Origin: Patescibacteria group bacterium UBA2773
GTDB taxonomy: Bacteria > Patescibacteriota > Minisyncoccia > Moranbacterales > DUUL01
Assembly: GCA_002352465.1 (NCBI GenBank)
Contig: DEIN01000017.1
Coordinates: 777 to 64,776 of the forward strand
Direction of reading: 5' to 3'
Length of the DNA: 64,000 nt
Shown: positions 1 to 64,000 of the stretch, in pieces
How positions within the stretch are numbered: the stretch's first letter is position 1
Layout: the number at the start of each line of letters is the position of its first letter
Program-made: the position numbers and the translations under genes
The notes under the pieces: model-generated
The model's database searches: none
What the model was told of the DNA's origin: nothing
The model's input: the letters and a program-made list of their open reading frames with translations, nothing else

Positions 1-1
1 T

Positions 2-3000
2 TCTTTGCTTTTCAAGAAAACAGGAGAAGTTAGGGAACAAGAAATCTTTTTGACCGATTTTCCTTTGATGACTGAGCGAGGAACTTTTATTATCAATGGA
101 ATCGAGAGAGTTGTGATTTCTCAGATAATCAGAAGTCCTGGAGTTTTCTTTACGATGAATTATCAAAAAGGTAAAAAACTTTTTGGAGCCAAGATTATTC
201 CTAATAAAGGGGCTTGGTTCGAATTTGAGACTGATTACAATAATGTTATTTGGGTTAAAATTGATCGAAGACGAAAAATTCCAGCTACTTCTTTGCTGAA
301 AATTTTTGGTTTGGGAACAGAAGAAGAAATTCTTGAAGTCTTCAAGGATGTTGATACTCAAGAAGACTCATATATAAAAGAGACTTTAAATAAAGATATT
401 ACCAAAACTGTTGGGGAAGCTTATAAAGAAATTTATAAACGATTAAGACCAGGAGATTTGGCTACGCAAGAAAATGCTAAACAAATTATTGATAGTATGT
501 TTTTTGGTTTTGATCGATATGATTTGAGTAAAGTTGGTCGATATCGAATGAATGCCCGATTGGGAATGAACAAGAGTGAAGAAAACGAAGCCGATCGAAT
601 TTTAACCAAGGACGAGTTGGTAATGATTTTAAAAGAAGTCATTAATTTAAATAATGATCCAGAAGCTCAACCAGATGACATTGATCATTTAGGTTCAAGA
701 CGAATTAGAGGTGTGGGTGAATTAGTTCAAAATCGAGTTCGAGTAGGATTGGCTCGAATGGTGCGAAATATTCGAGACCGAATGAGCACTTCTGACAGTG
801 CAACTGTGATGCCTGGTCAGTTGATTAATCCTCGACCGACTGCAACTGTGATTAAAGAATTTTTTGCTTCATCTCAACTTTCTCAATTTATGGATCAAAT
901 TAATCCATTGGCTGAATTGGAACATAAACGACGGATTAGTGCGATGGGTCCTGGTGGATTGGCACGAGAGCGAGCGGGATTTGAAGTGCGAGATGTGCAT
1001 TCTTCTCATTATGGAAGAATTTGCCCAGTGCAAACTCCAGAAGGTCCAAATATTGGTTTGGTTGGTCATTTAGCGACTTACGCTAAAATCAATAAGTATG
1101 GATTTTTGGAAACTCCTTATCGACCAGTCGGCGAAACCATTAAAATTGATGAAAGTATTGAAGAATGGACGGGAAGAATTTTAGAAGAAGATGTTAAAAC
1201 TGCGGCGGGAAAAGTTTTATTTAAAAAAGGATACTCAGTTAAAGGAACTGATTTAGCTGAAATTAGAAAATCTGGGAAAAAAGAAATTAAGGTCCACATC
1301 TTTATTAAAAGTGATGTTCAATATTTGAATGCCTTAGAAGAAGAACAACATCGAATTGTTCACGCTGGAATTAACGTTGATGAATTTGACAATATTTTTG
1401 AAAAAGAAGTTGACATCAGACATAAAGGAACGCCGAAGACTTGTGAAATCAACGAAGTTGATTACGCGGATGTTTCTTCTAAACAATTTATTTCAGTGGC
1501 GACGGCCTTGATTCCTTTCTTGGAACATGATGATGCTAACCGGGCTTTAATGGGTTCAAATATGCAAAGACAAGCAGTTTCTTGTATTCAACCTCAGGCT
1601 CCATTTGTTGGAACTGGATTAGAAGATAAAGCAGCCGCTGATTCTGGCCAAGTTATTTTAGCCAGGGAAGATGGTGTTGTCACAGAAGTTGATGCTAATC
1701 ACGTGGTGGTTAAATATCAAGAAAAAGGCAAAGCCAAGAAACGAGAACATATTTTGCAAAATTTTGTGAAATCTAATGGTTATACTTGTATGAATCAAAT
1801 TCCTCGAGTAGATCGAGGACAAGCAGTAAAAGTCGGTGATCTTTTAGCCGATGGAGCCTCTACTGAAAATGGAGAAATTGCTTTGGGACAAAATATTTTG
1901 ACTGCTTTAATGTCTTGGGAAGGATATAATTTTGAAGATGCGATTATTATTTCTAAGAAATTACTAAAAACCGATAATTATAGCTCAATTCATATTGAAG
2001 ATTTTAAAATTGATGTTCGAGATACTAAGCTTGGGCCAGAAATTGTTACGAGAGATATTCCAAATATTTCCGAAGACCGATTGAAAAACTTGGATGAAAC
2101 TGGCATTATCCGAATTGGAGCTGAAATTGGTTCTGGCGATATTCTTGTTGGTAAGGTGACTTTGAAAGGTGAAGGTGATTTGACTGCTGAAGAGAGGTTA
2201 TTGCGGGCAGTGTTTGGTGAAAAAGCTCGAGACGTTAAGGATACTTCTTTATATTTACCTCATGGTGAAAGTGGAAAAGTAGTAGACATCAAAATTTTCT
2301 CTAGAGAACAGGGAGATAAATTATCCGCCGGAGTAATTCAACAAATTCAAATTTCGATTGCTCAACTTCGAAAAATTTCCGTTGGAGATAAGTTGGCGGG
2401 ACGACATGGAAACAAAGGGGTAATTTCTCGAATTGCGAATGAAGAAGATATGCCCTTTTTGCCAGACGGAACTCCAATCGATTTAATTTTGACTCCTTTG
2501 GGAGTACCTTCTCGAATGAATCTAGGTCAAATCCTTGAAATTCACTTAGGTTGGGCGGCTTCTGTTCTGGGGTATAAAGCGGCAACTCCAGCTTTGAGCG
2601 GAGTGACAAAAGAGCAAATAAAAGCGGAATTGAAAAAAGCTGGTTTGCCAGAAGACGGAAAGATGAACCTTATCAATGGTAAGACGGGCGAACCTTTTAC
2701 TGAGAGAACGACGGTTGGTAGAATGTATATTTTGAAACTGAATCATTTGGTTGAAGATAAATTGCATATGCGTTCAATCGGTCCTTACTCTTTAATCACT
2801 CAACAGCCATTAGGAGGTAAAGCTCAGTTTGGTGGACAAAGATTTGGAGAAATGGAAGTATGGGCGCTTGAAGGTCATGGAGCAGCCAATGTTTTACAAG
2901 AGATGTTGACTATTAAATCTGATGATGTTCTAGGTAGATCTAATGCCTATGAATCAATAATCAAAGGTGAAAAAATTAATCAACCTAATATTCCAGCGGC

Positions 3001-3103
3001 TTTTCACGTGCTTGTGAATGAATTGAAAGCTTTGGCTTTAGATGTCAATCTTTTTCGATCAAGTGGAGAAAAAAGCACTGCAACTAACTCTTTAAACTTT
3101 TAA
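2..3103 (+). CDS. rpoB: DNA-directed RNA polymerase subunit beta (5' end cut by window edge)
   Basis: A 1032-aa ORF enters from the window start. RpoB hallmark segments are present (..RISAMGPGGL.., ..NFEDAIIIS.., ..QRFGEMEVWALE..). The gene is directly followed by rpoC. Confidence 0.95.
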   Translation, partial: SLLFKKTGEVREQEIFLTDFPLMTERGTFIINGIERVVISQIIRSPGVFFTMNYQKGKKLFGAKIIPNKGAWFEFETDYNNVIWVKIDRRRKIPATSLLKIFGLGTEEEILEVFKDVDTQEDSYIKETLNKDITKTVGEAYKEIYKRLRPGDLATQENAKQIIDSMFFGFDRYDLSKVGRYRMNARLGMNKSEENEADRILTKDELVMILKEVINLNNDPEAQPDDIDHLGSRRIRGVGELVQNRVRVGLARMVRNIRDRMSTSDSATVMPGQLINPRPTATVIKEFFASSQLSQFMDQINPLAELEHKRRISAMGPGGLARERAGFEVRDVHSSHYGRICPVQTPEGPNIGLVGHLATYAKINKYGFLETPYRPVGETIKIDESIEEWTGRILEEDVKTAAGKVLFKKGYSVKGTDLAEIRKSGKKEIKVHIFIKSDVQYLNALEEEQHRIVHAGINVDEFDNIFEKEVDIRHKGTPKTCEINEVDYADVSSKQFISVATALIPFLEHDDANRALMGSNMQRQAVSCIQPQAPFVGTGLEDKAAADSGQVILAREDGVVTEVDANHVVVKYQEKGKAKKREHILQNFVKSNGYTCMNQIPRVDRGQAVKVGDLLADGASTENGEIALGQNILTALMSWEGYNFEDAIIISKKLLKTDNYSSIHIEDFKIDVRDTKLGPEIVTRDIPNISEDRLKNLDETGIIRIGAEIGSGDILVGKVTLKGEGDLTAEERLLRAVFGEKARDVKDTSLYLPHGESGKVVDIKIFSREQGDKLSAGVIQQIQISIAQLRKISVGDKLAGRHGNKGVISRIANEEDMPFLPDGTPIDLILTPLGVPSRMNLGQILEIHLGWAASVLGYKAATPALSGVTKEQIKAELKKAGLPEDGKMNLINGKTGEPFTERTTVGRMYILKLNHLVEDKLHMRSIGPYSLITQQPLGGKAQFGGQRFGEMEVWALEGHGAANVLQEMLTIKSDDVLGRSNAYESIIKGEKINQPNIPAAFHVLVNELKALALDVNLFRSSGEKSTATNSLNF

Positions 3104-3178
3104 ATAATTTCTTAATCAGAATTATTTTCAGAAAATTTTTAAAAAATAGAGTCTGATCATAATTTAAATCCAAAATCA

Positions 3179-6100
3179 ATGGCTGATAAAATAACGAAAA
3201 TTTCCGATTTCAATGTAGTCCAGCTTAAATTGGCTTCCCCCGAAACTATCCTAGGATGGTCTAGCGGAGAAGTGACACGACCAGAAACAATTAACTATCG
3301 AACTCAAAAATACGAGAAAGATGGGTTATTTTGTGAGAAAACGTTTGGTCCTTCTAAAGATTGGGAATGTGCTTGTGGAAAATATAAAAAAATTAGATAT
3401 AAGGGTATTGTTTGTGATAAGTGTGGGGTGGAAGTGACTCGGTCAATCGTTCGACGAGAAAGAATGGGCCACATTCAATTGGCGACTCCAGTTTCCCATA
3501 TTTGGTTTTTGAAAGGTTTGCCATCGAAAATTGGTTTGGCTTTGGATTTGCCTTCTCAAATTTTAGAAAAAGTTGTTTATTTTGCTGGTTATATTATCAC
3601 TGTGGTTGATGAAGAAGCGCGACAAGAAGCGCTAGATAGTTTGGCGGTAGATTGTAAAAAACAGTTGAAAACGGCTGATGGTAAGGAAAATAAAGCTGAT
3701 TTAAAGAAAATTTTTAAACAGACTGAAAATGAGTTAAATAATCTCAAAGTCAAACAGGTTTTGAGCGAAATTGAATATTATGATTTTTCTCGAAAGTTTG
3801 GACAAGTTTTTAACGCGTCTATTGGAGCTGAAGCAATTGAAAAATTATTGTCAGAGATTGACTTAGACAAAGAAATCAAGTTTTTAGAAACAGACGTTGA
3901 TAAAAAAACTGCTATTGATCGAAAGAAAATTATTAAAAGATTGAGATTATTTAAAGGTTTTAAGTTGGCTGATTTAAAACCAAGTTGGATGATGCTTAAG
4001 GTTATTCCAATTATTCCTCCAGATATTCGACCAATGGTTCAACTGGATGGTGGACGATTTGCTACTTCTGATTTGAACGATCTTTATCGAAGGATTATTA
4101 ATCGGAATAATCGTTTGAAAAAATTGATTAGTCTGGGAGCGCCAGAAGTTATTCAGCGAAATGAGAAACGAATGTTGCAAGAAGCAGTGGACGCTTTATT
4201 GGACAACAGCACTCGAAGAAATCAAACTCGTGTCACGGCTTCAACCGGACAAAATCGAGCTTTGAAATCAGTTGCTGATATGCTTAAAGGAAAGCAAGGT
4301 CGTTTTCGACAAAATTTATTGGGTAAACGAGTTGATTATTCTGGACGAAGTGTGATTGTGGTTGGTCCAAATCTTAAATTGGACGAATGTGGTATTCCTA
4401 AAAAAATGGCGTTGGAATTATTCAAGCCATTTATTATCAACAAATTAATCGAGAATGAACATGCTCATAATGTTCGAATTGCGGGACGAATGGTGGATGA
4501 TGAAGCCGAGGAAGCTTATGAAATGTTGGAAAAAATTATTGATCATCAATACGTGATGTTGAATCGAGCTCCAACTTTGCATCGTTTGTCAATTCAAGCT
4601 TTTCGACCAAAATTAATTGAGGGTAAAGCAATTCAAGTTCATCCTTTAGTTTGTGCCGCTTTTAACGCTGATTTCGATGGAGATCAAATGGCGGTTCACG
4701 TTCCGTTGACGGAAAAAGCTCGAGTAGAATGTGAAGAAATTATGCTTTCTAGTCGAAATTTATTGAAACCATCTAGTGGTGATCCAATTGTAAATCCTTC
4801 TCAGGATATTGTTTTGGGAATTTATTACTTAACTCAAATCAAAGATGGGCTGAAAGGCGAGGGTAAATATTTTTCTTCTATTGATGAAGTTATAAAGGCT
4901 TATCAAGCTGGGGTTGTTAATTTGAGAGCCAAGGTTACTTTGTATTTTGAAGATGGTAAAAAAATTGAAACTTCAGCCGGACAAGCTAGTTTGAATGATA
5001 TTTTGCCAGAAAGTATGGAATATTTGAGTAAGACTTTGGACAAAAATGATATAAAAAACTTGATTGCTAAATTTTTATTAATAGAAGGCAAGGAGGCTAC
5101 GGTTGATTTCTTGAATAAATTGAAGCAATTGGGCTTTAAGTATGTGACAAAATCAGGAATTAGTTTAGGAATGGACGATGTGACAATCCCTGAAGCTAAG
5201 AAAGCTTTAATCGCGGAAGCCGAAAAATTAGTAAAAAATGTTAATAATCAGTTTGAAGAAGGTCTTTTAACTGATGAAGAGCGAAAATCTAAGGTAATCG
5301 AAATTTGGAATGATACAAAGAATAAGATCGCTGAAGAAGTTAAAAAAGTGATTGATCCAGAAAGTCCAATTCATTCTATGATTACTTCTAAAGCTAGAGG
5401 GTCTGAATCGGTAGTAGTTCAAATGGTTGGAATGAAAGGTTTAGTGGCTGGTCCAACGGGAGAAACAATTGAATTGCCAGTGAAAGGTTCTTTGAAAGGG
5501 GGATTTGGAGTATTGGAATATTTCATTTCTACTCATGGAGCTCGAAAGGGTATGGCTGATACGGCCTTGAGAACGGCGACAGCGGGTTATTTGACTCGAC
5601 GGTTGGCTGATGTGGCTCAAGACGTGATTGTAAAGGAGAACGATTGTGGTGATACCAAGGGAACTTATATGTATGTTGCGGATGCCGAAAGTATTGGACA
5701 AAGTTTTGCTTCAAGGATTGTGGGGCGGGTTTTAGTGGAAGATGTGCTTAATCCTGATAACAAAGAAAAACTTGCGAAAAAAGGTGATTTGATTAATCAT
5801 GATCAAGCTAAAGCGATTGAAGAGGTCAAAGTCGATCGGATTAAAATCAGAAGTTTGATCACTTGCAAGACGCATCGAGGAATTTGTCAGAAATGTTATG
5901 GATTGGATTTAGGCCGAAATCATTTGGTTCAACTAGGTGAAGCGGTTGGAATTGTGGCAGCGCAATCAATCGGAGAGCCAGGAACTCAGTTAACGATGAG
6001 AACCTTTCATATTGGTGGAGTGGCTGGAACTGATATTACTCAAGGTTTGCCTCGAGTAGAGGAAATTTTTGAAAATCGAACTCCAAAAACCGAAGGAATT

Positions 6101-6763
6101 ATTGCTGAGTTTGATGGACGAATAATTGAAGTTAAAGAAAATCACAAGCAAAAAATTATTCGAGTTCAAAAGCAAGCCGAAGAAGGCAAGAAAGTTGGAG
6201 CAGATGCTGATATTAAGGAATATATTATTCCAGCGGTAATTAATGCTAAGGTTAAACAAGGTGACGAAGTTAAGAAAGGGCAAGTTTTATCTGAAGGTCA
6301 TTTAGATCTAAAGAAATTATTCAAAATTAATGGAGAAGAAGCTCTTCATAGATATATTGTTCAAGAAGTTCAAGAAATTTATCAAACTCAAGGTGAGGGA
6401 ATTAATGATAAACATCTAGAAATTGTTGTGCGAAGAATGCTTTCTCGAGTAAAAGTCACTCATTCTGGAGATACTGATTTATTAGAAGGTGACGTAGTTG
6501 AGATTGAGCGATTCGAAGAAGTCAATATTGAAGCTAGGGAAAGCGGACTTAAGGAATGCAAAGGTGAAAGATTAGTTTTGGGAATTTCCAAGGTTGCTCT
6601 TTCAACTGGAAGTTTCTTGTCAGCGGCTTCTTTCCAAGAAACTGCTAAAGTTTTGATTAATGCGTCAGTGCAAGGGAAGTGCGACTACTTACGAGGACTT
6701 AAAGAGAATGTAATTATTGGAAAGCTTATCCCCGCTGGTACAGGCTATCGTTCGAAGCTTTAG
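3179..6763 (+). CDS. rpoC: DNA-directed RNA polymerase subunit beta'
   Basis: 1194-aa ORF with an N-terminal Zn finger (CxxC..CxxC) and the catalytic [14 protein letters not shown] motif. It sits in the canonical position after rpoB. Confidence 0.95.
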
Positions 6764-6769
6764 GTCGTG

Positions 6770-6900
6770 TTAAGTCTGCTCATTTGGCGAACTTCGTTGT
6801 CGGGCTTCTCATCTCTCGCTCAATGTACCATTAAGTACATTTCGCTTGCTACTCAAGTCTTCCTAGAATTTTCCTCAAATGAGCAAACCTTGAAGCTTGT
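6770..6900. repeat. Dispersed repeat family 1 copy (directly after the rpoC stop)
   Basis: ggcgaacttcgttgtcgggcttctcatctctcgctcaatgtaccattaagtacatttcgcttgctactcaagtcttcctagaattttcctcaaatgagc. Confidence 0.65.
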
Positions 6901-6979
6901 TCTACCGTGCTCAAATTTTAAAGCTTTGATTTGTAAAAAGTTTATAAAGATTTTTAGATAAAAAACCACTCTAAGTAGA

Positions 6980-7030
6980 CTGGGACTTAAAAAGTAGACA
7001 CAAAATGTCTACTTTTTGGGTCCCAGTTTT
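6980..7030 (+). terminator. Rho-independent terminator after rpoC (21-bp stem with two U·G pairs, followed by TTTT)
   Basis: Inverted repeat ctgggacttaaaaagtagaca / caaa / atgtctactttttgggtcccag, then tttt. Confidence 0.7.
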
Positions 7031-7080
7031 AAGGATTGGTTTTTTGGGGTTTCTAATTTGATATTTAATACAAAAGAGAA

Positions 7081-7120
7081 GATCATCTTAAAATTTCTTA
7101 ATAAGATGATCTTTTTTCTT
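7081..7120 (+). terminator. Second hairpin followed by a T-run after rpoC
   Basis: Arms gatcatctt ... aagatgatc followed by ttttttctt. Confidence 0.6.
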
Positions 7121-7505
7121 TAAACGGAGCTTTTACTTAATCTTTGGATGGAGATTAAGTTTTTCTAATTCTGTTGTTATTTTTTGTTCCTCTTAGTTTA
7201 AGCATAACGTCTATGTTCAAAGTCCTTTTTATTTTGTAGTTTTCGTTGTTTTTTCTCATGAAACACCTTTCGTGTTTCTTGATTAACTTCCTTATTTACC
7301 TTTTTCAGATTACACCATATTTTTAGCTTTTGTTAAAAGTAGTATCGAAATAATAGCAAAAAATTAGGAACAACTAGAAATTTGAATTATGTAATTAATT
7401 ATGTAGTTGTCCCTTACTTTTTTATAAAATAAAATTGAAAAATACTTGATTACTAGGGTTCTATCTGAAATTGGTTTTGATTGCAAGCGTTAAAAGAAAG
7501 GAAAA

Positions 7506-7536
7506 TAAAAAAACATCGAGTTAACGATGTTTTTTG
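7506..7536. terminator. Palindromic hairpin flanked by A- and T-runs (bidirectional terminator, 3' of rpsT)
   Basis: The sequence aaaaaaacatcgagttaacgatgttttttt lies immediately downstream of the rpsT stop. Confidence 0.65.
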
Positions 7537-7560
7537 AAGTTGAATTCTAGTTAATCGAAA

Positions 7561-7827
7561 TTATTTTTTCAAAGCTACGATTTTTTTGACTAAGCTGGAT
7601 TTTCTTCGAGCGGCGGTGTTTTTTTTTAAGATTCCTTTTTTCATTGCTTTGTCGATGGTTTGTTGAGCTGATTTGAATAATTTTTCAGCTTCTGGTCGAT
7701 CTTTGACTAAAATAGCATCTCTAACTTTTCGGATAGCGTTTTTCATTGAAAGTTTAGTTTTTTTATTGAAAGCATTTTTTTTAGCTGTCACTTTCACATA
7801 TTTTTTGGCAGCGTCAAGAATTGGCAT
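7561..7827 (-). CDS. rpsT: 30S ribosomal protein S20
   Basis: 88-aa basic protein. Its pattern MPI..AKK..K...K...N...KS..K..I....A.......A...F......D.A.KKG....N.AAR.KS.L resembles S20. Confidence 0.8.
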   Translation of the reverse strand: MPILDAAKKYVKVTAKKNAFNKKTKLSMKNAIRKVRDAILVKDRPEAEKLFKSAQQTIDKAMKKGILKKNTAARRKSSLVKKIVALKK

Positions 7828-7966
7828 ATAAATTATTTTAAAACATATTAATAGTGCTTTTAGCGAGCACCTTTATTACTGGTTAATATTAGCATGGTCT
7901 GGAAAGTTTGTAAAGATAATGATATTATTAAAACAATTGAAATTGTAAATTATAAATTTGGATCCA

Positions 7967-8536
7967 ATGATTGGAAAATTAAAAGGAGCGGTTGATTATT
8001 TCGGAGTAGGTTATTTAATTTTGGACGTTAATGGCGTGGGTTATAAGGTATCTTGCAATGAATTGACTTTGGCTAAAGCCTCCAGTCAAGAAACTTTTGA
8101 GCTTTTTATTTATACCCACGTGAAAGAAGATCAATTGTCATTGATTGGGTTTGAGACGCAAGATGAATTGGAACTGTTCGAGCTTTTGATTTCAGTTTCA
8201 GGCGTGGGTCCTAAAGCGGCTTTGAATATTTTGAATATTGCTTCTCCGGACGTGGTAAAAACGGCGATTGTTAATCAGGATCCAAGTATTCTGACTCAAG
8301 TATCAGGAATCGGAAAAAAGACGGCTGAGCGATTAATTTTGGAATTGCAAAATAAGGTTAAGAATTTTTCTTCAGTGGTGCAACAAACAGCACAAGGAGA
8401 TCAAGATGTTATCGAAGCTTTAGTTTCAATGGGCTATAATATTAGTGAGGCGAGAGAGGCGGCGAAGAGTGTTTCGGTTGAGGTGAAGGATGTTTCAGAA
8501 AGAATTAAGCTGGCCCTCAAATCCATGCGTCAATAA
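7967..8536 (+). CDS. ruvA: Holliday junction DNA helicase RuvA
   Basis: It starts MIGKLKG...GVGY, like RuvA. A helix-hairpin-helix region (VSGVGPKAALNIL; VSGIGKKTAERLILEL) is present. The ATG at 7967 is preferred over the upstream TTG. Confidence 0.85.
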   Translation: MIGKLKGAVDYFGVGYLILDVNGVGYKVSCNELTLAKASSQETFELFIYTHVKEDQLSLIGFETQDELELFELLISVSGVGPKAALNILNIASPDVVKTAIVNQDPSILTQVSGIGKKTAERLILELQNKVKNFSSVVQQTAQGDQDVIEALVSMGYNISEAREAAKSVSVEVKDVSERIKLALKSMRQ

Positions 8537-8554
8537 TTAAGGTCAGAAACTTTA

Positions 8555-8665
8555 TATTTGGTGTATTTTTTTGTCAAATTCTCCGTTGCTTTTCGATGTG
8601 CCATTCAGCACATCTCATACGCTACTCGAATTTTTCTCAAACTGCCCTCGAATATATAGTTTCTG
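8555..8665. repeat. Dispersed repeat family 1 copy (after ruvA)
   Basis: ggtgtatttttttgtcaaattctccgttgcttttcgatgtgccattcagcacatctcatacgctactcgaatttttctcaaactgccctcgaa. Confidence 0.75.
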
Positions 8666-8784
8666 TTATGCTGGATGAGATTGTTTTCGGTTATAGCTTT
8701 ATTACAAATTGAAACTGGGTTTAAATTTGTATTTTGATTAGTTGAGTGTGGGTGATTATTGAGTGAATAATAATATTTTTAGGA

Positions 8785-9735
8785 ATGGATAAAAGAGAAA
8801 AGTTTTTAGCGGAAAATAGTTTGGATGGGGGATTTTTACAATCGGAATATTGGATGGCTTTTCAGGCGGAATTAAAACAAAAGTTTTATTTAGTGGAAAG
8901 TGAAGAAAATCAAGTCTTGGTGATTGAGAATAAATTGTCGTTGGTGGGTAAATATTTTTATTTGCCGAGAGGTCCAATCTTTTCTGAAAATAAGAAAGAT
9001 AATCAAGTTTTGATAAAAAAAATTAAAGACTTGGCGATTAAAAACAAGATTGGTTGGATTCGAATGGAACCACAAAGAAAAGCTGATTTAAGCCAGGTTA
9101 AAGAAAAATTAATTAAGGCTTATAAAAATCATCAACCAGCTGAAACTTTGAGTCTGGATTTGGCTTTGAGCTTGGATGAAATTTTAGCTGGGATGAAGCA
9201 GAAAACTCGTTATAATGTTCGTTTGGCTGAAAAAAAAGGAATTAAAGTTGAAGTTTTGACGGATAGCAAGAATTTAGAGATTTTTTGGAAATTGGCTCAA
9301 GAAACTGCGCAAAGAGATGGAGCTTCTTTCCATGGAAAGCAATACTATCAAAAGATGTTTAAAGCAATTCCAGCGGAGAATTTAAAGCTTCTAGTAGCTT
9401 TTAGTGGAAGTCAACCAGTCGGAGCGATTATCATTAGCTTTTTTGGGGGAGTGGCGACTTATTTACACGGAGCTTCTGCTAATAAACATCGGAATTTGAT
9501 GGCTAATTATTTTTTGCAATGGGAGGCAATCAAATATGCTAAAGAATGGGGAGCGTTGAAGTATGATTTTTTTGGAATAGCAGTTGAATTAAATAGAAAA
9601 AAGTGGTTAGGAATAACTCGTTTTAAGACTGGTTTTTGCTCAAAATGTGAGCCGACTATTTTTCCGGGTTGTTATGACTTGATTTTGAATCCATTAAAAT
9701 ATTGGATTTATAGAATATTACAATTTTTTAAATAA
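8785..9735 (+). CDS. FemAB-family peptidoglycan interpeptide-bridge peptidyltransferase (lipid II aminoacyl transferase-like)
   Basis: The N-terminus (FLQSEYWMAF...) and its ~316-aa length fit the FemX/FemAB family (PF02388-like). It lies adjacent to a Mur ligase. Confidence 0.55.
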   Translation: MDKREKFLAENSLDGGFLQSEYWMAFQAELKQKFYLVESEENQVLVIENKLSLVGKYFYLPRGPIFSENKKDNQVLIKKIKDLAIKNKIGWIRMEPQRKADLSQVKEKLIKAYKNHQPAETLSLDLALSLDEILAGMKQKTRYNVRLAEKKGIKVEVLTDSKNLEIFWKLAQETAQRDGASFHGKQYYQKMFKAIPAENLKLLVAFSGSQPVGAIIISFFGGVATYLHGASANKHRNLMANYFLQWEAIKYAKEWGALKYDFFGIAVELNRKKWLGITRFKTGFCSKCEPTIFPGCYDLILNPLKYWIYRILQFFK

Positions 9736-9739
9736 AATT

Positions 9740-11023
9740 ATGAATGCTAAAAGAAATTTTCAAAAAATTAAAAATATTTATCATTTATTGAAAGCGATTA
9801 TTGCTAATTTTCGGTTTATGTTCCCTTCGAGAAAAATAACAGTGATTGGCGTGACAGGAACTAACGGTAAAACTACGACAGTCCAGATGATCGGGAAAGT
9901 TTTGGAGGCGACTGGGAGAAAGGTGGCGGTTTATTCCACTATTAACTTTAAAATTGGAGATGAGGAGGAAATTAATAAAACTAAATTTACTACTCAGTCA
10001 GCTTGGAGTTTGCAGAAATTTATTGCTAAAGCTCTTAAAAATAATTGTGAGTATTTGGTGCTGGAAACTTCTTCGCACGCTTTGGATCAATTTCGAGTTT
10101 GGGGAGTTGATTATAATATGGCGGTGGTAACTAATATCACTCGAGAGCATTTAGATTATCATTTGACGATGGCTGATTATCGAAAAACAAAATTGAAATT
10201 ATTTAAAACGGTTGCTAATTCTTGGCGAAGGACGACCAGAACGGCAATTATTAATCAAGATATGGAAAAATATCAAGATTTTATTCTGCCTAAAATGGAT
10301 GAGAATTTTTTGTATAGTTTGAAGTCGAAAAAAACAGAAGCAGAAAAAAATATTCAAATGACGGCTGAAAAAATATTAGCCAAAGGTTTTGAAAGCCAAT
10401 TTTTGGTTAATGGAACAGATTTTAAATTAAAATTACCAGGGAAGTTTAATATTGAGAACGCCTTGGTAGCGATTTGCGTTGGGGTCTCTCAAGGCATCGC
10501 GATGGACACAATCAGTAAGAAATTAGCAAAAATCGAAAGTATTCCAGGTCGAATGGATTTTGTGAAAAACAAAAAAGGACTCAAGATAATTGTCGATTAT
10601 GCTTTGACCCCTGATTCAATGGAACAAATTGGAGCAATGCTGAAAACTATTAAAAAACAAAGTGAGGCTAAATTGATTTGGGTTTTTGGCAGTTGCGGAA
10701 ACCGAGATCAAGGCAAAAGGCCAATTATGGGAGAAATCGTTTCTAGATTTGCTGATTATACAATTGTGACCAATGAAGATCCTTATGACGAGGATCCAGT
10801 CAAAATTATTGAAGCAATTGAGAGCGGGATCAAAAATAAAAATAAAGAAAAATTTGCTCGGATAGTTGATAGAAAAAAAGCCTTAAAGAAGGCTCTTGAA
10901 ATTGCGAAAAAGGGTGATGTGGTTTTGGTGACTGGCAAGGGGGCGGAAGAAAATATGTTGATTGGTTCTAAAAAAATTCCTTGGAATGACAAACGAGTTA
11001 TTCAAAAGATTTTGAATAATTAA
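9740..11023 (+). CDS. murE: Mur ligase family protein, MurE-like (UDP-MurNAc-tripeptide synthetase)
   Basis: P-loop GVTGTNGKTTT. The central and C-terminal Mur ligase domains are present (DYALTPDS..., FGSCGNRDQGKRPIMG). Confidence 0.6.
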   Translation: MNAKRNFQKIKNIYHLLKAIIANFRFMFPSRKITVIGVTGTNGKTTTVQMIGKVLEATGRKVAVYSTINFKIGDEEEINKTKFTTQSAWSLQKFIAKALKNNCEYLVLETSSHALDQFRVWGVDYNMAVVTNITREHLDYHLTMADYRKTKLKLFKTVANSWRRTTRTAIINQDMEKYQDFILPKMDENFLYSLKSKKTEAEKNIQMTAEKILAKGFESQFLVNGTDFKLKLPGKFNIENALVAICVGVSQGIAMDTISKKLAKIESIPGRMDFVKNKKGLKIIVDYALTPDSMEQIGAMLKTIKKQSEAKLIWVFGSCGNRDQGKRPIMGEIVSRFADYTIVTNEDPYDEDPVKIIEAIESGIKNKNKEKFARIVDRKKALKKALEIAKKGDVVLVTGKGAEENMLIGSKKIPWNDKRVIQKILNN

Positions 11024-11080
11024 ATTTTCAATAAACCAATTTTCAATTTGCAATCAATTTTCAATGATTTAATTTTCAAA
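11024..11080. repeat. AT-rich repeat family 2 units in reverse orientation (AATTTTCAAT)
   Basis: aattttcaataaaccaattttcaatttgcaatcaattttcaatgatttaattttcaaat. Confidence 0.5.
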
Positions 11081-11338
11081 TAAAACAAAAGTAATATTAG
11101 TTAAAGCTTTAATTTTATGATAGGTGTTGGCAGGAATTTTTATTTCCGCTGGAGCCTTAGACTTCCAAATTTTATTATCCACAGTTATTTCAGCAATGCC
11201 AGTAATTAGGTAGATTAATTCTTTTGGATTTTCAGCGTTGTCTCCGGCAATGCTGTTTTTGTTTCTATACAAAATTTTGAATCCAGGAGTTGATGTTTCA
11301 AAAGTTTTCCCGTCTTGATTTTTTTTGATTAGTCTCAT
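11069..11338 (-). CDS. Small cupin-fold protein
   Basis: 89-aa beta-rich sequence of cupin type (..IYLITGIAEITVDNK..IPANTYHKIKAL..). Confidence 0.4.
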   Translation of the reverse strand: MRLIKKNQDGKTFETSTPGFKILYRNKNSIAGDNAENPKELIYLITGIAEITVDNKIWKSKAPAEIKIPANTYHKIKALTNITFVLFEN

Positions 11339-11339
11339 T

Positions 11340-11780
11340 TTAAATTTTTGAAAAAAGATAGAAAAATAAATTAGCTAAAATAATTCCAAAAAGAATTCCT
11401 ACTAAAACCTCTGAAAAACGATGTCCAATTCGTTCTTTTAATTTGGGAAAATCTTTGGCGTCCATTTTTAAAGATTGAACTAGCATATTCAAATATCGGC
11501 CTTGATCACCTAGATACATTCGAAGTCTCAGGGCGTCATCAATTATAATAATACTCATGGAAAAAGCGACTAAAAAAGTTCCGCTATTGAATCCAGTCAA
11601 TCGACCAGTGGTGATGACGAGAGCGGTTACAAAAGCACTATGAGTAGATGGCATATGACCGTGAGTGAATAAGTGATCCCATTTAAATCCGTGTTTGTAG
11701 GTATAAATAGCAAATTTGGTCAATTGGGTTATTCCTCCAACTAGAACCGGAATTATAATATATAGATAATTAGTTTCCAT
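11340..11780 (-). CDS. Divergent PAP2 / DUF212 family membrane protein
   Basis: A GHMPSTHSAFVTAL motif and a ~146-aa hydrophobic protein. Confidence 0.5.
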   Translation of the reverse strand: METNYLYIIIPVLVGGITQLTKFAIYTYKHGFKWDHLFTHGHMPSTHSAFVTALVITTGRLTGFNSGTFLVAFSMSIIIIDDALRLRMYLGDQGRYLNMLVQSLKMDAKDFPKLKERIGHRFSEVLVGILFGIILANLFFYLFSKI

Positions 11781-11819
11781 TTTTTTAACTTAAATATTAT
11801 TTTTTTAAAGCGCTGATAG

Positions 11820-12848
11820 TTAACTTTGAATATGACCAGTTTCGTAAATTTCCAACAAAGAAATAAATAAGGTTATCACGACTGGACCAACGACAAAGCC
11901 AAGTGGTCCGAAAAAAGCAATTCCTCCTAGCGTGGCCAAAAAAACCAATAAGGGATGCAAGCTAGTTTGGCCTTCGATCAGCTTGGGTCTTAGAAAGTTA
12001 TCAATACTGCTGATGATAACTGCTCCGACTGCTAAGACAAAAATTCCTTGCCAATAATAACTCAAGGCTATTAAGACTAATCCAATTGGAAGCCAAATTA
12101 AGAAGGCCCCAAGTAAGGGGATAATTGAAATTAAAGTGGTCACCATTCCCCACAGAGTCGGAGCTTGAACTCCGGCAATCCAAAAGGTAATTCCCATTAG
12201 AAGCCCTTGGACGAGAGCGATAATCAAGGTCCCTTTGATAGTGGCCAAGGTCATTGTGTTGAATTTTTCAAAAAGTTCTCGTTCTTGTCCGGAAGGTAAG
12301 GTGCTCAGTTTCATTATTTTTTTAATAATCAAATCGCCGTCTTTGAAGAAATAGTAAAGAGCAAAAAAACAAACTACTATAATAAAAATAAAATTACTAG
12401 TTCCTTTGTAGATAGCCTTAATTGTAGCAAACAAATAGTTAGTAATATTTTGAGCACCTTTTGTTATTTGTTCAAAGCTTCCGTCGGATTGAAGTGCTTG
12501 TTCAAGGTTTAACGATTTTGCAATCGGTAGATTTTTGAGAGAATCAAGGCTGAAGGAAATATTCTTAGTTTGTACTTCTTTGATCAAAGAATCCGCCTCA
12601 GAAATAACCAAGGCTGAAATTGCTAGAAAGGGAATAATCAAAATTAGCATTACCCATAAACACATCAAGAAAGAAGACCAGGCTCGATGATTTTTTAATT
12701 TTTTAGCTAATTTTTTGTTGGTTTTACTGAATAAAGTGGCTAAAATAAAGGCTAGGAGAATGGATAGCAAAAAAGGCTTCATAACAAAGAAAGAACCAAT
12801 CCCCGCTGAGATAATTAAGAAAAGTAGAAAATAATTATTTTTTTTCAT
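11820..12848 (-). CDS. AI-2E family transporter (PerM/UPF0118)
   Basis: 342-aa polytopic membrane protein. The C-terminal ..LATLGGIAFFGPLGFVVGPVV.. is typical of the AI-2E family. Confidence 0.6.
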   Translation of the reverse strand: MKKNNYFLLFLIISAGIGSFFVMKPFLLSILLAFILATLFSKTNKKLAKKLKNHRAWSSFLMCLWVMLILIIPFLAISALVISEADSLIKEVQTKNISFSLDSLKNLPIAKSLNLEQALQSDGSFEQITKGAQNITNYLFATIKAIYKGTSNFIFIIVVCFFALYYFFKDGDLIIKKIMKLSTLPSGQERELFEKFNTMTLATIKGTLIIALVQGLLMGITFWIAGVQAPTLWGMVTTLISIIPLLGAFLIWLPIGLVLIALSYYWQGIFVLAVGAVIISSIDNFLRPKLIEGQTSLHPLLVFLATLGGIAFFGPLGFVVGPVVITLFISLLEIYETGHIQS

Positions 12849-12925
12849 TTTATTTAAATAATTTTTTAGATTTAATTTTAGTATAGCTTAAAAGTAGAAT
12901 AATTTAAATTAAACTTTCTTGCAGT

Positions 12926-14395
12926 TTATTTTTTTAGGGATTCCATTAGGTATTTCCAGTCTTTTGGAGTGATTTCTTTTAAAATTATCATAATGAATAA
13001 ATAGATTGTTAATAAGATTGATGACCAAAGAATGAAAATGAGACGACCTTGTTCGAAAAACATTGCTCCTAGAATGTAAATTAACAAACTGACTAAAATG
13101 TATTTTGAGATTGACCAAAGATTAATGTAGCGAACAATATTTTTATTGGAATGAAATAAGGCCCAAACCATAATGATAAAAGCGGTAATAGTAGTGGCGA
13201 TAGCCGAGCCGATTAAGCCCATTTTTTTTATTAAAATCCAGTTTAAAATACCGTTTAAAAGTGTCCCTATGATTGAAGCTATTACTGGAAATTTATTTTT
13301 ACCAGCTCCGTTTAAAACAAATGTGATGATATAGAAAACTGTTAAAAAAGCAAATCCAAAGATTAAAATGCTCATAATTGATCCGGCAGAAGTATAGCGA
13401 TTGCCGTAAAAAAAATAGATGGCTGATTTTGAAAACAATGAAAGCAAAGCTGTTATTGGAATTAAGGCAATAAATAAATATTTAAAAGCATTTTTAAGTA
13501 GTTTTTGGGTTTTGCTTTGTTTATTTTTGGCGATTAATTCTGAAATTTTAGGCAATAAAATAATAGTCATGAAAAAGAAAATGTAGTAGGGAATTCGACT
13601 AACGGTTGAGGCGGCGCTGTAAATTCCGGTTAATTCGTCGCTTCCAAGCATGGCTTTAATGAAATATAAATTCATTGAAAGCATAAGCTCATAGAACAAC
13701 ATAAAAATCACAATTGGTCCGGCAAAATTGGCTAATTTTTTCATTAAATCGTAGTCGAGAGGGTTATTTTTGAAAGTTTTTTTCTTTTTTAATTTAAATT
13801 TAGTGAAAGGGTCAATCAAATATCCAGCTAAAAAAACAAATAAAGGTGCTAGTGCTTGGCCGATTATTGCTCCAGTCACTTTGAATAAATAACCCAAGCC
13901 AACAATAAAAACGATTTTAAAAATTGATCTTAAGAATTTTAAAAATGATTTTTTCTTGAAATCTTGAATTCCAGTAAAATAATAGGCGTAAAAGCTAGCC
14001 AACGCAAAAGAAGGGATAATCAAAGAGGATAATTGAAATAAAGAAGTTAACGTTGAGTCGTTTAATATTCTGGCAAAAAATGGTGCTAACAAAAAGTAAA
14101 TCAAAGTGACTATAATTATTAGAATAATTTGTAAAAATAAAGCTGATTTTTTAATATCATAGTAGCCATTGATTTTGTCGGTTGTTATTTCGCCTAGATA
14201 TTTGCTAGTTGAAATAGGAATTCCTCGACCAATTAAAATAATAATCATTGTAGTAAAGGTAATGATAATACTGAAACGACCATAGCCAGCTGGATCGAGA
14301 ATTCTTCCCATTAAAGCGTGGATAATATAGCCTGAAATATTGAAAGCTAATTCTGATAAGGATAGCCAAAATGAAGCTTTAATTAAGTTAGACAT
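12926..14395 (-). CDS. Polysaccharide biosynthesis protein / oligosaccharide flippase (MOP superfamily, Wzx-like)
   Basis: 489 aa with ~12–14 TM helices. It is embedded in a glycosyltransferase cluster. Confidence 0.6.
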   Translation of the reverse strand: MSNLIKASFWLSLSELAFNISGYIIHALMGRILDPAGYGRFSIIITFTTMIIILIGRGIPISTSKYLGEITTDKINGYYDIKKSALFLQIILIIIVTLIYFLLAPFFARILNDSTLTSLFQLSSLIIPSFALASFYAYYFTGIQDFKKKSFLKFLRSIFKIVFIVGLGYLFKVTGAIIGQALAPLFVFLAGYLIDPFTKFKLKKKKTFKNNPLDYDLMKKLANFAGPIVIFMLFYELMLSMNLYFIKAMLGSDELTGIYSAASTVSRIPYYIFFFMTIILLPKISELIAKNKQSKTQKLLKNAFKYLFIALIPITALLSLFSKSAIYFFYGNRYTSAGSIMSILIFGFAFLTVFYIITFVLNGAGKNKFPVIASIIGTLLNGILNWILIKKMGLIGSAIATTITAFIIMVWALFHSNKNIVRYINLWSISKYILVSLLIYILGAMFFEQGRLIFILWSSILLTIYLFIMIILKEITPKDWKYLMESLKK

Positions 14396-14991
14396 TAGAT
14401 TAATTGGTTAATTTTTTGTTGAATTTTTGGTTTGCTGTTATTGCCGTCAATTTTTGTTAATTTCCATTTTGTTGAAAAATAATCGTAAAGATTATTTTTA
14501 TTAATTAAATAGTCTTTTCCTTGTTCAATTTTTCGATCTCGTTCTAGAATTTTTTCAGGAGTTATTTTCAGATAAATTTTTAAAGAGGGTTCAATCAGTT
14601 GATTTTCCACAATAGCTTGCCAAAAAGGTTTTTTCTTCCAACTATTTTTTGAGTCAAGATACTTGATATTAACGATTTGATCATAGAAATAACGATCTAC
14701 TATAATGTAATTAATTTTATTTTCGTGAGTTTTTACTAGGTAATAAAAACGAAATCTAAAAACATCAATAATAATCGCAATTTTTCTTAAAAAAATTCCA
14801 AAAAAGCCCGCTTTATTTTGAGCTTTAGATCGACTTGAAGAAGTTTTTTTCTTCAAGATTTTATTGGCAATTGAAAAAGTTACCATATGAAATCGTTTGA
14901 CTTGAAATTTATTTTTTAATTTTTCTTCAATCAAATCGAGTTGAGTGGTTTTTCCTGATCCGTCTAGTCCGGAGATAGTTATTAGTTTCAT
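14395..14991 (-). CDS. Thymidylate-kinase-like P-loop kinase
   Basis: Walker A ISGLDGSGKTTQ and a DRY-type motif (VDRYFYDQ). It is divergent from canonical Tmk. Confidence 0.45.
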   Translation of the reverse strand: MKLITISGLDGSGKTTQLDLIEEKLKNKFQVKRFHMVTFSIANKILKKKTSSSRSKAQNKAGFFGIFLRKIAIIIDVFRFRFYYLVKTHENKINYIIVDRYFYDQIVNIKYLDSKNSWKKKPFWQAIVENQLIEPSLKIYLKITPEKILERDRKIEQGKDYLINKNNLYDYFSTKWKLTKIDGNNSKPKIQQKINQLI

Positions 14992-15024
14992 GGGATTGCA
15001 AGATTTAAAAATTTAGTACACTTT

Positions 15025-15090
15025 TTTGCTTTGTCTTGCCGTAGCTTTAGCGCAAGCGAATCGAATTTTTTGCCTGTTGATAGGTGGTTT
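15025..15090. repeat. Partial copy of dispersed repeat family 1 (5' module joined to the gccgtagctttagcg module)
   Basis: tagtacacttttttgctttgtc + ttgccgtagctttagcgcaagcgaatcgaatt matches the modules of the copy at 49013–49260. Confidence 0.55.
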
Positions 15091-15182
15091 TGCTACTTTC
15101 TTATTGTATTATTTATTGAAATGGTTATTAATTTTATATCTTATTTTCTAACTTTATAAACTTTAAAACTTTTTAACTTTCT

Positions 15183-16676
15183 CTACGCCATTAATACTGA
15201 AATTGGGTGCATTTTAGCTACTGGTTTGATAACACCGTTTTTAGTCATTCCTTTAACGGCCGGTTCTACATCTTTATAGTGAGAGGCGTCTTGCTCTAAA
15301 ATTCCGCTTGATTGGGCTTTATAGAGATTAACATTTCGTTTGGCCATTTTAGAGTGAAGAGCTTTTTTGTCTTCTGGAACTTCAGACGTTTTGGTTTTTG
15401 ATTTTCCGGTTCCGTGAGGAGCGGAGAAGAAGGTGTTTTCGTTGTGGTTAGTGCCAACCCCGAGATAAGCTGGAGTGCTCATTGAAGAAGGCAAAAAGAT
15501 TGGCTCACCAGTTTCTTCGTAGAGTTTAGTGCCCTTCATTCTTTTAGGACCAAAAGCTCGAACTGAGCCATTTCTATGAATCCAAAGATCTTTACCAAAA
15601 TGTTTTTCCTTTGTTATCGTAATGTGACTCATATCATAAACAATTGGTAGTTCTAATTTTTTTCCGAGAATTTTTTCAATGCCTTGTTCAACTCGAATTT
15701 GAAGCAGGGCTCGATTAGCAAAAGCGTGATTGGCTGAAGCACGATTAGCAATCATAAAATGTTTATAAAGTTCTGAATTTTCTTTTATTCCCCACAACTC
15801 ATCACTGTTTTCGTAAAGAGGTAATTCTTTTCGGAGGGTTTGGTGCCAATCAATATTCTTTTTCAAAAAAGTTGCTCGGCTAAGTACATTGATAACTTTT
15901 TGACTTAAATGCTCTTTTTTCTTAGGCATATAAAAATAACTAGAATATTGTCCGAACATTCCTGAGCCAGTGTGAAGAAGAAAAACGTATTGATTTTTTT
16001 TAATGCCTAATTTGTCAGCAATTTTTTCATCCAGAATATCGTCAACTAATAATAAATCTAGGAAATGATTGCCAGCTTCGCCTAAAATCCCTAATCGACT
16101 TTGAGCAATTCGAAAAAATAGAGAAGGAATTGAATCAAAAAGTTCTTGGTTGGTAATTTTTTGATCACCGAACATATTACCTCTTAACATGGTGTTATCA
16201 AGTTCGGCTTTGCTTTTTCCAAATCTTTCTAAAACTGGTTCGGCACCTCGCTTGGAAATTTCCAAGATATCTTTATAAGAAAAATAAGTTCCAAAATAGG
16301 TCTTAGTGGGAATAGTTTTGGTGTATTCTTGAAATAAATCTTCTAATTGTTGCTTGGAAAGATCGCCTTTGAAAAATGGAGTTTTCATTAAACGCATTCC
16401 ACAATTAGGGGCGGAATCAGTTAATTGAGGTAAAAGTTCTTTTTCGGTTGCCACTACTGATCCAGTTGGATTTTTTCGTCCGGGTTTAGAGTGAATGTCA
16501 GTTAAAGCGGCAATGTGATGAAAAACTCTTTTATCACTAGCTACTTTTAATAATTTTTCGTAGCTATCATCACCTGGCATCAGCTCGTTAGTCATATTGA
16601 ACTGAATTGGTACGCTGTTTTTGTCATTGGGTTGCATCAAATTTTGAAATGCTCCTTTTTTTATTATCTTATACAT
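15183..16676 (-). CDS. rtcB: RtcB-family RNA 3'-phosphate ligase
   Basis: Motifs align to RtcB: DIHSKPG (cf. MPDVHxGxG), NCGM (metal-binding Cys), AGNHF, SAPHGTGKS (cf. SxHGAGR, the guanylylated His). Length is 497 aa. Confidence 0.65.
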   Translation of the reverse strand: MYKIIKKGAFQNLMQPNDKNSVPIQFNMTNELMPGDDSYEKLLKVASDKRVFHHIAALTDIHSKPGRKNPTGSVVATEKELLPQLTDSAPNCGMRLMKTPFFKGDLSKQQLEDLFQEYTKTIPTKTYFGTYFSYKDILEISKRGAEPVLERFGKSKAELDNTMLRGNMFGDQKITNQELFDSIPSLFFRIAQSRLGILGEAGNHFLDLLLVDDILDEKIADKLGIKKNQYVFLLHTGSGMFGQYSSYFYMPKKKEHLSQKVINVLSRATFLKKNIDWHQTLRKELPLYENSDELWGIKENSELYKHFMIANRASANHAFANRALLQIRVEQGIEKILGKKLELPIVYDMSHITITKEKHFGKDLWIHRNGSVRAFGPKRMKGTKLYEETGEPIFLPSSMSTPAYLGVGTNHNENTFFSAPHGTGKSKTKTSEVPEDKKALHSKMAKRNVNLYKAQSSGILEQDASHYKDVEPAVKGMTKNGVIKPVAKMHPISVLMA

Positions 16677-16688
16677 TGAGTTATTTAA

Positions 16689-17852
16689 TTATTGCAATAG
16701 GTCTTGATAAATCTTGTTGTATTTTTTTATATTTTTCTTGATATCAAAGTTATTTTGGACGAAAGCTAGACTATCTTTCGCTATTTTATTATATAATTTT
16801 TTATCAGTTTTTAGAAGGTGTATTTTTTGAGCTAAATCTTGGGGATTTTTTCTTTTGCAGATTAATCCAAAAGCATTATTTCCAGTGATTTCTTTTAGAT
16901 TTTTGAGCTTGGAGACAATAATTGGTTTACCGCAAGCCATTGATTCAATTAAAGTTAATGGAATATCAAATTTACCTGCCATTTCTTGCACTGGGAAAAT
17001 ATTTAAATCAGAGATATTATAAAGTTTCTCCATATCAGTGAAAGTGTCGAGGAAAATGACCTTATCTTCAAGCTTTTCTTTTTTTAATTTTTTGATCGCA
17101 GCGGTTTTTTTCTTTTGATCCATTTTCGATTTTATTCGACAGGCAAAAATAAATTTTAAGTTCTTAGTGTTTTTAAAATCTTGGAATAATATTTTTAAAG
17201 CTTCTAAGATGTCATTAACGGCTTTGAGTCGAGTATACTCTCCGGTATATAAAATGACAAAATCATTAATGCTAAGCTTTAGTTTTTTTAAAAGGACTGA
17301 ATCTTTTTTGGCTGGTTGATATTTTTCAAAATTAATTCCAGGATAAATCAGTTGAATATTTTTAATACCTTGATTTTTTAATTTGATATAAGTGTTTTTT
17401 GATTGAACAACAATGATGTCGGCAAATAGAATCTTATTTAATTTTTTTGAATTGCCTAAATTCTTTTTGGATAAAGTGGCAACTGTTTGAACGGTTTTAA
17501 CTTTTGACAATTTCAATCTTAGTCTAATCAGTAGGGAAGTAATTGATCGAGGAGTAAAGAGAAAATGGATTAAATCAGTTTTTAGTCTAAATCTAAATAA
17601 TCTAGATAATAATTTAAGCTTATTCCCCAAGTTTAAATTAGCAGATGAATAAATTTTTTCGGGTTTAATTTGTGGATATTCTGTCAGTAATTCTTGGTCG
17701 AAAGCACTTTTTTTGGGAATTAACAGCGAAATCAGAAATTGATTTTTTGGCAGATTAACAGCGATATTATAGGCTAAATTTTTCGAGGCTTCATCCCAAG
17801 GGGGAATAATTGGGCGTGTGTAAAGCAGAATTTTTTTCTTGAGTTTGGACAT
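16689..17852 (-). CDS. Glycosyltransferase family 4 (GT-B)
   Basis: C-terminal GT4 signature ..E..G.P.I.. (IESMACGKPIIVS). Confidence 0.65.
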   Translation of the reverse strand: MSKLKKKILLYTRPIIPPWDEASKNLAYNIAVNLPKNQFLISLLIPKKSAFDQELLTEYPQIKPEKIYSSANLNLGNKLKLLSRLFRFRLKTDLIHFLFTPRSITSLLIRLRLKLSKVKTVQTVATLSKKNLGNSKKLNKILFADIIVVQSKNTYIKLKNQGIKNIQLIYPGINFEKYQPAKKDSVLLKKLKLSINDFVILYTGEYTRLKAVNDILEALKILFQDFKNTKNLKFIFACRIKSKMDQKKKTAAIKKLKKEKLEDKVIFLDTFTDMEKLYNISDLNIFPVQEMAGKFDIPLTLIESMACGKPIIVSKLKNLKEITGNNAFGLICKRKNPQDLAQKIHLLKTDKKLYNKIAKDSLAFVQNNFDIKKNIKKYNKIYQDLLQ

Positions 17853-17854
17853 TT

Positions 17855-18250
17855 TTATGGAGTGATTAATTTATAAATAGTTTTTTGATTAGTTTCGTTC
17901 TTAATGGAAACTTGATATTTAATTTTTTGTGATAAATTGCACACTTTCTCTATAGTTTTTACTTGAGGCTGAATTAATTTTTTGCTTTGAGGGGGGACAG
18001 AAATTTTCAAATTTTCAAATATCTCATTGTCGTTTTTAATGGAAACTTGACAAAAGCCTTCTTTTTTGAGATTGTTTTCAATAAAAAAAGTTAAGGATTG
18101 ACTGTTGCAATTTAAGTCGGTGTTTTCAAAAGCGAGGACGGTAAATTTTTCAGCGGATTTTTCTAGTGCTTGTTCTCCTTTATAATACAAAAAATAGGAG
18201 GTGATGAAAATCAGGATTAGACTTAGAAAAATTGAAGTATTTTTTTTCAT
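17855..18250 (-). CDS. Small hypothetical protein with N-terminal TM/signal anchor
   Basis: 131-aa ORF in a tight operon context (3-nt gap to the next gene). The N-terminus is hydrophobic. Confidence 0.4.
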   Translation of the reverse strand: MKKNTSIFLSLILIFITSYFLYYKGEQALEKSAEKFTVLAFENTDLNCNSQSLTFFIENNLKKEGFCQVSIKNDNEIFENLKISVPPQSKKLIQPQVKTIEKVCNLSQKIKYQVSIKNETNQKTIYKLITP

Positions 18251-18259
18251 AGAGCAGAA

Positions 18260-20191
18260 TTATTTTTTTTGAAAAATTACAACTTTATCAGTAGCAAATA
18301 TTCTGGAAAAATTATCAGATGTTTCAAATTGATGAGTGTCGAAACCGTCTTTTAAGATTAAAAATTCAATCTTAGTTTTTTCAAAACATTTTTTCCCAAT
18401 TTCAGTTTCTGGAATAGCAATCATATCTCGAGTGCAAGTTTCTCTTTTTTTGACTACGTCAGTATATCTTTTTAGTAAGGTTCTAGAAAGGGGCTCTTTG
18501 TAGCCTCGCATTAAAAAGTTTTTAATCCAAGTGTCGCCAGTTAAATAGATATGGTCTTTGAGAATTTTTTGATCGGGGTTGGTCCTGACAGCTAGGTATT
18601 CAGCTCCCTTAAAAGTTTCAATAGTTTCGTCAAATTTACTAGAATCTTCAACGTAGGATTCGGAAACATCAAATAATCCAGAGATTATTCCAGGGATAAA
18701 AATAATCATAAAAACAGTCAAAGTGATGATTTTTTGATTTTTATTGAAAATCGGTTGAAGGATTGCGTAGACTCCGAAGCCAGCTAAAATCGCTGAAGGA
18801 TAGGTTAAATAGTTGGCAATTCTTCCTGATATTATATCAATTTTTAACAAGGCTGGCCAGTGGCTCATCGTGAAAATTGTTAAAAACCAAGCCGATGCCA
18901 AAGAAATTGCAGTTAACGCCTTGAGGGGGCTGGATATTTGAATCGAATAAATTTTTTTGGCTAGAGAATTTTTTTTGAAAATTTGCCAAAAAATGAAAAT
19001 TAAAAAAATCAAACCAACGGTAGAATAAAAAATTCGCCAAGAACCAGTCGAATGAACTAAATTGTTAATTGTTAGCCCAGTTCGAGTTTCTTTGGATGGG
19101 TTTCCAACGGCGGTATCAATGGCTGATAAGTTCAAATAAGAAGGAATTCTAATTAAAAAAACGAAAGATAAGATTAAAAAACTGGTTAAAGCAGTCTTTA
19201 AGTTAATAAAAATTTTGAGAAAAGGTCTAATCTCAACATTATTATTTTTTAGAATAAGTTTAATCAGTCCAAAACCAAATATGAAAAATATCAAAAATCC
19301 AACTAGAACATAAATAAAAATAAAAGTCGAAAGATGATGGGTGTAAGCTAGTATTCCAGCTAGAAAAAAGCCTAGGCTGGCTAAGGTGGAACTTTTTTCT
19401 TTGACAGCTTTGATGAAAAGATAGAAAATAGTTGGAATTAATAAATTTCCCATTAAATTTCCAATAACGCCTCCGTTGATATAGGTGGCTTGTGGAGAAG
19501 CAATCGCATAGAAAACTCCAATTGATAATAAGCTTAAAAACCCGATTTTGTGAGCGGTTTTTGAAGTGAATAATAAATTGGCTAGTTCTTTAGTCAAAAG
19601 AAAGATAGCCAAAAGGGAAAAAATATTGATTATAAATAAAATTATTGTCGGTAGAGCAGAGATTATTCCAACACCAGATAGAATTGAGGCGGCGCCGAAA
19701 ATTAAATGTTCGCCAATAATGAAATCTGGAATTCCATAAATCGGTAATTCTTGAAATTTGATAATGTAGTTAACCCAATACATATGATGGCCTAAATCAG
19801 TGGCATGAGGAATTATTTTGGGAATTAAATAGATGGCTCGAATAAAAATTGAAAAACTTAAAATTAAAAAGAAAATGAGCCAATTGGAGTTTTCGGATGC
19901 AGGGATTTTTTTCAGTTTTTCTTTTTGAAATATTTTATAAAGAATTAGTCCAATGGTGGTAATTATAATTAGGATTGAGAAGATTGAAAGGGGAGTTAAC
20001 TTGAAGTCCAGTCTGTTAATCAGCATTAAGCTGAAATTTGTAATTCCCAAACTCAAAACCATTGAAACGACAATTGTTCCGAGGGTTCCTAGCGGATTTT
20101 TTGCTCTGGTTAAAGCGATTAAAATTGAATAGCCTGGAATAAAAAGAAGTAACCCTAAGCTTAAATCGATTTTGATTAGATCTAGTAGCAT
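18260..20191 (-). CDS. Large polytopic membrane protein (~13 TM N-terminal domain plus C-terminal soluble domain), possible glycan polymerase/oligosaccharyltransferase-like
   Basis: 643 aa and highly hydrophobic over the N-terminal ~480 aa. It is flanked by glycosyltransferases. No specific motif was recognised. Confidence 0.4.
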   Translation of the reverse strand: MLLDLIKIDLSLGLLLFIPGYSILIALTRAKNPLGTLGTIVVSMVLSLGITNFSLMLINRLDFKLTPLSIFSILIIITTIGLILYKIFQKEKLKKIPASENSNWLIFFLILSFSIFIRAIYLIPKIIPHATDLGHHMYWVNYIIKFQELPIYGIPDFIIGEHLIFGAASILSGVGIISALPTIILFIINIFSLLAIFLLTKELANLLFTSKTAHKIGFLSLLSIGVFYAIASPQATYINGGVIGNLMGNLLIPTIFYLFIKAVKEKSSTLASLGFFLAGILAYTHHLSTFIFIYVLVGFLIFFIFGFGLIKLILKNNNVEIRPFLKIFINLKTALTSFLILSFVFLIRIPSYLNLSAIDTAVGNPSKETRTGLTINNLVHSTGSWRIFYSTVGLIFLIFIFWQIFKKNSLAKKIYSIQISSPLKALTAISLASAWFLTIFTMSHWPALLKIDIISGRIANYLTYPSAILAGFGVYAILQPIFNKNQKIITLTVFMIIFIPGIISGLFDVSESYVEDSSKFDETIETFKGAEYLAVRTNPDQKILKDHIYLTGDTWIKNFLMRGYKEPLSRTLLKRYTDVVKKRETCTRDMIAIPETEIGKKCFEKTKIEFLILKDGFDTHQFETSDNFSRIFATDKVVIFQKK

Positions 20192-20192
20192 T

Positions 20193-21299
20193 TTATTTTT
20201 TCATTTCTTTTAAATATCTTTGGGCAATTTTTTCCCAAGCATAATTTTTTTCAACGTATTCGCCAACTTTTTGACTTCGTTTTTTTAGTATTGAGGTGTC
20301 GGTGTTGATTATTTTTTCAATGGCTTCTACCCAAGCGTTAACATCTTCATTCTCAACGAGAGTTCCATTCTTTCCGTCTTTAATTGCGTCTAATAAACCT
20401 TCGATATTGGAAGCCAACACGATTCTTTCACAAACACCGGCTTCAATAGCATTTATTCCAAAGCCCTCCATCGAGCCAGGAATATGAAGATTAGGAGAGA
20501 CTACTAAATCAACAGTGTTCAAAAGAATTTTTAAATCTGCTTGGGGAATGGCTGGAAATAATTTAACTCGGTTTTCTAATTTATTTTTAAGAATTGCTTT
20601 TTCTGAATTAAGAAAATCATCTTTATCTCCAGCGGTATTTCTGGCTACTCGCCCACCAGCGGCAAGCATTACTACGTTTTTAGGTAATTCGGGCATTACA
20701 TTCTCGATGAACCAACTGGTTCCTTTGTGGGGAACAAATCGTCCTAGGCGGAGAATGACTTTTTTGTCTTTGACGTTTTTTCCGAATATTTTTGAAAGTT
20801 CTTTCCGATTGTGTTTTTCGCGAAGTTCATTTTTGTTGATTCCATTGGGAATGAATTTGCATTTATTTTTAGGAATTCCGAGTTTGACGGCTTCTTCGAT
20901 CGTAGCGTTGCCGACCATAAAAAGTTTGTCCATTTTTTTTAGAGCGGGAATGTTGATGATTTTATAAATTTTTGAAAGCCAACCTTTTTTTTCGGCAAAA
21001 ATAATATCCAAGGCGTGGGTGACGCAAAAAAACTTTTTTTTAGGATGAAAAAATTTTAAAGTGCTTCCAAGCGGAGCTAAAATTCCACTTCCTAATAAGC
21101 AAACATCATATTGGGTCATTAAGAAAAAAGCTTTGAAAAAAGTTAGCGGAATGAAAATTGGAAGCCAGATTTTTCCTCGAGTATTTTTAATGATTCTGAT
21201 TTCAGCTGATTTTCCAAGAGCTTTTGATAATTGAAAGTTTTGATTTTCAACTCCACCAATTATAGGTGGAAAGGAATGAGATATGAATAATATTTTCAT
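20193..21299 (-). CDS. Glycosyltransferase family 4
   Basis: It starts MKILFISHSFPPIIGGVE, a GT4 N-terminal motif. A C-terminal EGFGI-like segment is present. Confidence 0.65.
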   Translation of the reverse strand: MKILFISHSFPPIIGGVENQNFQLSKALGKSAEIRIIKNTRGKIWLPIFIPLTFFKAFFLMTQYDVCLLGSGILAPLGSTLKFFHPKKKFFCVTHALDIIFAEKKGWLSKIYKIINIPALKKMDKLFMVGNATIEEAVKLGIPKNKCKFIPNGINKNELREKHNRKELSKIFGKNVKDKKVILRLGRFVPHKGTSWFIENVMPELPKNVVMLAAGGRVARNTAGDKDDFLNSEKAILKNKLENRVKLFPAIPQADLKILLNTVDLVVSPNLHIPGSMEGFGINAIEAGVCERIVLASNIEGLLDAIKDGKNGTLVENEDVNAWVEAIEKIINTDTSILKKRSQKVGEYVEKNYAWEKIAQRYLKEMKK

Positions 21300-21323
21300 A
21301 ATTTAGTTAGAAAGTTAATAAAG

Positions 21324-21357
21324 TTTCCGCCATAGGCGGATCCGCCTATGGCGGAAA
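21324..21357 (-). terminator. GC-rich perfect palindrome (terminator 3' of the GT2 gene)
   Basis: tttccgccataggcgga / tccgcctatggcggaaa, 6 nt after the GT2 stop. Confidence 0.6.
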
Positions 21358-21362
21358 AAGTT

Positions 21363-22346
21363 TTAGAGATTGTAATATTTGCTTTTCTTGTGTTGATAGC
21401 TTAGTTCTTCAGTTATTTTTCGATTAGATTTAATCATATCAGCGATTAAAGCAAAAATTAGTAATTGAATTCCTAAAATTAAAAACAGAGAAGAGAAAAT
21501 TACATAGTTTAGGAAGGGGGAAATTTTAAAATCTTGCAAATAATTAAAGAGAAACCAACCATAGCCAATCAAGGAAATTAAAATAAAAGAAAAGGCAGGC
21601 ACTCCAAAAAATTTCAAAGGACGAGCATCTCGAATAGCTTTTAGAATGATTTTGAAACCATTGCCGATAAATTTCCAAACAGATTTGACAATTCTCGATT
21701 CACGATCAGCGAAATAAGTGACTTGAACTGGAACCCACTTGAGTTTTAAATTTTTTACGATAGCATCGATGATAGTTTCTTGAGTATAGGTAAAGTTGCT
21801 AGTTAGATTTAGTCTTAGTAGAGTCTCCTTGCTGTGAGCTCTGAAGCCACAGGTTAAATCTTCAATTTTATAATCCAGGAAGAAACTGATGACTTTTGCT
21901 GCAAATTGATTAAGGAAATTTTTTATCCAAGGAATATCGGTGGCTTTTATGTTGCCAAACCGATTGGCAATTACCATATCAGATTTTCCGGTTAAAATTG
22001 GTTTGAGCAATTTGGGAATGTCGTCTGGATTAAATTGTCCGTCAGCATCAATATTAATCATTAAATCAGCTTTATTTTTTAAGGCTGACCCCACACTAGT
22101 TCCAAAAACGGCGCCAAGTCTTCGATTAGTTTCATGCGAGATTACAATGTCAGCTCCAGCTTTTTTGGCTTCTTTGACGGTGTTGTCTCTTGATCCATCA
22201 TTGATAACTTGGATTAATTTTTCTTTGATAATTTTGCCTTCTTGATTTTTATAAAAATCAGCATTAAAACTTTTTTTAATTCGAGTTATGGTTTTCCCGA
22301 TGATATCTTCTTCGTTATAAGCCGGAATATTAACGATTAGTTTCAT
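21363..22346 (-). CDS. Glycosyltransferase family 2 (polyprenyl-phosphate sugar transferase-like)
   Basis: N-terminal GT-A fold (IPAYNEE...DGSRDNT, DAD-type motif). A C-terminal TM pair is present, as in DPM/GtrB-like enzymes. Confidence 0.65.
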   Translation of the reverse strand: MKLIVNIPAYNEEDIIGKTITRIKKSFNADFYKNQEGKIIKEKLIQVINDGSRDNTVKEAKKAGADIVISHETNRRLGAVFGTSVGSALKNKADLMINIDADGQFNPDDIPKLLKPILTGKSDMVIANRFGNIKATDIPWIKNFLNQFAAKVISFFLDYKIEDLTCGFRAHSKETLLRLNLTSNFTYTQETIIDAIVKNLKLKWVPVQVTYFADRESRIVKSVWKFIGNGFKIILKAIRDARPLKFFGVPAFSFILISLIGYGWFLFNYLQDFKISPFLNYVIFSSLFLILGIQLLIFALIADMIKSNRKITEELSYQHKKSKYYNL

Positions 22347-22362
22347 TTAATTTAGATAATAA

Positions 22363-23646
22363 TTATTTTCTTCCAATTCCATGATATTCAATTCCTAGTT
22401 TTTTGATTTTTTCATCGTCTAAACAATTTACTCCATCAACAATTGCTTTTATACCAAATTTTTTGAAAAGGTCTTCTTTCCCAAGGAAATCTTTGTGGTT
22501 TGTGACGAGAATTAAGACTTCAGATTTTTCGAGTAGTTCTTCTAGTGAAGCAACATCAGATTTTTCTTTAGCATAAGGTTCAAAAGTCGTCACTTGGGCT
22601 CCTTTGGTCTTTAGTTCGTCGATAATTTTAAAAGCTGGGGACTCTCTTAAGTCGTCAATATTCGCTTTATAGGAAAGGCCTAAGACGCCAACTTGAGTGT
22701 TTTTCAAAGGCATTTCAATATTATTCAAGGTATCTTGAAGTATTTTAACGGTGTAAATCGGCATAAAATTATTAATTTTTCGAGCAGCGTTCAAGAACCG
22801 ATGATCGAAACCTTTTCGCTTAGCTTCTTCGATTAAATAATAAGGGTCAACTGGAATGCAGTGTCCACCAACTCCTCGACTGGGGTAATGAGCCATAAAG
22901 GCAAAAGGTTTAGTGGCCGCTCCATCGATTACATCTTTGACGTCAATTCCCATTCGGTCAAAACTTTGAGCTAATTCATTGACGAAAGCGATATTGACAT
23001 CTCGAAAAGAGTTTTCTACAACTTTAACGGCCTCGGTGGCTCGAATTGATTTCATTGGCTTAATTGGACCGTCAATAAGAATTTCATAAAATTCTTGAGC
23101 TTTTTGGAGTCCTTTCTTTGACATCGATCCAACTACGCGAGGAATATTGCTGACATTCCATTTTTTATTGCCAGGGTCAATTCTTTCTGGACAATGAGCT
23201 AGGAAATAGTCTTTTCCTTCAACTAGATTTTTTTCAGCGAACATCGGTTCTAAGACTTCTTCACAAACGCCAGGATTGATTGTTGATTCGACGATAATTA
23301 ATTGTTTTTGGCCTAAATTATTGATTACCGATTGAACGGCATCTTGAAGCGGTTTTAAGTTGGGATAATAGGACTTATCGATTGGGGTCGGAACGCAGAT
23401 AATTATTACGTCGACTTCTTTGATAGTTGCCATATCACTTGAAACAGGAAGTTTTTTTAATAAATTAATTCTTTCTTCTATGAAATCTTCTAGAAAAGGA
23501 GATTTTCCCGCTTTTATTTTTTTTATTTTATTTTTATCTAAATCGACACCAATCGTGTCGAAATCTTTTTCTAGTGATCTTAAGGCTAACGGTAATCCAA
23601 CATAACCTAATCCAACTACTCCAACTTTCATTTCGTTTTGATTCAT
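22363..23646 (-). CDS. Nucleotide-sugar dehydrogenase (UDP-glucose/GDP-mannose dehydrogenase family)
   Basis: Rossmann motif VGVVGLGYVGLPLA and catalytic-region similarity (..GGHCIP..). Length is 427 aa. Confidence 0.75.
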   Translation of the reverse strand: MNQNEMKVGVVGLGYVGLPLALRSLEKDFDTIGVDLDKNKIKKIKAGKSPFLEDFIEERINLLKKLPVSSDMATIKEVDVIIICVPTPIDKSYYPNLKPLQDAVQSVINNLGQKQLIIVESTINPGVCEEVLEPMFAEKNLVEGKDYFLAHCPERIDPGNKKWNVSNIPRVVGSMSKKGLQKAQEFYEILIDGPIKPMKSIRATEAVKVVENSFRDVNIAFVNELAQSFDRMGIDVKDVIDGAATKPFAFMAHYPSRGVGGHCIPVDPYYLIEEAKRKGFDHRFLNAARKINNFMPIYTVKILQDTLNNIEMPLKNTQVGVLGLSYKANIDDLRESPAFKIIDELKTKGAQVTTFEPYAKEKSDVASLEELLEKSEVLILVTNHKDFLGKEDLFKKFGIKAIVDGVNCLDDEKIKKLGIEYHGIGRK

Positions 23647-23660
23647 TAAGCGTTTATTAA

Positions 23661-25910
23661 TTATTGATAATCGAATGTAATTATTTCTTTTTTTTCAGTA
23701 ATTACGAAAATTTTTCTATTTTCAAAATCTATAGAAAAATCATTAGCATCTTTAAATTTTTTGTCTTGAAAAAAAACTTGTTGTCCGTTGTTTTCCGAGA
23801 GCATCAATATCTTACCTTGTTTTTTATCTAAGGCAAATATTTCATTTTTATTTATTTTCACTCGAATTTTATCTGGAACAAAACCTTCTTCGAGGTTGAA
23901 TTCTTTTTGTTGAGTATATTCAAAATATTTTCGTATTTTACCATTGTTAAAGGCGATGTAAATAGAGTCGCTCACATCAAGGCTAATCGCATTGCTAAGA
24001 TCAACTTTTTCTTTTAGCCAGGCTTTAACGACCCCGAATCCGCCCGGTGCTCGAGGATAACGATAGATTTGATTTGATTCTTGATCTAAGAGATAGAGAT
24101 AGGTTAAATAGCTTCCGATTCCAACACTTTTATCTTTAAAATTGGAAGGCATTGCAATAATATTTTTTGAAAAACTGTTAGTGATTGGGCTGTAGGAGTA
24201 AGTTTGATTTTGACTAACTATGAAAATTAATTGCAGGGATTCCATTGAGGATAAATATTGAGGATTTTTAAGTTCTTTCGGGAGTAAAATCTCAGTTTGA
24301 ATGTTGTTTCGAATCGAAAATTTAATTAAACTTTCTTTTTCCGTTAGTAAATATAAATCATTTTTTAAAAAAGTTGAATTTTTAATTTGTCTGTTGAGGG
24401 TTATTAAGGTTCGTAAATTTTTAATTTCAAAATCTATTTTTTTGTCAATGATTTCATTTTTTATTAGCGGTTTATTGATTGATTCTAACTTATTATTTCT
24501 ATTTTTAATTATTAAAGAAAAGAGAGTTATTAAAATTATTAAAATAGAAATTACTATTAAGCTTTTTTTAAAAAAATTGTCTTTAATGTAGATCTTTATT
24601 TTCTTGAAAAATAGTTTTATTTTCTCTGAAAATTTTTCAAAAACGTCATTTCTTGTTGAGATTTTTTTGTTAATTTTAATATCAACCTTAGTTTCTAGGT
24701 TCTTGATAATATTGTCGACTTTATTTTTTTGAGGTAATAATTTCAGAGTTTTTTGAATCGAAGTTCGAAGCTTATTTTTTGCAATTGTCATTTTGTTCTT
24801 ATCAATTTTTTTGCAAAATTTAAGGGTTATTTCTGGAATTTTTTTAAAAAAATCTTTAAGTTTTTCTGATTTTTTTTGAAAAAACTTGTTTTTTAAAGGA
24901 AAAATAAATTTTTCTAAAAATTGGTTATATTTTTCTTTTATGATTCTACCGTTTTCTTTATTCTTTGACTTTAGCTGGGTTTCAGTTTCATCTTCTTTGA
25001 CATATATTTCAGGTTCATTCTCGAAGGGTGATTTATTCGGATCTTCAATTTTAATTTTTTTCTTTTCTAATATGATCGCTTCTTCCGGTTTTTCTTGTTG
25101 GTTCTTTCCTTTTAGCAACTTTTTTTCCTTTTTAGTTTCGCCAAAGAAATTCAAGTTTTTCTCGATTTCAGGATTTTCCTTGGTTTCAATTATTAAGTCT
25201 GGAACAATTTTTGGTTGATTTTTAATGTTTAAAACAATCATTCCTGTTTTTAAAGCTTCATTTTTTAGAGTAGCAGAAATGATATTATCAAATTCGACGG
25301 AATCAAATGTTTTGAAATGTCGGGTCAGTTCTTCTAGCGGTAAAGTGTCAAAAGTTTCTTTTAAAGTGAAGATTATTTTGTTGTTAGCTTCGATTTTTCC
25401 AGCCGAAATAGAAGCAAAAGTCTTCATTGGGTGATATTCTTCGTTTTTGCTAGAAGCACTTTTGATATTGGAAATTTTTTCATTTTTTAAAAATAAAATT
25501 CTACCTTGACCAATTTGAGCGAAATGAATTTCATTTTCACAAATTACGCCGATAGCAGCATTTAAATTCCCCATCCATTCTACGATTTCGTGTTGGGTTA
25601 GTTCTGTCAGAGCCAAATTGATTTTGTGCAAAGCGATTTCAAAACTTTTGCCACAACTTTTATTTTTATTTTTAAAATATTCTTTTTTGATAATTTGAGT
25701 TAGCATATTTGGCAAATAAGCTGAATTTTCACTAGTATCATCAACTTGAATTATTCCAAATATTTTCCCTAATTTTTGTTGTTTAATGTTTTGGCCAACG
25801 GCATCAAAAACATTAAAAAAAGGCCTTAATTTAGGATCTTTAATAACAACTACTTCGAAAGAATCTACTTGTAGACAATCTTTCGATTTGTTCGGTGAAT
25901 CGTTGATCAT
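23661..25910 (-). CDS. Hypothetical 749-aa protein with a K/E-rich low-complexity middle and a single TM helix
   Basis: It is a long ORF at the end of the glycan cluster. A TM segment (LIVISILIILITLFSLII) lies at ~aa 455. No confident domain assignment was made. Confidence 0.4.
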   Translation of the reverse strand: MINDSPNKSKDCLQVDSFEVVVIKDPKLRPFFNVFDAVGQNIKQQKLGKIFGIIQVDDTSENSAYLPNMLTQIIKKEYFKNKNKSCGKSFEIALHKINLALTELTQHEIVEWMGNLNAAIGVICENEIHFAQIGQGRILFLKNEKISNIKSASSKNEEYHPMKTFASISAGKIEANNKIIFTLKETFDTLPLEELTRHFKTFDSVEFDNIISATLKNEALKTGMIVLNIKNQPKIVPDLIIETKENPEIEKNLNFFGETKKEKKLLKGKNQQEKPEEAIILEKKKIKIEDPNKSPFENEPEIYVKEDETETQLKSKNKENGRIIKEKYNQFLEKFIFPLKNKFFQKKSEKLKDFFKKIPEITLKFCKKIDKNKMTIAKNKLRTSIQKTLKLLPQKNKVDNIIKNLETKVDIKINKKISTRNDVFEKFSEKIKLFFKKIKIYIKDNFFKKSLIVISILIILITLFSLIIKNRNNKLESINKPLIKNEIIDKKIDFEIKNLRTLITLNRQIKNSTFLKNDLYLLTEKESLIKFSIRNNIQTEILLPKELKNPQYLSSMESLQLIFIVSQNQTYSYSPITNSFSKNIIAMPSNFKDKSVGIGSYLTYLYLLDQESNQIYRYPRAPGGFGVVKAWLKEKVDLSNAISLDVSDSIYIAFNNGKIRKYFEYTQQKEFNLEEGFVPDKIRVKINKNEIFALDKKQGKILMLSENNGQQVFFQDKKFKDANDFSIDFENRKIFVITEKKEIITFDYQ

Positions 25911-26203
25911 TTTTTTTATTTATAAAAACCATTTTTGAAATAATTTTTTCAAAATAATCTCTTAATTTTATTATATTTATTATATACTATTTTCAGAAAA
26001 AATAAAACAAACTTATTCATTAACATTTTTTAAAGTTATCAAATAGTTTCTTGAGACTGGTTTGAGAGGTTTTTGTCGCTTTAATAGTGATCTTTTTTGC
26101 TGGACATTTTTAAATAAATTTGTTATTGTTAAATTAGTTAAGAATTAATTAAGAAAGTTTATTGCTAATAATTTATTTAGAAAATAAGCTTTTGAAATAA
26201 ACG

Positions 26204-26518
26204 ATGCAAAATAAAAAAGAAGTCAATGAAAGTTCTAAGAAAATAGTCAATTTTCTATTAACTTTTTTTAGTGGATTTATTCAGAAAATTTCAGTTGGTT
26301 TGATTTTGAACGCCAAAAAACAAGTCGAGGAAATTATTTTGCAAATAAAAAGAGGAGTTTTAGCTGGATTTTTTCTGATTTTTGGATTATTTTTTCTGCT
26401 GATTGGATTGGCTATTTATTTGGGTTCTTGGTTGAGTACTGTTCCTGGGAGCGGCTATCTCGCGATTGGATCATTTAGTTTGTTGATGTCTTTGTTGATT
26501 GTTTTTATTAAGAGATGA
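26204..26518 (+). CDS. Small 2-TM membrane protein (YqjE / holin-3_6-like architecture)
   Basis: 104 aa: an amphipathic N-terminus followed by two TM helices. Confidence 0.35.
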   Translation: MQNKKEVNESSKKIVNFLLTFFSGFIQKISVGLILNAKKQVEEIILQIKRGVLAGFFLIFGLFFLLIGLAIYLGSWLSTVPGSGYLAIGSFSLLMSLLIVFIKR

Positions 26519-26547
26519 GTTAAATTATATTTTAAAATATAAATTTT

Positions 26548-26775
26548 ATGAAAAAAATTAAAAAAGTTGAAGATGATTTTTTTGTTAAGAAAAGTCTGAA
26601 TAGTTTTAAGAAGCAATCTAAAGCTAAATTGCAAGAAGCTCAAAAATATGCGAAAAAAAATCCTCAAAAAACTAAAACAATTTTAGCTGGTTTAGGCACG
26701 GTTTTTGCTGCAATTATAGCTTTTCTGATTGGTAAGAAAAAGAAAAGTAAAAATAAAGATCAAGACGAAGATTAA
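26548..26775 (+). CDS. Small C-terminally membrane-anchored protein (YqjD/ElaB-like architecture) with an acidic tail ...DQDED
   Basis: 75 aa: a charged N-terminal helix, one C-terminal TM, then a poly-K and acidic end. Confidence 0.35.
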   Translation: MKKIKKVEDDFFVKKSLNSFKKQSKAKLQEAQKYAKKNPQKTKTILAGLGTVFAAIIAFLIGKKKKSKNKDQDED

Positions 26776-26823
26776 AAGATAATTTTATCGTTGGTTTTTA
26801 ATTTAAGAAGTAATAAAAAATAG

Positions 26824-27495
26824 ATGTATAGCGCTTTTGTGGAATATGCTGTTTCTCAAGGAGTTCCTTTGGGAACAGTGACTTTAATTCTAATGCTTCC
26901 AATAGTGGTTTTGATTATTGCTTTTTTTCGACAAGTGGTAGGAATCAAGGCTTTTGGCATTTATACTCCAGCTTTGATAATTTTTGCTTTTTTGGCCATT
27001 AAAGCCGAGGCTGGTAGTTTTTGGGGTGGAATTCGATACGGAACTGCTATTTTTGGAACGGTCATCGCCGTGGGGACTTTGGCTCGAATTTTTTTAAGAC
27101 GCTTTCGTCTGTTGTATTTGCCTCGAGTAGCAATTGTGATCTCGATTGTTTCTTTGTCAACTTTATTGATGTTAATTTTAGGAGGAATGTTTCAACGGAC
27201 TGGCTTGGCCAGTGTTTCAATTTTTCCAATTTTGATTATGATTACTTTAGTGGAGAAGTTTGTCACGGTTCAAATCGAAAAAGGTGGAAAAGCAGCGGTT
27301 TATCTTTCTTTGGAAACTTTATTTATCTCAATCGTGGGCTATTCAATCGCCAGTTGGGCTTTGTTGATTTTTTATCTTCAACAGTATCCTTGGCTGGTTT
27401 TCGTGGCGATTGTTATAAATATTTTCTTAGGTAAATGGACGGGATTGCGATTGTCCGAAGTTATCAGATTTAAAAAGCTCATCAAAAATGTTTAA
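26824..27495 (+). CDS. 7-TM membrane protein translationally coupled to an ATP-grasp ligase (7TM component of a RimK-like ligase system)
   Basis: 223 aa with ~7 hydrophobic helices. It overlaps the next gene's start by 8 nt. Confidence 0.5.
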   Translation: MYSAFVEYAVSQGVPLGTVTLILMLPIVVLIIAFFRQVVGIKAFGIYTPALIIFAFLAIKAEAGSFWGGIRYGTAIFGTVIAVGTLARIFLRRFRLLYLPRVAIVISIVSLSTLLMLILGGMFQRTGLASVSIFPILIMITLVEKFVTVQIEKGGKAAVYLSLETLFISIVGYSIASWALLIFYLQQYPWLVFVAIVINIFLGKWTGLRLSEVIRFKKLIKNV

Positions 27496-28888
27496 AGCTT
27501 ATCAAAAAAGTAAAACGATATTGGGAATGAATTCTAGGAATTTGACTTTCATTCGACCCAATAATCTTAAGCGAGCCAAGCGTTTGGCTGACAATAAACT
27601 AAAAAGCAAGCGTCTTTTGAAAAAGAACGGAATTCCCGTTCCTGGTTTGATTGCCAAAATTAAAACTAGACAAGATTTGGATAATTTTGATTTTTCTAAG
27701 TTGCCCAGTAGTTTTGTTTTGAAACCGAATATGGGTTTGGGAGGCGATGGAATTTTGGTGGTTTATGGGCGAAAAAAGAATTGTCAAAATATTTGGGTTA
27801 AAGCCGATCGAAGCTTGGTAACCGAGGATGATTTGCGAAATCAAATTAGAAATATTTTGGAAGGTTCATTCTCAAGGACCAGTATTCCAGACATTGCTTT
27901 TTTCGAAGAACGAGTCAAACTTTCTAGGGTTTTCAAGCCCTATTCTTATAAAGGAATTCCAGATGTTCGAGTAATCGTGTATAACAATGTCCCAGTGATG
28001 GCGATGTTGCGGTTGTCCACCAAAGGATCAGAAGGAAAAGCTAATCTTCAATTAGGAGGAATTGGTTGCGGAATTGATATGGCAACTGGCACAACCACTT
28101 CGGCGGTGCAAGGTAAATCTAAGTTAATTGAGTGTATTCCAGGGACCAGGCTTTCATTGAGTGGGATTAGAATTCCTCGATGGCAGGAAATTTTGGAATT
28201 GGCAGTGAAAGCTCAGCAAGTTTCGGGTTTGGGATTTTTAGGGGCGGACGTGGCTTATGATCGAGATGACGGCCCAGTTTTTCTGGAATTAAACGCTCGG
28301 CCGGGGCTTTCAATTCAAATTGCCAATATGGAAGGGCTTTTGACTCGGTTGAAAAGAGTGGAGGGATTGAAAGTTAAATCTGCCAAACACGGAGTTAAAT
28401 TAGCCAAAAATCTTTTTGGAGGAGAAATTGAAGAAGAGTTGGAAGATATTTCTGGAAAGAAAGTAATCGGCGTGGTGGAAAAAATTAAATTGATTGGAAA
28501 AAATGGAGCAGAAAAAGAAGTTGAAGCCAAAATTGACACCGGCGCTTATTCTACTTCAGTTGACATTGAATTGGCTCGAGAACTTGGATTTGAAGGAGTG
28601 ATCGATTATTTTGATAAAATTAAAAAGCCAAAAGAAATAACAAAAAAAGACGGTAAGAATATTATGGAGGATCTTCGGGCAAAATATTTGCATAAAAATA
28701 AAGATTTACTTGATATTGACGTTGTCTATTCTTCTAGCGGAATTACTGTTCGACCAAAAGTGAAAATTAGTTTTGTGATGGACAATGAAACGGTCATCAC
28801 CAGGGCTAATCTCACAGAAAGAGCAGATTTAAAATACCCAGTCATTATTGGCAGGAGGGATCTGAAAAAGTTTTTGGTGGAGGTTTAA
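27488..28888 (+). CDS. RimK-related ATP-grasp ligase (alpha-L-glutamate-ligase-like) fused to a C-terminal retropepsin-like aspartic peptidase domain
   Basis: The N-terminal ~310 aa are ATP-grasp (ILGMNSRNL..KLKSKRLL..VLKPNMGLGGDGI...ELNARPG). The C-terminal ~140 aa carry KIDTGAYSTS (a DTGA active-site motif), RPKV and IIGRRDL, characteristic of the PF05618 RimK-associated retropepsin-like domain. Confidence 0.6.
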   Translation: MFKAYQKSKTILGMNSRNLTFIRPNNLKRAKRLADNKLKSKRLLKKNGIPVPGLIAKIKTRQDLDNFDFSKLPSSFVLKPNMGLGGDGILVVYGRKKNCQNIWVKADRSLVTEDDLRNQIRNILEGSFSRTSIPDIAFFEERVKLSRVFKPYSYKGIPDVRVIVYNNVPVMAMLRLSTKGSEGKANLQLGGIGCGIDMATGTTTSAVQGKSKLIECIPGTRLSLSGIRIPRWQEILELAVKAQQVSGLGFLGADVAYDRDDGPVFLELNARPGLSIQIANMEGLLTRLKRVEGLKVKSAKHGVKLAKNLFGGEIEEELEDISGKKVIGVVEKIKLIGKNGAEKEVEAKIDTGAYSTSVDIELARELGFEGVIDYFDKIKKPKEITKKDGKNIMEDLRAKYLHKNKDLLDIDVVYSSSGITVRPKVKISFVMDNETVITRANLTERADLKYPVIIGRRDLKKFLVEV

Positions 28889-28903
28889 AAATTTAATTAC
28901 ATT

Positions 28904-29863
28904 ATGACAGCTAAAACAGTAGCTAAAACAGCGGCTAAAATAGAATTATTGATTCTTTCTCCGCGAGTATTTTCGGGAAAGGCTGGAAAAACTTTAAATA
29001 TGCTTGAAAATGGTTTGAAAAAAGAAGCGTTGAGTTTTAAAATTTCCACTTTTAAGGAGATGGAGATTTTTATGGAAAAAGGTCAGCTGGATATTTTTTT
29101 TGGAGGGTTGAATCTAAATGAATTCGAGAATATATTTTTTAGAAAAGTCGGTTTTAATAAAGAATTGGCTTTTTTGATTTCAAAATTATCGATTGAAAAA
29201 GGAATAAATTTTATTGATAAGCTTTATGCTCAATTTTATAGTTCTACTAAGCTCACTCAAACATTTTTATTTCACTTAAAAGGGATTAATGCTCCCAAGA
29301 CTTATTTTTCACCAGTTTATGACGAAAAAAAGCTTATTAAGGCTGGTAAATTTTTGGGTTTTCCTTTTGTTGCTAAAGAATGTAATACTTCGCAGGGAGC
29401 AGGCGTATTTCTTGTCGAAAATGAAAATCAAATAAAGGAAAGGATAACAGCGTTTGCGGATAAGCAAATTATTTTGCAAGAATTTATTGAAAATAATTTT
29501 GAATATAGGGTTCTTATTATGGGGGGCGAAATTGTTGATGTTGAAAAAAAGACTAGAGATAAAAATTCAAGTGAATTTAGAAATAATGTTCATTTGGGTG
29601 CAACGGAGGAGTTTTTAGATGTGAAAATTTTTGATGAAAGTGGAAAAGAGTTAGCTTTTAGGGCTTCGAATGCTTTGGATATTCAGATTGCGGGAGTAGA
29701 TATTATTGAAGATTTGAAAGGAAATAGATTCGTTACTGAAGTAAACAGCACTCCAGGCTTTACACATGATGAAAAAATTTCTGATGAAATCCCTAATTTA
29801 ATAAATTTTTTGAAAAAATGGGCAAAAAAAAGTAATTTTTTAGTGTCAAATTTAATATTTTGA
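28904..29863 (+). CDS. ATP-grasp ligase, RimK-like (paralog 2)
   Basis: FPFVAKECNTSQGAGV..., EYRVLIMGGEIV, VDIIED..FVTEVNSTPG: an ATP-grasp fold. Confidence 0.6.
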   Translation: MTAKTVAKTAAKIELLILSPRVFSGKAGKTLNMLENGLKKEALSFKISTFKEMEIFMEKGQLDIFFGGLNLNEFENIFFRKVGFNKELAFLISKLSIEKGINFIDKLYAQFYSSTKLTQTFLFHLKGINAPKTYFSPVYDEKKLIKAGKFLGFPFVAKECNTSQGAGVFLVENENQIKERITAFADKQIILQEFIENNFEYRVLIMGGEIVDVEKKTRDKNSSEFRNNVHLGATEEFLDVKIFDESGKELAFRASNALDIQIAGVDIIEDLKGNRFVTEVNSTPGFTHDEKISDEIPNLINFLKKWAKKSNFLVSNLIF

Positions 29864-29981
29864 ATTAAAAATGTTTTCTGATTTTTTATTAACTGGGGTT
29901 AGAATTTTAACCCTTGGTGGTGATAAAAACAGAAAAAATAAATAAATTAAATTTAGATTTTAATTGTAATTAAATATTTTT

Positions 29982-30878
29982 ATGAAATTTTGTATAATAA
30001 TCTCAGATCCAACGGCTTATGCCCCGGAACGATTAGCGGAAGAAATTAAAAAAAGTGGGCATGAGCTCGCGGTCGTTCATTGGAGCGATATAACATTAAA
30101 CACGGAAAGCAGACAAATTTATTTTGGTTTAAGTAAAGGGGGGTCTTTAAATGATTTTGATTTTATTATTCCAAGAAGTGGAAGATACACTAAAGATCTT
30201 GGAGAAAAAAAGATTCTAAAAGATTATACTTTTTTGTTGAAACTTATTGCTCAATATGAGCCTTTCGCTAAGTATTCATTATTAAATGCTGAATATTACA
30301 GAAATTTGTCTGGAACGGATAAATTGACGCAACAATTTATTTTTGCCTTAAGGAATCTTCCTGGCATTGAGACAAGTTTTAACGGTGAATTCAGCCAATT
30401 TTTAACGGATGAATATCCTTTTGTCGCTAAAACTATTCAGGGGAGTAAAGGAGAAGGCGTGGAAAGAATAGAAAATAAAGAGCAACGGGATATTTTTATT
30501 GGTCAAAATAGAAACAATTTGAATTTTTTTATTAAACAAAAATATTATCAAATAGATTCTGATTATAGAATTTTGGTTTTAGGAGATAAGGTTCTGGGTG
30601 GTATCCGGAGATTTTCTGAGAAAAATCAATGGAAAACTAATTTTTCAGCGGGAGGCAGTGTCGAAAAATATGAAATTGGTAATGACTTGAAAGAAATTGC
30701 TTTAAAAACTGCAAAGTTAATGAATTTAGATTATGTCGGGATAGATTTTCTCAAGGACGGAAATAATTTTAAAATTATTGAAACTAATGCACTTGCTCAA
30801 TTTAAGGGATTTGAATCTGTGAATAAGGAGGTGAATGTTGCTAAGGAGATCATAGATTTTATAATGTTTAAAAAATAA
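29982..30878 (+). CDS. ATP-grasp ligase, RimK-like (paralog 3)
   Basis: YPFVAKTIQGSKGEGV, DYRILVLGDKVLGG, GIDFLKDGNNFKIIETN: an ATP-grasp fold. Confidence 0.6.
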   Translation: MKFCIIISDPTAYAPERLAEEIKKSGHELAVVHWSDITLNTESRQIYFGLSKGGSLNDFDFIIPRSGRYTKDLGEKKILKDYTFLLKLIAQYEPFAKYSLLNAEYYRNLSGTDKLTQQFIFALRNLPGIETSFNGEFSQFLTDEYPFVAKTIQGSKGEGVERIENKEQRDIFIGQNRNNLNFFIKQKYYQIDSDYRILVLGDKVLGGIRRFSEKNQWKTNFSAGGSVEKYEIGNDLKEIALKTAKLMNLDYVGIDFLKDGNNFKIIETNALAQFKGFESVNKEVNVAKEIIDFIMFKK

Positions 30879-30890
30879 AAATTAGTAAAA

Positions 30891-31832
30891 ATGGATAAAA
30901 AAAAGCTAGTTATGTTTTTTGGGAAAAGAAGAAGCGAACCAGATCCTTTTTTGACTTTAGGTAATAAAAGGTCTGTCTATTATGATTTTTTTGATAAAGG
31001 GTTGGAGTTGGGATTAAGAGTTTTTTTGGCCAACGGTAGAGAATCTTACAGAAAAGGACTTGTTTTTGAAAATGTTCTAGAGTACAAAGGGAAGGAAATT
31101 TTTGAAAAAAACAAAGAAGAAATAACAGCCGATTTTGTGTATGATAGAAGCGGGGGGATATCTTTTCCAAATAAAAAAATAAGTTCAAAAGTAATAAATG
31201 GGATTGAATTTAAAAAAATTTGTTGCGATAAATTTAAGACTTATAAATTTTTGGGAGATAGCTACATGAAGAAAACTTATTCTATAAAAAATATTATCGA
31301 ACTTAAGGAAATGTTTAAAAAGATTAATCTTAATAATAAATATTTTTTGAAACCAAAAGATGGGTTAGGAGGTAAAGGAATTTTTTTTGGTTATGCAAAA
31401 GATCTTCTCTCCATCAACTTGAATAAAAAAGATTGTTATGTTTTGCAAGAATTTATAGACACTTCATCAGGAATCGAAGGAATCGTAAAAGGACTTCACG
31501 ACTTAAGAATTGTTTTTATTGGAGAAAAGATTGTCTGGTCTCACGTTAGAAGCCCTAGGGAAGGGACTTTTCTTTCGAATGTTTCTCAAGGTGGAAGGAT
31601 TATTGAAATTGATCCGAAAAGAATTCCAAAGAAAATTTTAGAAAAAGCGACATTAATACAAAAATTAATAACTTCAAAATATGGTAAATCAATTTTTTCT
31701 ATTGATTTTGGAATTGAAAATGGAGAACCTTTTGTTTTTGAATTAAATGATAGAATTGGTTTTCCGACAGAAAAAATGGAAAGTAAAACAATTTTTATAA
31801 ACGAATTATATAATTTGCTATCGAAAATTTAA
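30891..31832 (+). CDS. ATP-grasp ligase, RimK-like (paralog 4)
   Basis: YFLKPKDGLGGKGIFF, DLRIVFIGEKIV, FSIDFGIENGEPFVFELN: an ATP-grasp fold. Confidence 0.55.
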   Translation: MDKKKLVMFFGKRRSEPDPFLTLGNKRSVYYDFFDKGLELGLRVFLANGRESYRKGLVFENVLEYKGKEIFEKNKEEITADFVYDRSGGISFPNKKISSKVINGIEFKKICCDKFKTYKFLGDSYMKKTYSIKNIIELKEMFKKINLNNKYFLKPKDGLGGKGIFFGYAKDLLSINLNKKDCYVLQEFIDTSSGIEGIVKGLHDLRIVFIGEKIVWSHVRSPREGTFLSNVSQGGRIIEIDPKRIPKKILEKATLIQKLITSKYGKSIFSIDFGIENGEPFVFELNDRIGFPTEKMESKTIFINELYNLLSKI

Positions 31833-31929
31833 ATCATAGTAAAGGAATAAAAATCTTTGCAAAAAAATCTTAAAAATGCGATAATGGGAAAGATAAAAGA
31901 GAATTAAATATTTCTTAACTTTTTAGGTT

Positions 31930-34437
31930 ATGGTGAAGAAAATTTTGAATAAAATAATTGATTTTGTGTTTAGCAAAAAGATTCTGAAATTTTTTGGAAT
32001 CCTTTTCGGTATTGGATTTTTGATAGTGGCGGGAGTGTTTATCTTTTTTATGAAAGATTTGCCGGATCCAGCTAAAATTAATAAAAGAACGATTAATGAA
32101 TCAACTAAAATTTATGACCGAACAGGACAGCATTTGTTGTATGAAATTCATGGAGAAGAGAATCGAACTTTGATTTCGATTGATCAGGTTCCGGATATTG
32201 TTAAGTACGCAACGATTGCCTTGGAAGATCAAGATTTTTATAATCACAATGGAGTTGATTTTCGGGGAATTATCCGAGCGGCAATCAAAGATGTTCTACA
32301 AAGAAAAATTGCTCAAGGTGGTTCAACTATCACTCAGCAATTTGTGAAAAACTCGATTTTGACTTCGGAGAAAAGAGTTTCTCGAAAAGTTAAAGAGATT
32401 GTGCTGGCTTTGGAAATTGAACAGAAATTTTCCAAAGAAGAGATTTTGCAAATGTATTTAAACGAAATTCCTTATGGTTCGAATGCCTATGGAATTGAAG
32501 CGGCTTCTCAGACTTTTTTTGGAAAACATGCTAGTGAGTTGACTTTGGGTCAATCAGTTCTTTTGGCTTCCCTGCCAAATGCGCCGACTTTTTATTCACC
32601 TTTTGGTTCTAATACTGACCGATTGGTAGTTCGTTGGAAATCAGCTTTGAGTAAGATGGCTAACTTGGGATATATCACTGAAGAACAGGCGAAAAATGTA
32701 GCAGAAGAAGATATTTTGGATCAAATTCAATTAGTTAAAGATGATATTAGGGCGCCTCATTTTGTGATGCACGTGAAAGAGCAATTAGTGGAGGAATTTG
32801 GAGAAGATGAAATGGAAAAAATTGGAATGAGTGTCTATACGACTTTGGATTGGAATTATCAACAAATTGCTGAAGAAGTGTTACGAGAAAAGGTTGATGA
32901 GATTGGTGAGCAATACGGTTTTTCTAATGCAGCTTTAGTGGCGCTTAATCCTCAAAATGGTCAAATTTTGGCGATGGTTGGTTCTAAAGATTATTTCAAT
33001 AAAGAAATCGATGGAAATGTCAACGTGGCTACTCGCTTCAGACAACCGGGGTCTTCTTTTAAACCTTATGTTTATGCTCAAGCCTTGGAGATGGGTTATA
33101 CTCGTAAAAGTATCACTTTTGACGTAGAAACTAATTTTAATACTAACGATGATGAGGAGGACGATTATGTTCCTCGAAATTATTTAGGAAACTTTAACGG
33201 CCCAGTCCAGTTGGAAGATGCTTTGGCGACTTCGTTGAATATTCCAGCGGTTAAATTTTTATATTTAGTCGGGCCAAAAAAAGCGGTTAATTTTGCTAAA
33301 TCAATGGGAATTGAGGGTTTAAATGAACCAGATAAATATGGTTTGTCCTTGGTGTTGGGAGGCGGAGAAGTTAAATTATTAAATCACGTTGGAGCTTTTG
33401 GTGTTTTTGCTAATGAAGGGAAAAAGCAAGAAAAAACTGCTATTTTAAGAATTGAAGACTCTAAAGGAGAAATTATTAGAGAATTTCAAAAACAGGAAGG
33501 GAAACAAATAATTAAAAGAGAAACTGCGCTAGAGATAACTGATATTCTTTCGGACAATAAACTTCGGGCGCCATTGTTTGGTACAAACAATCTTTTGAAT
33601 ATTCCTGGTCATCAAGTAGCGGCTAAAACTGGAACAACCAATGAATATCGAGACGGTTGGTTGTTGGGAGCAACACCTTCATTGGCGATAGGCGTTTGGA
33701 CGGGAAATAATGATAATACCGCAATGAAAGAGGGTTCCAGTGGTTCTAGTACAGCTGGCCCGATTTGGAATGCTTTTATGAAAAGAGCCTTGGAAAATAA
33801 ACAGGCAGAAAAGTTTAATGGTCCGGAAGAATTTGAAAAAATTGGGATTGATATTTTAGACGGAGAATTAGAAGTGAAGCAGGAACTGAAAGTTTGCGAA
33901 TATGAAAAAGATAAGTTTTGTTTAGAAAATAGTTCTTGTCCTGATAGTTTAGTGGAGAAGAAAGATTTTTATGATGCTCATACTATTTTGTATTATGTTG
34001 ATAAAGATAGTCCGACCAAAGAGGACAGCAATTCTAAAAGTGACTCGCAATATAAAGGTTGGCAAAAAGGTGTTGATAAATGGGTTGAAGATCAAGAAAA
34101 GGACGAAGAGCAAAGAGAGCTTCCCGAAAAAGAGTGCAAGGATGATTATTTTGAAGACTACAAAGTTGAAATTAAAATAACTAGTCCAAGCAACGATGAT
34201 ACGATTGACAGCAAGGATTTGAAAGTTTCTACTAAAATAGACGGGGATGGCAAAGTCAAAGAGGTTGAATTTTATATTGATGGTAAATCGGTTGGCAAAG
34301 ATGGCAATTCGCCTTATAATCTCAGCTATGAAATTCCAGACAGTAAAAATGGGGGAAAAATAGAAATTAGGGCGAAGGTTAGGGATGATGATGGTGGGGA
34401 TGACGAAGACAAAATAAAAATCAAAGTAAATTTTTAG
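31930..34437 (+). CDS. Class A penicillin-binding protein (PBP1A-type transglycosylase/transpeptidase) with a C-terminal Ig-like extension
   Basis: GT51 motifs (EDQDFYNHNGVD, GGSTITQQ). The transpeptidase region is present (SSFKPYVY...KTGTTN). The C-terminal ~200 aa are acidic and beta-rich. Confidence 0.85.
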   Translation: MVKKILNKIIDFVFSKKILKFFGILFGIGFLIVAGVFIFFMKDLPDPAKINKRTINESTKIYDRTGQHLLYEIHGEENRTLISIDQVPDIVKYATIALEDQDFYNHNGVDFRGIIRAAIKDVLQRKIAQGGSTITQQFVKNSILTSEKRVSRKVKEIVLALEIEQKFSKEEILQMYLNEIPYGSNAYGIEAASQTFFGKHASELTLGQSVLLASLPNAPTFYSPFGSNTDRLVVRWKSALSKMANLGYITEEQAKNVAEEDILDQIQLVKDDIRAPHFVMHVKEQLVEEFGEDEMEKIGMSVYTTLDWNYQQIAEEVLREKVDEIGEQYGFSNAALVALNPQNGQILAMVGSKDYFNKEIDGNVNVATRFRQPGSSFKPYVYAQALEMGYTRKSITFDVETNFNTNDDEEDDYVPRNYLGNFNGPVQLEDALATSLNIPAVKFLYLVGPKKAVNFAKSMGIEGLNEPDKYGLSLVLGGGEVKLLNHVGAFGVFANEGKKQEKTAILRIEDSKGEIIREFQKQEGKQIIKRETALEITDILSDNKLRAPLFGTNNLLNIPGHQVAAKTGTTNEYRDGWLLGATPSLAIGVWTGNNDNTAMKEGSSGSSTAGPIWNAFMKRALENKQAEKFNGPEEFEKIGIDILDGELEVKQELKVCEYEKDKFCLENSSCPDSLVEKKDFYDAHTILYYVDKDSPTKEDSNSKSDSQYKGWQKGVDKWVEDQEKDEEQRELPEKECKDDYFEDYKVEIKITSPSNDDTIDSKDLKVSTKIDGDGKVKEVEFYIDGKSVGKDGNSPYNLSYEIPDSKNGGKIEIRAKVRDDDGGDDEDKIKIKVNF

Positions 34438-34439
34438 AA

Positions 34440-34550
34440 GGGCGAAACCAGCTGTTCGGCACATTTCTTTGTCAAAAACTCCGTTGCTTTTCGATGTACC
34501 TCGGTACATCTCATACGCTACTCGTTTTTTCCTCGAACTGCACTCAAACA
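34440..34550. repeat. Dispersed repeat family 1 copy (REP/MITE-like, with conserved hairpin gatgtacc-tc-ggtacatc)
   Basis: ggcacatttctttgtcaaaaactccgttgcttttcgatgtacctcggtacatctcatacgctactcgtttttcctcgaactgcactcaaa, 3 nt after the PBP stop. Confidence 0.75.
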
Positions 34551-34573
34551 ACTGATTTCTGTAAATCGTTGAT

Positions 34574-34936
34574 TTGATTGAAAAGATAAATTTTAATAAA
34601 TTTAAAAATATGGAAAATAATCAAAATAGTTGTTCAATTTGTCATCGGGAAATTTTGCCGGAGTATTATTTTTGTCCAAATTGTGGAAATAACTTAAGAG
34701 AAAAACCGGCTGAAATAACGATGGTGATGCAAATTGGTTGGTATGCCTTAGCAATTTTTTTACCGCCTTTTGGTTTGTGGCCAGGGATTAAATATTTGAT
34801 TAAAAAAGATGTTCAAGCCAGAAGAATGGGTTTAATGATGATCATTCTTACTTTGGTGTCAACTATTTTTATGATTTGGTCGATTTTTAAACTTTTGGGA
34901 AGTTATCTTGAAATATTAAATGGTGCATTGTATTGA
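34574..34936 (+). CDS. Zinc-ribbon plus 2-TM small membrane protein
   Basis: CSICHRE...CPNCGN followed by two hydrophobic helices. The start could instead be the internal Met at ~34610. Confidence 0.4.
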   Translation: MIEKINFNKFKNMENNQNSCSICHREILPEYYFCPNCGNNLREKPAEITMVMQIGWYALAIFLPPFGLWPGIKYLIKKDVQARRMGLMMIILTLVSTIFMIWSIFKLLGSYLEILNGALY

Positions 34937-34999
34937 GTAAAATAAAGTTATTTAAAAAGAACGTTCTATAGAACGTTCTTTTTAAATTATTGAGAGTAA

Positions 35000-35383
35000 C
35001 TATTTTTTTAAGGAATTTCGTATTTCTCTTAATAGTAAAATGTTTTCGGTTGGTTTGATTGGTTTTGCTTTTTCTTTTTTCTCTAATTTATTAAGTTGTT
35101 TGATTACAACGAAAATCACAAAAGCAATGATTAGAAAATCAATGACAGAGTTAATAAAAAGTCCGTAGTTGAGTGTGACGGCAGGATTTGTCGCAGTGGC
35201 TTTCTTGAGAGTCAAAGCCAGGTTGGAGAAATCAATTCCTCCAAGTAGGACTCCAATTAGAGGCATAATGATGTCTGAGACAAGCGAGCTGACGATTTTA
35301 CCAAAAGCGGTTCCGATAATAACTCCAACTGCTAAATCAATCACGTTGCCCTTGAGGGCAAATTTTTTAAATTCTTTAAGCAT
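35000..35383 (-). CDS. mscL: Large-conductance mechanosensitive channel
   Basis: [41 protein letters not shown]... is near-identical in pattern to the MscL N-terminus. The internal Met start is preferred over the longer ORF. Confidence 0.9.
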
Positions 35384-35612
35384 AAATTTATTTTTAATTA
35401 AATAGTCTAGGGTTGTTTCCTTCAAAGTTTTAGTTAGTTGTTATTTATTTCACTGAATTAATCATTAAGTACACTCTTATTTGACAGATAATTCGCCATT
35501 ATATTACACAAACAACAACTGACTAAGGCAATGTTCTTAATAGAATTGATGATATTATGATTTTATCATTTAGGGATTAAATAAGCAATTGGTTTGAGTT
35601 GTGAATAAAAAT

Positions 35613-36131
35613 CTAGTCTATTTTAATGTCAAAAGCATCTAGCAATCGAACAACTTCAGGGAAGGAGAATTTGGTTTTTTTGAGCAGATTGCCGCTGGGA
35701 TTGATGTTGTAATTTTTAGCGTTTTTAAAAGAAGCGGAGCTTAAATTGGCATTTTGAAAACGAGTTTTTTTGAATTCAGAATGTTCAAAATTGGCCCCTG
35801 TCAAATCAGTATTGACAAAATCGCATTCAAAGATTTGGCAATTTTCAAATTTGGTTTTTTTTAGTTTTAAATCGGAAAAAGTGCACATTGAAATCAGGCA
35901 ATTTTCAAAATTAAAACTTAAAATGAGATGACTACAATCCAAAAAATTCAAGCCGAGCAATTTGCAATCTTTGAAATTGACATTTTGAATTCGAGCATTT
36001 CGGAGATTGACATTAGAAAGATTGCAGTCGATGAAAGAGCAATCAATGAAAGTTGAATTTTTAAAAGATTTATCGGTAAAATCTTGGTTTTTGAAAATAT
36101 GATTTTCAAAATTTTTATTTTGATGAGACAT
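35613..36131 (-). CDS. Pentapeptide-repeat protein
   Basis: Tandem A(D/N)LxX pentapeptides run throughout (NLSNVNLRNARIQNVNFKDCKL...). Confidence 0.75.
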   Translation of the reverse strand: MSHQNKNFENHIFKNQDFTDKSFKNSTFIDCSFIDCNLSNVNLRNARIQNVNFKDCKLLGLNFLDCSHLILSFNFENCLISMCTFSDLKLKKTKFENCQIFECDFVNTDLTGANFEHSEFKKTRFQNANLSSASFKNAKNYNINPSGNLLKKTKFSFPEVVRLLDAFDIKID

Positions 36132-36294
36132 TTATTTAATTAAAATATTTTGGTTAATTTTATCACAAAAGAGGCAAAAAATAAATATCTTTTGTTTGAT
36201 TAAATAAAAAGAGAATAGTCTTGACTATTTAGCTATAAAATCATATAATATTTTTTGTTGTGATAAAACTATTTTTTTGCTATTTTAAATTTAT

Positions 36295-36367
36295 GGGCGC
36301 ATAGCTCAGTTGGTAGAGCAACGGCCTTTTAAGCCGATGGTCGGGGGTTCAAATCCCTCTGCGCCCA
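36295..36367 (+). tRNA. tRNA-Lys (anticodon UUU)
   Basis: The cloverleaf folds: a 7-bp acceptor stem (GGGCGCA/TGCGCCC), D-stem GCTC/GAGC, anticodon loop CTTTTAA, T-loop TTCAAAT. CCA is not encoded. Confidence 0.9.
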
Positions 36368-36373
36368 CAAAAA

Positions 36374-36394
36374 AGACCCACAGGGTCTTTTTTC
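36374..36394 (+). terminator. Hairpin followed by a T6 run 3' of tRNA-Lys
   Basis: agaccc-aca-gggtct followed by tttttt. Confidence 0.6.
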
Positions 36395-36396
36395 TT

Positions 36397-36416
36397 TGGG
36401 CGCAGAGGGATTTGAA
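36397..36416. repeat. Inverted copy of the tRNA-Lys 3' end (T-arm plus acceptor)
   Basis: tgggcgcagagggatttgaa is the exact reverse complement of ttcaaatccctctgcgccca. Confidence 0.8.
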
Positions 36417-36533
36417 AGACGTAGGTGCAAGGTTGAGCGCTGGCGAGGAATTAAAGAGAGTTTGGCGAGCTTGGGCAGGGAGCGCTTAGTGAAAACAAGC
36501 CTTTAGGCGATGTTTGAATTTAGCGACTCGACG

Positions 36534-36552
36534 TCAAATCCCTCCGCGCCCA
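36534..36552. repeat. Direct copy of the tRNA-Lys 3' end (18/19 identity), att-site-like
   Basis: tcaaatccctccgcgccca versus tcaaatccctctgcgccca, 166 bp downstream of the tRNA. Confidence 0.75.
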
Positions 36553-36597
36553 TTTTTAGATATGCCCATAAAATAAAATCTTGATTTTTTTCTTGAT

Positions 36598-36629
36598 TTA
36601 CGTAATCATTTACGTAAATGATTACGTAA
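36598..36629. promoter_or_regulatory. 32-bp perfect palindrome with three TTACGTAA boxes (candidate operator overlapping the promoter of the downstream AbrB-like gene)
   Basis: ttacgtaa-tcat-ttacgtaa-atga-ttacgtaa. It is preceded by a direct repeat cttgattt x2 (a -35-like TTGATT) and lies 30 nt upstream of the ATG at 36660. Confidence 0.5.
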
Positions 36630-36659
36630 ATAGTTTTAAATAAAAATTAAAATAAAAAA

Positions 36660-36839
36660 ATGGGAGATAAAGATTCGAGAAACAAAAATATCAGAAAGTT
36701 GACTAAAGTTGGTCAACATTCAATTTCAGTTACTCTGCCAATTGATATGGTTAGAAATCTTGGTTGGAGAGAAAAGCAAAAAGTTGTTGTTAGTCTACGA
36801 GGAGACACTATCAAAATTAAAGATTGGCGGAGAAAGTAG
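36660..36839 (+). CDS. AbrB/SpoVT (swapped-hairpin) family small DNA-binding protein (MazE/antitoxin-like), 59 aa
   Basis: ISVTLPIDMVRNLGWREKQKVVVSLRGDTIKIKDW matches the looped-hinge helix AbrB-type domain. It falls below the 60-aa ORF-track cutoff. A terminator-like imperfect hairpin lies at 36868–36897. Confidence 0.5.
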   Translation: MGDKDSRNKNIRKLTKVGQHSISVTLPIDMVRNLGWREKQKVVVSLRGDTIKIKDWRRK

Positions 36840-37018
36840 CAATTTTATCGAAAAATATTACTAATTTTATTATTAAGTGACGGTCGTTACTTAATAATAA
36901 AAAAATAAATGAGATATTTTAATTAAAGTTGAAAAATTAAAATGAAAAAATTTGCTCTTGAAAATAACTAATTTTCTTATAAAATTAGCTTATGAGGTTA
37001 AAATAATAAAAATAAAAA

Positions 37019-38275
37019 ATGAAAATAAAAAAAATAGAGGCGTTGGAAATTTTGGATTCTCGGGCCAATCCGACGGTGGAAGTTAGAATAACTTTAGAAA
37101 ATGGGATTTCAGCCAAAGCAGCCGTGCCTTCAGGGGCTTCAACTGGAACTAAAGAAGCTTTAGAATTGCGAGATGGAGATAAAAAAAGATTTATGGGAAA
37201 AGGGGTTCAGCAAGTTTGCGAGAATATTGAAAAAGAAATTTTTCCGGCTATTAAAAATATGTCGATTTTTGATCAAAAAGAAATTGATCAAGTGATGATT
37301 GAATTGGACGGGACAGAGAACAAATCTCGTTTGGGAGCCAATGCAATTTTGGCGGTTTCTTTGGCGGTGGCGAGAGTGGCGGCGATTAAAAAGGGGTTGT
37401 CTTTGTGGAAATATTTGCGAGAGGTCTATGATTTGGAAGAAAGCCATGATTATAAGTTTCCGATTCCAATGATGAATTTGATTAATGGTGGGGAACATTC
37501 TGATAGCCAATTGGATATTCAAGAATTTATGGTGGTGCCTTATGGTTTTGAAAATTTTACTGATCGAATCAGAGCGGGAGTGGAAGTCTATCACAATCTT
37601 AAAGAAATGTTAGTTAATAATAACTATCGAATTGCGGTAGGTGATGAGGGCGGATTTGCTCCTCGTTTGAATGATAATAAGAGTGCTTTAGATTTTATTC
37701 AAAAATCAATCAAGAAAGCTGGTTATTCCAAGAAAGATGTGGGAACGGGAATTGACGCGGCGGCAACCAATTTTTATGATCAGAAAACTGGACAGTATAA
37801 TTTGAAATTGGAAAAAGTTTCTTTGGATAGTAAAAAAATTCAATCAATGTATCAAGAATGGATCGAAAAATATAATATGAAAGTGATTGAGGATCCGATG
37901 AGCGAATTTGACTGGACTGGCTGGATTGATTTTAATCAAGAAAATAAACACAAATTGCCGATTATTGGGGATGATTTGTTGGTAACTAATGAAAAATTAA
38001 TTCAAGAAGCGATTGACAAAGATGCCTGCAACGCAGTTTTGATTAAAGTTAATCAAATTGGTTCATTGACGGAAACGATTAATGCGATTAATTTAGCTCG
38101 AGATAATGATCTTAAAATTGCAGTATCTCACCGAAGTGGAGAAACAGCTGACGACTTTATTGCTGACTTAGCGATTGCAACGGAAGCGGAATATGTGAAG
38201 TTCGGAGCACCGGCGAGGATTGAGAGGGCTACCAAATACAACAGGATCATGGAAATAGAACAGCGGGAATACTAG
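37019..38275 (+). CDS. eno: Enolase (phosphopyruvate hydratase)
   Basis: It starts MKIKKIEALEILDSRANPTVEV, contains ...SGETAD..., and is 418 aa. Confidence 0.95.
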   Translation: MKIKKIEALEILDSRANPTVEVRITLENGISAKAAVPSGASTGTKEALELRDGDKKRFMGKGVQQVCENIEKEIFPAIKNMSIFDQKEIDQVMIELDGTENKSRLGANAILAVSLAVARVAAIKKGLSLWKYLREVYDLEESHDYKFPIPMMNLINGGEHSDSQLDIQEFMVVPYGFENFTDRIRAGVEVYHNLKEMLVNNNYRIAVGDEGGFAPRLNDNKSALDFIQKSIKKAGYSKKDVGTGIDAAATNFYDQKTGQYNLKLEKVSLDSKKIQSMYQEWIEKYNMKVIEDPMSEFDWTGWIDFNQENKHKLPIIGDDLLVTNEKLIQEAIDKDACNAVLIKVNQIGSLTETINAINLARDNDLKIAVSHRSGETADDFIADLAIATEAEYVKFGAPARIERATKYNRIMEIEQREY

Positions 38276-38284
38276 GTTTGAGAT

Positions 38285-38395
38285 TTTGGCACACTTCTGC
38301 GTTGAAATTTTCGCTTTTCTCTCAACGTATCTTTCAATACGTTTCGCTCAATGCTCAATTTCGCCTTGAATTGCACTTAAAATCTCAAGCCCAGG
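38285..38395. repeat. Dispersed repeat family 1 copy with a compensatory hairpin variant (aacgtat-ctttcaa-tacgtt)
   Basis: ggcacacttctgcgttgaaattttcgcttttctctcaacgtatctttcaatacgtttcgctcaatgctcaatttcgccttgaattgcacttaaaa, directly after the eno stop. Confidence 0.65.
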
Positions 38396-38479
38396 TGTAT
38401 ATTGAAATTTTTGTTTCTTATTTTGTTTTAAATATTAAGGTTCATTTCTAATGGGTAATTTTATGAAGAAAAAAAATTA

Positions 38480-38830
38480 TTGTTTATTTTGATACTTTTT
38501 ATAATTATTAGTTTATCTGCTTTATTTATATATTTAGCTTTTTCTTCAAGCCCTGAATATTTAGGAAATAAAATAAAATGTAATTCCATTTTAGATGCAA
38601 AAATAAGTTGTGAAAAAGCTTATGAATTAGCAAAACCATATTTAGAAAAATCATTTTCATTAAAAAATAGAGAGCAGAGAGGCGTTCCAGAGGATTATAT
38701 TTCGCAAAAAGGAGATTATTATTATGTTAATAGAGATTATCCTATTGGTAAATCAAATTGGTTTTATGCAGGTGGAAATTCAGCGGTAAAAATAAACAAA
38801 GACACGGGTGAAATAAAGGAGCCAAAATAA
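38480..38830 (+). CDS. Small secreted/membrane-anchored hypothetical protein
   Basis: As given it has a TTG start. An ATG plus A8 tract 17 nt upstream would give MKKKKLLFILILF... if the tract were A9. The N-terminus is hydrophobic. Confidence 0.4.
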   Translation: MFILILFIIISLSALFIYLAFSSSPEYLGNKIKCNSILDAKISCEKAYELAKPYLEKSFSLKNREQRGVPEDYISQKGDYYYVNRDYPIGKSNWFYAGGNSAVKINKDTGEIKEPK

Positions 38831-38902
38831 AAATTTTTCAAAATATAGATACTGAAAATCCGCTTGGAAGAGCGGATTTTTGTTAAATTTATTATTTTTG
38901 AT

Positions 38903-38985
38903 AATTGAAAATTAAGTCATTGAAAATTGATTGCCTGTCTAGCCGAAGGCTTGCTGAGGTAGATAAATTGAAAATTGAAAATTCT
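38903..38985. repeat. AT-rich repeat family 2 (ATTGAAAATTGA-type units flanking a GC-rich core)
   Basis: ataattgaaaattaagtcattgaaaattgattgcctgtctagccgaaggcttgctgaggtagataaattgaaaattgaaaatt. Confidence 0.55.
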
Positions 38986-38999
38986 AAAAACCCAAGTTT

Positions 39000-39815
39000 T
39001 TATTTTAAGAGAGTTTTATTTTTCACAGCATCTTTGAATTCGCTATAAGAATTGGTGAGATAGTAAACAGTTAAGATATTCATATCAGTCAATCTGACCG
39101 CGGCTTGGAAACTCCTGATGGGGTCTTCGTCGATGATTAAAAGTTTTCCAGAGGGAACATCTTTTTTGTTTTTTTCTAAATTTTCTAAGGGGATGTTGAT
39201 TGAATTCTCAAAGTGATCTTTATTAAAATCAGTTTTGCTTCGAACGTCTAAATAAATAAAGCGTTCGCCTGTTTGTAATTTTTCGCCTAGAGTCGGTAAG
39301 TCGAATAAATTGACTTTTGCTCGGTCTCGGGTGGAAGTAGTGTTTCCGTAGGAAACTAAATCGAAACCGGCGCTGAGATAATAATAAAGCCCGCCTTCCA
39401 AATAATTCAATTTATAGCCTTTTTCTTTAAGTTCATTGGCTATTTTTTTACCAGCTTGGGTTTCTTGTTTTTCGATGAAAATAATAGTTTGCTCTTGGTT
39501 GAGTTGATATTCTTTGCTGGGGATTTCTTCTAGCGGGATGTTAATTGAGGCTTCAATGTGATTTTCCGAAAATTCTTGTTTATTGCGAGTGTCAATCATT
39601 AAATATTCTTCGTTTCGAATGGATTTAAAAACTTTTTTAGGTGTAATATAGGTGAGGTTAAAATTAGTTTCTTCAAACTTATTTTCTTCTATTTCCAATA
39701 GAGAACCGTCTTTGGGAGATTTATTTTTTATTAGAAAAAAAATGGCGATTACCGCTATTAGTAAAATGATAGTAATTGAAAAAGCCGCTAAAACTGAAGA
39801 ATCTTTTTTTTCCAT
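39000..39815 (-). CDS. Tandem rhodanese-like domain protein with an N-terminal TM anchor; the catalytic Cys is not evident
   Basis: Two rhodanese-like modules are present (..MIDTRNKQEF..HIEASINIP..; ..YLDVRSKTDF..HFENSINIP..). No Cys sits at the active-loop position, so they may be non-catalytic. Confidence 0.55.
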   Translation of the reverse strand: MEKKDSSVLAAFSITIILLIAVIAIFFLIKNKSPKDGSLLEIEENKFEETNFNLTYITPKKVFKSIRNEEYLMIDTRNKQEFSENHIEASINIPLEEIPSKEYQLNQEQTIIFIEKQETQAGKKIANELKEKGYKLNYLEGGLYYYLSAGFDLVSYGNTTSTRDRAKVNLFDLPTLGEKLQTGERFIYLDVRSKTDFNKDHFENSINIPLENLEKNKKDVPSGKLLIIDEDPIRSFQAAVRLTDMNILTVYYLTNSYSEFKDAVKNKTLLK

Positions 39816-39819
39816 TTTT

Positions 39820-40773
39820 TTATTTTAAAACGTTATGAATTAATTTTGGATTTCCATTGAGAAAATCTTTGATGGATAGTTTATTCTTGCCTTCCAGCTG
39901 AATTTTTTTTAAGACTATTGAGCCTTGAGTGGTTTGGATTAGGGTCTGGTTATTTTTTTGATAAACCTCTCCTGATTGTCTGTTTTTTTCGGAAATTTCA
40001 GATTTGGAAATTTCGTTTAAAATAATTTTTTTGGTTTTTCCATTAATGGTCCAAAAAGTGTGAATTTGAGGCCAAAGATAAAATGCTTTAAATTGATTAT
40101 AAATTTTTTCAGCGCTGTCAGTCCAGTCAATTTTCCCGTCTGTTTTTTTGATTATCTTAGTCCAACTAGCTTGACTATGATTTTGAGGTTTAGGCTTAAT
40201 TTTTTCTTTGAGATAGTTGTTTAAGGTTGGAATTAGAATTTGGTTAGTAGCTTCAATCAATTTATTTTCTAAAACAGGATAAGTATCCTGAGAATCTATT
40301 TTAATTTTTTCTTGAAAAATTAAATCGCCTGAATCAATTCCAATGTTCATTTTCATCATTGTTATTCCAGTTTCTTCTAAACCTTGAAGTAGGGCGGTTT
40401 GAATTGGGCAAGATCCACGAAGTTTCGGCAAAAGCGAAGTGTGAATATTAATACAACCAAATTGGGGTTGAGCCAAAATTTCTAGGGGAATAATCATTCC
40501 ATAGGCAGCGACAATAATCAAGTCAGGTTCAAGCGTTTTGATTTTAGTCAAAGCTTGAGAATCTAATTTTGAGAATTGTTCTATTTTTAATTTATTTTTT
40601 TGGGCAAAAATTTTGACTTCTGAGGGTTTTAATTCTTTTTTTCTTCCAGCTGGTTTGTCAGGTTGAGTGATGACGAGTCTAATCTCTATTTCTTTTTCAA
40701 TTAAATTTTTTAAAAGTTCCTTGGCGAAAAAAGAAGTTCCTATAAATATGATTCGAGCATTTTTTAGGTTCAT
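39820..40773 (-). CDS. fmt: Methionyl-tRNA formyltransferase
   Basis: N-terminal IIFIGTSFFA..., formyltransferase core (..NIHTSLLPKLRG..). It sits downstream of def in the classic operon. Confidence 0.85.
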   Translation of the reverse strand: MNLKNARIIFIGTSFFAKELLKNLIEKEIEIRLVITQPDKPAGRKKELKPSEVKIFAQKNKLKIEQFSKLDSQALTKIKTLEPDLIIVAAYGMIIPLEILAQPQFGCINIHTSLLPKLRGSCPIQTALLQGLEETGITMMKMNIGIDSGDLIFQEKIKIDSQDTYPVLENKLIEATNQILIPTLNNYLKEKIKPKPQNHSQASWTKIIKKTDGKIDWTDSAEKIYNQFKAFYLWPQIHTFWTINGKTKKIILNEISKSEISEKNRQSGEVYQKNNQTLIQTTQGSIVLKKIQLEGKNKLSIKDFLNGNPKLIHNVLK

Positions 40774-40991
40774 TATTTTTTGGGAAAATATTTTAAAAAT
40801 AATTTATTAAATCGTGTTGAAAATAAACAGGTTTAATTAACGAGAAGTTGATTGAGATTATTTTTTGTTGTGAAATTCAAAATTTTTGAGATAAATTTTA
40901 AAAATAATTTTCGTAGTACTAGCGAGTTAATTCAAGAAAATTTTTTAAGAATTTAACCAAAAATTTTGAATTGCAACAGAAATAAATAGTC

Positions 40992-41432
40992 TTAATTAAT
41001 TTCTACTCGATCGACAATTAAGATACCGTTTAAATGGTCGATTTCATGTTGAATAGCTCGAGCTAAAAGTCCTCGGGCTCTAATAATTTGTTTTTTACCA
41101 TTAGAATCGGTAGCTTTGATTTTTATTCTTTTGCCTCTTTCAATGTTTAGAAATTTATTAGGGATTGATAAACAACCTTCTTCAGAAATTAGTTTTTCTT
41201 TGGATATGTTTTTGATTTCTGGATTGATTAAGACAAAAAGTTCATGTTCAATTTCGATTATGCAAAGTCTTAAATTTTTTCCTACTTGAGGGGCAGCTAA
41301 ACCTACTCCGTTATTAGCGCGAAGAGTTTGAAGCATTTCTGCAATCAGTTGTTTGGTTTCGACGCTAGTTGGATCTTTTACCTCGATCGATTCTTTTCTT
41401 AAAATTTCATTGGGATATTCTATAATTTTCAT
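40992..41432 (-). CDS. def: Peptide deformylase
   Basis: Motifs GVGLAAPQVG, EGCLSIP, HEIDHLNG. Confidence 0.95.
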   Translation of the reverse strand: MKIIEYPNEILRKESIEVKDPTSVETKQLIAEMLQTLRANNGVGLAAPQVGKNLRLCIIEIEHELFVLINPEIKNISKEKLISEEGCLSIPNKFLNIERGKRIKIKATDSNGKKQIIRARGLLARAIQHEIDHLNGILIVDRVEIN

Positions 41433-41508
41433 AAATTAACTTAAAAGTTTATTAAAGTCTGATTCTGTCAGTAGGCAGATTAGAAAGTTCTTAAAGTAAG
41501 ACTAGAAT

Positions 41509-43479
41509 TTAAAAAATATTTTCTGGATCTGGGTCAATACTCCAAGAAACAGAAAGTTTTCGCAAGACTTTATTTAAAATTGGAAGTTTTTGATTACTTG
41601 GGGTTTTTATCAGAATATGTTTATTCCAAAAGATTCCCTTTTTTTTGATAAAACTATAAAATGGCTCAAATATCTCAATTTTTTCTTTCCTAAGCTCTTT
41701 CTGCAATTGATTATATACCTTATCGGTAATTTTTTCAACTTTTTCTTTATTGAAATCTTTAAAAGATAATCGATAAATTTTTTTGAAAGGAGGATAGCCT
41801 AGAGCTTCTCGATTAGCGGTTTCTTCTTTGATAAAGCTTTTCCAGCTCCATTTTTTGAGATTGGTTAGTATTTCCAGGTTTGATTTAAAGCTTTGAATAT
41901 AGAAGATGCCTTTTTGGTCGCTGTGGGGTCGATTTAAACGTCCTCCAACTTGAAAAAATCCGCCCAACCATCTTTCATCGAATTTAAAATCAGCTTTCCC
42001 CGTCCAGCGTTGAGCATTGAGAACAGCTACTAAATCAATATTGGGGAAATCAAAACCTTTAGCAATGGTTTGATTGCCAACTAAAAAATCAATTTTATTT
42101 TCTTTTATTTTTTTGAATAAAAGTTTTCGAGAACTATTTTTTTCAAAGTTGCTTTTTGTCACTAGACTAACTTTGGAGTAAGGAAATCTTTTTTTGATTT
42201 CTGTTGCTACTGATTCAGTTCCAAAGCCGATATTTTTTAGTTTGTAGCTTTTACAGTTGGGGCAATTAGTTAGACTGGAGATTTTGTAGGTGCAATGCAG
42301 GCATTGATAATTGTCTTTAGTGTGAACCAGCGAAGTCCCACATTTTGGACATTTGAGGGCGGTTTTGCAATTTTCACAAAAAACCGCTTGACTTTTGCCG
42401 TGATAAGGAACTAAAATCAAGGAAATTTTCTTTTTGGCTAAAGTGGCTTTGATATTTGCTAAGAGTTCGTTGCAGAAGAGGATGTCACCATTTCTTTGAT
42501 AAGATTTTTCCCATAAATTAATGATTTTAATTTCGGGTTTAACTACTTTAATTTTAACAGTTTTCAGTGAGGGAAGCGTCAATAATTCCCAACCATCTTG
42601 TTGATTTTGACTTTTCCAATAATTTTTAATCGAAGGAGTGGCAGACAGAAAAACCAGTTGGGCTTGATGAATTTTAGCTAACCAACTGGCTATTTTCTCG
42701 ACGTGATATTTTGGGTTTTGATTCCAATTCTTATGAGAAATGTCTTGTTCTTCGTCAATAATAATTGCTCCTAAATTTTTAAACGGCATAAAACAACCAG
42801 TTTTAGTGGAGATTAAAATATCCAATTTGCCAGATTTCACTTGAGTCCAAATAGCAGAGATTTCAGAAGGTTTTAGCTGAGAATGCAAAAGGGCGACTTT
42901 TTTATCGAAAAATCTTTTTTGATAACGATGAATTTCTTGATAGGACAAGAATATTTCGGGTAAAACCACCAGGGATTGTTTGTTCCGCTGGAGATTTTTT
43001 TCAATTATTTTCATTGCTATTTCAGTTTTTCCCGAAGAAGCTGGTCCAAAAACTAAAAACTTTTTTTGTTGATTTTTAGCGATTGTCGTTAAAACTTTTT
43101 TTTGAGCGTTGGTTAATTCAATTTCTGATTTTTCCGAGAGCTTATTTTTCGGAAGATCTGGAATATTCTTAGTGATATTGAAAGCGAAGAATTTTAAAAC
43201 CACTCCTAGGGAAGTAAAATAGTAGTCTGAAATTTTCTGGGCTAATTTTAGCTGATTTGGATCAAACAGAGAAGTAGTTTTGATTTTTGAAATTTCTCGA
43301 GTTCTAAAGGCAGGTTCTTCTTGTTTTTCAAGCGCAATCCCTTTGATTTTTTTCCGTCCAAAAGGCATTAAAACCAAAGAACCCCAAGGAATTTCTTCTT
43401 TGGATTTGTAGGTAAAATAGGGCTCGTGATCGATTGAGATGCGAGTTAGGGGGACGACTTTATAGTAAAAGTAAGGCAT
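41509..43479 (-). CDS. priA: Primosomal protein N' (PriA helicase)
   Basis: Walker A GPASSGKTE, DEEQD-type Walker B (IIDEEQD), Cys-rich Zn-binding insert (CENCKTALKCPKCG...CLHC...CPNC). Confidence 0.85.
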   Translation of the reverse strand: MPYFYYKVVPLTRISIDHEPYFTYKSKEEIPWGSLVLMPFGRKKIKGIALEKQEEPAFRTREISKIKTTSLFDPNQLKLAQKISDYYFTSLGVVLKFFAFNITKNIPDLPKNKLSEKSEIELTNAQKKVLTTIAKNQQKKFLVFGPASSGKTEIAMKIIEKNLQRNKQSLVVLPEIFLSYQEIHRYQKRFFDKKVALLHSQLKPSEISAIWTQVKSGKLDILISTKTGCFMPFKNLGAIIIDEEQDISHKNWNQNPKYHVEKIASWLAKIHQAQLVFLSATPSIKNYWKSQNQQDGWELLTLPSLKTVKIKVVKPEIKIINLWEKSYQRNGDILFCNELLANIKATLAKKKISLILVPYHGKSQAVFCENCKTALKCPKCGTSLVHTKDNYQCLHCTYKISSLTNCPNCKSYKLKNIGFGTESVATEIKKRFPYSKVSLVTKSNFEKNSSRKLLFKKIKENKIDFLVGNQTIAKGFDFPNIDLVAVLNAQRWTGKADFKFDERWLGGFFQVGGRLNRPHSDQKGIFYIQSFKSNLEILTNLKKWSWKSFIKEETANREALGYPPFKKIYRLSFKDFNKEKVEKITDKVYNQLQKELRKEKIEIFEPFYSFIKKKGIFWNKHILIKTPSNQKLPILNKVLRKLSVSWSIDPDPENIF

Positions 43480-43489
43480 TTAATAAATA

Positions 43490-43630
43490 ATTTACAATTT
43501 ACAATTTACAATCAATTTTCAATTTAACAATTTACAATGACAAGCTTTGCTTGTTTAGGTTTGAAAATTGAAAATTAATTCATTGAAAATTCATTGAAAA
43601 TTGAAAATTGGTTTATTGAAAATTTGCTAG
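43490..43630. repeat. AT-rich repeat family 2 in inverted configuration (TTTACAA/AATTTTCAAT arm ... palindrome acaagctttgcttgt ... ATTGAAAATT arm)
   Basis: tttacaatttacaatttacaatcaattttcaattt...ttgaaaattgaaaattaattcattgaaaattcattgaaaattgaaaatt. Confidence 0.55.
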
Positions 43631-44424
43631 CGTATTGTCCATCTTCCCACCAAATACCCTCCCCCAAACGGGGCTTCATAAGAGATCTGGGAAAACTTAT
43701 AACGAGTTTTGTCTAGAAGCCCTAAGGCGATGATAATTGATTTCAATCCCAATTCGCCAGCCTCTTGGCAGAAATCAGGATTTAATTTCAAGACTTTATC
43801 GGTTTTGGAATTTTTTAATAATTTAATTAAAGTTTGATCAAATTTTACGCCATAAGGAGAAAATTTTTCGGGAGAATTATTAGTAATTCGTTGTGATAAA
43901 TCACCATTGGCGATGAAAGCGATGTTTTCTTCGATTTCAGCGAAAATTGTTTTTAAAATTTTCCCTAGTTTAAAATGATCATTCCAGCTCAAAGAAGAGA
44001 AGGTCAAATTGACAATTTTAGGTTTTTTCTTGAATTTTTTATCCAAAAAAGTTAAGGGCACCAAAGTTCCGTAGTCAATATCTTCTTCTTGAATGGCTTC
44101 TATCGGAAAATTTTGAGCGCGGAGTTTTTTTAAAATCAGTTTAGCTAAGCAATAATTTCCAGAATAAAGGTAATCTTTGTGATTATCAATTCCAAATTTG
44201 CTAAAGCTCCCTTTTAGATTTTTTTCAATATTAATCGTGAATTTATCATAGCGGATTGGTCCTCGGGGTGAAATGAAAAAGATTGTATCAGGATTTGACC
44301 GAGTTAGTTCTTCGGAAAATTTTTCAAAACCAGCCACTGTTTTTTTGCTTAGTAAGTAGTTTTTCTGGTTAATTTCTGGAATGATTGCTGGGGAGAACGG
44401 CACGATGCCAATAAAATTTAGCAT
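43627..44424 (-). CDS. LigB-fold (class III extradiol dioxygenase / YgiD-like) protein lacking the canonical metal-binding histidines
   Basis: Colinear similarity to YgiD/LigB blocks (GIVPFSP ~ GHGSP; IFFISPRG ~ VVVSAHW; DYGTLVPL ~ DHGSWGVL; FIANGDL ~ LVASGNV). The expected His residues are replaced by F, R or S. Confidence 0.4.
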   Translation of the reverse strand: MLNFIGIVPFSPAIIPEINQKNYLLSKKTVAGFEKFSEELTRSNPDTIFFISPRGPIRYDKFTINIEKNLKGSFSKFGIDNHKDYLYSGNYCLAKLILKKLRAQNFPIEAIQEEDIDYGTLVPLTFLDKKFKKKPKIVNLTFSSLSWNDHFKLGKILKTIFAEIEENIAFIANGDLSQRITNNSPEKFSPYGVKFDQTLIKLLKNSKTDKVLKLNPDFCQEAGELGLKSIIIALGLLDKTRYKFSQISYEAPFGGGYLVGRWTIR

Positions 44425-44671
44425 AAACTTTTTATTTAATATTTCCTTTACTGGCTTTATGATAGCGGAATATTTGGGGATTTACAAGGAAAAGAGTCAT
44501 TAGCAATTAGCAATCGGTAATTAGCAATTACTGATGACTGATTGCTTTTTATCTAATCGTTTAATTTAAAACAACTTTAAAAACTTTCTAACTTTACGGA
44601 CTTTAAACTAGTCTAGATCTTCAACTTTATAAACTTTTGATTTTACAAACTTTTTAATTGACACTTTTTCC

Positions 44672-44700
44672 TTGACAACTTTTTTGATAGAAATTATAAT
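44672..44700 (+). promoter_or_regulatory. Consensus sigma70-type promoter for nrdR-nrdD (TTGACA-17 nt-TATAAT)
   Basis: ttgacaacttttttgatagaaattataat. Confidence 0.6.
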
Positions 44701-44722
44701 AGTAGAGTAATTAAGAATAAAA

Positions 44723-44738
44723 ACACAAGATGTTGTGC
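44723..44738 (+). promoter_or_regulatory. Candidate NrdR box (16-bp palindrome) just downstream of the -10
   Basis: acacaagatgttgtgc matches the consensus acaCwAtATaTwGtgt at 13 of 16 positions. Confidence 0.45.
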
Positions 44739-44770
44739 TTTTAGGGAAAAATAAAAAATTTAATAAAAAA

Positions 44771-45223
44771 ATGAAATGTCCTTTTTGCAATCATATTGAA
44801 ACTAAAGTTATTGATTCGAGAGATACCAATGATAATAAAACTATTCGGCGGAGAAGAGAATGCGAAAAATGCCAAGCTCGTTTTTCGACTTATGAACAAA
44901 TTGAAGTTTTGAATCGAGTGGTGATTAAAAGAGATGAAAGCAAAGAAGCTTATAATCGGGAAAAATTGGAAAAAAGTATTAAATTAGCGACTAATAAAAG
45001 AATTAAAGGTTCAGATTTACGGCAGTTGATGGATGAAGTTGAAGCGGAAATCAATTGTGATGGAAAGGCAGAAATTATTTCAAAAAAAATTGGAAATATT
45101 GTTTTGAATAATTTAAAGAAAAGGGACCAAGTGGCTTATTTGCGATTCGCTTCAGTCTTTAAATCATTTGGAAGCGGAAAACGTTTTGTGAAAGAGCTCA
45201 ATAAAATTGAAAAAACTAATTAA
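44771..45223 (+). CDS. nrdR: Transcriptional repressor NrdR
   Basis: MKCPFCNHIETKVIDSRD...CEKCQARFSTYE Zn ribbon plus an ATP-cone. Confidence 0.9.
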   Translation: MKCPFCNHIETKVIDSRDTNDNKTIRRRRECEKCQARFSTYEQIEVLNRVVIKRDESKEAYNREKLEKSIKLATNKRIKGSDLRQLMDEVEAEINCDGKAEIISKKIGNIVLNNLKKRDQVAYLRFASVFKSFGSGKRFVKELNKIEKTN

Positions 45224-45269
45224 TTTTTTTACATATACTAATTAATAAATAAACAGGGGACCAAAAAAA

Positions 45270-47360
45270 ATGAAAAAACAAAAAAACCTAGGAGTAAAAA
45301 AGAAAATAGTGAAGAAAATCAAAAATAAAAAATTAATTGAAAAGATTATCAAACGTGATGGTTCCATTGTTGAGTTTGATAAAAAGAAAATTAAAGAAGC
45401 GGTCTATAAGGCTTTTCGAGAAGCGGAAGAGGGAAGTTTGAAAGCGGCAGAGAACGTGATGAAAAAGGCGGTTCAGATGTTGAGTAAAAAAGCTCGACCG
45501 GGCTATATTCCCAACATTGAGGAAGTTCAAGACACGATTGAGCAAGTTTTGATGATTTTAGATTTTGAAAAAACTGCCAAGGCCTATATTCTTTATCGAG
45601 ATCAACGAAGCAAATTGCGAAACACCGAACGATCTTTGGATGACGCGGTTGATTTGGTCGATAAATATTTAGGGGAAATAGATTGGCAGGTTAAAGAAAA
45701 TTCCAATATGGCTTATTCCTTACAAGGACTGAATAACTATATTTCTTCAATTGTGAGTGGAAAATATTGGGTGGAAAGAGTTTACCCAAAGTCAATTAAA
45801 CGCGCTCACGAAGAGGGCAATTTGCATATCCATGATTTGGATAAAATTGCTTCTTATTGTTGCGGTTGGGATTTGCAAGATTTATTGACTCAAGGTTTTA
45901 CCGGCGTTTCTGGAAAAGTTTCTTGTAATCCACCAAAGCATTTGCGACCGGCTTTGGGGCAATTGGTTAATTTCTTTTATACTACTCAAGGAGAAGCGGC
46001 TGGGGCTCAAGCAGTTTCAAATTTTGATACTTTGTTGGCGCCTTTTGTTCGATACGATAAATTGGATTATAAGGCGGTGAAACAAGCGATGCAGGAATTC
46101 GTTTTTAATTTGAATGTTCCAACTCGAGTGGGGTTTCAAACTCCGTTTACTAATATTACCTTGGATTTGAATTGTCCCAAGATGTATAAGGATCAAAATG
46201 TTATTATTGGGGGAAAACCGCAAAAAGAAACTTATGGAGATTTTACGCATGAAATGAATATGCTTAATCAAGCTTTTGCCGATGTAATGAGCGAAGGGGA
46301 TGCCACTGGACGAGTTTTTACTTTTCCAATTCCAACCTATAATATTACCAAAAATTTCAATTGGGATGATAAAAATTTAGATAAAGTTTGGCAGATGACT
46401 GCTAAATATGGAATTCCCTATTTTGCTAATTTTGTTAATTCCGATATGGATCCAGAAGATGCGCGTTCAATGTGTTGTCGTTTGCGATTGGATAATCGAG
46501 AACTACATAAACGAATGGGAGGGTTGTTTGGTGCAGCACCTTTGACGGGTTCAATCGGAGTGGTGACGATTAATTTGCCTCGAATTGGTTATTTAGCCAA
46601 AGATAAGGCTGACTTTTTGAAACGATTAGGAAAATTAATGGATATTGCCAAGGAGAGTTTGGAAGTTAAAAGAAAAACGATTGAAGGCTTTACTCAATCA
46701 GGGTTATATCCTTATTCTAAATTTTATTTGAAAGATATTTTTAAACGAAGAGGTACTTATTGGGGAAATCACTTTTCCACGATTGGAACAATTGGGATGA
46801 ATGAAGCTTTGCTGAACTTAATCGGAGAAGACATTACAACCAAGAAAGGCGTTAAATTAGCAGAAGAAATTTTGGTATTTATGCGAGAAAGAATGGTAGA
46901 TTATCAAAAAGAGACTGGCAGTTTGTATAATTTAGAAGCCACACCAGCGGAAGGAACGAGTTATCGGTTAGCATTGAAAGACCAAAATCGATTCCCTAAA
47001 ATGATTTTTGCTAATTCTGATGCCGAAAAAGAAAATGCTACTCCTTATTATACCAATTCTTCTCAGCTACCAGTTGGATTTTCGGAAGATGCTTATGAAG
47101 CGATGGATTTACAAGATAATTTGCAAACTAAATATACGGGAGGTACAGTTTTTCACACTTTCTTAGGAGAAAAAGTGCAAGATATTGAAACGGTAAAATC
47201 TTTTGTGAAGAAAATTGCGCATGGTTATAAGATGCCTTATTTCACAATTTCTCCAACTTTCAGTGTTTGCCCGATTCACGGTTATTTAAATGGTGAGCAC
47301 AAGCAATGTCCGAAATGTTTGATTGAACAGAGTTGTGAGATTTATTCTAGGGTTTTATAA
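45270..47360 (+). CDS. nrdD: Anaerobic ribonucleoside-triphosphate reductase (class III) main body; it ends ...CPIHGYLNGEHKQCPKCLIEQSCEIYSRVL* just before the glycyl-radical Gly
   Basis: N-terminal ATP-cone, NrdD core, C-terminal Zn ribbon. The glycyl-radical motif is cut off after EIYSRV. Confidence 0.8.
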   Translation: MKKQKNLGVKKKIVKKIKNKKLIEKIIKRDGSIVEFDKKKIKEAVYKAFREAEEGSLKAAENVMKKAVQMLSKKARPGYIPNIEEVQDTIEQVLMILDFEKTAKAYILYRDQRSKLRNTERSLDDAVDLVDKYLGEIDWQVKENSNMAYSLQGLNNYISSIVSGKYWVERVYPKSIKRAHEEGNLHIHDLDKIASYCCGWDLQDLLTQGFTGVSGKVSCNPPKHLRPALGQLVNFFYTTQGEAAGAQAVSNFDTLLAPFVRYDKLDYKAVKQAMQEFVFNLNVPTRVGFQTPFTNITLDLNCPKMYKDQNVIIGGKPQKETYGDFTHEMNMLNQAFADVMSEGDATGRVFTFPIPTYNITKNFNWDDKNLDKVWQMTAKYGIPYFANFVNSDMDPEDARSMCCRLRLDNRELHKRMGGLFGAAPLTGSIGVVTINLPRIGYLAKDKADFLKRLGKLMDIAKESLEVKRKTIEGFTQSGLYPYSKFYLKDIFKRRGTYWGNHFSTIGTIGMNEALLNLIGEDITTKKGVKLAEEILVFMRERMVDYQKETGSLYNLEATPAEGTSYRLALKDQNRFPKMIFANSDAEKENATPYYTNSSQLPVGFSEDAYEAMDLQDNLQTKYTGGTVFHTFLGEKVQDIETVKSFVKKIAHGYKMPYFTISPTFSVCPIHGYLNGEHKQCPKCLIEQSCEIYSRVL

Positions 47361-47466
47361 TGAAATGAGGGTCTGCACTAAAAACAAATTATCTTCGAAG
47401 AGTGATTGGAAACAGTTCCATCGAGGGGTTCGAAGTTTTTATATATAATAAATAAAAACAAATAAA

Positions 47467-47703
47467 ATGACAAAAACAATTCCAAAAAATATTGTTTGTA
47501 AAGATTGTGGAAAAAAAATTCAAGCTGGTGATGCCAATGTTGGTTATTGGAAAAAAGAAGATGTTTATCGTTGTGAAAATTGCACTAATAAATTATTTGG
47601 CACTGAAGTGTATTCTAGGATTGTGGGTTATATCCGACCAGTCAAGCAGTGGAATGTGGGAAAATCGGCTGAATTCAACGATCGAGTTATGTTTAAGGCT
47701 TAA
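47467..47703 (+). CDS. Stand-alone NrdD C-terminal module (Zn ribbon plus glycyl-radical motif EVYSRIVGYIRPV..WNVGK..E)
   Basis: 78-aa ORF with CKDCGKK..CENC, then SRIVGYIRPVKQWNVGKSAEFNDR, matching the NrdD glycyl-radical signature (RVxGY..P...WN.GK..E). It lies 106 bp after the main ORF and is flanked by inverted repeats (ggggttcgaa / ttcgaacccc). Confidence 0.6.
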   Translation: MTKTIPKNIVCKDCGKKIQAGDANVGYWKKEDVYRCENCTNKLFGTEVYSRIVGYIRPVKQWNVGKSAEFNDRVMFKA

Positions 47704-47715
47704 ATAGCTAGTTCG

Positions 47716-47750
47716 AACCCCGGGTCTGTTGACTCGGGGTTTGTTGTTTT
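47716..47750 (+). terminator. Hairpin followed by a T-rich run after the nrdD C-terminal module ORF
   Basis: aaccccg-ggtctgttgact-cggggtt followed by tgttgtttt. Confidence 0.5.
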
Positions 47751-47757
47751 GAGATAA

Positions 47758-48318
47758 TCAATACTTTTCTTTCAGATGATTTAAACTTACAATAAATTTT
47801 TGGTTTATTTCTATTGTAAATGGAATTTCAGATTCAAGGCGGGATATTTTTTTTAAAGTCAAAGCTGCCATTGAAAAAATGTTAAGGAAAAAAAGATATT
47901 GGCTATTTTTTAGGTCAATGCTTTTGTGGTTTCTTTCTAATAGAACTTGAAATAAAATTTTTTGAGTTGGTAGCCGCCAATAATTTCCCAGTAAAAAATT
48001 GCTGGGATTAAATTGAAAAGCAAAATGAAGCTTAAATTCAAAAGTGGTATTTAAGAATTTAATATTACCGATGTAATTTTCACAATCGTCTATTTTTTTG
48101 ATAAAAATTAATATTTCGAGCGTTTCCATTAAGAACCTCCTTTTATTTTTATTTTTTAAAAGTCTGCCTAAAAAATATTCATTTGTCAATGAATGAATTA
48201 ATGAAAACCGTCTAAATTGTTTGAATAGCCTTTCAAATAATTTGGATTGTGGTAGAATGGCATTAAGACAAGCAATTTGTCTAGTTTTATTATTAAAATT
48301 GGTTTTATGGAAAATCAA
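47758..48318 (-). CDS. Hypothetical protein (186 aa)
   Basis: Sole long ORF in the 560-bp gap between nrdD and rnc. No recognisable motifs were found, so the coding status is uncertain. Confidence 0.3.
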   Translation of the reverse strand: MIFHKTNFNNKTRQIACLNAILPQSKLFERLFKQFRRFSLIHSLTNEYFLGRLLKNKNKRRFLMETLEILIFIKKIDDCENYIGNIKFLNTTFEFKLHFAFQFNPSNFLLGNYWRLPTQKILFQVLLERNHKSIDLKNSQYLFFLNIFSMAALTLKKISRLESEIPFTIEINQKFIVSLNHLKEKY

Positions 48319-49002
48319 GGAGCAAAAGATTTGGCAAAAAAATTAAACTTATCTTTTAAGAATTTTAAACTTTTGCAAGAAGCATTGACTCATCGGTCTT
48401 ATTTAAACGAAAATCGACAACATCAATTGCCTCACAATGAAAGATTAGAATTTTTGGGAGATGCAGTTTTGGAGTTGTCCGTCACGGATTATCTTTTTAA
48501 AAATTATAAAAATCCGGAGGGAGAATTGACCAGTTGGCGAGCTGCTTTGGTCAATGGCGAGATGTTGGCAATTGTGGCTAAAGAAATAGATTTAGATGAT
48601 TTCTTGTTGATGTCAAAAGGAGAAAAGAAAGATACAGGGAAAGCTCGAAACTACATTTTGGCTAATGCTATGGAAGCGTTAATCGGAAGTATTTATTTGG
48701 ATAAAGGTTTTGCTGAAGTGGATAAATTTATCAACAAATATATCATTGTTAAATTGCCGGAAATTATTAAAAACAAAACTTATCTTGATGCTAAAAGCTA
48801 TTTTCAAGAAAAAGCCCAAGAAATTGTGCAAGTGACTCCTCACTATGAATTAGTTAAAGAATGGGGACCAGATCATGACAAGAAATTTAAGATTGCGGTT
48901 TTTTTGAAGGAGGAAAAGGTGGCGGAGGGAGAAGGGGAATCGAAGCAGGAAGCGCAGAGAAATGCAGCCCAAAACGGCCTACTCGCCAAAAACTGGGAAT
49001 AG
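48307..49002 (+). CDS. rnc: Ribonuclease III
   Basis: RNase III signature HRSY..NERLEFLGDAVLEL, with a C-terminal dsRBD. Confidence 0.9.
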   Translation: MENQGAKDLAKKLNLSFKNFKLLQEALTHRSYLNENRQHQLPHNERLEFLGDAVLELSVTDYLFKNYKNPEGELTSWRAALVNGEMLAIVAKEIDLDDFLLMSKGEKKDTGKARNYILANAMEALIGSIYLDKGFAEVDKFINKYIIVKLPEIIKNKTYLDAKSYFQEKAQEIVQVTPHYELVKEWGPDHDKKFKIAVFLKEEKVAEGEGESKQEAQRNAAQNGLLAKNWE

Positions 49003-49012
49003 AACTTGATTT

Positions 49013-49260
49013 TTTGGCGTACTTCTTTGTCAAATCCTGCGTCACTCACTCGATGTACCAGTTTAGTACATCTCATTCCTTACTCGGATTTTCCTCGAAT
49101 TACGCTCAAAAACTTAAGTTCCTGAAAGCGTTTTTTGATTTCGTCTTTGCCTCGGCGTAGCTTTAGCGAAGACGGATCGAATTAAATTCAAAATAACAAG
49201 CCTTGAAATCATTATGACACTCAAATTCTCTTCGAACTGCACTAGAATTTGAAAATTTTA
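49013..49260. repeat. Composite copy of dispersed repeat family 1 (full unit plus extra modules)
   Basis: ggcgtacttctttgtcaaatcc...cgatgtaccagtttagtacatctcattccttactcggattttcctcgaattacgctcaaaa, then gcctcggcgtagctttagcgaagacggatcgaatt, and a second ...cttcgaactgcactagaatttgaaaa. Confidence 0.7.
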
Positions 49261-49373
49261 GCTTTTGCTGATATCTATTAATCCAAGAAGGCTTAAATTT
49301 TTCTTGAACTTTGCTCAAAATAAAAAGTTGTTAACAATGATGACTGATGACCAGTTGCTGTTGAATTGTTTTG

Positions 49374-49437
49374 ATAATTGAAAATTTTAAAATTGATCAT
49401 TGATTGAAAATTGAAAATTGATCATTGTAAATTATTT
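49374..49437. repeat. AT-rich repeat family 2 (ATTGAAAATTGA units) upstream of the smc-like gene
   Basis: ttgataattgaaaattttaaaattgatcattgattgaaaattgaaaattgatcattg. Confidence 0.5.
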
Positions 49438-49438
49438 T

Positions 49439-51673
49439 ATGTTTGTTGAAAAAATAGAAATATCCGGGTTTAAGTCTTTCGCTAAAAAAACAATTTTGGA
49501 TTTTTCGGGTGGAAAAAATTTGAAAAGCGGGGTCACTTGCGTGGTTGGTCCCAATGGGAGTGGAAAATCCAATGTTTCGGACGCTCTGCGCTGGGTGATT
49601 GGGGAAAAGTCGGTGAAAAATTTGCGAGGTAATAAAAGAGAAGATGTGATCTTCGCTGGCTCTTCAACCAAATCTCAATTGGGTTGTGCTCAAGTTTCAG
49701 TTTTTTTTGATAATTCTAAAAAACGATTTGATATTGATTATAGTCAGGTTGTAATTACACGAAAAATTTATCGAGATGGGGAAAATCATTATTTGATTAA
49801 TAACAGCAAGGTTAAGCTATTTGATTTGATGAATTTGCTTTCTCGGGCGGGAATTGGTCATGGTAATTATACGATTGTCAATCAAGGAATGACGGACCAA
49901 ATTCTCTTGTCAAGCCCGGTGGAGCGAATGGGATTTTTGGAAGATGCAGCGGGGGTGAAAGAATTTCAATTGAAGAAAAATAAAAGTGTTCGAAGAATAA
50001 AAAAAACTCGGATTAATATTGAAAAAGCCGAATCTTTGATGCGAGAGATTGAGCCGGAGCTGAGAGTTTTGAAAAGTCAAAGTCGAAAAATCGAAAAAGC
50101 GCAAAAAACGCGAGAAGAGTTGGCGGAGAAAAGAGCTCAATATTTTGCAGTTAGGCTGAATAATATTGAAAGCAATCAAAGTAAGAATGGGTTGGAATTA
50201 AAAAGAATTGAAGAACAAATCGAGGGTAGCCAGAAGAAAATCAAAGCCATTAATCAAAAACTTCAAGAAAGCGATAACAGTTCAATTCAAGAACAGAACA
50301 AGCTGATTGCCGGAATTGAAAAAGAGAAAGCTCAATTAGAAAAAGAGCGGTACGAATTGGAGCGAATGGGTTTTAAGCAGGAAATCGAGTTAAAATCACT
50401 GCAAGAAAAAATTGAGCAATTTGGTAAGGAGGAAATAATTTTGGTTGACCGAGGCTATATTTTGACTAAATTGCAGAAAATCAAAGACGAATTGGACAGT
50501 CAAGTTGGGAAATCGCTAACGGCCAAATTGATCTTTAAAATCAATGATTTATTGCAAGAAATTCAAGCTGGGAAAGCGGTTAAAAGCAAAGCGAGCGAAG
50601 AAACTGAAAAACAAAAAGTTTTGTTGAATAAGGATTTAGATAAAATCAAGCAAGAAGCTCAACAAAATTCAATTGAAATTGCTAATTGTAAACAAAAAAT
50701 AGCTGAGAAAAATCAAGCAGTTCAAACGATTAATGCTGAAAATCAGAAGAAACAAGAATCTAGAGTAGATTTTAAGGATCAGTTAAGAAGAGAGCAGTTT
50801 GAAGTGGAAAAAGCGGAGAGATATTTGGAACATTTAAGATTAGATAAAACGAAATTAGAGCAAGAATTGGTTGAAATTAAAAAAGATATTCAAGCTAACT
50901 TTAACGGTAATTTGGATGATTTGAGAAAAATTTCTTGTAATCTGAATTTGGAAAATTTGAAAATGCTAATTGAGAAACTTAGTTGGCAGTTAGAACAAAT
51001 TAGAGAGATTGATACGGGGGTAATAGAAGAATATCGAGAATTGCAGGAAAAATATGATTTCTTGGAGAAAGAATCAAAAGATTTGAAGTTGACTTTGACT
51101 GATTTGAACCGAGTGATTGTAGAGATGGATAAAACTATCAAGAATCGATTGGCTCAAGCTTTTACGGCGATCAACAAAGAATTTATGATTTATTTCAAAT
51201 TGATATTTTCGGGTGGTTCGGCTAAGTTGGAAAAAATTAAAATTGAAAAAAGAAAATTTTTGGATGAGCTGGAGGACGAGGGCGAAAAAGATCCAGAAGA
51301 TTTGACTGAATTTGGAATTGATATTAAAGTTAACCCTCCGGGAAAGCGGATTAATAACTTGAATATGCTTTCGGGCGGAGAGCGAACTTTGACTTCGATT
51401 GCTTTGCTGTTTGCTTTGATTTCCTATAACCCACCACCGTTTGCTTTTTTGGATGAAATTGAGGCTAATTTGGATGAGGCTAATGCCAAGCGGTTTAGTC
51501 GAATTTTGAAAAAACTTTCTCATAAAACTCAGTTTATTTTGGCCACTCATTCTCGGGAAGTGATGCGGATGGCGGATATTCTGTATGGAATTACGATGGA
51601 TTCTGGGGGATATTCGAAAGTTTTCTCGGTGAGTCTAGGACAAATTAAAGAGGATGGAGATATTAAAAAATAG
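49439..51673 (+). CDS. smc: SMC-family ATPase, compact (~745 aa) with no recognisable hinge domain
   Basis: SMC N-terminal head (FKSFA...GPNGSGKSN..DALRWVIGEKSVKNLRG..EDVIFAGS) and C-terminal head (LSGGERTLTSIALLFAL...FLDEIEANLDEAN...ATHS). The ~500-aa middle is entirely coiled-coil-like. Confidence 0.7.
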   Translation: MFVEKIEISGFKSFAKKTILDFSGGKNLKSGVTCVVGPNGSGKSNVSDALRWVIGEKSVKNLRGNKREDVIFAGSSTKSQLGCAQVSVFFDNSKKRFDIDYSQVVITRKIYRDGENHYLINNSKVKLFDLMNLLSRAGIGHGNYTIVNQGMTDQILLSSPVERMGFLEDAAGVKEFQLKKNKSVRRIKKTRINIEKAESLMREIEPELRVLKSQSRKIEKAQKTREELAEKRAQYFAVRLNNIESNQSKNGLELKRIEEQIEGSQKKIKAINQKLQESDNSSIQEQNKLIAGIEKEKAQLEKERYELERMGFKQEIELKSLQEKIEQFGKEEIILVDRGYILTKLQKIKDELDSQVGKSLTAKLIFKINDLLQEIQAGKAVKSKASEETEKQKVLLNKDLDKIKQEAQQNSIEIANCKQKIAEKNQAVQTINAENQKKQESRVDFKDQLRREQFEVEKAERYLEHLRLDKTKLEQELVEIKKDIQANFNGNLDDLRKISCNLNLENLKMLIEKLSWQLEQIREIDTGVIEEYRELQEKYDFLEKESKDLKLTLTDLNRVIVEMDKTIKNRLAQAFTAINKEFMIYFKLIFSGGSAKLEKIKIEKRKFLDELEDEGEKDPEDLTEFGIDIKVNPPGKRINNLNMLSGGERTLTSIALLFALISYNPPPFAFLDEIEANLDEANAKRFSRILKKLSHKTQFILATHSREVMRMADILYGITMDSGGYSKVFSVSLGQIKEDGDIKK

Positions 51674-51792
51674 GGTCCTAAACATTCAACGATCAATAAC
51701 CAATATCCACTCAATGATTAAATAAACGAATTTATTAAAGGTTGAAATACTGAGGATTAAATGAGTATTGAATATTTATAATAAATAAAATT

Positions 51793-52479
51793 ATGCTAGA
51801 ACTTTCGATTGTTGCTACGCCGATTGGCAATTTGGCTGATATAACCTTACGAGCCTTGGAAATCCTCAGAGAGGCTGATTTTGTGTTGTGTGAGGACACT
51901 AGAAAGACCAAAGTCTTAATGGATAAGTATGAAATTGTAAAGCCTTTGAAAGCCTATCATCAACAAAGCACTGAGGGACAAATTCATAAAATTTTGGAGG
52001 CAATGAAAGAGGTCGAGAAAGTGGCGTTGGTGACTGATGCGGGAACTCCTGGAATTTCTGATCCGGGTAATCTTTTGATTGAAAGAGTTTTGGCTTTTTT
52101 TGGCGACGAAATAAAAATTACGCCAATTCCTGGAGCCAACGCTTTGAGTGCTTTGGTTTCGGTGGCCGGAATTAATATGACTCGCTTTACTTTCATGGGT
52201 TTTCCACCTAATAAAAAAGGCCGAGAAAAATTCTTTCGAGAAGTTTTGGCATCTGAATATCCGGTTATCTATTACGAATCTCCTTATCGTTTGATGAAAA
52301 ATTTAGATTTGATGGAAGGGCTTTTTGAAGAACTTGGAATTTCTAAACGGGTGATTTTAGGGCGAGAAATCACCAAAATCTTCGAAGAAATCAAACGAGG
52401 AGAAGTTGTTGAAGTAAAAAAATATTATGAAGAAAATCCGGGGAAAGTTAAAGGAGAAATTGTGGTGTTAATTTATTAG
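51793..52479 (+). CDS. rsmI: 16S rRNA (cytidine1402-2'-O)-methyltransferase RsmI
   Basis: LSIVATPIGNLADITLRALEIL..., DAGTPGISDPG; 228 aa. Confidence 0.85.
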   Translation: MLELSIVATPIGNLADITLRALEILREADFVLCEDTRKTKVLMDKYEIVKPLKAYHQQSTEGQIHKILEAMKEVEKVALVTDAGTPGISDPGNLLIERVLAFFGDEIKITPIPGANALSALVSVAGINMTRFTFMGFPPNKKGREKFFREVLASEYPVIYYESPYRLMKNLDLMEGLFEELGISKRVILGREITKIFEEIKRGEVVEVKKYYEENPGKVKGEIVVLIY

Positions 52480-52487
52480 ATAAAAAT

Positions 52488-53860
52488 ATGTTCAATAAAA
52501 GAAAAATTTTTCAAACAATTAATGTTTTTGGGGTGTCAAATGAGCTTATAGATTCGTATGTTGAAAGAAGTGAAGTCGACGAGGAGTTTAATCGGGCCCT
52601 TACTCTTAAGAAACACATAATTGTTTTCGGGTCTTCAAAACAAGGCAAAACTTCATTAATCAAAAAACATCTTCCATTAAATGATTATGTTAAGGTTGAG
52701 TGTACGCCAGATCAAAAAAAAAGGATATCTATAAATCAATTCTTCGACAGATAAATGTTGAAATTGTGGAGTCAAGAAATAATATGGTAAGTGGATCTTT
52801 GAGCGCTGAAGTTAATTCAAAATTACAATTAAAGTTACCTCTTGTTGGCGGTGGTGATATCGGCACAAAAGTGGGTACTACCCGAAAAGAAGAAAACGGG
52901 AAAACATTTAAAACCGTGGCGTATGATATTAGCATTGCTCAGGATATGATTGAAATACTTCAACAGTCAAGTTTTTCAAAATATATATTACTTGAAAATT
53001 TTCATTATCTAGGAGAAGAAACTCAGAAAGAGCTGTCGTTCGATTTAAGAACTTTTCAAGATGTAGGGGTTAACTTTATTATTCTTGGTATTTGGCGAGA
53101 AAAAAACAGATTAGCACAATACAATGGTGATCTTCAGGATAGAATGATTGAAATTCCAGTTGAACCATGGTCTGAAGAGTCGCTATCTTCTGTTATTGAA
53201 AAAGGTTCAAGCCTTTTGAACATCGAAATGAAAGAATTAGCGAAGCGAATAGTTACTTCTTCTTTTGACAGCGTGGGTGTGTTGCAAGAGCTATGCAAAG
53301 AGGCCTGTCTTGCTGCTGGTACAAAAGAAACAATGACCGTAAAGACAAAAATTAGTAAAAAAGAGCTTGATAAAGCGATACAAAAAAAATTAGAAGATTA
53401 TTCAAGTCGACATATACGATCCATGGAGTCATTATCTACTGCTTCACAAAAAACAACGGGAGAGGGTGAAGTAGCACTTTTTATTCCTTATTATTTTGTT
53501 AAAATGCTACTCTCGATGAATTTTGAAGACATTGTGAGCGGTATAAAAAGGGACAAACTACACAAAGAAATAAATAAAATACATCATAGAAAAGAGGGGG
53601 TAAGGCCAGGAGATATCAGCAATTTTTTACATAGAATTATTCATCAGCAAATTAGTAAGAACGTAATACCACCTCTATTGGATTACGACAGAAGCATAAG
53701 GACGCTAAAAGTCATTGACTCTACATTTTATTTTTTTCTAAGACATGCGGATAGAGGTACTATTCTTAAAGAGATTGATGATCCAGTTAATTTATTTTCT
53801 AGCGCTCAAGGTAAGCAATATCAATCAAAAACAACACAAACTAAACTGCCCAATTTGTAA
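52488..53860 (+). pseudogene. P-loop NTPase (PF01637 'archaeal-type ATPase'-like) split into two ORFs by a frameshift in an A9 tract
   Basis: ORF1 (52488–52754) carries ..YVERSEVDEEFNRAL..IVFGSSKQGKTSL (Walker A). ORF2 (to 53860) continues the same protein, with YILLENFHYL as a Walker-B-like segment. Changing A9 at 52714–52722 to A10 fuses them (..TPDQKKKDIYKS..). Confidence 0.5.
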
Positions 53861-54124
53861 TAAAAAGATGTTTGTAATATCTTATCAGACCTCATGGATA
53901 GATGAGTTTGGGGTCAGATAAATTAAAAATAACAGCTCGTGGTGACGAGCTGTTATTGGTGTTTAGGATTTTGAAAATTATAATTTACCTGCCTGCCGGT
54001 AGACAAGGTTCAGAATTTGGAGTTTTGGATTTGTAATTTGAGCTTAAAAATATTTTTTGTAAAAAAACCGCCTCGACCTTTTGGGGTGTTGGCGGAAGTA
54101 GTTGAGCTACTTAGTTCCGGTATT

Positions 54125-54388
54125 TTATAATAATTTGCCGTCGTAATCTACTAGACTACGTTCCATTATTACTCCTTCGGGAAAGAAAAATTTTTCAAAT
54201 CCTCCCGGGAAAGCCATTTCCACAATTAAATAAGGAGAAGTTTTCATTTGTTTTTGATCGGTGATTTTAATTAAATCGCCGTGTTCAAAAAGCCAATTTT
54301 GAGCGGATTGTTCTGTGAAAAATCCGATGGTCTTTTCCAGCATAACGCCTTCTGGATTGTTTGAAGGTCTGATAGTGTTTTTTTGCAT
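54125..54388 (-). CDS. Small hypothetical protein (87 aa)
   Basis: A strong RBS (aaaaaaGGAGGactt) sits before the ATG. Confidence 0.4.
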   Translation of the reverse strand: MQKNTIRPSNNPEGVMLEKTIGFFTEQSAQNWLFEHGDLIKITDQKQMKTSPYLIVEMAFPGGFEKFFFPEGVIMERSLVDYDGKLL

Positions 54389-54490
54389 AAGTCCTCCTTT
54401 TTTGGTGGTTTCTTGGCTATTATTAGCCGGTTATCTAAAATATCATATTTTTAAATTATGTCTAGAATAAATTGATGAATTAAGAATAAT

Positions 54491-54521
54491 TTTCTACCAT
54501 TCTTCAGTGAATGGTAGAAAA
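54491..54521. repeat. 31-bp element containing a perfect 9-bp-stem hairpin (ctaccattc-ttcagt-gaatggtag), copy 1 (intergenic)
   Basis: ttttctaccattcttcagtgaatggtagaaa. A second copy lies at 57544–57574. Confidence 0.7.
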
Positions 54522-54635
54522 GCAAAACGGGGTATTGGTTGGATTGAATTGAGTTTTTGGATAATTGTTGGTGTAATAGATAAGCAATAAAATATTTTTA
54601 AAGTTGATATTAATCAAAAAATAAAGGAGGGCGAA

Positions 54636-54839
54636 ATGACTAATAAGACTGATAAAAAAATAAGGAAAAGGCAGGAAATTTTTCAAGATATGGTCGCTGA
54701 TGGTAGGGCTGTCGTTGTGAAACGAGTTCCTCTTTCCATGGAAGATCTAGCATTTTTTAAGGAAAAAATGGCACGGCTTAAAGAACGATTAAGAAAGGGT
54801 AGATATTTCAAAAATAATTCTACGCAAAAATTTGGTTAA
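54636..54839 (+). CDS. Small basic hypothetical protein (67 aa)
   Basis: RBS aaaggaggg 6 nt upstream; a terminator follows. Confidence 0.4.
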   Translation: MTNKTDKKIRKRQEIFQDMVADGRAVVVKRVPLSMEDLAFFKEKMARLKERLRKGRYFKNNSTQKFG

Positions 54840-54861
54840 ATAATCAAATTGCGTAAAAACT

Positions 54862-54884
54862 GGGGAACTTTGGTTCCCCTTTTT
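54862..54884 (+). terminator. Rho-independent terminator
   Basis: ggggaac-tttg-gttcccc followed by ttttt. Confidence 0.7.
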
Positions 54885-55146
54885 AATATTGTTTAATAAA
54901 ATTAATTTCTTAATTAAAGGTTTTTAATGTTCAAATAATTTGCGACAATAGCTTATTTAATAAGTCACTTTGGTTTTATTTTTGATTATAAATTTACGTT
55001 GATACTTCAACGTATCAACGTAAAATAATTTTTAAATTGGTCGTTTGAATATTTGTTGAGGTTTTTAAGTGTTGCGTTATCGAAAAAACTTGTCAGACCT
55101 GTTGGGAATGACGAGTTTTATTTTTGGGGTGAATGATCTAATTAAA

Positions 55147-55431
55147 CTAAAGCCATTCTGTTAATCGTTTTATCGTTTTTTCTATTAAACAACGATCTGG
55201 TTCTTTTTCCTGCAATTCGTTGTGAATCTTAGAGACGTGAAGCAGGACATTCAATTTTCTATCGCCTAATGCAGTACCAGGAGGAATAAATTTTGATGAT
55301 TGATAAAATTCAAGTGCTTCAATTAGATCAATTTCAATTTCTCTGGGCATTATTTTTTGTTTGGGAAAAAGGTCGTGGATTGTGTGCCCATTGTTTTCTA
55401 CTTTTTCAATCAATTCTCTAAATTCTGACAT
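55147..55431 (-). CDS. Small hypothetical protein (94 aa), possible Rx6H HEPN-like motif
   Basis: RBS aaaaaaGGAG before the ATG. The sequence GDRKLNVLLHVS is a weak match. The 36-bp conserved upstream element is also present. Confidence 0.35.
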   Translation of the reverse strand: MSEFRELIEKVENNGHTIHDLFPKQKIMPREIEIDLIEALEFYQSSKFIPPGTALGDRKLNVLLHVSKIHNELQEKEPDRCLIEKTIKRLTEWL

Positions 55432-55522
55432 GAAAATCTCCTTTTTTGGGGTTAAGATACCTTTATCTAAATAATTTTAAATTATAGTGCTTTCTAATTA
55501 AATTATCAATAGAATTTGCATT

Positions 55523-55558
55523 ATGTCAATCACAAATAAAAATGTCCCCTGTTTTCGT
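55523..55558. repeat. 36-bp perfect direct repeat, copy 1 (upstream of the 94-aa gene)
   Basis: atgtcaatcacaaataaaaatgtcccctgttttcgt. On the minus strand it contains TTGACAT (-35-like). Confidence 0.8.
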
Positions 55559-55772
55559 CAAATTAAAATGTTGTCTTTTATTAGTTATGGCTCGACTTCA
55601 TTGGTGTTCACTTTAATAGGAGTAGGGATACTTTTGAATATTTCGAAATAGGTGAAGATGTAGTTTTTGAAGGTAAAGTTAAATTCGCCGCAAGATGTTT
55701 ACATCTTGCGGCGAATTAAGGTTTCGATTATTTTCTTAAAAGTTTAATCCTAATTTGGCAAATATCAGGATC

Positions 55773-56459
55773 TTACTCAGATTCTTCCATAATAGAAAGA
55801 ATTTGATTTTCATCAGTTAAATCTGAAATCCCAGCTTGGCAAACATCAGAATCCCATCCAAATTTTTTCATAACAAAAATAAGTTGGTTTTCATCAGTTA
55901 AACCCGGAATCCCAGCTTGGCAAACAGCAGGATTCCACCCAGATTCTTTCATAATAGAAAAAAGTTGGTTTGGGGTTTTTTCTTGTAACTTTAAACCCGG
56001 AATCCCAGCGTTGCAAATTCTCCAATTCCACCCAGATTTTTTCATAATAGAAAAAAGTTGGTTTGGGGTTTTTTCTCGTAACTTTAAACCCGGAATCCCA
56101 GCTTGGCAAACATCAGAATCCCATCCAGATTTTTTCATAACAGAAATAATTTGGTTTTCATCAGTCAAACCCGGAATCCCAGCTTGGCAAACAGCAGGAT
56201 TCCACCCAGATTTTTTCATAACAAAAAGAATTTGGTTTTCATCAGTTAAACCCGGAATCCCAGCTTGGCAAATATCAGGATTCCATCCAGATTCTTTCAT
56301 AATAGAAAGAATTTGGTTTGGGGTTTTTTCTTGTAACTTTAAACCCGGAATCCCAGCTTGGAAAATTCTCCAATGCCACCAATATTTTTTCATAATAGAA
56401 AAAAGTTGATTTGGGGTTTTAAGAATTTTAAATAATTTTTTCGCAAGGTCTAATTCCAT
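55773..56459 (-). CDS. Tandem-repeat protein (7–8 copies of a ~30-aa unit ..ENQILSIMKKSGWNPAVCQAGIPGL..)
   Basis: 228-aa ORF with RBS aaaaaaGGAG. Its ~90-bp DNA repeats explain the overlapping alternate-frame ORFs in the track. Confidence 0.55.
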   Translation of the reverse strand: MELDLAKKLFKILKTPNQLFSIMKKYWWHWRIFQAGIPGLKLQEKTPNQILSIMKESGWNPDICQAGIPGLTDENQILFVMKKSGWNPAVCQAGIPGLTDENQIISVMKKSGWDSDVCQAGIPGLKLREKTPNQLFSIMKKSGWNWRICNAGIPGLKLQEKTPNQLFSIMKESGWNPAVCQAGIPGLTDENQLIFVMKKFGWDSDVCQAGISDLTDENQILSIMEESE

Positions 56460-56563
56460 TGTTTTCTCCTTTTTTGTTTGGGTAAAGATAAAATTTCAAA
56501 GTTGCTTCAATTGAAACATAAATGGTAAATTACTTTTTTGAAGATGTCAAGGGATTGTATGAG

Positions 56564-56599
56564 ATGTCAATCACAAATAAAAATGTCCCCTGTTTTCGT
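56564..56599. repeat. 36-bp perfect direct repeat, copy 2 (upstream of the repeat-protein gene)
   Basis: Identical to 55523–55558. Confidence 0.8.
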
Positions 56600-56772
56600 A
56601 ATATAAAAATTAATCATAGTATTAATTTTAATATTAATCTTGGAAGGTGTTTCGAGATATTTAAAAAATAAAAACTCGCTATTACGATTTTTTTTCTGAA
56701 CTTTAATTTTTGGCCGGAAATTAAAGTTTAAAATATGGCAAAGATTAGTAAAGAGTTATCTCTGGCGGTTTG

Positions 56773-56805
56773 GAAATTGAAAATTGAATCATTGAAAATT
56801 GAATT
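56773..56805. repeat. AT-rich repeat family 2 units
   Basis: gaaattgaaaattgaatcattgaaaattgaatt. Confidence 0.45.
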
Positions 56806-56841
56806 AAAGTTTATAATGCTCTCTGAGTGCAAAATTCAAAA

Positions 56842-57972
56842 TTAATTCTCAAAAATATTTTTGAGAATTTGCTCTCTTCGTTTTTTTTCGTTGAGGGAAA
56901 TAGAATCTTTGAGCTTGAAGGAGGCGGTGCCAGGGCGGGGGGAATATTTGTTGATGAAGGCTTCGGAATAGCCGATTTCTTTGAAAACTTTGACTGTTTC
57001 TTGAAAGTCTTTTTCGGTTTCGCCGGGGAAGCCAACGATGACGTCAGTGGAGAATTTGGCGGTGGGAATTTTCTCTCGAGTTTTTTTAATTAAATTTAAA
57101 TAATATTTTTGGGTATAGGGGCGGTTCATGGCTTTGAGGATTTTGTCACTGCCGGCTTGAATGGGGAGGTGAATTTCGTTGGGAATGTTTTCGTTTTGGG
57201 CGATAACGTTGATTAATTCGTCGGAATAATCTTTGGGATGAGAAGTTAAAAATTTAAATTTAATTTGGGGAAATTTTTGAGCGAGAGTTTTTAGAAGCTT
57301 TGGGAAAGTGGTTTTGCCGTTTTGGTAAGAGTTGACGTTTTGTCCTAAAAGTAAAACGGTTTTGTATTTTTTTTCGGCTAGTTTTTGAATTTCAGCTTCA
57401 ATTTCTTTGAAAGGTCGTGACCATTCTGGTCCGCGAGCATAGGGGACAATACAATAGGTGCAGAAATTGTTGCAACCGGTCATAATCGGCACCAAGGCAA
57501 AATCGGTTTTTTCATATTTCGGTTCGATTCTTAGATAACTATTTTTTCTACTATTCTTCAGTGAATGGTAGAAATTTGTTGATTTTGTTTTGTCGATTTT
57601 GCTGATTAATTCGGAGATTTTGGGGAAATCTTTGATGGCGATGAAAAGGTCGACTTTGTTTTTTAGTCTTTTTCGGAATTCTTCACGGTGGGCGAGACAA
57701 CCGGTGACGACTATAATTTGCTTTCTTTGAGAGTCTATTCCAAGGTACTTTCTCTTCCGTTGGAATTCGCCTTGTTTTTTGAAAACATTGTGAACGTGGC
57801 CATAGACTTTGTGTTCGGATATTAAACGCACTCCGCAAGTATTGAAAATCACCAAATCAGCCTGATCGATTTTGTCAGCTGGAGTGAAATTATTGGTTTC
57901 AAAAAAAGTCTTCATCCGTTCTGAATCGGAGAAATTCATTTGACAACCGAAAGTCTTAATAAAATATTTCAT
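56842..57972 (-). CDS. MiaB/RimO-like radical-SAM methylthiotransferase (tRNA-modifying, no TRAM domain evident)
   Basis: MTTase N-domain (FGCQMNFSDSE...NTCGVR), radical SAM CNNFCTYC. 376 aa. Confidence 0.75.
   Translation of the reverse strand: MKYFIKTFGCQMNFSDSERMKTFFETNNFTPADKIDQADLVIFNTCGVRLISEHKVYGHVHNVFKKQGEFQRKRKYLGIDSQRKQIIVVTGCLAHREEFRKRLKNKVDLFIAIKDFPKISELISKIDKTKSTNFYHSLKNSRKNSYLRIEPKYEKTDFALVPIMTGCNNFCTYCIVPYARGPEWSRPFKEIEAEIQKLAEKKYKTVLLLGQNVNSYQNGKTTFPKLLKTLAQKFPQIKFKFLTSHPKDYSDELINVIAQNENIPNEIHLPIQAGSDKILKAMNRPYTQKYYLNLIKKTREKIPTAKFSTDVIVGFPGETEKDFQETVKVFKEIGYSEAFINKYSPRPGTASFKLKDSISLNEKKRREQILKNIFEN
57544..57574. repeat. Hairpin-repeat copy 2, embedded in-frame in the MiaB-like linker region
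   Basis: ttttctactattcttcagtgaatggtagaaa (one mismatch in the stem) encodes ..YHSLKNSRKN.. on the minus strand. Confidence 0.7.
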
Positions 57973-58140
57973 ATTTTGTAAATTATAAAGCTCAAATTAT
58001 AACAAATTGTTCCAAATTAATTTCAAAATCTAAAATCCAAATATTTCGCTCGCCTAGGCGAGCGAAATTTGGTCATTTGAACTTAGGATCTGATTTGAGT
58101 AATTTGAAATACTTTTAATTTTGAAACAATTTCTAAAAAA

Positions 58141-59901
58141 CTATTTTTTTAGCTTTATTTCTTGCTTAATCATTTCCACAAATTTTTCAATCTTCAAAGT
58201 TTTTTGTTCTTTCTGCTCTCGTTTTCTGATCGTCACTGTGCCTTCTTGCTCTTCTTTTTCGCCAATAATTAGAAGATATGGAATTTTTAATTTGGTGCTT
58301 TCGGCAATTCTTTTTCCAAGAGAATCGTCAGAATTAAACATTTCAACTCTCAATTCTTCTTTTTTCATTGTTTTGAAAATTGATTTGGCATAATTGTCAA
58401 ATTTTTCGGAAACGGGCAAAATTCCTAGTTGAATTGGAGCAATCCAAGTGGGAAATTTTCCAGTGTAGTATTCGATTAAAAAAGAGAAAAATCTTTCAAA
58501 CGAACCAATTAAAGCTCGGTGAATAACAAAAGGTCTTTCTTTTTCGCCAGTTTGATTTATGAAATTTAGGTCAAATCTTTCGGGTAAATTGAAATCCACT
58601 TGAATAGTTGAAATAGAGTCTTCTTTTCCAAAAACATTAATGGCTTGAACGTCAAGCTTTGGTCCATAAAAAGCGGCTTCGTCCTTTTCTTCGTAAAAAT
58701 CAACTTTAGATTCTTTTAAAACTGCTCTCATAGTTTCCTCGGCTTTTTTCCAATCGGTTCTTTTACCAACGTATTTATCTTTAGAATCCCCGGAAAGTGA
58801 AAGTCTGAATTTATAGTTTTCAAAACCAAGGTCTTTGTAGAATCTTAATAACATTTCTAGAACTTCAACAAATTCAGCTTTGAGCTGAGCGGAAGTGCAA
58901 AAAATGTGAGCATCGTTTTGGGTAAAACCTCTAACTCTTTGTAATCCATGAAGTTCACCAGATTTTTCATAACGATAAACTGTTCCTAATTCTCCCATTT
59001 TTAAGGGAAGTTCTCGATAACTTTTGGGTTTCATTTTATAAACCATCATTCCGGCTGGGCAATTCATTGGTTTGAGATAAAAAGTTTCATTATCAATTTC
59101 AATCGGATTATACATTGATTCATTATAAAAACCTAAATGGCCGGAAGTTTCAAACAATTCTTTTTTGTTGATATGAGGAGTTAGAATATGTTCATAGCCG
59201 TAGCTTCGTTCTAGCTTGATCATATAGTCTTCTAAAACTCTTCGCATTGCATAGCCTTTGGGAAGCCAAACCGGAAGTCCTTGACCAATTTCTGGAATAT
59301 TAGCAAAAAGTTCTAATTCTTTTCCGATTTTTCGATGATTTCTTTTTTTAGCTTCTTCTAATTCAAATAGATGTTTTTTGAGATTAGCTTTGTTTTCAAA
59401 AACGGTTCCGTAGATTCTTTGTAAACTTTCTCTTTTTTCATCACCTTTCCAATAAGCGCTGGAAATTGTGGTCAGTTTGAAGGCTTGCGGGTCGATTTCA
59501 CCGGAAGATTCAATGTGAGGACCAGAACAGAGGTCGACAAAACCATCTAGTTTGTAAAGGCTGAGTTCTTTCTCCCCAGCTTTAATTAAATCCTCAATTA
59601 ATTCAACTTTATATTCTTGGTTTAATTTTTTGAATTTAGCAAAAGTTTCTTGAGCTGGAACTAATTTTTGCTCGAAAGGAAAATTGGCTTTAATAATTTT
59701 TTTCATTTCTTCCTCTAATAAAGGCAGGTCTTCGGGAATTAAAGTTCGAGGCAGTTCGAAGTCGTAATAAAACCCATTATCAATTGCTGGTCCAATTGCG
59801 AATTTGGCTTCTGGAAAAAATTTTAAAACAGCGGTAGCTAGAATGTGGGCCGTGCTGTGGCGCAATAAGTTGAGTTTGTTTTGTTTTTTTTCGTCTTTCA
59901 T
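58141..59901 (-). CDS. thrS: Threonyl-tRNA synthetase (lacks the N-terminal TGS domain)
   Basis: HSTAHIL editing-domain motif, class II catalytic core, C-terminal anticodon-binding domain. 586 aa. Confidence 0.9.
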   Translation of the reverse strand: MKDEKKQNKLNLLRHSTAHILATAVLKFFPEAKFAIGPAIDNGFYYDFELPRTLIPEDLPLLEEEMKKIIKANFPFEQKLVPAQETFAKFKKLNQEYKVELIEDLIKAGEKELSLYKLDGFVDLCSGPHIESSGEIDPQAFKLTTISSAYWKGDEKRESLQRIYGTVFENKANLKKHLFELEEAKKRNHRKIGKELELFANIPEIGQGLPVWLPKGYAMRRVLEDYMIKLERSYGYEHILTPHINKKELFETSGHLGFYNESMYNPIEIDNETFYLKPMNCPAGMMVYKMKPKSYRELPLKMGELGTVYRYEKSGELHGLQRVRGFTQNDAHIFCTSAQLKAEFVEVLEMLLRFYKDLGFENYKFRLSLSGDSKDKYVGKRTDWKKAEETMRAVLKESKVDFYEEKDEAAFYGPKLDVQAINVFGKEDSISTIQVDFNLPERFDLNFINQTGEKERPFVIHRALIGSFERFFSFLIEYYTGKFPTWIAPIQLGILPVSEKFDNYAKSIFKTMKKEELRVEMFNSDDSLGKRIAESTKLKIPYLLIIGEKEEQEGTVTIRKREQKEQKTLKIEKFVEMIKQEIKLKK

Positions 59902-59937
59902 TAAATTAGATTAATTAGTTAAATAATTTATTATCTT

Positions 59938-60079
59938 AAGGATACAAGATACAAGATACAAGGATGCAAACAAATCTCAAATTAAAATATTTAAATTTCA
60001 AACAAAAACCAAAGGTTTTTGAATTTGGTCATTTTAATTTTTAATTTGTTTGTTTCTTGTGTCCTTGTCTCTTGTCTCT
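59938..60079. repeat. Imperfect ~36-bp inverted repeats with (GATACAA)3 / (TTGTCTC)-type units flanking a 70-bp AT-rich core, in the thrS 5' UTR
   Basis: aggatacaagatacaagatacaaggatgcaaacaaa ... tttgtttgtttcttgtgtccttgtctcttgtctctt. Confidence 0.6.
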
Positions 60080-60290
60080 TTTAAACATAAAAACCTCATC
60101 TCAAAAATAATTCATAAAAAAATATGAATAATTTCTAAGACGAGGCTTTGACCCGCGGTTCCACTTAGATTTTCCAGTTTAATTTTAACTAAAACTCTTT
60201 CTAATCTTTTTGGCTTAGTTGAGGGTTTAACCTCAAATTTTATTGCTAAAATATATGTTTGGTAGACATATCAATTACCTTAAGTACTAA
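60079..60290 (-). promoter_or_regulatory. T-box riboswitch leader of thrS (Thr-specific; antiterminator/terminator switch)
   Basis: Minus-strand RNA AAUCUAAGUGGAACCGCGGG matches the T-box consensus AAUUAGGGUGGNACCGCGG, with the canonical 7-nt bulge UGGAACC. The A1 helix CUAAG/CUUAG overlaps the 5' arm of a terminator (CCUCGUCUUAG...GAGAUGAGG + UUUUU, + strand 60079–60135). An ACC-A (Thr codon) sits in a hairpin loop at +60260–60266. A TTGACA-16 nt-TAAAAT promoter lies at +60322..60295. Confidence 0.6.
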
Positions 60291-60383
60291 CCATATTTTA
60301 GAATGATTTTTAGATTTGTCAAGTAAATTCATTGACAAATTTCTCAAAATATACTATGTTTATATGTTGCTGGAATGGCATCT

Positions 60384-60403
60384 ATTGTGGAATTTACCAC
60401 AAT
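60384..60403. promoter_or_regulatory. 20-bp palindrome between the promoter and RBS of the downstream hypothetical gene
   Basis: attgtgg-aattta-ccacaat; TTGACA at 60332–60337 upstream. Confidence 0.35.
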
Positions 60404-60425
60404 AAATTCTTGGAAGGAGAATGAA

Positions 60426-60878
60426 ATGTTTAAAAAGAAAAAAACGGAGATTACTTTGTCTGAGCGAAATTTTGCAGCTTTACAGCTGGCAATTGAAATT
60501 TTAAAGAACCAGTTTGATCAACATGCAATTCCTATCGATGCAGTGTTGGTCAAGGAGAATTCAGAAAGTCTCAAGTATATTGTGAATATAAGGTTTGAGA
60601 CTCCAAGGGTTTTGTGCGGAAAATCAGAAATTGGTTTTTGCGAAGTGAAAATAGAATTTTCAATTTCTGAGCAAAAGCCATATAAACTAAGCGGTTTGGT
60701 TCGATTTATTGTTGTTCATGGTTTTGGACTATATAATAATGGCTTAGATTTTTATTATGATAATGAAGGGGTTTGCAGAGTCCCTCCTGAAACGAAAAAA
60801 GATATTGCTGAATTCTACACTAGAATAAAAGATTATCTTCCGTCTGGTTCGGGTTATCCGATTAGCTCGGAAGAGTAA
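60426..60878 (+). CDS. Hypothetical protein (150 aa)
   Basis: RBS ggaaggaga 5 nt before the ATG at 60426. This is shorter than the track ORF that starts at 60375. Confidence 0.45.
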   Translation: MFKKKKTEITLSERNFAALQLAIEILKNQFDQHAIPIDAVLVKENSESLKYIVNIRFETPRVLCGKSEIGFCEVKIEFSISEQKPYKLSGLVRFIVVHGFGLYNNGLDFYYDNEGVCRVPPETKKDIAEFYTRIKDYLPSGSGYPISSEE

Positions 60879-60986
60879 AAGATTAAGTGGGTTGTTCGCG
60901 AAGTCGAACAACCTGCTTTTTGTTTGTCTTAAAATTGAGAAAATGTTAAAATTAATTCAATAATTTATAAATTTTGAAACAAAAAT

Positions 60987-61568
60987 TTGAGAAAAAGAAT
61001 TCATAAATATCGATATGATTTTGCGGTGGTTTTAGCTTTGATTTTTACGGCTTATTTAATGTCTTTGGTAACGGTTGATTTTGAATTGTTTAATGACCGA
61101 CAATCTTTTGAAAATTTTATTAATGGGTTTGGGGTGTGGGGACCAATCATCGCTATTGGCTCAATTGTTTTGGAGGTTGTGGTGGCGCCAATTCCGGGAT
61201 TTGTTCCAGCTTTGAGCACCGGTTTTATCTTCGGTTCAGTTCTGGGTTCGATTTATACTTTTATCGGAAACGTAATTGGAACTTTGCTGGTTTTCTTTTT
61301 GGCTCGTAAATATGGAAAACCGTTAATAGTAAAATTTTTTCGAAAAGATCGATTGGAAAAATACGCTAAGACTATTAATCGTCATGAGAATTATTTGTTG
61401 ATTTTCTATTTTATCCCAATTCTTCCAGTAGATGTGATTACTGGTGCTTTTGGTTTGTCGCATATTCGTTTTAAAAAGTTTTTTATTATAATCTTATTGG
61501 GTTTGCTTTTTTATTCAATTTTAATTACTAATTTTGGTGATTATTTGGCGAAACTTTGGTTTTTTTAG
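60987..61568 (+). CDS. DedA / TVP38-TMEM64 family membrane protein
   Basis: ..VVAPIPGFVPALSTGFIFG..FLARKYGKPLI.. is a DedA-type motif. TTG start as given. Confidence 0.6.
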   Translation: MRKRIHKYRYDFAVVLALIFTAYLMSLVTVDFELFNDRQSFENFINGFGVWGPIIAIGSIVLEVVVAPIPGFVPALSTGFIFGSVLGSIYTFIGNVIGTLLVFFLARKYGKPLIVKFFRKDRLEKYAKTINRHENYLLIFYFIPILPVDVITGAFGLSHIRFKKFFIIILLGLLFYSILITNFGDYLAKLWFF

Positions 61569-61711
61569 GGGAAAATATTCGTGGTTAAGGGCTAAAACCT
61601 CCTCGGTCCTCTCTCTTCGCTGAAGTGATGGCGGAGCAGGACTTTTATCAAAAGGGAATTTGCATATTTGACATTGGAAGTTAATTTAAATCCGAAACGG
61701 GAGGAAGTAGG

Positions 61712-62512
61712 ATGAGGGAAAAATTAAGTGAAACATTAATACGATTAAAGGAAATTAAAAAACCTGAGACTGGAGTTAATTTCAAATCTAGAATTGAAGC
61801 TGGTTCGGAAAGAATTGCTAAAATCGAAAGAAGACAAGAAGCAATAATCGGAAGAACAATTAAAAGAATCGATTCCATTACTTTTTCAAAAAAAGTTAAA
61901 TTCAAAGAAAAAATGCCGGAAATTTCCTTAAAAATTGCGTCGGAGATTATCCCAGTGAATTTGACGGAAGCAATTTTATTGATTCTTTCACGGTGGCATA
62001 TAAGTGCTGCTAATTTACTTCAAAAGAAGATTGTTTTCGAGAAAGAGGTTTTTAATAACGGAGATTGGGTTTTTCAAAACGATTTTCTTGGTTGGGCACT
62101 GGAAAGCGAATTCCTTCATTTTCTTGATCGCTATTGCGACAAAAAAGGTCAGATAGATCGCAAAAAAATGAGTTCAAGTCTTTCGGCGATTATCGCTCAA
62201 ATCAAGAAACCATTAGTTCAGCTAGGTTTTTTGACTGAAATAGTTGAACTAAAAAAAGACAAAAGAAAGTTTTTTCGGGTGGACTCTTTTTCGGGTAATT
62301 TTTCTTTTGCTTGTTTGAAGGAAATTTTTAAAGTTAGAAACAATTTCCCTCAGGATTATCAACGGAAAGGAACCAACCTTGCTTTTTCTGTTAAGAAGGT
62401 CAGAGGAAAGTGGACTTTCTTTGAAATAACCGAAGACCCTCTGGTGATAATAGCGGGAGGAAAAAAAATTGAGATTAGTCCAAACGGAAAAATCTTAATT
62501 AATGAAAAGTAA
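61712..62512 (+). CDS. Hypothetical protein (266 aa)
   Basis: RBS gggaggaag before the ATG. No recognisable domain. Confidence 0.4.
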   Translation: MREKLSETLIRLKEIKKPETGVNFKSRIEAGSERIAKIERRQEAIIGRTIKRIDSITFSKKVKFKEKMPEISLKIASEIIPVNLTEAILLILSRWHISAANLLQKKIVFEKEVFNNGDWVFQNDFLGWALESEFLHFLDRYCDKKGQIDRKKMSSSLSAIIAQIKKPLVQLGFLTEIVELKKDKRKFFRVDSFSGNFSFACLKEIFKVRNNFPQDYQRKGTNLAFSVKKVRGKWTFFEITEDPLVIIAGGKKIEISPNGKILINEK

Positions 62513-62744
62513 AAAATAAAAATCAATTTATTGGAAGAAATTTCTATGAATTGATTGAGTAGATAAGATTAGAGGCTCTGAGCAAATCGTTGTTCGGAGT
62601 CTTTTTTAATAGCTAGGTATTTTCTTGAGGGTATCTAAAAGTGATTTTTAGTGCAATCTTTTAGAAACAAAATCGTAATAAAAAATGTCGACGATAAAGA
62701 ATGTTTTAAAACAATTTTATTAAATAATTATTAAAATTAAAAAA

Positions 62745-63134
62745 ATGAAAATTTTAAACAAGAAACAATTAGGAATGTTAGCTTTGAGCGTTTTGGCCTT
62801 AGGAAGTGTTGGTTATTCGGTTAACGCTTATCAAGGAGATTATTCTCAAAAAGGACCAAATTATTCTAAGGAACGACATAATAATATGACTAAAGCTTTT
62901 ACGGAGAATAATTATAATGCTTGGAAAGAATTGATGAACGGAAGAGGTCGAGTAACTGAAGTTATTAATGAGAGCAATTTTGCTCAATTTGCAGAAGCTC
63001 ATCGATTAGGTTCTGCTGGAGACGTTGAAGGTGCTAGGGCTATTCGGTCAGAACTTGGACTTCAAAACGGTAATGGCGAAAAAATGGGTTCAGGTTATGG
63101 TAGAGGAAATGGGGAAAACAGAATGAATAAATAA
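62745..63134 (+). CDS. Small secreted hypothetical protein (signal peptide, G/N-rich C-terminus)
   Basis: N-terminal MKILNKKQLGMLALSVLALGSVGYSVNA is signal-like. Confidence 0.45.
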   Translation: MKILNKKQLGMLALSVLALGSVGYSVNAYQGDYSQKGPNYSKERHNNMTKAFTENNYNAWKELMNGRGRVTEVINESNFAQFAEAHRLGSAGDVEGARAIRSELGLQNGNGEKMGSGYGRGNGENRMNK

Positions 63135-63329
63135 TTTTTTAAAAAATAAAAAGTTCTGTGAAAAAGAGGCGAAAGCCTCTTTTTTGTATTGAAGATGATT
63201 TTTAAATATTGTTCTGGTAGTTAATGAAAGTGGTGTTATAATTGAAGTTAAGGAAATTTTAATTTAAATAAAAGTCTTATTTTTAATTGTAGAAAAGGAG
63301 ATAGTTGAAAATAATTCTATGGAATAAAA

Positions 63330-64000
63330 ATGTTAGAAATATTTTTGTGGGGTGGGGTTTTCGTGCTTAGTTTGTGGCTTTTATTGAAAGCTTCAGATTA
63401 TTTTACTGATTCGGCTGAAAAGATTGGATTGTTTTTCAAGTTGCCGACTTTTGTAATCGGAGTGACGATTGTGGCTTTGGGGACTTCATTGCCAGAATTG
63501 GTTTCTTCTGTCTGGGCAGTACTTCAAGGTTATTCTGAGATTGTGGCGGGAAATGTGGTGGGTTCAAATATCACTAATATTTTTTTGATCTTAGGGATTA
63601 CGGTCATTGCTTCAACTAGGAGTAAATTTATTCGCAATACGGTTAATCTTGATACTCAAATTCTTTTGGGGGCGACTTTTCTAATTTCGCTTTCAATGCT
63701 TGATCAAAAGTTTACCTTTTTTGAAGGAGTTTTATGTGTTTTAGGGTTAGGCATTTTTTTGTATCATACAATGGTTTCGAAGCACGGAACCAAAAAAGAA
63801 GAAAAAAAATTAGATAAAGAAGTGAAAGAAGAAATGAAAAATGATGAAATTAATAAAGTTAATAAGTTTCCAGTTAAGGATTTTTTAATTTTAGTAATTA
63901 GTTCATTTTTTATATTTTTGGGAGCTAAATATACAATTGATTCGGTAGTTTATTTTTCAAATTTAATTCAAATCGGAAAGGATATCATTGCGGCTAGTGT
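63330..64000 (+). CDS. Ca2+/cation antiporter (CaCA family, YrbG-like), 3' end beyond the window
   Basis: Translation from the ATG at 63330 gives ..GTSLPELVSSV..GNVVGSNITNIFLILG.. (alpha-1 repeat). There is no stop before the window end. Confidence 0.65.
   Translation, partial: MLEIFLWGGVFVLSLWLLLKASDYFTDSAEKIGLFFKLPTFVIGVTIVALGTSLPELVSSVWAVLQGYSEIVAGNVVGSNITNIFLILGITVIASTRSKFIRNTVNLDTQILLGATFLISLSMLDQKFTFFEGVLCVLGLGIFLYHTMVSKHGTKKEEKKLDKEVKEEMKNDEINKVNKFPVKDFLILVISSFFIFLGAKYTIDSVVYFSNLIQIGKDIIAAS

What the first reader, a model, noticed from the sequence alone, without database searches (positions are those of the whole stretch)
52488..56600. Accessory-looking block between rsmI and the MiaB-like gene: frameshifted P-loop ATPase, three small ORFs and a tandem-repeat protein sharing regulatory repeats
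The housekeeping run (rnc, smc, rsmI ... miaB-like, thrS) is interrupted by ~4 kb of different character. First comes a ~455-aa P-loop ATPase of the archaeal-type (PF01637-like) family. It is broken by a frameshift in an A9 tract. Three small ORFs of 87, 67 and 94 aa follow on alternating strands, each with a strong GGAG RBS. Last is a 228-aa protein made of 7–8 tandem ~30-aa repeats.

Two of these genes carry an identical 36-bp element in their promoter regions. A hairpin repeat sits upstream of a third. The 94-aa protein has a possible Rx6H (HEPN-like) motif.

Islands of stand-alone ATPases with small partner proteins are frequent in defence and conflict systems. That makes this a candidate accessory, defence-like or phase-variable locus, not core metabolism.
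Basis: partly seen in the sequence, partly recalled or inferred. Interest (0 to 1): 0.55.

Follow-up and report, generated by a model that had tools for sequence, protein, structure and literature searches.

The report
Accessory islet with frameshifted defence-candidate ATPase
A 4.3-kb strain-specific insert between two housekeeping genes of a Patescibacteria (CPR) genome holds a frameshift-broken copy of a widely transferred, untested candidate anti-phage ATPase, four orphan genes and two leftover insertion-sequence ends; it is an ordinary accessory locus, not a new system.

Summary
Window 52479-56776 is lineage-specific. The three nearest relatives keep rnc-smc-rsmI-//-miaB-thrS, but carry only 0.6-1.2 kb of unrelated small ORFs at this spot.

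The two ATPase ORFs are one gene, cut by a 1-nt deficit in an A9 tract; A10 restores the frame. The fused 457-aa protein matches PADLOC candidate family PDC-S59 end to end (E 2e-72). It keeps 116 of 118 family-invariant residues and models as an Orc1/Cdc6-like AAA+ ATPase with what looks like a C-terminal winged helix. Its homologues are solo genes with changing neighbours, sometimes beside restriction-modification or toxin-antitoxin genes, so the small ORFs are not conserved partners.

The "identical 36-bp regulatory element" is the right terminal repeat of an ISNCY-family insertion sequence. It is 98% identical to the end of a 1.47-kb IS in another low-GC genome and is present here as two solo ends.

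The 87-, 67-, 94- and 228-aa genes are orphans with host-like codon usage. The HEPN motif is at chance level.

Verdict: an accessory islet holding a recently broken, possibly slippage-leaky, candidate defence gene plus IS scars. Modest interest.

The parts
51793..52479 (+). rsmI (16S rRNA C1402 2'-O-methyltransferase). It forms the left anchor of the variable spot; similarity to relatives stops at its stop codon.
   Evidence: TIGR00096 E 7e-55. blastn to L004/L005/L006 ends at 52475-52478.
52479..56776 (.). Lineage-specific segment of 4.3 kb. Relatives carry 0.6-1.2 kb of unrelated DNA here.
   Evidence: Composition is host-like: GC 32.4% against 32.9%, and 4-mer distance at the 49th percentile.
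52488..52754 (+). N-terminal fragment (88 aa) of the PDC-S59-family AAA+ ATPase, carrying Walker A (GSSKQGKTS). It starts 8 nt after the rsmI stop and has no Shine-Dalgarno sequence of its own.
   Evidence: PADLOC profile positions 4-70, E 4e-15.
52714..52722 (+). A9 homopolymer, the site of the frame change. A10 (+1 A) or a -1 shift on A AAA AAA gives ...PDQKKKDIYKS..., matching homologues (...PDQQKEDIYKS...).
   Evidence: It ties for the longest A/T run in the 64 kb. Homologue DNA reads GAT CAA CAA AAG GAA GAT, with no tract.
52700..53860 (+). C-terminal frame of the same ATPase (386-aa ORF). It holds the Walker B region (LLENFHYL), the lid and what appears to be a C-terminal winged-helix-like domain.
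   Evidence: PADLOC profile positions 70-404, E 8e-53. AF2 model pLDDT 81. Foldseek hits to Orc1/Cdc6.
53928..53957 (.). 13-bp-stem hairpin after the ATPase gene; terminator-like.
   Evidence: -19.6 kcal/mol, z -6.9.
54125..54388 (-). Orphan gene o87 (87 aa), with a GGAGG ribosome-binding site.
   Evidence: Only one distant relative (77 aa, 39% identity, E 5e-8) among 1.8 billion representatives. Codon log-odds 0.31, host-like. No family hits.
54490..54521 (.). Perfect 13-bp inverted repeat in the divergent o87/o67 intergenic region. It could be an operator or a read-through terminator.
   Evidence: -17.5 kcal/mol, z -7.0.
54636..54839 (+). Orphan gene o67 (67 aa, basic), with an AGGAGG ribosome-binding site. 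It is followed by a GC-rich terminator at 54862-54879.
   Evidence: Only a non-significant excisionase-PHROG hit, E 0.037. Codon log-odds 0.24.
54993..55024 (.). Perfect 13-bp-stem hairpin downstream of o94 on the minus strand; terminator-like.
   Evidence: -17.1 kcal/mol, z -5.9.
55147..55431 (-). Orphan gene o94 (94 aa), with a GGAG ribosome-binding site.
   Evidence: The only match in 5.8 billion clusters is itself. No HEPN or other profile hit. Rx6H is at chance level. Codon log-odds 0.20.
55524..55571 (+). Solo ISNCY-family IS right end, copy 1. The terminus TGTCAA is at 55524 and the IS interior would lie to the right. Its outward-facing TTGACA is a possible -35 box for o94.
   Evidence: 48/49 nt identical to the IRR of the 1470-bp IS in L050. 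Alignment A2. Promoter scan gives TTGACA-16-GATAAT and TTGATA-17-TATAAT.
55675..55724 (-). Hairpin with 16 predicted pairs, about 50 nt after the rep228 stop; terminator-like.
   Evidence: I3; -26.4 kcal/mol, z -8.2.
55773..56459 (-). Orphan tandem-repeat gene rep228: 7.5 units of 27/31 aa with consensus NQ[LI]xS[IV]MK[KE]SGW-xxx-[VI]CQAGIPGL. It has no signal peptide. The DNA array spans 55755-56420.
   Evidence: No homologue. Unit lengths are multiples of 3 and it is the only stop-free frame, but there are 5 synonymous against 22 non-synonymous differences between the half-arrays. AF2 pLDDT 51, roughly one helix plus a loop per unit in that low-confidence model.
56565..56610 (+). Solo ISNCY-family IS right end, copy 2, in the same orientation as copy 1. 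It lies 14 nt upstream of rep228's TTGACA-17-TACCAT promoter-like site.
   Evidence: 91% over 47 nt to the L050 IRR.
56842..57972 (-). MiaB-family radical-SAM methylthiotransferase. It forms the right anchor; similarity to relatives resumes at 56777, 65 nt past its stop.
   Evidence: TIGR00089 E 1e-108.

Best explanation
The region is a lineage-specific accessory islet in a variable spot between the convergent housekeeping genes rsmI and miaB of a Patescibacteria (Moranbacteria-like) genome. It is a collection of unrelated cargo, not one system.

(1) Directly behind rsmI sits a horizontally spread, solo-acting AAA+ ATPase of PADLOC candidate family PDC-S59. It has an Orc1/Cdc6-like ATPase module and what appears to be a C-terminal winged helix, so it is presumably an ATP-dependent DNA-binding switch; the family's anti-phage role is predicted, not demonstrated. 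In this lineage the codons Q-Q-K-E became an A10 run that has lost one A. As encoded, the gene therefore yields an 88-aa P-loop stub. Full-length protein can arise only through +1A transcriptional slippage, a -1 ribosomal slip on A AAA AAA, or DNA-level reversion. The break is recent or leaky, because nothing else in the gene has decayed.

(2) Four independently transcribed orphan genes follow: o87, o67, o94 and the tandem-repeat rep228. Each has its own ribosome-binding site and hairpin terminator, host-like codon usage and unknown function.

(3) The 36-47-nt sequence shared upstream of o94 and rep228 is the right terminal inverted repeat of an ISNCY-family insertion sequence, left as two solo ends. 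Each ends in an outward TTGACA and lies 14 nt from a -35-like hexamer, so it may contribute to transcription of the adjacent gene, but it was not built as a regulator site.

Shown: the anatomy, family assignments, synteny and IS origin. Inferred: the function of the ATPase, the consequences of the frameshift and any promoter activity of the IS ends.
For: Synteny:
- L004, L005 and L006 (71-85% RsmI identity) have rnc-smc-rsmI-gap-miaB-thrS. None of the five block genes is present, and their gaps hold different small ORFs with no family hits.

ATPase:
- PADLOC PDC-S59 E 2.4e-72 over residues 9-422; the two fragments abut at profile position 70.
- More than 1400 homologues at about 50% identity across Bacteroidota, Cyanobacteria, Planctomycetota and Archaea, and on a conjugative Shewanella plasmid.
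- Colinear alignment across the break, with 116 of 118 family-invariant residues kept, which is within the leave-one-out range of intact members.
- AF2 pLDDT 81. Foldseek top hits are Orc1/Cdc6 (2qby, 1fnn, 2v1u), SSO1545 (2fna), CED-4, TnsC and RFC.
- The A9 is identical in Logan, ENA and JGI assemblies. Relatives have no A tract at the site.
- Neighbours of homologues vary: Eco47II RM, type I RM, TA pairs, unrelated genes.
- PDC families were defined by 'guilt by embedding' and are untested (bioRxiv 10.1101/2024.01.29.577857).

IS ends:
- The 19-mer core recurs in metagenomes.
- L050 carries a 1470-bp IS with about 54-bp imperfect inverted repeats and a split ISNCY transposase, NF033594 E 1e-60 and 3e-40.
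- L045 is a complete 1553-bp IS with a 463-aa ISNCY transposase (371 bits, cutoff 250). It has the same TGT...GGGGACAT...GGGGACAT end architecture and at least 4 insertion sites.
- Window copies are 98% and 91% identical to the L050 IRR, and similarity stops exactly at the TGTCAA terminus.

Orphan genes:
- No or almost no homologues.
- Codon log-odds 0.20-0.31 against a training mean of 0.31 +/- 0.08, with spurious ORFs at or below 0.06.
- Stable hairpins after each gene.
Against: - No experiment shows that PDC-S59 proteins defend against phage. In this window the gene is not next to any recognised defence gene.
- The four assemblies may derive from the same or related read sets, so the A9 consensus is reproducible but is not population-level evidence.
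- No target-site duplication could be recognised around the L050 IS. The window has neither a transposase nor an inverted partner end, so how two same-orientation solo ends arose is unexplained.
- The block has host-like composition, so it gives no independent signal of recent transfer.
- rep228 shows no excess of synonymous change between repeat copies, so its protein-coding status rests on frame preservation, the ribosome-binding site and codon usage only.
Confidence: 0.75

Rival explanations
1. The A9 tract is a working switch. The ATPase is a contingency (phase-variable) or slippage-dependent gene whose expression is tuned by tract length or by RNA polymerase/ribosome slippage, rather than a fresh pseudogene.
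For: - The tract lies early in the coding region, just after Walker A, and ties for the longest homopolymer in the 64 kb.
- The rest of the gene is undecayed, with 116 of 118 invariant residues kept.
- A AAA AAA is a classical -1 slippery heptamer, and a -1 shift gives exactly the homologue-length product.
- Rescue of poly(A)-interrupted genes by transcriptional slippage is documented: review PMC5009743, Citrobacter tssM PMC4256274, Blochmannia PMC3017870.
Against: - All four available assemblies show only A9.
- The tract is not conserved in any relative examined, so it is not an inherited recoding signal.
- No stimulatory hairpin or Shine-Dalgarno-like element is evident next to the tract (reading).
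- A9 in a 33% GC genome is not extraordinary; there are 47 runs of 8 or more in the window.
Confidence: 0.2
2. The five genes form one multi-gene conflict or defence system: the ATPase is the sensor, the small proteins are partners or effectors (o94 as a HEPN RNase), and the repeat protein is a specificity module.
For: - The genes are physically clustered in an accessory islet.
- The ATPase belongs to a defence-candidate family.
- The repeat protein has a variable three-residue patch in each unit.
Against: - PDC-S59 is a single-gene candidate, and the homologues examined share no partner genes.
- The genes sit on alternating strands, each with its own promoter-like site and terminator.
- The four small proteins have no PADLOC, Pfam, NCBIfam or significant PHROG hit.
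- The HEPN motif is at chance level.
- IS scars separate o94 and rep228 from the rest.
Confidence: 0.05
3. The shared 36-nt element is a dedicated cis-regulatory site that co-regulates o94 and rep228.
For: - The two copies are exactly identical and lie at similar distances (91 and 104 nt) upstream of the two start codons, in the same orientation.
- GACAT motifs are spaced about 19-20 nt apart, and the element sits where an UP element or activator site would be (reading).
Against: - The same sequence forms the terminal inverted repeat of complete ISNCY elements in other genomes. Similarity ends precisely at the TGT terminus, and the copy number there is high.
- The repeated GGGGACAT motifs are explained as transposase-binding sites.
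- No regulator gene is identifiable in the block.
Confidence: 0.1
4. rep228 is not a protein-coding gene but a tandem DNA repeat (minisatellite) that happens to be open in one frame.
For: - Between the two 348-nt half-arrays there are 5 synonymous against 22 non-synonymous codon differences, and mismatches are not enriched at third positions (15/7/8).
- A repeat unit that is stop-free in one frame automatically gives a long ORF.
- There is no homologue anywhere, and the AF2 model is poor.
Against: - Both unit lengths (81 and 93 nt) and the 12-nt indel keep the frame.
- It has an ATG with a consensus GGAG ribosome-binding site, a non-repeat N-terminus, a stop at the array's end followed by a hairpin of 16 predicted pairs, and a promoter-like site.
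- Codon log-odds of 0.31 equal the mean of bona fide genes, and all other frames are negative.
Confidence: 0.12
5. The frameshift is a sequencing or assembly artefact and the gene is intact (A10) in the organism.
For: Homopolymers are error-prone, and the rest of the gene looks perfectly functional.
Against: Four assemblies made with different pipelines (this window, Logan, ENA k141, JGI) all give A9 within 100% identical sequence. The remark that short-read platforms rarely miscall A9 consistently is my own knowledge, and the platform of these runs was not checked.
Confidence: 0.05

Closest known systems
PADLOC phage-defence candidate PDC-S59 (single-gene candidate from 'guilt by embedding', Payne et al., bioRxiv 10.1101/2024.01.29.577857)
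   Same: Full-length profile match (E 2.4e-72, profile positions 4-404 of 428). Walker A and family-invariant residues are retained. The gene stands alone. Some homologues lie beside RM or TA genes.
   Different: The gene is split by a frameshift here. It is not embedded in or adjacent to any recognised defence system, and it sits behind a housekeeping rRNA methyltransferase. The family itself has never been tested, and no paper mentions PDC-S59.
Archaeal Orc1/Cdc6 initiators and the SSO1545-type 'archaeal ATPase' (PDB 2qby, 1fnn, 2v1u, 2fna)
   Same: The predicted architecture is an AAA+ base plus lid plus what looks like a C-terminal winged-helix-like domain. These are the best Foldseek matches (E 1e-7 to 1e-6, TM 0.41-0.53).
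   Different: Sequence identity is only 9-12%. There is no Pfam PF01637 or Cdc6 hit; only AAA_22, just above threshold. A roughly 55-residue low-confidence insert sits between Walker A and Walker B. The phyletic pattern is patchy and HGT-like, unlike a replication factor.
ISNCY-family insertion sequences (NCBIfam NF033594; related to IS481/IS3; IS1202-type elements of about 1.5 kb with TGT termini, bioRxiv 10.1101/2022.12.17.520857)
   Same: The window's 47-nt repeats align base for base with the terminal inverted repeats of complete elements (L050 at 1470 bp, L045 at 1553 bp). They share the TGT terminus and two sub-terminal GGGGACAT motifs.
   Different: Only solo right ends are present, twice and in direct orientation. 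There is no transposase, left end or recognisable target duplication. The ISNCY subgroup was not determined.
Genes interrupted in poly(A) tracts and rescued by transcriptional or ribosomal slippage (Blochmannia/Buchnera genes, Citrobacter rodentium tssM; PMC3017870, PMC4256274, PMC5009743)
   Same: A single-base frame error lies inside an A9 run in an AT-rich reduced genome, and the ORF is otherwise intact.
   Different: There are no transcript or protein data here, and rescue is only an inference.

Membership tests
PADLOC PDC-S59 candidate family | Full-length match to the family HMM | tested here: met
   E 2.4e-72, 242 bits, protein 9-422 against profile 4-404/428. Intact homologues P0003 and P0094 score similarly, 230 and 225 bits.
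PADLOC PDC-S59 candidate family | One uninterrupted gene encoding the whole protein | tested here: not met
   The gene is split at the A9 tract into 88-aa and 386-aa ORFs covering profile positions 4-70 and 70-404.
PADLOC PDC-S59 candidate family | Genomic association with known defence systems (the basis on which PDCs were proposed) | tested here: not met
   In the window the neighbours are rsmI and orphan genes with no PADLOC hits. Some homologues elsewhere are next to RM or TA genes.
PADLOC PDC-S59 candidate family | Anti-phage activity | not testable with these tools
   The source paper lists the 145 PDCs as untested.
AAA+ ATPase, Orc1/Cdc6-like architecture | P-loop (Walker A GxxxxGKT/S) and a Walker B-type hhhh[DE] strand | tested here: met
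   G48-S-S-K-Q-G-K-T55 is invariant. I-L-L-E170-N-F-H has invariant N171, F172 and H173.
AAA+ ATPase, Orc1/Cdc6-like architecture | AAA+ base plus lid plus winged-helix fold | tested here: met
   AF2 pLDDT 81.4, pTM 0.75. Top Foldseek hits are 2qby_A, 1fnn_A, 2v1u_A and 2fna_A. The winged-helix reading of residues ~330-430 is my interpretation of the helix and beta-hairpin pattern.
AAA+ ATPase, Orc1/Cdc6-like architecture | Sequence-level membership of PF01637 (archaeal ATPase) or Cdc6 families | tested here: not met
   Pfam at E<=1 gives only AAA_22 (28.5 bits, cutoff 27), with sub-threshold TniB and nSTAND6 hits. The PDB profile search finds nothing below E 0.1.
HEPN domain (for the 94-aa protein) | Rx4-6H catalytic motif | tested here: inconclusive
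   RKLNVLLH is present, but such a string occurs in 46% of shuffles of the same protein.
HEPN domain (for the 94-aa protein) | Match to a HEPN-family profile, or a partner such as a minimal nucleotidyltransferase | tested here: not met
   No Pfam, PADLOC or NCBIfam hit at E<=0.1-1; the only PHROG hit is a non-significant DNA-binding-protein family at E 0.049. No PDB sequence hit. No nucleotidyltransferase gene in the block.
HEPN domain (for the 94-aa protein) | Four-helix up-down HEPN fold | not tested
With no homologues, a model would probably have been unreliable.
ISNCY-family IS terminal repeat | Alignment with the terminal inverted repeats of complete elements, sharing the terminus | tested here: met
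   48/49 and 43/47 nt identical to the L050 IRR. Invariant TGTCA...AATGTC.CCT...CGT holds across six ends, and flanks diverge at the terminus. The complete elements are L050 5659-7128 and L045 1-1553.
ISNCY-family IS terminal repeat | Transposase of the family encoded between the ends | tested here: not met
   tblastn of the L050 transposase against the window finds nothing below E 1. This is met in L050 (NF033594 E 1e-60 and 3e-40) and L045 (371 bits). The window copies are therefore solo ends.
ISNCY-family IS terminal repeat | Inverted partner end and target-site duplication | tested here: not met
   Degenerate-pattern searches find only the two direct copies. No duplication was recognisable around the L050 element (reading).
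Phase-variable (contingency) gene | Homopolymer tract within the 5' part of the coding sequence | tested here: met
   A9 at codons 76-79 of 457.
Phase-variable (contingency) gene | Tract-length polymorphism within or between populations | not testable with these tools
   Only consensus assemblies are available, and all show A9. Reads cannot be inspected.
Programmed -1 ribosomal frameshift | Slippery heptamer in the right frame | tested here: met
   C.AA AAA AAA AGG contains A AAA AAA in the zero frame, and a -1 shift yields the homologue-like sequence.
Programmed -1 ribosomal frameshift | Conservation of the shift site among homologues | tested here: not met
   L002 and L003 homologues are single ORFs with CAA CAG AAA GTT and CAA CAA AAG GAA at the site. 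All 119 other listed homologues are 425-473-aa single ORFs.

The most novel reading that the evidence does not exclude
The A9 tract is a real expression switch, by DNA-level phase variation or RNA polymerase slippage, on a PDC-S59 defence ATPase in an episymbiotic CPR bacterium. The IS-end-flanked orphan rep228 is a recently expanded, diversifying repeat protein (a variable three-residue patch in each 27/31-aa unit, mostly non-synonymous differences) that acts as a new kind of modular binding or specificity protein in the same conflict locus.
Probability: 0.08. Interest if true: 0.6.

Novelty: new member of a known kind. Interest (0 to 1): 0.3.

Why it matters
To my knowledge (not checked here), CPR/Patescibacteria genomes are small and little is known about how they resist phage. 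This locus shows that a broadly mobile, still untested candidate defence ATPase (PDC-S59) reaches these genomes. Here it is caught either just after inactivation or in a slippage-dependent state.

It also gives a concrete caution: an exact repeat upstream of two genes looked like a shared operator but is the scar of an insertion sequence.

Practically, the PDC-S59 family is very well conserved (about 50% identity across phyla, 116 invariant residues). It has an Orc1/Cdc6-like fold and no visible effector domain, which makes it a reasonable target for experimental testing. This particular locus adds little beyond one more, broken, member.

Tried and rejected
- Homologue searches for rep228 found none at E<=0.01. 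The search for o94 found only itself.
- The exhaustive representative search for o87 found one 77-aa relative plus weak matches to a repeat motif in 600-839-aa proteins.
- Viral-contig scans for all four orphan proteins and for the element core found nothing.
- An Rfam scan of 52000-57200 at E<=1 found nothing.
- PDB sequence searches for the four orphans found nothing significant; the best was E 0.012 to an unrelated CBS domain.
- The AF2 model of rep228 from a single sequence had pLDDT 51, too poor for a fold search.
- 'PDC-S59' appears neither in the paper library nor in the supplements held for the PDC paper.
- Compositional foreignness is rejected: GC and tetranucleotides are host-like.
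- A TniB/TnsC-type transposition ATPase linked to the IS ends was considered, because of weak TniB/TnsC similarity. It is rejected because ISNCY elements here encode a single transposase, and because the examined PDC-S59 homologues have no adjacent transposase; the nearest is an IS3-family one about 2.5 kb away on the Shewanella plasmid.
- A MITE or second inverted end in the window was not found.
- An hmmsearch with a repeat-unit profile over all six-frame ORFs of the window and 57 loci found no second copy of the rep228 repeat.

Full report
**Observation.** The run at 52714-52722 is A9. Inserting one A fuses the 88-aa and 386-aa ORFs into a 457-aa protein. That protein aligns without gaps across the junction to intact 425-457-aa homologues...VECTPDQKKKDIYKSILRQ... 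against ...VECTPDQQKEDIYKSILRQ....

The two fragments match abutting parts of one profile, positions 4-70 and 70-404 of 428. GGAG or GGAGG lies 5-8 nt upstream of the start codons of the 87-, 67-, 94- and 228-aa ORFs (sequence). The 228-aa ORF consists of seven complete units of 27 or 31 aa plus a partial one. At DNA level the periods are 81, 93 and 348 nt.

The 36-nt element is exact at 55523-55558 and 56564-56599, with none expected by chance. Similarity extends to 47 nt. Perfect 13-bp-stem hairpins lie at 54490-54521 and 54993-55024, and further strong hairpins follow the ATPase, o67 and rep228.

**Is the block accessory?** A search with RsmI found 34 loci. The three closest are labelled Moraniibacteriota or mislabelled CPR MAGs, at 71-85% RsmI identity. 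All three keep rnc-smc-rsmI-gap-miaB-thrS.

Their gaps are 0.6-1.2 kb and hold different small ORFs with no family hits. None of the five block genes is detectable there. Nucleotide similarity to the nearest relative stops at the rsmI stop codon (52478) and resumes at 56777, 65 nt beyond the miaB stop.

So 52479-56776 is lineage-specific cargo in a variable spot between convergent housekeeping genes. It is not compositionally foreign. GC is 32.4% against 32.9% for the window, and the tetranucleotide distance sits at the 49th percentile of equal-sized windows.

**The ATPase.**
- The fused protein matches PADLOC PDC-S59 (E 2.4e-72, near full length). In Pfam it hits only AAA_22, just above threshold.
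- PDC families are 145 untested candidates. They were proposed because members were found embedded in BREX, DISARM or type I RM loci. No paper or held supplement mentions PDC-S59.
- The family is large and unusually conserved. More than 1400 hits were found, with about 50% identity between this CPR protein and members from Bacteroidota, Cyanobacteria, Planctomycetota and Archaea. One copy sits on a conjugative Shewanella plasmid. This pattern is typical of horizontally moving accessory genes.
- An AF2 model (pLDDT 81, pTM 0.75) is most similar to archaeal Orc1/Cdc6, the SSO1545 'archaeal ATPase', CED-4, TnsC and RFC subunits. I read this as an AAA+ base and lid plus a C-terminal winged-helix-like domain, with a poorly modelled insert at residues 92-146. 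No nuclease or other effector domain is visible.
- In seven homologue loci the neighbours are all different: Eco47II RM, type I RM, two TA pairs, and unrelated genes. The protein therefore acts alone, and the small ORFs of this window are not its conserved partners.

**The frameshift.**
- Relatives read GAT CAA CAA AAG GAA GAT or CAA CAG AAA GTT at the site, so the homopolymer is a novelty of this lineage. A10 would give the family-length protein, and the genome has A9.
- Four assemblies from three further pipelines are 100% identical to the window and show the same A9.
- The fused protein keeps 116 of the 118 positions that are invariant in 13 intact homologues. That is within the 0-3 losses seen when each intact member is left out in turn.
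- The break is therefore either very recent or tolerated. Full-length protein could still be made by +1A transcriptional slippage or by a -1 ribosomal slip on A AAA AAA. Both are documented for poly(A)-interrupted genes elsewhere (PMC5009743, PMC4256274, PMC3017870).
- Phase variation cannot be tested without reads.

**The shared element.**
- Its 19-nt core has exact matches in ten metagenome stretches. Several of these may be chance, by my own rough estimate for a 19-mer in a collection of this size.
- In L050 (35% GC) the match extends to 49 nt (98% identity to window copy 1). There it forms one end of a 1470-bp element with about 54-bp imperfect inverted repeats. The element encloses two ORFs that together cover an ISNCY-family transposase, NF033594 E 1e-60 and 3e-40.
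- Five GC-rich contigs of another metagenome share a related sequence near or at one contig end and diverge from each other exactly after ...TTGACA.
- One of them, L045, is a complete 1553-bp IS. It has TGT...ACA termini, the same two sub-terminal GGGGACAT motifs and an intact 463-aa ISNCY transposase (371 bits against a cutoff of 250).
- An alignment of six ends shows invariant TGTCA...AATGTC.CCT...CGT and unrelated flanks. TGT termini and about 1.5-kb size agree with published descriptions of IS1202-type/ISNCY elements.
- The window has no transposase, no inverted partner and no further copy. The two copies are therefore solo right ends in direct orientation.
- Each terminus is itself an outward TTGACA and lies 14 nt from a second -35-like hexamer with a good -10: o94 has TTGATA-17-TATAAT and rep228 has TTGACA-17-TACCAT. 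The scars may influence transcription, but their origin is transpositional.

**The orphan genes.**
- o94 matches only itself in 5.8 billion clusters. rep228 matches nothing. o87 has a single 77-aa relative at 39% identity. None has viral relatives or a significant hit in any family library, and none has a PDB sequence match.
- Their codon usage is that of the host. Log-odds are 0.20-0.31 against 0.31 +/- 0.08 for long genes and 0.06 or lower for overlapping spurious ORFs. Each has its own ribosome-binding site and hairpin, so they are probably real, independently transcribed genes.
- The Rx6H 'HEPN' motif of o94 occurs in 46% of shuffles.
- rep228's repeat lengths are multiples of three, but the two half-arrays differ by 22 non-synonymous and only 5 synonymous codon changes. 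Variation concentrates in a three-residue patch after the conserved GW. The single-sequence AF2 model is unreliable (pLDDT 51) and suggests roughly one helix plus a loop per unit. Its function is unknown, and a non-coding reading is not fully excluded.

**Verdict.** The block is accessory and contains a member of a candidate defence family with a homopolymer frameshift. It is a patchwork (broken solo ATPase, four orphans, two IS scars) and not an ATPase-plus-partners system. The 'regulatory repeats' are IS ends and the HEPN idea has no support. It is a new, damaged member of known kinds and of modest interest.

Noticed in passing
window 11019-11080, 38904-38980, 43510-43613, 49403-49423, 56776-56804; L004 11617-11645; L005 10827-10866 and 11928-11956: The motif ATTGAAAATTGAA(T/A) occurs in tandem clusters in several intergenic regions. 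One cluster forms the right edge of the lineage-specific block. In relative L005 an inverted pair brackets that genome's own variable segment. It could be a regulator site, a REP-like element or a recombination hotspot.
   Followed up: partly
L045 1-1553 (Ga0315268_10300753); L043, L044, L047, L048 contig ends: L045 is a complete 1553-bp GC-rich ISNCY element. It has a 463-aa transposase and the same end architecture as the window's repeats, and it is inserted at four or more sites in that metagenome.
   Followed up: yes
window 55504-55524 and 56545-56565; L050 5640-5660: In all three low-GC insertions a -35-like hexamer (TTGATA, TTGACA, TTGACA) lies exactly 14 nt outside the IS terminus, 20 nt start to start from the terminal TGTCAA. 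This may be a target preference for end-like or promoter sequences, or a coincidence.
   Followed up: partly
L050 5977-7024: The ISNCY transposase of the low-GC element is itself split into 224-aa and 112-aa ORFs, and no target-site duplication is recognisable. That copy may also be decaying.
   Followed up: partly
window 49418-51673 and 56842-57972: SMC is only 751 aa. The MiaB-family protein (376 aa) stops at profile position about 358-365 of 429-437, which by my own inference means the C-terminal TRAM part is missing. Both features are shared by relatives L004-L006, so they are lineage traits rather than damage.
   Followed up: no
window about 45270-47700 (L001 2505-4938): The anaerobic ribonucleotide reductase NrdD is called as a 696-aa ORF followed by a separate 78-aa NRDD-family ORF. 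This may be a split or a frameshift at the C-terminus.
   Followed up: no
window 54125-54388 (o87 residues 45-72): The segment SPYLIVEMAFPGGFEKFFF resembles the repeated motif SPYLAxDNAYPGRFKKWEF of 600-839-aa repeat proteins P0124 and P0125. The match is weak, and its score is inflated by the repeats in the targets.
   Followed up: partly
L057 (Shewanella baltica plasmid pSBP2_mcr4, 21410-22711): A 44%-identical PDC-S59 homologue sits on a conjugative MOBF plasmid next to parAB, and a mer operon interrupted by an IS3-family element lies nearby.
   Followed up: partly

What the first reader, a model, noticed from the sequence alone, without database searches (positions are those of the whole stretch)
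60079..60290. T-box riboswitch leader upstream of thrS
On the thrS (minus) strand the sequence AAUCUAAGUGGAACCGCGGG matches the T-box consensus. It includes the canonical 7-nt antiterminator bulge UGGAACC. The base UGGA would pair with a UCCA tRNA 3' end.

The A1 helix CUAAG/CUUAG uses the same nucleotides as the 5' arm of an intrinsic terminator (CCUCGUCUUAG...GAGAUGAGG followed by U5). That is the mutually exclusive antiterminator/terminator logic of T-boxes. A near-consensus promoter (TTGACA-16-TAAAAT) lies ~210 nt upstream. A hairpin loop displays ACC-A, a Thr codon followed by a purine.

T-box control of aaRS genes is classic in Firmicutes. If this genome is CPR-like, a T-box there would be noteworthy. 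About 175 nt separate the terminator from the ATG and contain another structured repeat; this is an unusual second layer.
Basis: partly seen in the sequence, partly recalled or inferred. Interest (0 to 1): 0.55.

Follow-up and report, generated by a model that had tools for sequence, protein, structure and literature searches.

The report
Minimal threonine T-box leader in CPR bacterium
The RNA leader in front of the threonyl-tRNA synthetase gene of this ultrasmall (Patescibacteria/CPR) bacterium is a real tRNA-sensing T-box switch, but it is stripped down in a way current rules say a transcription-terminating T-box should not tolerate.

Summary
Window 60089-60322(-) holds a near-consensus promoter, a hairpin displaying ACC-A, the T-box sequence with a UGGAACC bulge, an antiterminator, and an overlapping, much stronger terminator followed by U5, all upstream of thrS. 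Rfam's T-box model hits only weakly (35 bits; gathering 93) because 86 Stem I positions are missing. The same leader precedes thrS in at least 13 other Patescibacteria-type contigs.

On a hand-curated 11-sequence alignment, 96.9% of pair cells are standard pairs and 32 of 43 pairs change on both sides. RNAalifold recovers the same seven helices. The window's RpoB and ThrRS place it in Patescibacteria.

The decoding half is unusual:
- A 6-bp hairpin carries the Thr codon in a 7-nt apical loop (YYACCAA).
- It sits with two small hairpins inside a long-range closing helix, forming a four-way junction.
- There is no elbow-binding platform and no S-turn Stem II, yet the expression platform is a terminator.

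The nearest published type, Class III, is translational and needs Stem II.

The "second layer" downstream is a non-conserved palindromic insertion. The tRNA-Thr discriminator (U73 predicted) could not be checked.

Verdict: a genuine T-box, a new variant of a known kind.

The parts
60295..60322 (-). Sigma-70-type promoter: -35 TTGACA (60322-60317), 16-nt spacer, -10 TAAAAT (60300-60295). The inferred transcription start is near 60288.
   Evidence: 11/12 match. An equivalent TTGACA-N16/17-TAnnnT promoter lies at the same distance in the relatives. The start site is inferred, not measured.
60278..60283 (-). P0, 5' strand (UUAAGG) of the long-range closing helix of the decoding module.
   Evidence: Pairs with 60208-60213. 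Across 11 leaders 84.8% of cells are paired, 4 of 6 pairs change on both sides, and the pair at columns 10/101 is G-C in 5 and A-U in 5. RNAalifold recovers the helix. In the window itself only 4 of 6 positions pair.
60272..60277 (-). Junction strand UAAUUG (consensus UGAUUG; UUG is invariant).
   Evidence: invariant columns. Its role is unresolved; a K-turn could not be demonstrated.
60253..60271 (-). P1, the ultrashort Stem I. It is a 6-bp hairpin (AUAUGU/ACAUAU) with the 7-nt apical loop CUACCAA (60265-60259). The Specifier ACC is at 60263-60261 and the following purine A at 60260.
   Evidence: All 6 pairs show changes on both sides and 98.5% of cells are paired. ACCAA is invariant in all 14 CPR-type leaders.
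60237..60252 (-). P2, a mini hairpin (AUUUUA-GCAA-UAAAAU) in the position of Stem II. It is 6 bp with a GNRA loop and has no S-turn.
   Evidence: 100% of cells are paired and 5 of 6 pairs change on both sides. It is absent in L001 and L104.
60219..60236 (-). P3 hairpin (UUGAGG-UUAAAC-CCUCAA), in the position of Stem IIA.
   Evidence: 98% of cells are paired and 6 of 6 pairs change on both sides. Rfam aligns it to the Stem IIA/F-box region of RF00230.
60208..60218 (-). Invariant CUAA plus one nucleotide (60218-60214), then the P0 3' strand CCAAAA (60213-60208).
60195..60207 (-). A-rich single-stranded linker ending in the conserved AGAG (60198-60195), which is the RAG-type purine motif 5' of Stem III.
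   Evidence: AG.G is invariant in the 11 leaders. The role of the RAG motif is taken from PMC11297988.
60172..60194 (-). Stem III (UUUUAGUU-AAAAUUA-AACUGGAA).
   Evidence: 98.5% of cells are paired and 6 of 8 pairs change on both sides. Aligned to Stem III of RF00230.
60134..60171 (-). T-box sequence and antiterminator. The parts are AA, A1 5' strand UCUAAG (60169-60164), the 7-nt bulge UGGAACC (60163-60157, with UGGA at 60163-60160), A2 GCGGG (60156-60152), the loop (60151-60145), A2 3' strand CUCGU (60144-60140) and A1 3' strand CUUAGA (60139-60134).
   Evidence: A1 and A2 100% paired; 5 of 6 A1 pairs change on both sides; -6.7 kcal/mol.
60089..60145 (-). Intrinsic terminator: a 52-nt hairpin at 60145-60094 (-25.2 kcal/mol) followed by UUUUU at 60093-60089. 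Its 5' arm contains all 11 nt of the antiterminator's 3' strand.
   Evidence: All 11 leaders have a terminator of -17.5 to -37.9 kcal/mol followed by U5-U8.
59936..60090 (-). Long imperfect palindrome in the terminator-to-ATG spacer. It is a lineage-specific insertion, not part of the conserved riboswitch.
   Evidence: no other copy in the window; z = -6.4; absent from the closest relative L102; spacers are 32-211 nt and unrelated.
58141..59901 (-). thrS, the regulated gene (586 aa).
   Evidence: TIGR00418, 670.6 bits. One search lists the Pfam domains tRNA_SAD, tRNA-synt_2b and HGTP_anticodon.

Best explanation
This is a threonine-specific T-box riboswitch that controls thrS by transcription attenuation.

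Transcription starts about 7 nt after the -10 box. The first ~80 nt fold into a compact decoding module. A long-range closing helix (P0) encloses three abutting hairpins. The first of them (P1, 6 bp) presents the Thr codon ACC plus a 3' purine in a 7-nt, anticodon-loop-like apical loop.

The anticodon of tRNA-Thr(GGU) pairs with this loop. After an A-rich linker, the discriminator domain tests the tRNA's 3' end. That domain consists of the AGAG motif, Stem III, and helices A1/A2 with the UGGAACC bulge.

- If the tRNA is uncharged, its NCCA end (predicted UCCA) pairs with UGGA and stabilises the weak antiterminator. RNA polymerase then reads through into thrS.
- If the tRNA is charged or absent, the much more stable terminator (60145-60094 plus U5) takes the antiterminator's 3' strand and transcription stops.

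What is shown: the sequence elements, their conservation and covariation, the mutually exclusive folds and their relative energies, the link to thrS, and the CPR origin.

What is inferred: tRNA binding itself, the sensing of charge state, the start site, and that termination (not translation) is the regulated step.

Architecturally this is a terminator-type T-box with a Class III-like ultrashort Stem I. It lacks both the elbow-binding double T-loop platform and an S-turn Stem II.
For: - RF00230 is the top hit in the leader (35 bits, E = 4e-6). Posterior probability is high over Stem III, the T-box sequence and the antiterminator.
- The downstream gene is thrS.
- Five CPR-type thrS leaders from other genomes score 33.5-35.4 bits with the same Stem I deletion, while a Treponema thrS leader with a full Stem I scores 54 bits.
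- Fourteen distinct CPR-type leaders, all upstream of thrS, carry ACCAA in a short hairpin loop and UGGA in the bulge.
- On the curated alignment A2, 96.9% of pair cells are standard pairs. Shuffles give 73.3 +/- 1.4% (0 of 500 reach the observed value) and slid partners give 34-55%. 32 of 43 pairs change on both sides.
- RNAalifold independently predicts the same seven helices, and 33 of its 42 pairs are kept through changes on both sides.
- In all 11 leaders a terminator of -17.5 to -37.9 kcal/mol with U5-U8 sequesters 7-11 of the 11 nt of the antiterminator's 3' strand. The antiterminator is about -7 to -11 kcal/mol where its loop is short.
- The promoter matches the consensus at 11 of 12 positions.
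- tRNA-Thr(GGU) would read ACC plus ACU, which is 72% of Thr codons in the window's genes.
- The window is from Patescibacteria.
Against: - The Rfam score is far below the gathering score (35 versus 93), and the whole-window gathering scan reports no T-box.
- No cognate tRNA-Thr gene was found in any sequence held, so neither the GGU anticodon nor the U73 discriminator predicted by UGGA is verified.
- Alignment A2 was fitted by hand to the proposed structure, which inflates pair counts. The slid-partner control and RNAalifold mitigate this but do not remove it.
- In the window itself P0 is weak, with 4 of 6 positions paired.
- Published work holds that transcriptional T-boxes need the Stem I elbow platform for fast tRNA capture (PMC7583486). 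It also holds that short-Stem-I T-boxes bind tRNA poorly without Stem II. Function of this minimal design is therefore not self-evident.
- No experiment exists.
Confidence: 0.88

Rival explanations
1. It is a translational (Class III-like) T-box. Under this reading the large hairpin is a sequestrator of the ribosome-binding site, not a terminator, as in actinobacterial ileS leaders with ultrashort Stem I.
For: Stem I resembles Class III: it is short, has no IDTM, and carries the Specifier in an apical loop. Published short-Stem-I T-boxes mostly regulate translation. Several relatives carry large insertions in helix A2, a trait the review associates with translational T-boxes.
Against: The hairpin is followed directly by U5-U8 in 11 of 11 leaders. 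It ends 32-211 nt upstream of the start codon, so it cannot occlude the ribosome-binding site. The spacer between hairpin and ATG is not conserved.
Confidence: 0.05
2. It is a ThrRS-binding autoregulatory operator like the one in the E. coli thrS leader. In that system hairpins mimic the tRNA-Thr anticodon arm and the synthetase represses its own mRNA.
For: The gene is the same (thrS). The 7-nt hairpin loop has anticodon-loop size and a 3' AA, so it superficially resembles an anticodon arm.
Against: The loop triplet is the codon ACC, not a Thr anticodon (NGU), in all 14 leaders. From established knowledge of the E. coli system, operator mimicry depends on the anticodon-like bases. This model also leaves unexplained the conserved T-box sequence, the UGGAACC bulge, Stem III and the terminator/antiterminator pair.
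Confidence: 0.02
3. It is a decayed or non-functional remnant of a canonical T-box. On this view a Stem I deletion left an inert leader that terminates constitutively or has become irrelevant.
For: It has lost elements considered essential for transcriptional T-boxes, namely the IDTM and the S-turn Stem II. Its distribution among CPR thrS loci is patchy: roughly 9-10 of about 45 CPR-labelled loci have it.
Against: The reduced architecture is conserved, with extensive compensatory change, across lineages whose ThrRS proteins are only about 50-85% identical. ACCAA, UUG, CUAA, AGAG and UGGAACC are invariant. A strong terminator in front of an essential single-copy gene would be lethal unless it could be relieved.
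Confidence: 0.05

Closest known systems
Class III T-box riboswitches (actinobacterial ileS leaders of Nocardia farcinica and Mycobacterium tuberculosis), as classified in PMC10482949
   Same: Both have a short Stem I without the elbow-binding double T-loop motif, with the Specifier displayed in the apical loop of a short hairpin. In both, three small helices abut with near-zero linkers. Both share the universal discriminator core: the RAG motif, Stem III, the T-box sequence and the 7-nt UGGNACC bulge.
   Different: Class III leaders mostly regulate translation, through a sequestrator. They have a 5-6-nt apical loop, a K-turn, and a long Stem II whose S-turn purines clamp the codon-anticodon duplex and are required for binding. 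They also have a IIA/B pseudoknot.

Here the platform is an intrinsic terminator and the loop is 7 nt. 'Stem II' is a 3-6-bp hairpin, absent in L001 and L104. A long-range helix (P0) closes the module into a four-way junction where the pseudoknot's 3' strand would be. The amino acid is Thr and the host is Patescibacteria.
Class I T-box riboswitches (for example the Bacillus subtilis tyrS and thrS leaders; Rfam RF00230)
   Same: Both use transcription attenuation by mutually exclusive antiterminator and terminator structures. Both have an ACC-type Specifier followed by a purine in front of an aminoacyl-tRNA synthetase gene, and both have the T-box sequence and Stem III.
   Different: Class I has a Stem I of about 90-100 nt with a K-turn, an internal Specifier loop with an S-turn, an AG bulge and a distal loop (the IDTM). 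It also has Stem II with an S-turn and the IIA/B pseudoknot. Here 86 model positions of Stem I are replaced by 13 nt, and the score is 35 bits against a gathering score of 93.
Class II (glyQS) T-box riboswitches
   Same: Both are minimal transcriptional T-boxes without a functional Stem II domain. In both a single-stranded linker joins the decoding and discriminator domains.
   Different: glyQS leaders keep the long Stem I with the IDTM and are glycine-specific. The leader here lacks the long Stem I.
E. coli thrS translational operator (ThrRS autoregulation)
   Same: The regulated gene is the same, and both have a hairpin loop the size of an anticodon loop in the leader.
   Different: The E. 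coli element mimics the anticodon arm and binds the protein. The element here displays the codon and carries a complete tRNA 3'-end-sensing T-box core.

Membership tests
T-box leader (Rfam RF00230; T-box riboswitch in the broad sense) | Score at or above the family's curated gathering threshold. | tested here: not met
   35 bits against a gathering score of 93 (E = 4e-6 for the 601 nt searched). There is no hit in the whole-window gathering scan. Relatives score 33.5-35.4 bits.
T-box leader (Rfam RF00230; T-box riboswitch in the broad sense) | Conserved T-box sequence (AGGGUGGNACCGCG) forming the 5' side of an antiterminator with a 7-nt bulge UGGNACC. | tested here: met
   The window has UAAGUGGAACCGCG, an 11/14 match. 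The 3 differences lie in helix A1 and covary with its partner strand. The bulge is UGGAACC. A1 and A2 are 100% paired in the 11 leaders, and 5 of 6 A1 pairs change on both sides.
T-box leader (Rfam RF00230; T-box riboswitch in the broad sense) | Mutually exclusive, more stable terminator (or sequestrator) that uses the antiterminator's 3' strand. | tested here: met
   The window terminator is -25.2 kcal/mol plus U5, against -6.7 kcal/mol for the antiterminator, with 11 of 11 nt shared. The same logic holds in all 11 leaders.
T-box leader (Rfam RF00230; T-box riboswitch in the broad sense) | Specifier codon that matches the amino acid of the regulated gene and is followed by a purine. | tested here: met
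   ACC-A lies upstream of thrS and is invariant in 14 of 14 CPR-type leaders.
T-box leader (Rfam RF00230; T-box riboswitch in the broad sense) | Stem III preceded by the conserved purine (RAG/AGAG) motif. | tested here: met
   AG.G is invariant. Stem III is 98.5% paired, and 6 of 8 pairs change on both sides.
T-box leader (Rfam RF00230; T-box riboswitch in the broad sense) | The variable base of UGGN is complementary to the discriminator base of the cognate tRNA. | not tested
   UGGA predicts U73. No tRNA-Thr gene was found in the window, its extensions or any related locus. The indirect observation is that A is invariant in 14 CPR leaders, whereas the Treponema thrS leader has UGGU.
T-box leader (Rfam RF00230; T-box riboswitch in the broad sense) | Binding of uncharged cognate tRNA causes read-through. 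| not testable with these tools
   This needs in vitro transcription or a reporter assay.
Class I (canonical transcriptional) T-box | Long Stem I with a distal AG bulge and distal loop (the interdigitated double T-loop motif) that docks the tRNA elbow. | tested here: not met
   86 Stem I model positions are replaced by 13 nt. Stem I is a 6-bp hairpin with a 7-nt loop in all 11 core leaders. The whole leader from the start site to the T-box is only about 120 nt.
Class I (canonical transcriptional) T-box | Specifier in an internal loop of Stem I. | tested here: not met
   The Specifier is in the apical loop.
Class I (canonical transcriptional) T-box | Stem II with an S-turn, plus the Stem IIA/B pseudoknot. 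| tested here: not met
   P2 is a 3-6-bp hairpin with a variable loop and is absent in L001 and L104. The segment 3' of P3 pairs with the leader's 5' end (P0) and not with the P3 loop. A 3-bp AU pseudoknot cannot be excluded.
Class III T-box (PMC10482949) | Short Stem I without an IDTM, with the Specifier in an apical loop. | tested here: met
   The loop is 7 nt here, against the 5-6 nt described for the class.
Class III T-box (PMC10482949) | A long Stem II with an S-turn that is required for function. | tested here: not met
   No such stem is present. P2 is a mini hairpin or is absent.
Class III T-box (PMC10482949) | K-turn at the base of Stem I. | tested here: inconclusive
   L019 has a textbook K-turn (GC-GCU-GA...UGA-GC) and L026 has a K-turn-like motif (read). 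In the window's group, the conserved UGAUUG and CUAA junction strands do not fit a canonical tandem G.A arrangement.
Class III T-box (PMC10482949) | Mostly translational control (a sequestrator of the ribosome-binding site). | tested here: not met
   The hairpin is followed by U5-U8 and ends 32-211 nt before the start codon.

The most novel reading that the evidence does not exclude
These thrS leaders may define a previously undescribed architectural class of T-box. It would be a transcription-terminating T-box that reads tRNA identity with nothing more than an anticodon-loop-like 7-nt apical loop on a 6-bp hairpin. [quoted passage not shown] The class would have neither an elbow platform nor an S-turn clamp. 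It is spread across several Patescibacteria lineages and, as far as was seen, is dedicated to thrS. If it is functional, it contradicts the working rule that co-transcriptional T-boxes need the elbow contact for fast tRNA capture. It would also be one of the first native RNA regulators identified in Patescibacteria.
Probability: 0.5. Interest if true: 0.72.

Novelty: new variant of a known kind. Interest (0 to 1): 0.62.

Why it matters
T-boxes are the textbook case of one structured RNA reading another, and their architecture has been sorted into four classes. The accepted view comes from PMC7583486 and PMC10482949:
- Terminator-type T-boxes need the long Stem I elbow platform to capture tRNA within the short transcription window.
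- Short-Stem-I T-boxes are translational and need the Stem II S-turn.

A conserved, covarying leader that pairs an ultrashort apical-loop Specifier with an intrinsic terminator and has no S-turn stem breaks both halves of that rule. It offers a very small natural T-box, about 200 nt from start site to U-tract, for structural and kinetic work.

It also shows that Patescibacteria use a tRNA-sensing riboswitch on an essential synthetase gene. [quoted passage not shown] Finally, such leaders score far below Rfam's threshold, so standard annotation misses them.

Tried and rejected
- **Whole-window Rfam scan at gathering threshold.** It found only tRNA-Lys. The T-box appears only in the permissive scan.
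- **tRNA-Thr hunt for the discriminator test.** ARAGORN found no tRNA-Thr in the window, in 47 CPR-type loci, in window extensions from the look-up of encoding contigs (only tRNA-His), or upstream of rpoB in relatives (only tRNA-Gly). In this lineage rpoB is not preceded by the tuf/tRNA cluster.
- **A wasted homology search.** I queried the RpoB of ENA contig L144, which turned out to be gammaproteobacterial (75% identical to Methylocaldum). That contig is chimeric inside rpoB and differs from the window before about position 2500. The result says nothing about the window. The window's own RpoB is patescibacterial.
- **Pattern scans.** The viral-contig scan found nothing. The metagenome scan returned 60 loci, most of them chance matches in GC-rich coding sequence or ordinary long-Stem-I T-boxes. 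No leader of this architecture with a Specifier other than ACC was found.
- **First terminator-finding script.** It was too loose and crashed. I replaced it with an anchored version.
- **MAFFT alignment A1.** It shifted the small hairpins by 1-2 nt, so I used a hand-curated N-padded alignment, A2.
- **Expectation about ACC.** I expected ACC to be a rare codon here. It is 21% of Thr codons, so no composition argument is made.
- **K-turn reading of the UGAUUG/CUAA junction.** I considered it and could not support it.
- **Readings of the downstream palindrome.** A conserved second regulatory layer is rejected. I also considered a leader peptide, since a 15-codon ORF starts right after the U-tract, but treated it as chance because the spacer is not conserved.
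- **Papers not held.** Sherwood 2015 and Battaglia 2019 were not in the library.
- **No covariance model was built.** Only sequence already held could have been searched with it.
Full report
**Observation**

- The promoter is TTGACA (60322-60317), a 16-nt spacer, and TAAAAT (60300-60295). This is an 11/12 match to the consensus.
- The hairpin AUAUGU/ACAUAU has the loop CUACCAA at 60265-60259. ACC is at 60263-60261, followed by A.
- The T-box sequence AAUCUAAGUGGAACCGCGGG contains the 7-nt bulge UGGAACC at 60163-60157.
- The antiterminator has helices A1 (UCUAAG/CUUAGA) and A2 (GCGGG/CUCGU).
- A 52-nt terminator hairpin at 60145-60094 is followed by UUUUU at 60093-60089.
- The downstream ORF 58141-59901(-) is thrS (TIGR00418, 670 bits).

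**Rfam**

At gathering thresholds the whole window yields only tRNA-Lys. A permissive scan of the leader puts RF00230 on top: 35 bits against a gathering score of 93, with E = 4e-6 for the 601 nt searched. Stem III, the T-box sequence and the antiterminator align with high posterior probability. However, 86 model positions of Stem I are replaced by 13 nt. The element is therefore T-box-like in its 3' half and aberrant in its 5' half.

**Organism**

ThrRS is 75% and 71% identical to two 'Patescibacteria group' MAGs. It is 55-61% identical to MAGs labelled Dojkabacteria or Saccharibacteria. The window's own RpoB fragment, a short form of about 1,130 aa, is 70-78% identical to Patescibacteria/Moranbacteria MAGs and 88-95% identical to unnamed relatives. 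GC content is 0.27-0.38 throughout the window.

One detour needs recording. The ENA assembly of this contig (L144) carries a gammaproteobacterial rplL and N-terminal rpoB at its end, and it matches the window only from about position 2500 onward. That assembly is chimeric. The window itself is not implicated.

**Relatives**

The core motif GTGGAACCRCG lies upstream of thrS in genome loci L001, L002, L013, L019 and L071. Relaxed forms occur in L004, L026, L044 and probably L012. A Treponema locus (L025) has a canonical long-Stem-I thrS T-box with UGGU, scoring 54 bits, whereas the CPR-type leaders score 33.5-35.4 bits.

A metagenome scan with a clade-specific T-box pattern returned 60 loci. The AT-rich CPR-type ones are L086/L134, L087/L102, L090, L104/L106, L116 and L124/L131, and the thrS coding region starts about 140-320 nt downstream of the T-box motif in each. 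All 14 distinct leaders have ACCAA in a short hairpin loop and UGGA in the bulge. I recovered no leader of this type with any other codon. I also found no second T-box core in about 150 kb held from this organism and its close relatives, which includes serS and an aspS/asnS-type gene.

**Architecture**

Reading the leaders side by side showed a long-range complementarity. The 5' end pairs with the segment after the third hairpin, and the differences between leaders are compensatory. Examples are UUGUGA/UCACAG in L104, CUUUGA/UCAAAG in L002, UUGCCAAA/UUUGGCAA in L071 and AUCUAAA/UUUAGAU in L004.

I encoded a hand-curated structural alignment of 11 leaders. Each row was verified against the real sequence, gaps were written as N, and long antiterminator loops were truncated. 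The pair counts on it are as follows:
- 96.9% of 416 pair cells are standard pairs.
- Shuffled 3' letters give 73.3 +/- 1.4%, and 0 of 500 shuffles reach the observed value.
- Sliding the 3' partners by 1-3 columns gives 34-55%.
- 32 of 43 pairs change on both sides.

| Helix | Cells paired | Pairs changed on both sides |
|---|---|---|
| P0 (closing helix) | 84.8% | 4 of 6 |
| P1 (Specifier hairpin) | 98.5% | 6 of 6 |
| P2 | 100% | 5 of 6 |
| P3 | 98% | 6 of 6 |
| Stem III | 98.5% | 6 of 8 |
| A1 | 100% | 5 of 6 |
| A2 | 100% | 0 of 5 (invariant or wobble changes only) |

RNAalifold, given only the alignment, predicts the same seven helices. 33 of its 42 pairs are kept through changes on both sides. 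The caveat is that the alignment was fitted to the structure by hand.

The decoding module therefore consists of:
- P0, the closing helix;
- the junction strand UGAUUG (UUG invariant);
- P1, with the 7-nt loop YYACCAA;
- P2, a 3-6-bp mini hairpin that is absent in L001 and L104;
- P3;
- the invariant CUAA, followed by the P0 3' strand.

In the window the three hairpins abut with zero-length linkers. After the module come an A-rich linker ending in the invariant AG.G, then Stem III, then the antiterminator. L019 and L026 are built differently. They have a K-turn (textbook in L019), a 4-bp stem, a 9-nt apical loop and one further hairpin, with no closing helix.

**Switch**

In all 11 core leaders the explicit antiterminator is weak, at -6.7 to -10.8 kcal/mol where its loop is short. 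The terminator is much stronger, at -17.5 to -37.9 kcal/mol, and is followed by U5-U8. It sequesters 7-11 of the 11 nt of the antiterminator's 3' strand. In the window the values are -6.7 and -25.2 kcal/mol, with all 11 nt shared. The hairpin ends 32-211 nt before the start codon, so it cannot act by hiding the ribosome-binding site. That makes termination, not translation, the likely regulated step. This remains an inference.

**The 'second layer'**

The window's 187-nt spacer contains one long imperfect hairpin with 52-nt arms that are 73% complementary (z = -6.4). It has no other copy in the window. In the closest relative (L102, ThrRS 85% identical) the spacer is 70 nt and unstructured. 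In L001, L104, L124 and L002 it is 32-47 nt with essentially no predicted structure. L086 and L013 have unrelated palindromes. The window's hairpin is a lineage-specific insertion and not part of the riboswitch.

**Comparison with known T-boxes**

[quoted passage not shown] It says ultrashort Stem I's belong to translational T-boxes, and that truncated Stem I's barely bind tRNA without Stem II (PMC7583486).

The four-class scheme of PMC10482949 defines Class III as having a short Stem I without an IDTM, a Specifier in a 5-6-nt apical loop, a requirement for Stem II, and mostly translational control.

The present leader shares Class III's Stem I idea and the universal discriminator core. It differs in four ways:
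- It has a terminator.
- Its apical loop is 7 nt.
- It has no S-turn Stem II.
- A closing helix sits where the IIA/B pseudoknot's 3' strand would be.

It fails the defining Stem I and Stem II features of Class I, and it fails Rfam's score threshold. I therefore file it as a genuine T-box in mechanism and core, but as a new architectural variant.

Full-text searches found no paper combining T-box with CPR or Patescibacteria, and none describing a terminator-type T-box with an apical-loop Specifier. A 2024 perspective calls regulation in Patescibacteria virtually unknown and mentions riboswitches only as prospective tools (PMC11665869). The library lacks most subscription papers, so prior description elsewhere cannot be excluded.

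**Rivals**
- A translational sequestrator is unlikely, given the U-tracts and the distance to the ATG.
- An E. coli-type ThrRS operator is excluded, because the loop shows the codon ACC and not an NGU anticodon, and because the whole T-box core would be left unexplained.
- A decayed relic is contradicted by invariant motifs and extensive compensatory change across lineages whose ThrRS proteins are only about 50-85% identical.

**Not done**

The tRNA-Thr discriminator test could not be done. UGGA predicts U73, but no tRNA-Thr gene lies in any sequence I could reach. ACC would select tRNA-Thr(GGU), which reads ACC plus ACU, together 72% of Thr codons in the window's genes.

Noticed in passing
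L144 1-4250 versus window 1-2500: The ENA assembly of this contig (ERZ27237539 k141_855751) is chimeric inside rpoB. Its end carries rplL and the N-terminal two-thirds of an rpoB that is 75% identical to Methylocaldum/Sedimenticola (Gammaproteobacteria), at GC 0.40-0.42. It matches the window exactly only from about window position 2500 onward. The window's own rpoB is patescibacterial.
   Followed up: yes
window 60332-60360 (+) and 60322-60295 (-): Two back-to-back divergent promoters lie 10 nt apart. TTGACA-17-TATGTT (10/12 match) on the plus strand faces the 167-aa ORF 60375-60878, which has no family match. The thrS leader promoter is on the minus strand.
   Followed up: no
L002 2816-2875, L013 2782-2830, L086, L090 and L124 (antiterminator A2 loops): Five relatives carry insertions of 20-90 nt in the terminal loop of antiterminator helix A2, and some fold into extra hairpins. 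The review PMC7583486 associates A2 insertions with translational T-boxes and with the staphylococcal Stem Sa.
   Followed up: partly
window 59936-60090; also the terminator-to-ATG spacers of L086 and L013: Unrelated long palindromes sit between the terminator and the thrS start in three different lineages. The one in L086 has a 21-bp near-perfect stem. They may be small palindromic insertion elements, or RNA-stabilising or processing hairpins.
   Followed up: partly
window 59902-59922; L090 and L124 just upstream of the thrS ATG: A short motif, UAAUCUAAU(Y)(Y)(W), lies directly before the ATG and is shared by the window, L090 and L124, although the spacers are otherwise unrelated. No obvious Shine-Dalgarno sequence is present.
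   Followed up: no
window 58141-59901 (-): ThrRS is 586 aa. The Pfam domains on record are tRNA_SAD, tRNA-synt_2b and HGTP_anticodon, with no N-terminal TGS domain hit. That makes it shorter than the ~640-aa bacterial enzymes I recall.
   Followed up: no
L019 2690-2925: In this Patescibacteria MAG a small ORF of about 75 codons, with a strong AAGGAGG ribosome-binding site, lies on the opposite strand between the T-box terminator and thrS. The leader is therefore about 410 nt from the gene it presumably controls.
   Followed up: no
L019 2499-2528 and L026 1077-1111: These more distant CPR thrS leaders have a different decoding module. It consists of a K-turn (textbook in L019: GC-GCU-GA...UGA-GC), a 4-bp stem, a 9-nt apical loop containing ACCAA, and a single following hairpin, with no closing helix. 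This is closer to the actinobacterial ultrashort Stem I.
   Followed up: partly
window 60084-60037 (-): A 15-codon ORF (MFKRDKRQGHKKQTN) starts at the AUG immediately after the terminator U-tract. It lies within the non-conserved palindrome and is probably chance.
   Followed up: no
L145 2914-7504: In a close relative (RpoB 95% identical) an aspS/asnS-type gene and serS have only about 130-nt upstream gaps and no T-box core. This suggests that T-box control in this lineage is limited to thrS.
   Followed up: partly
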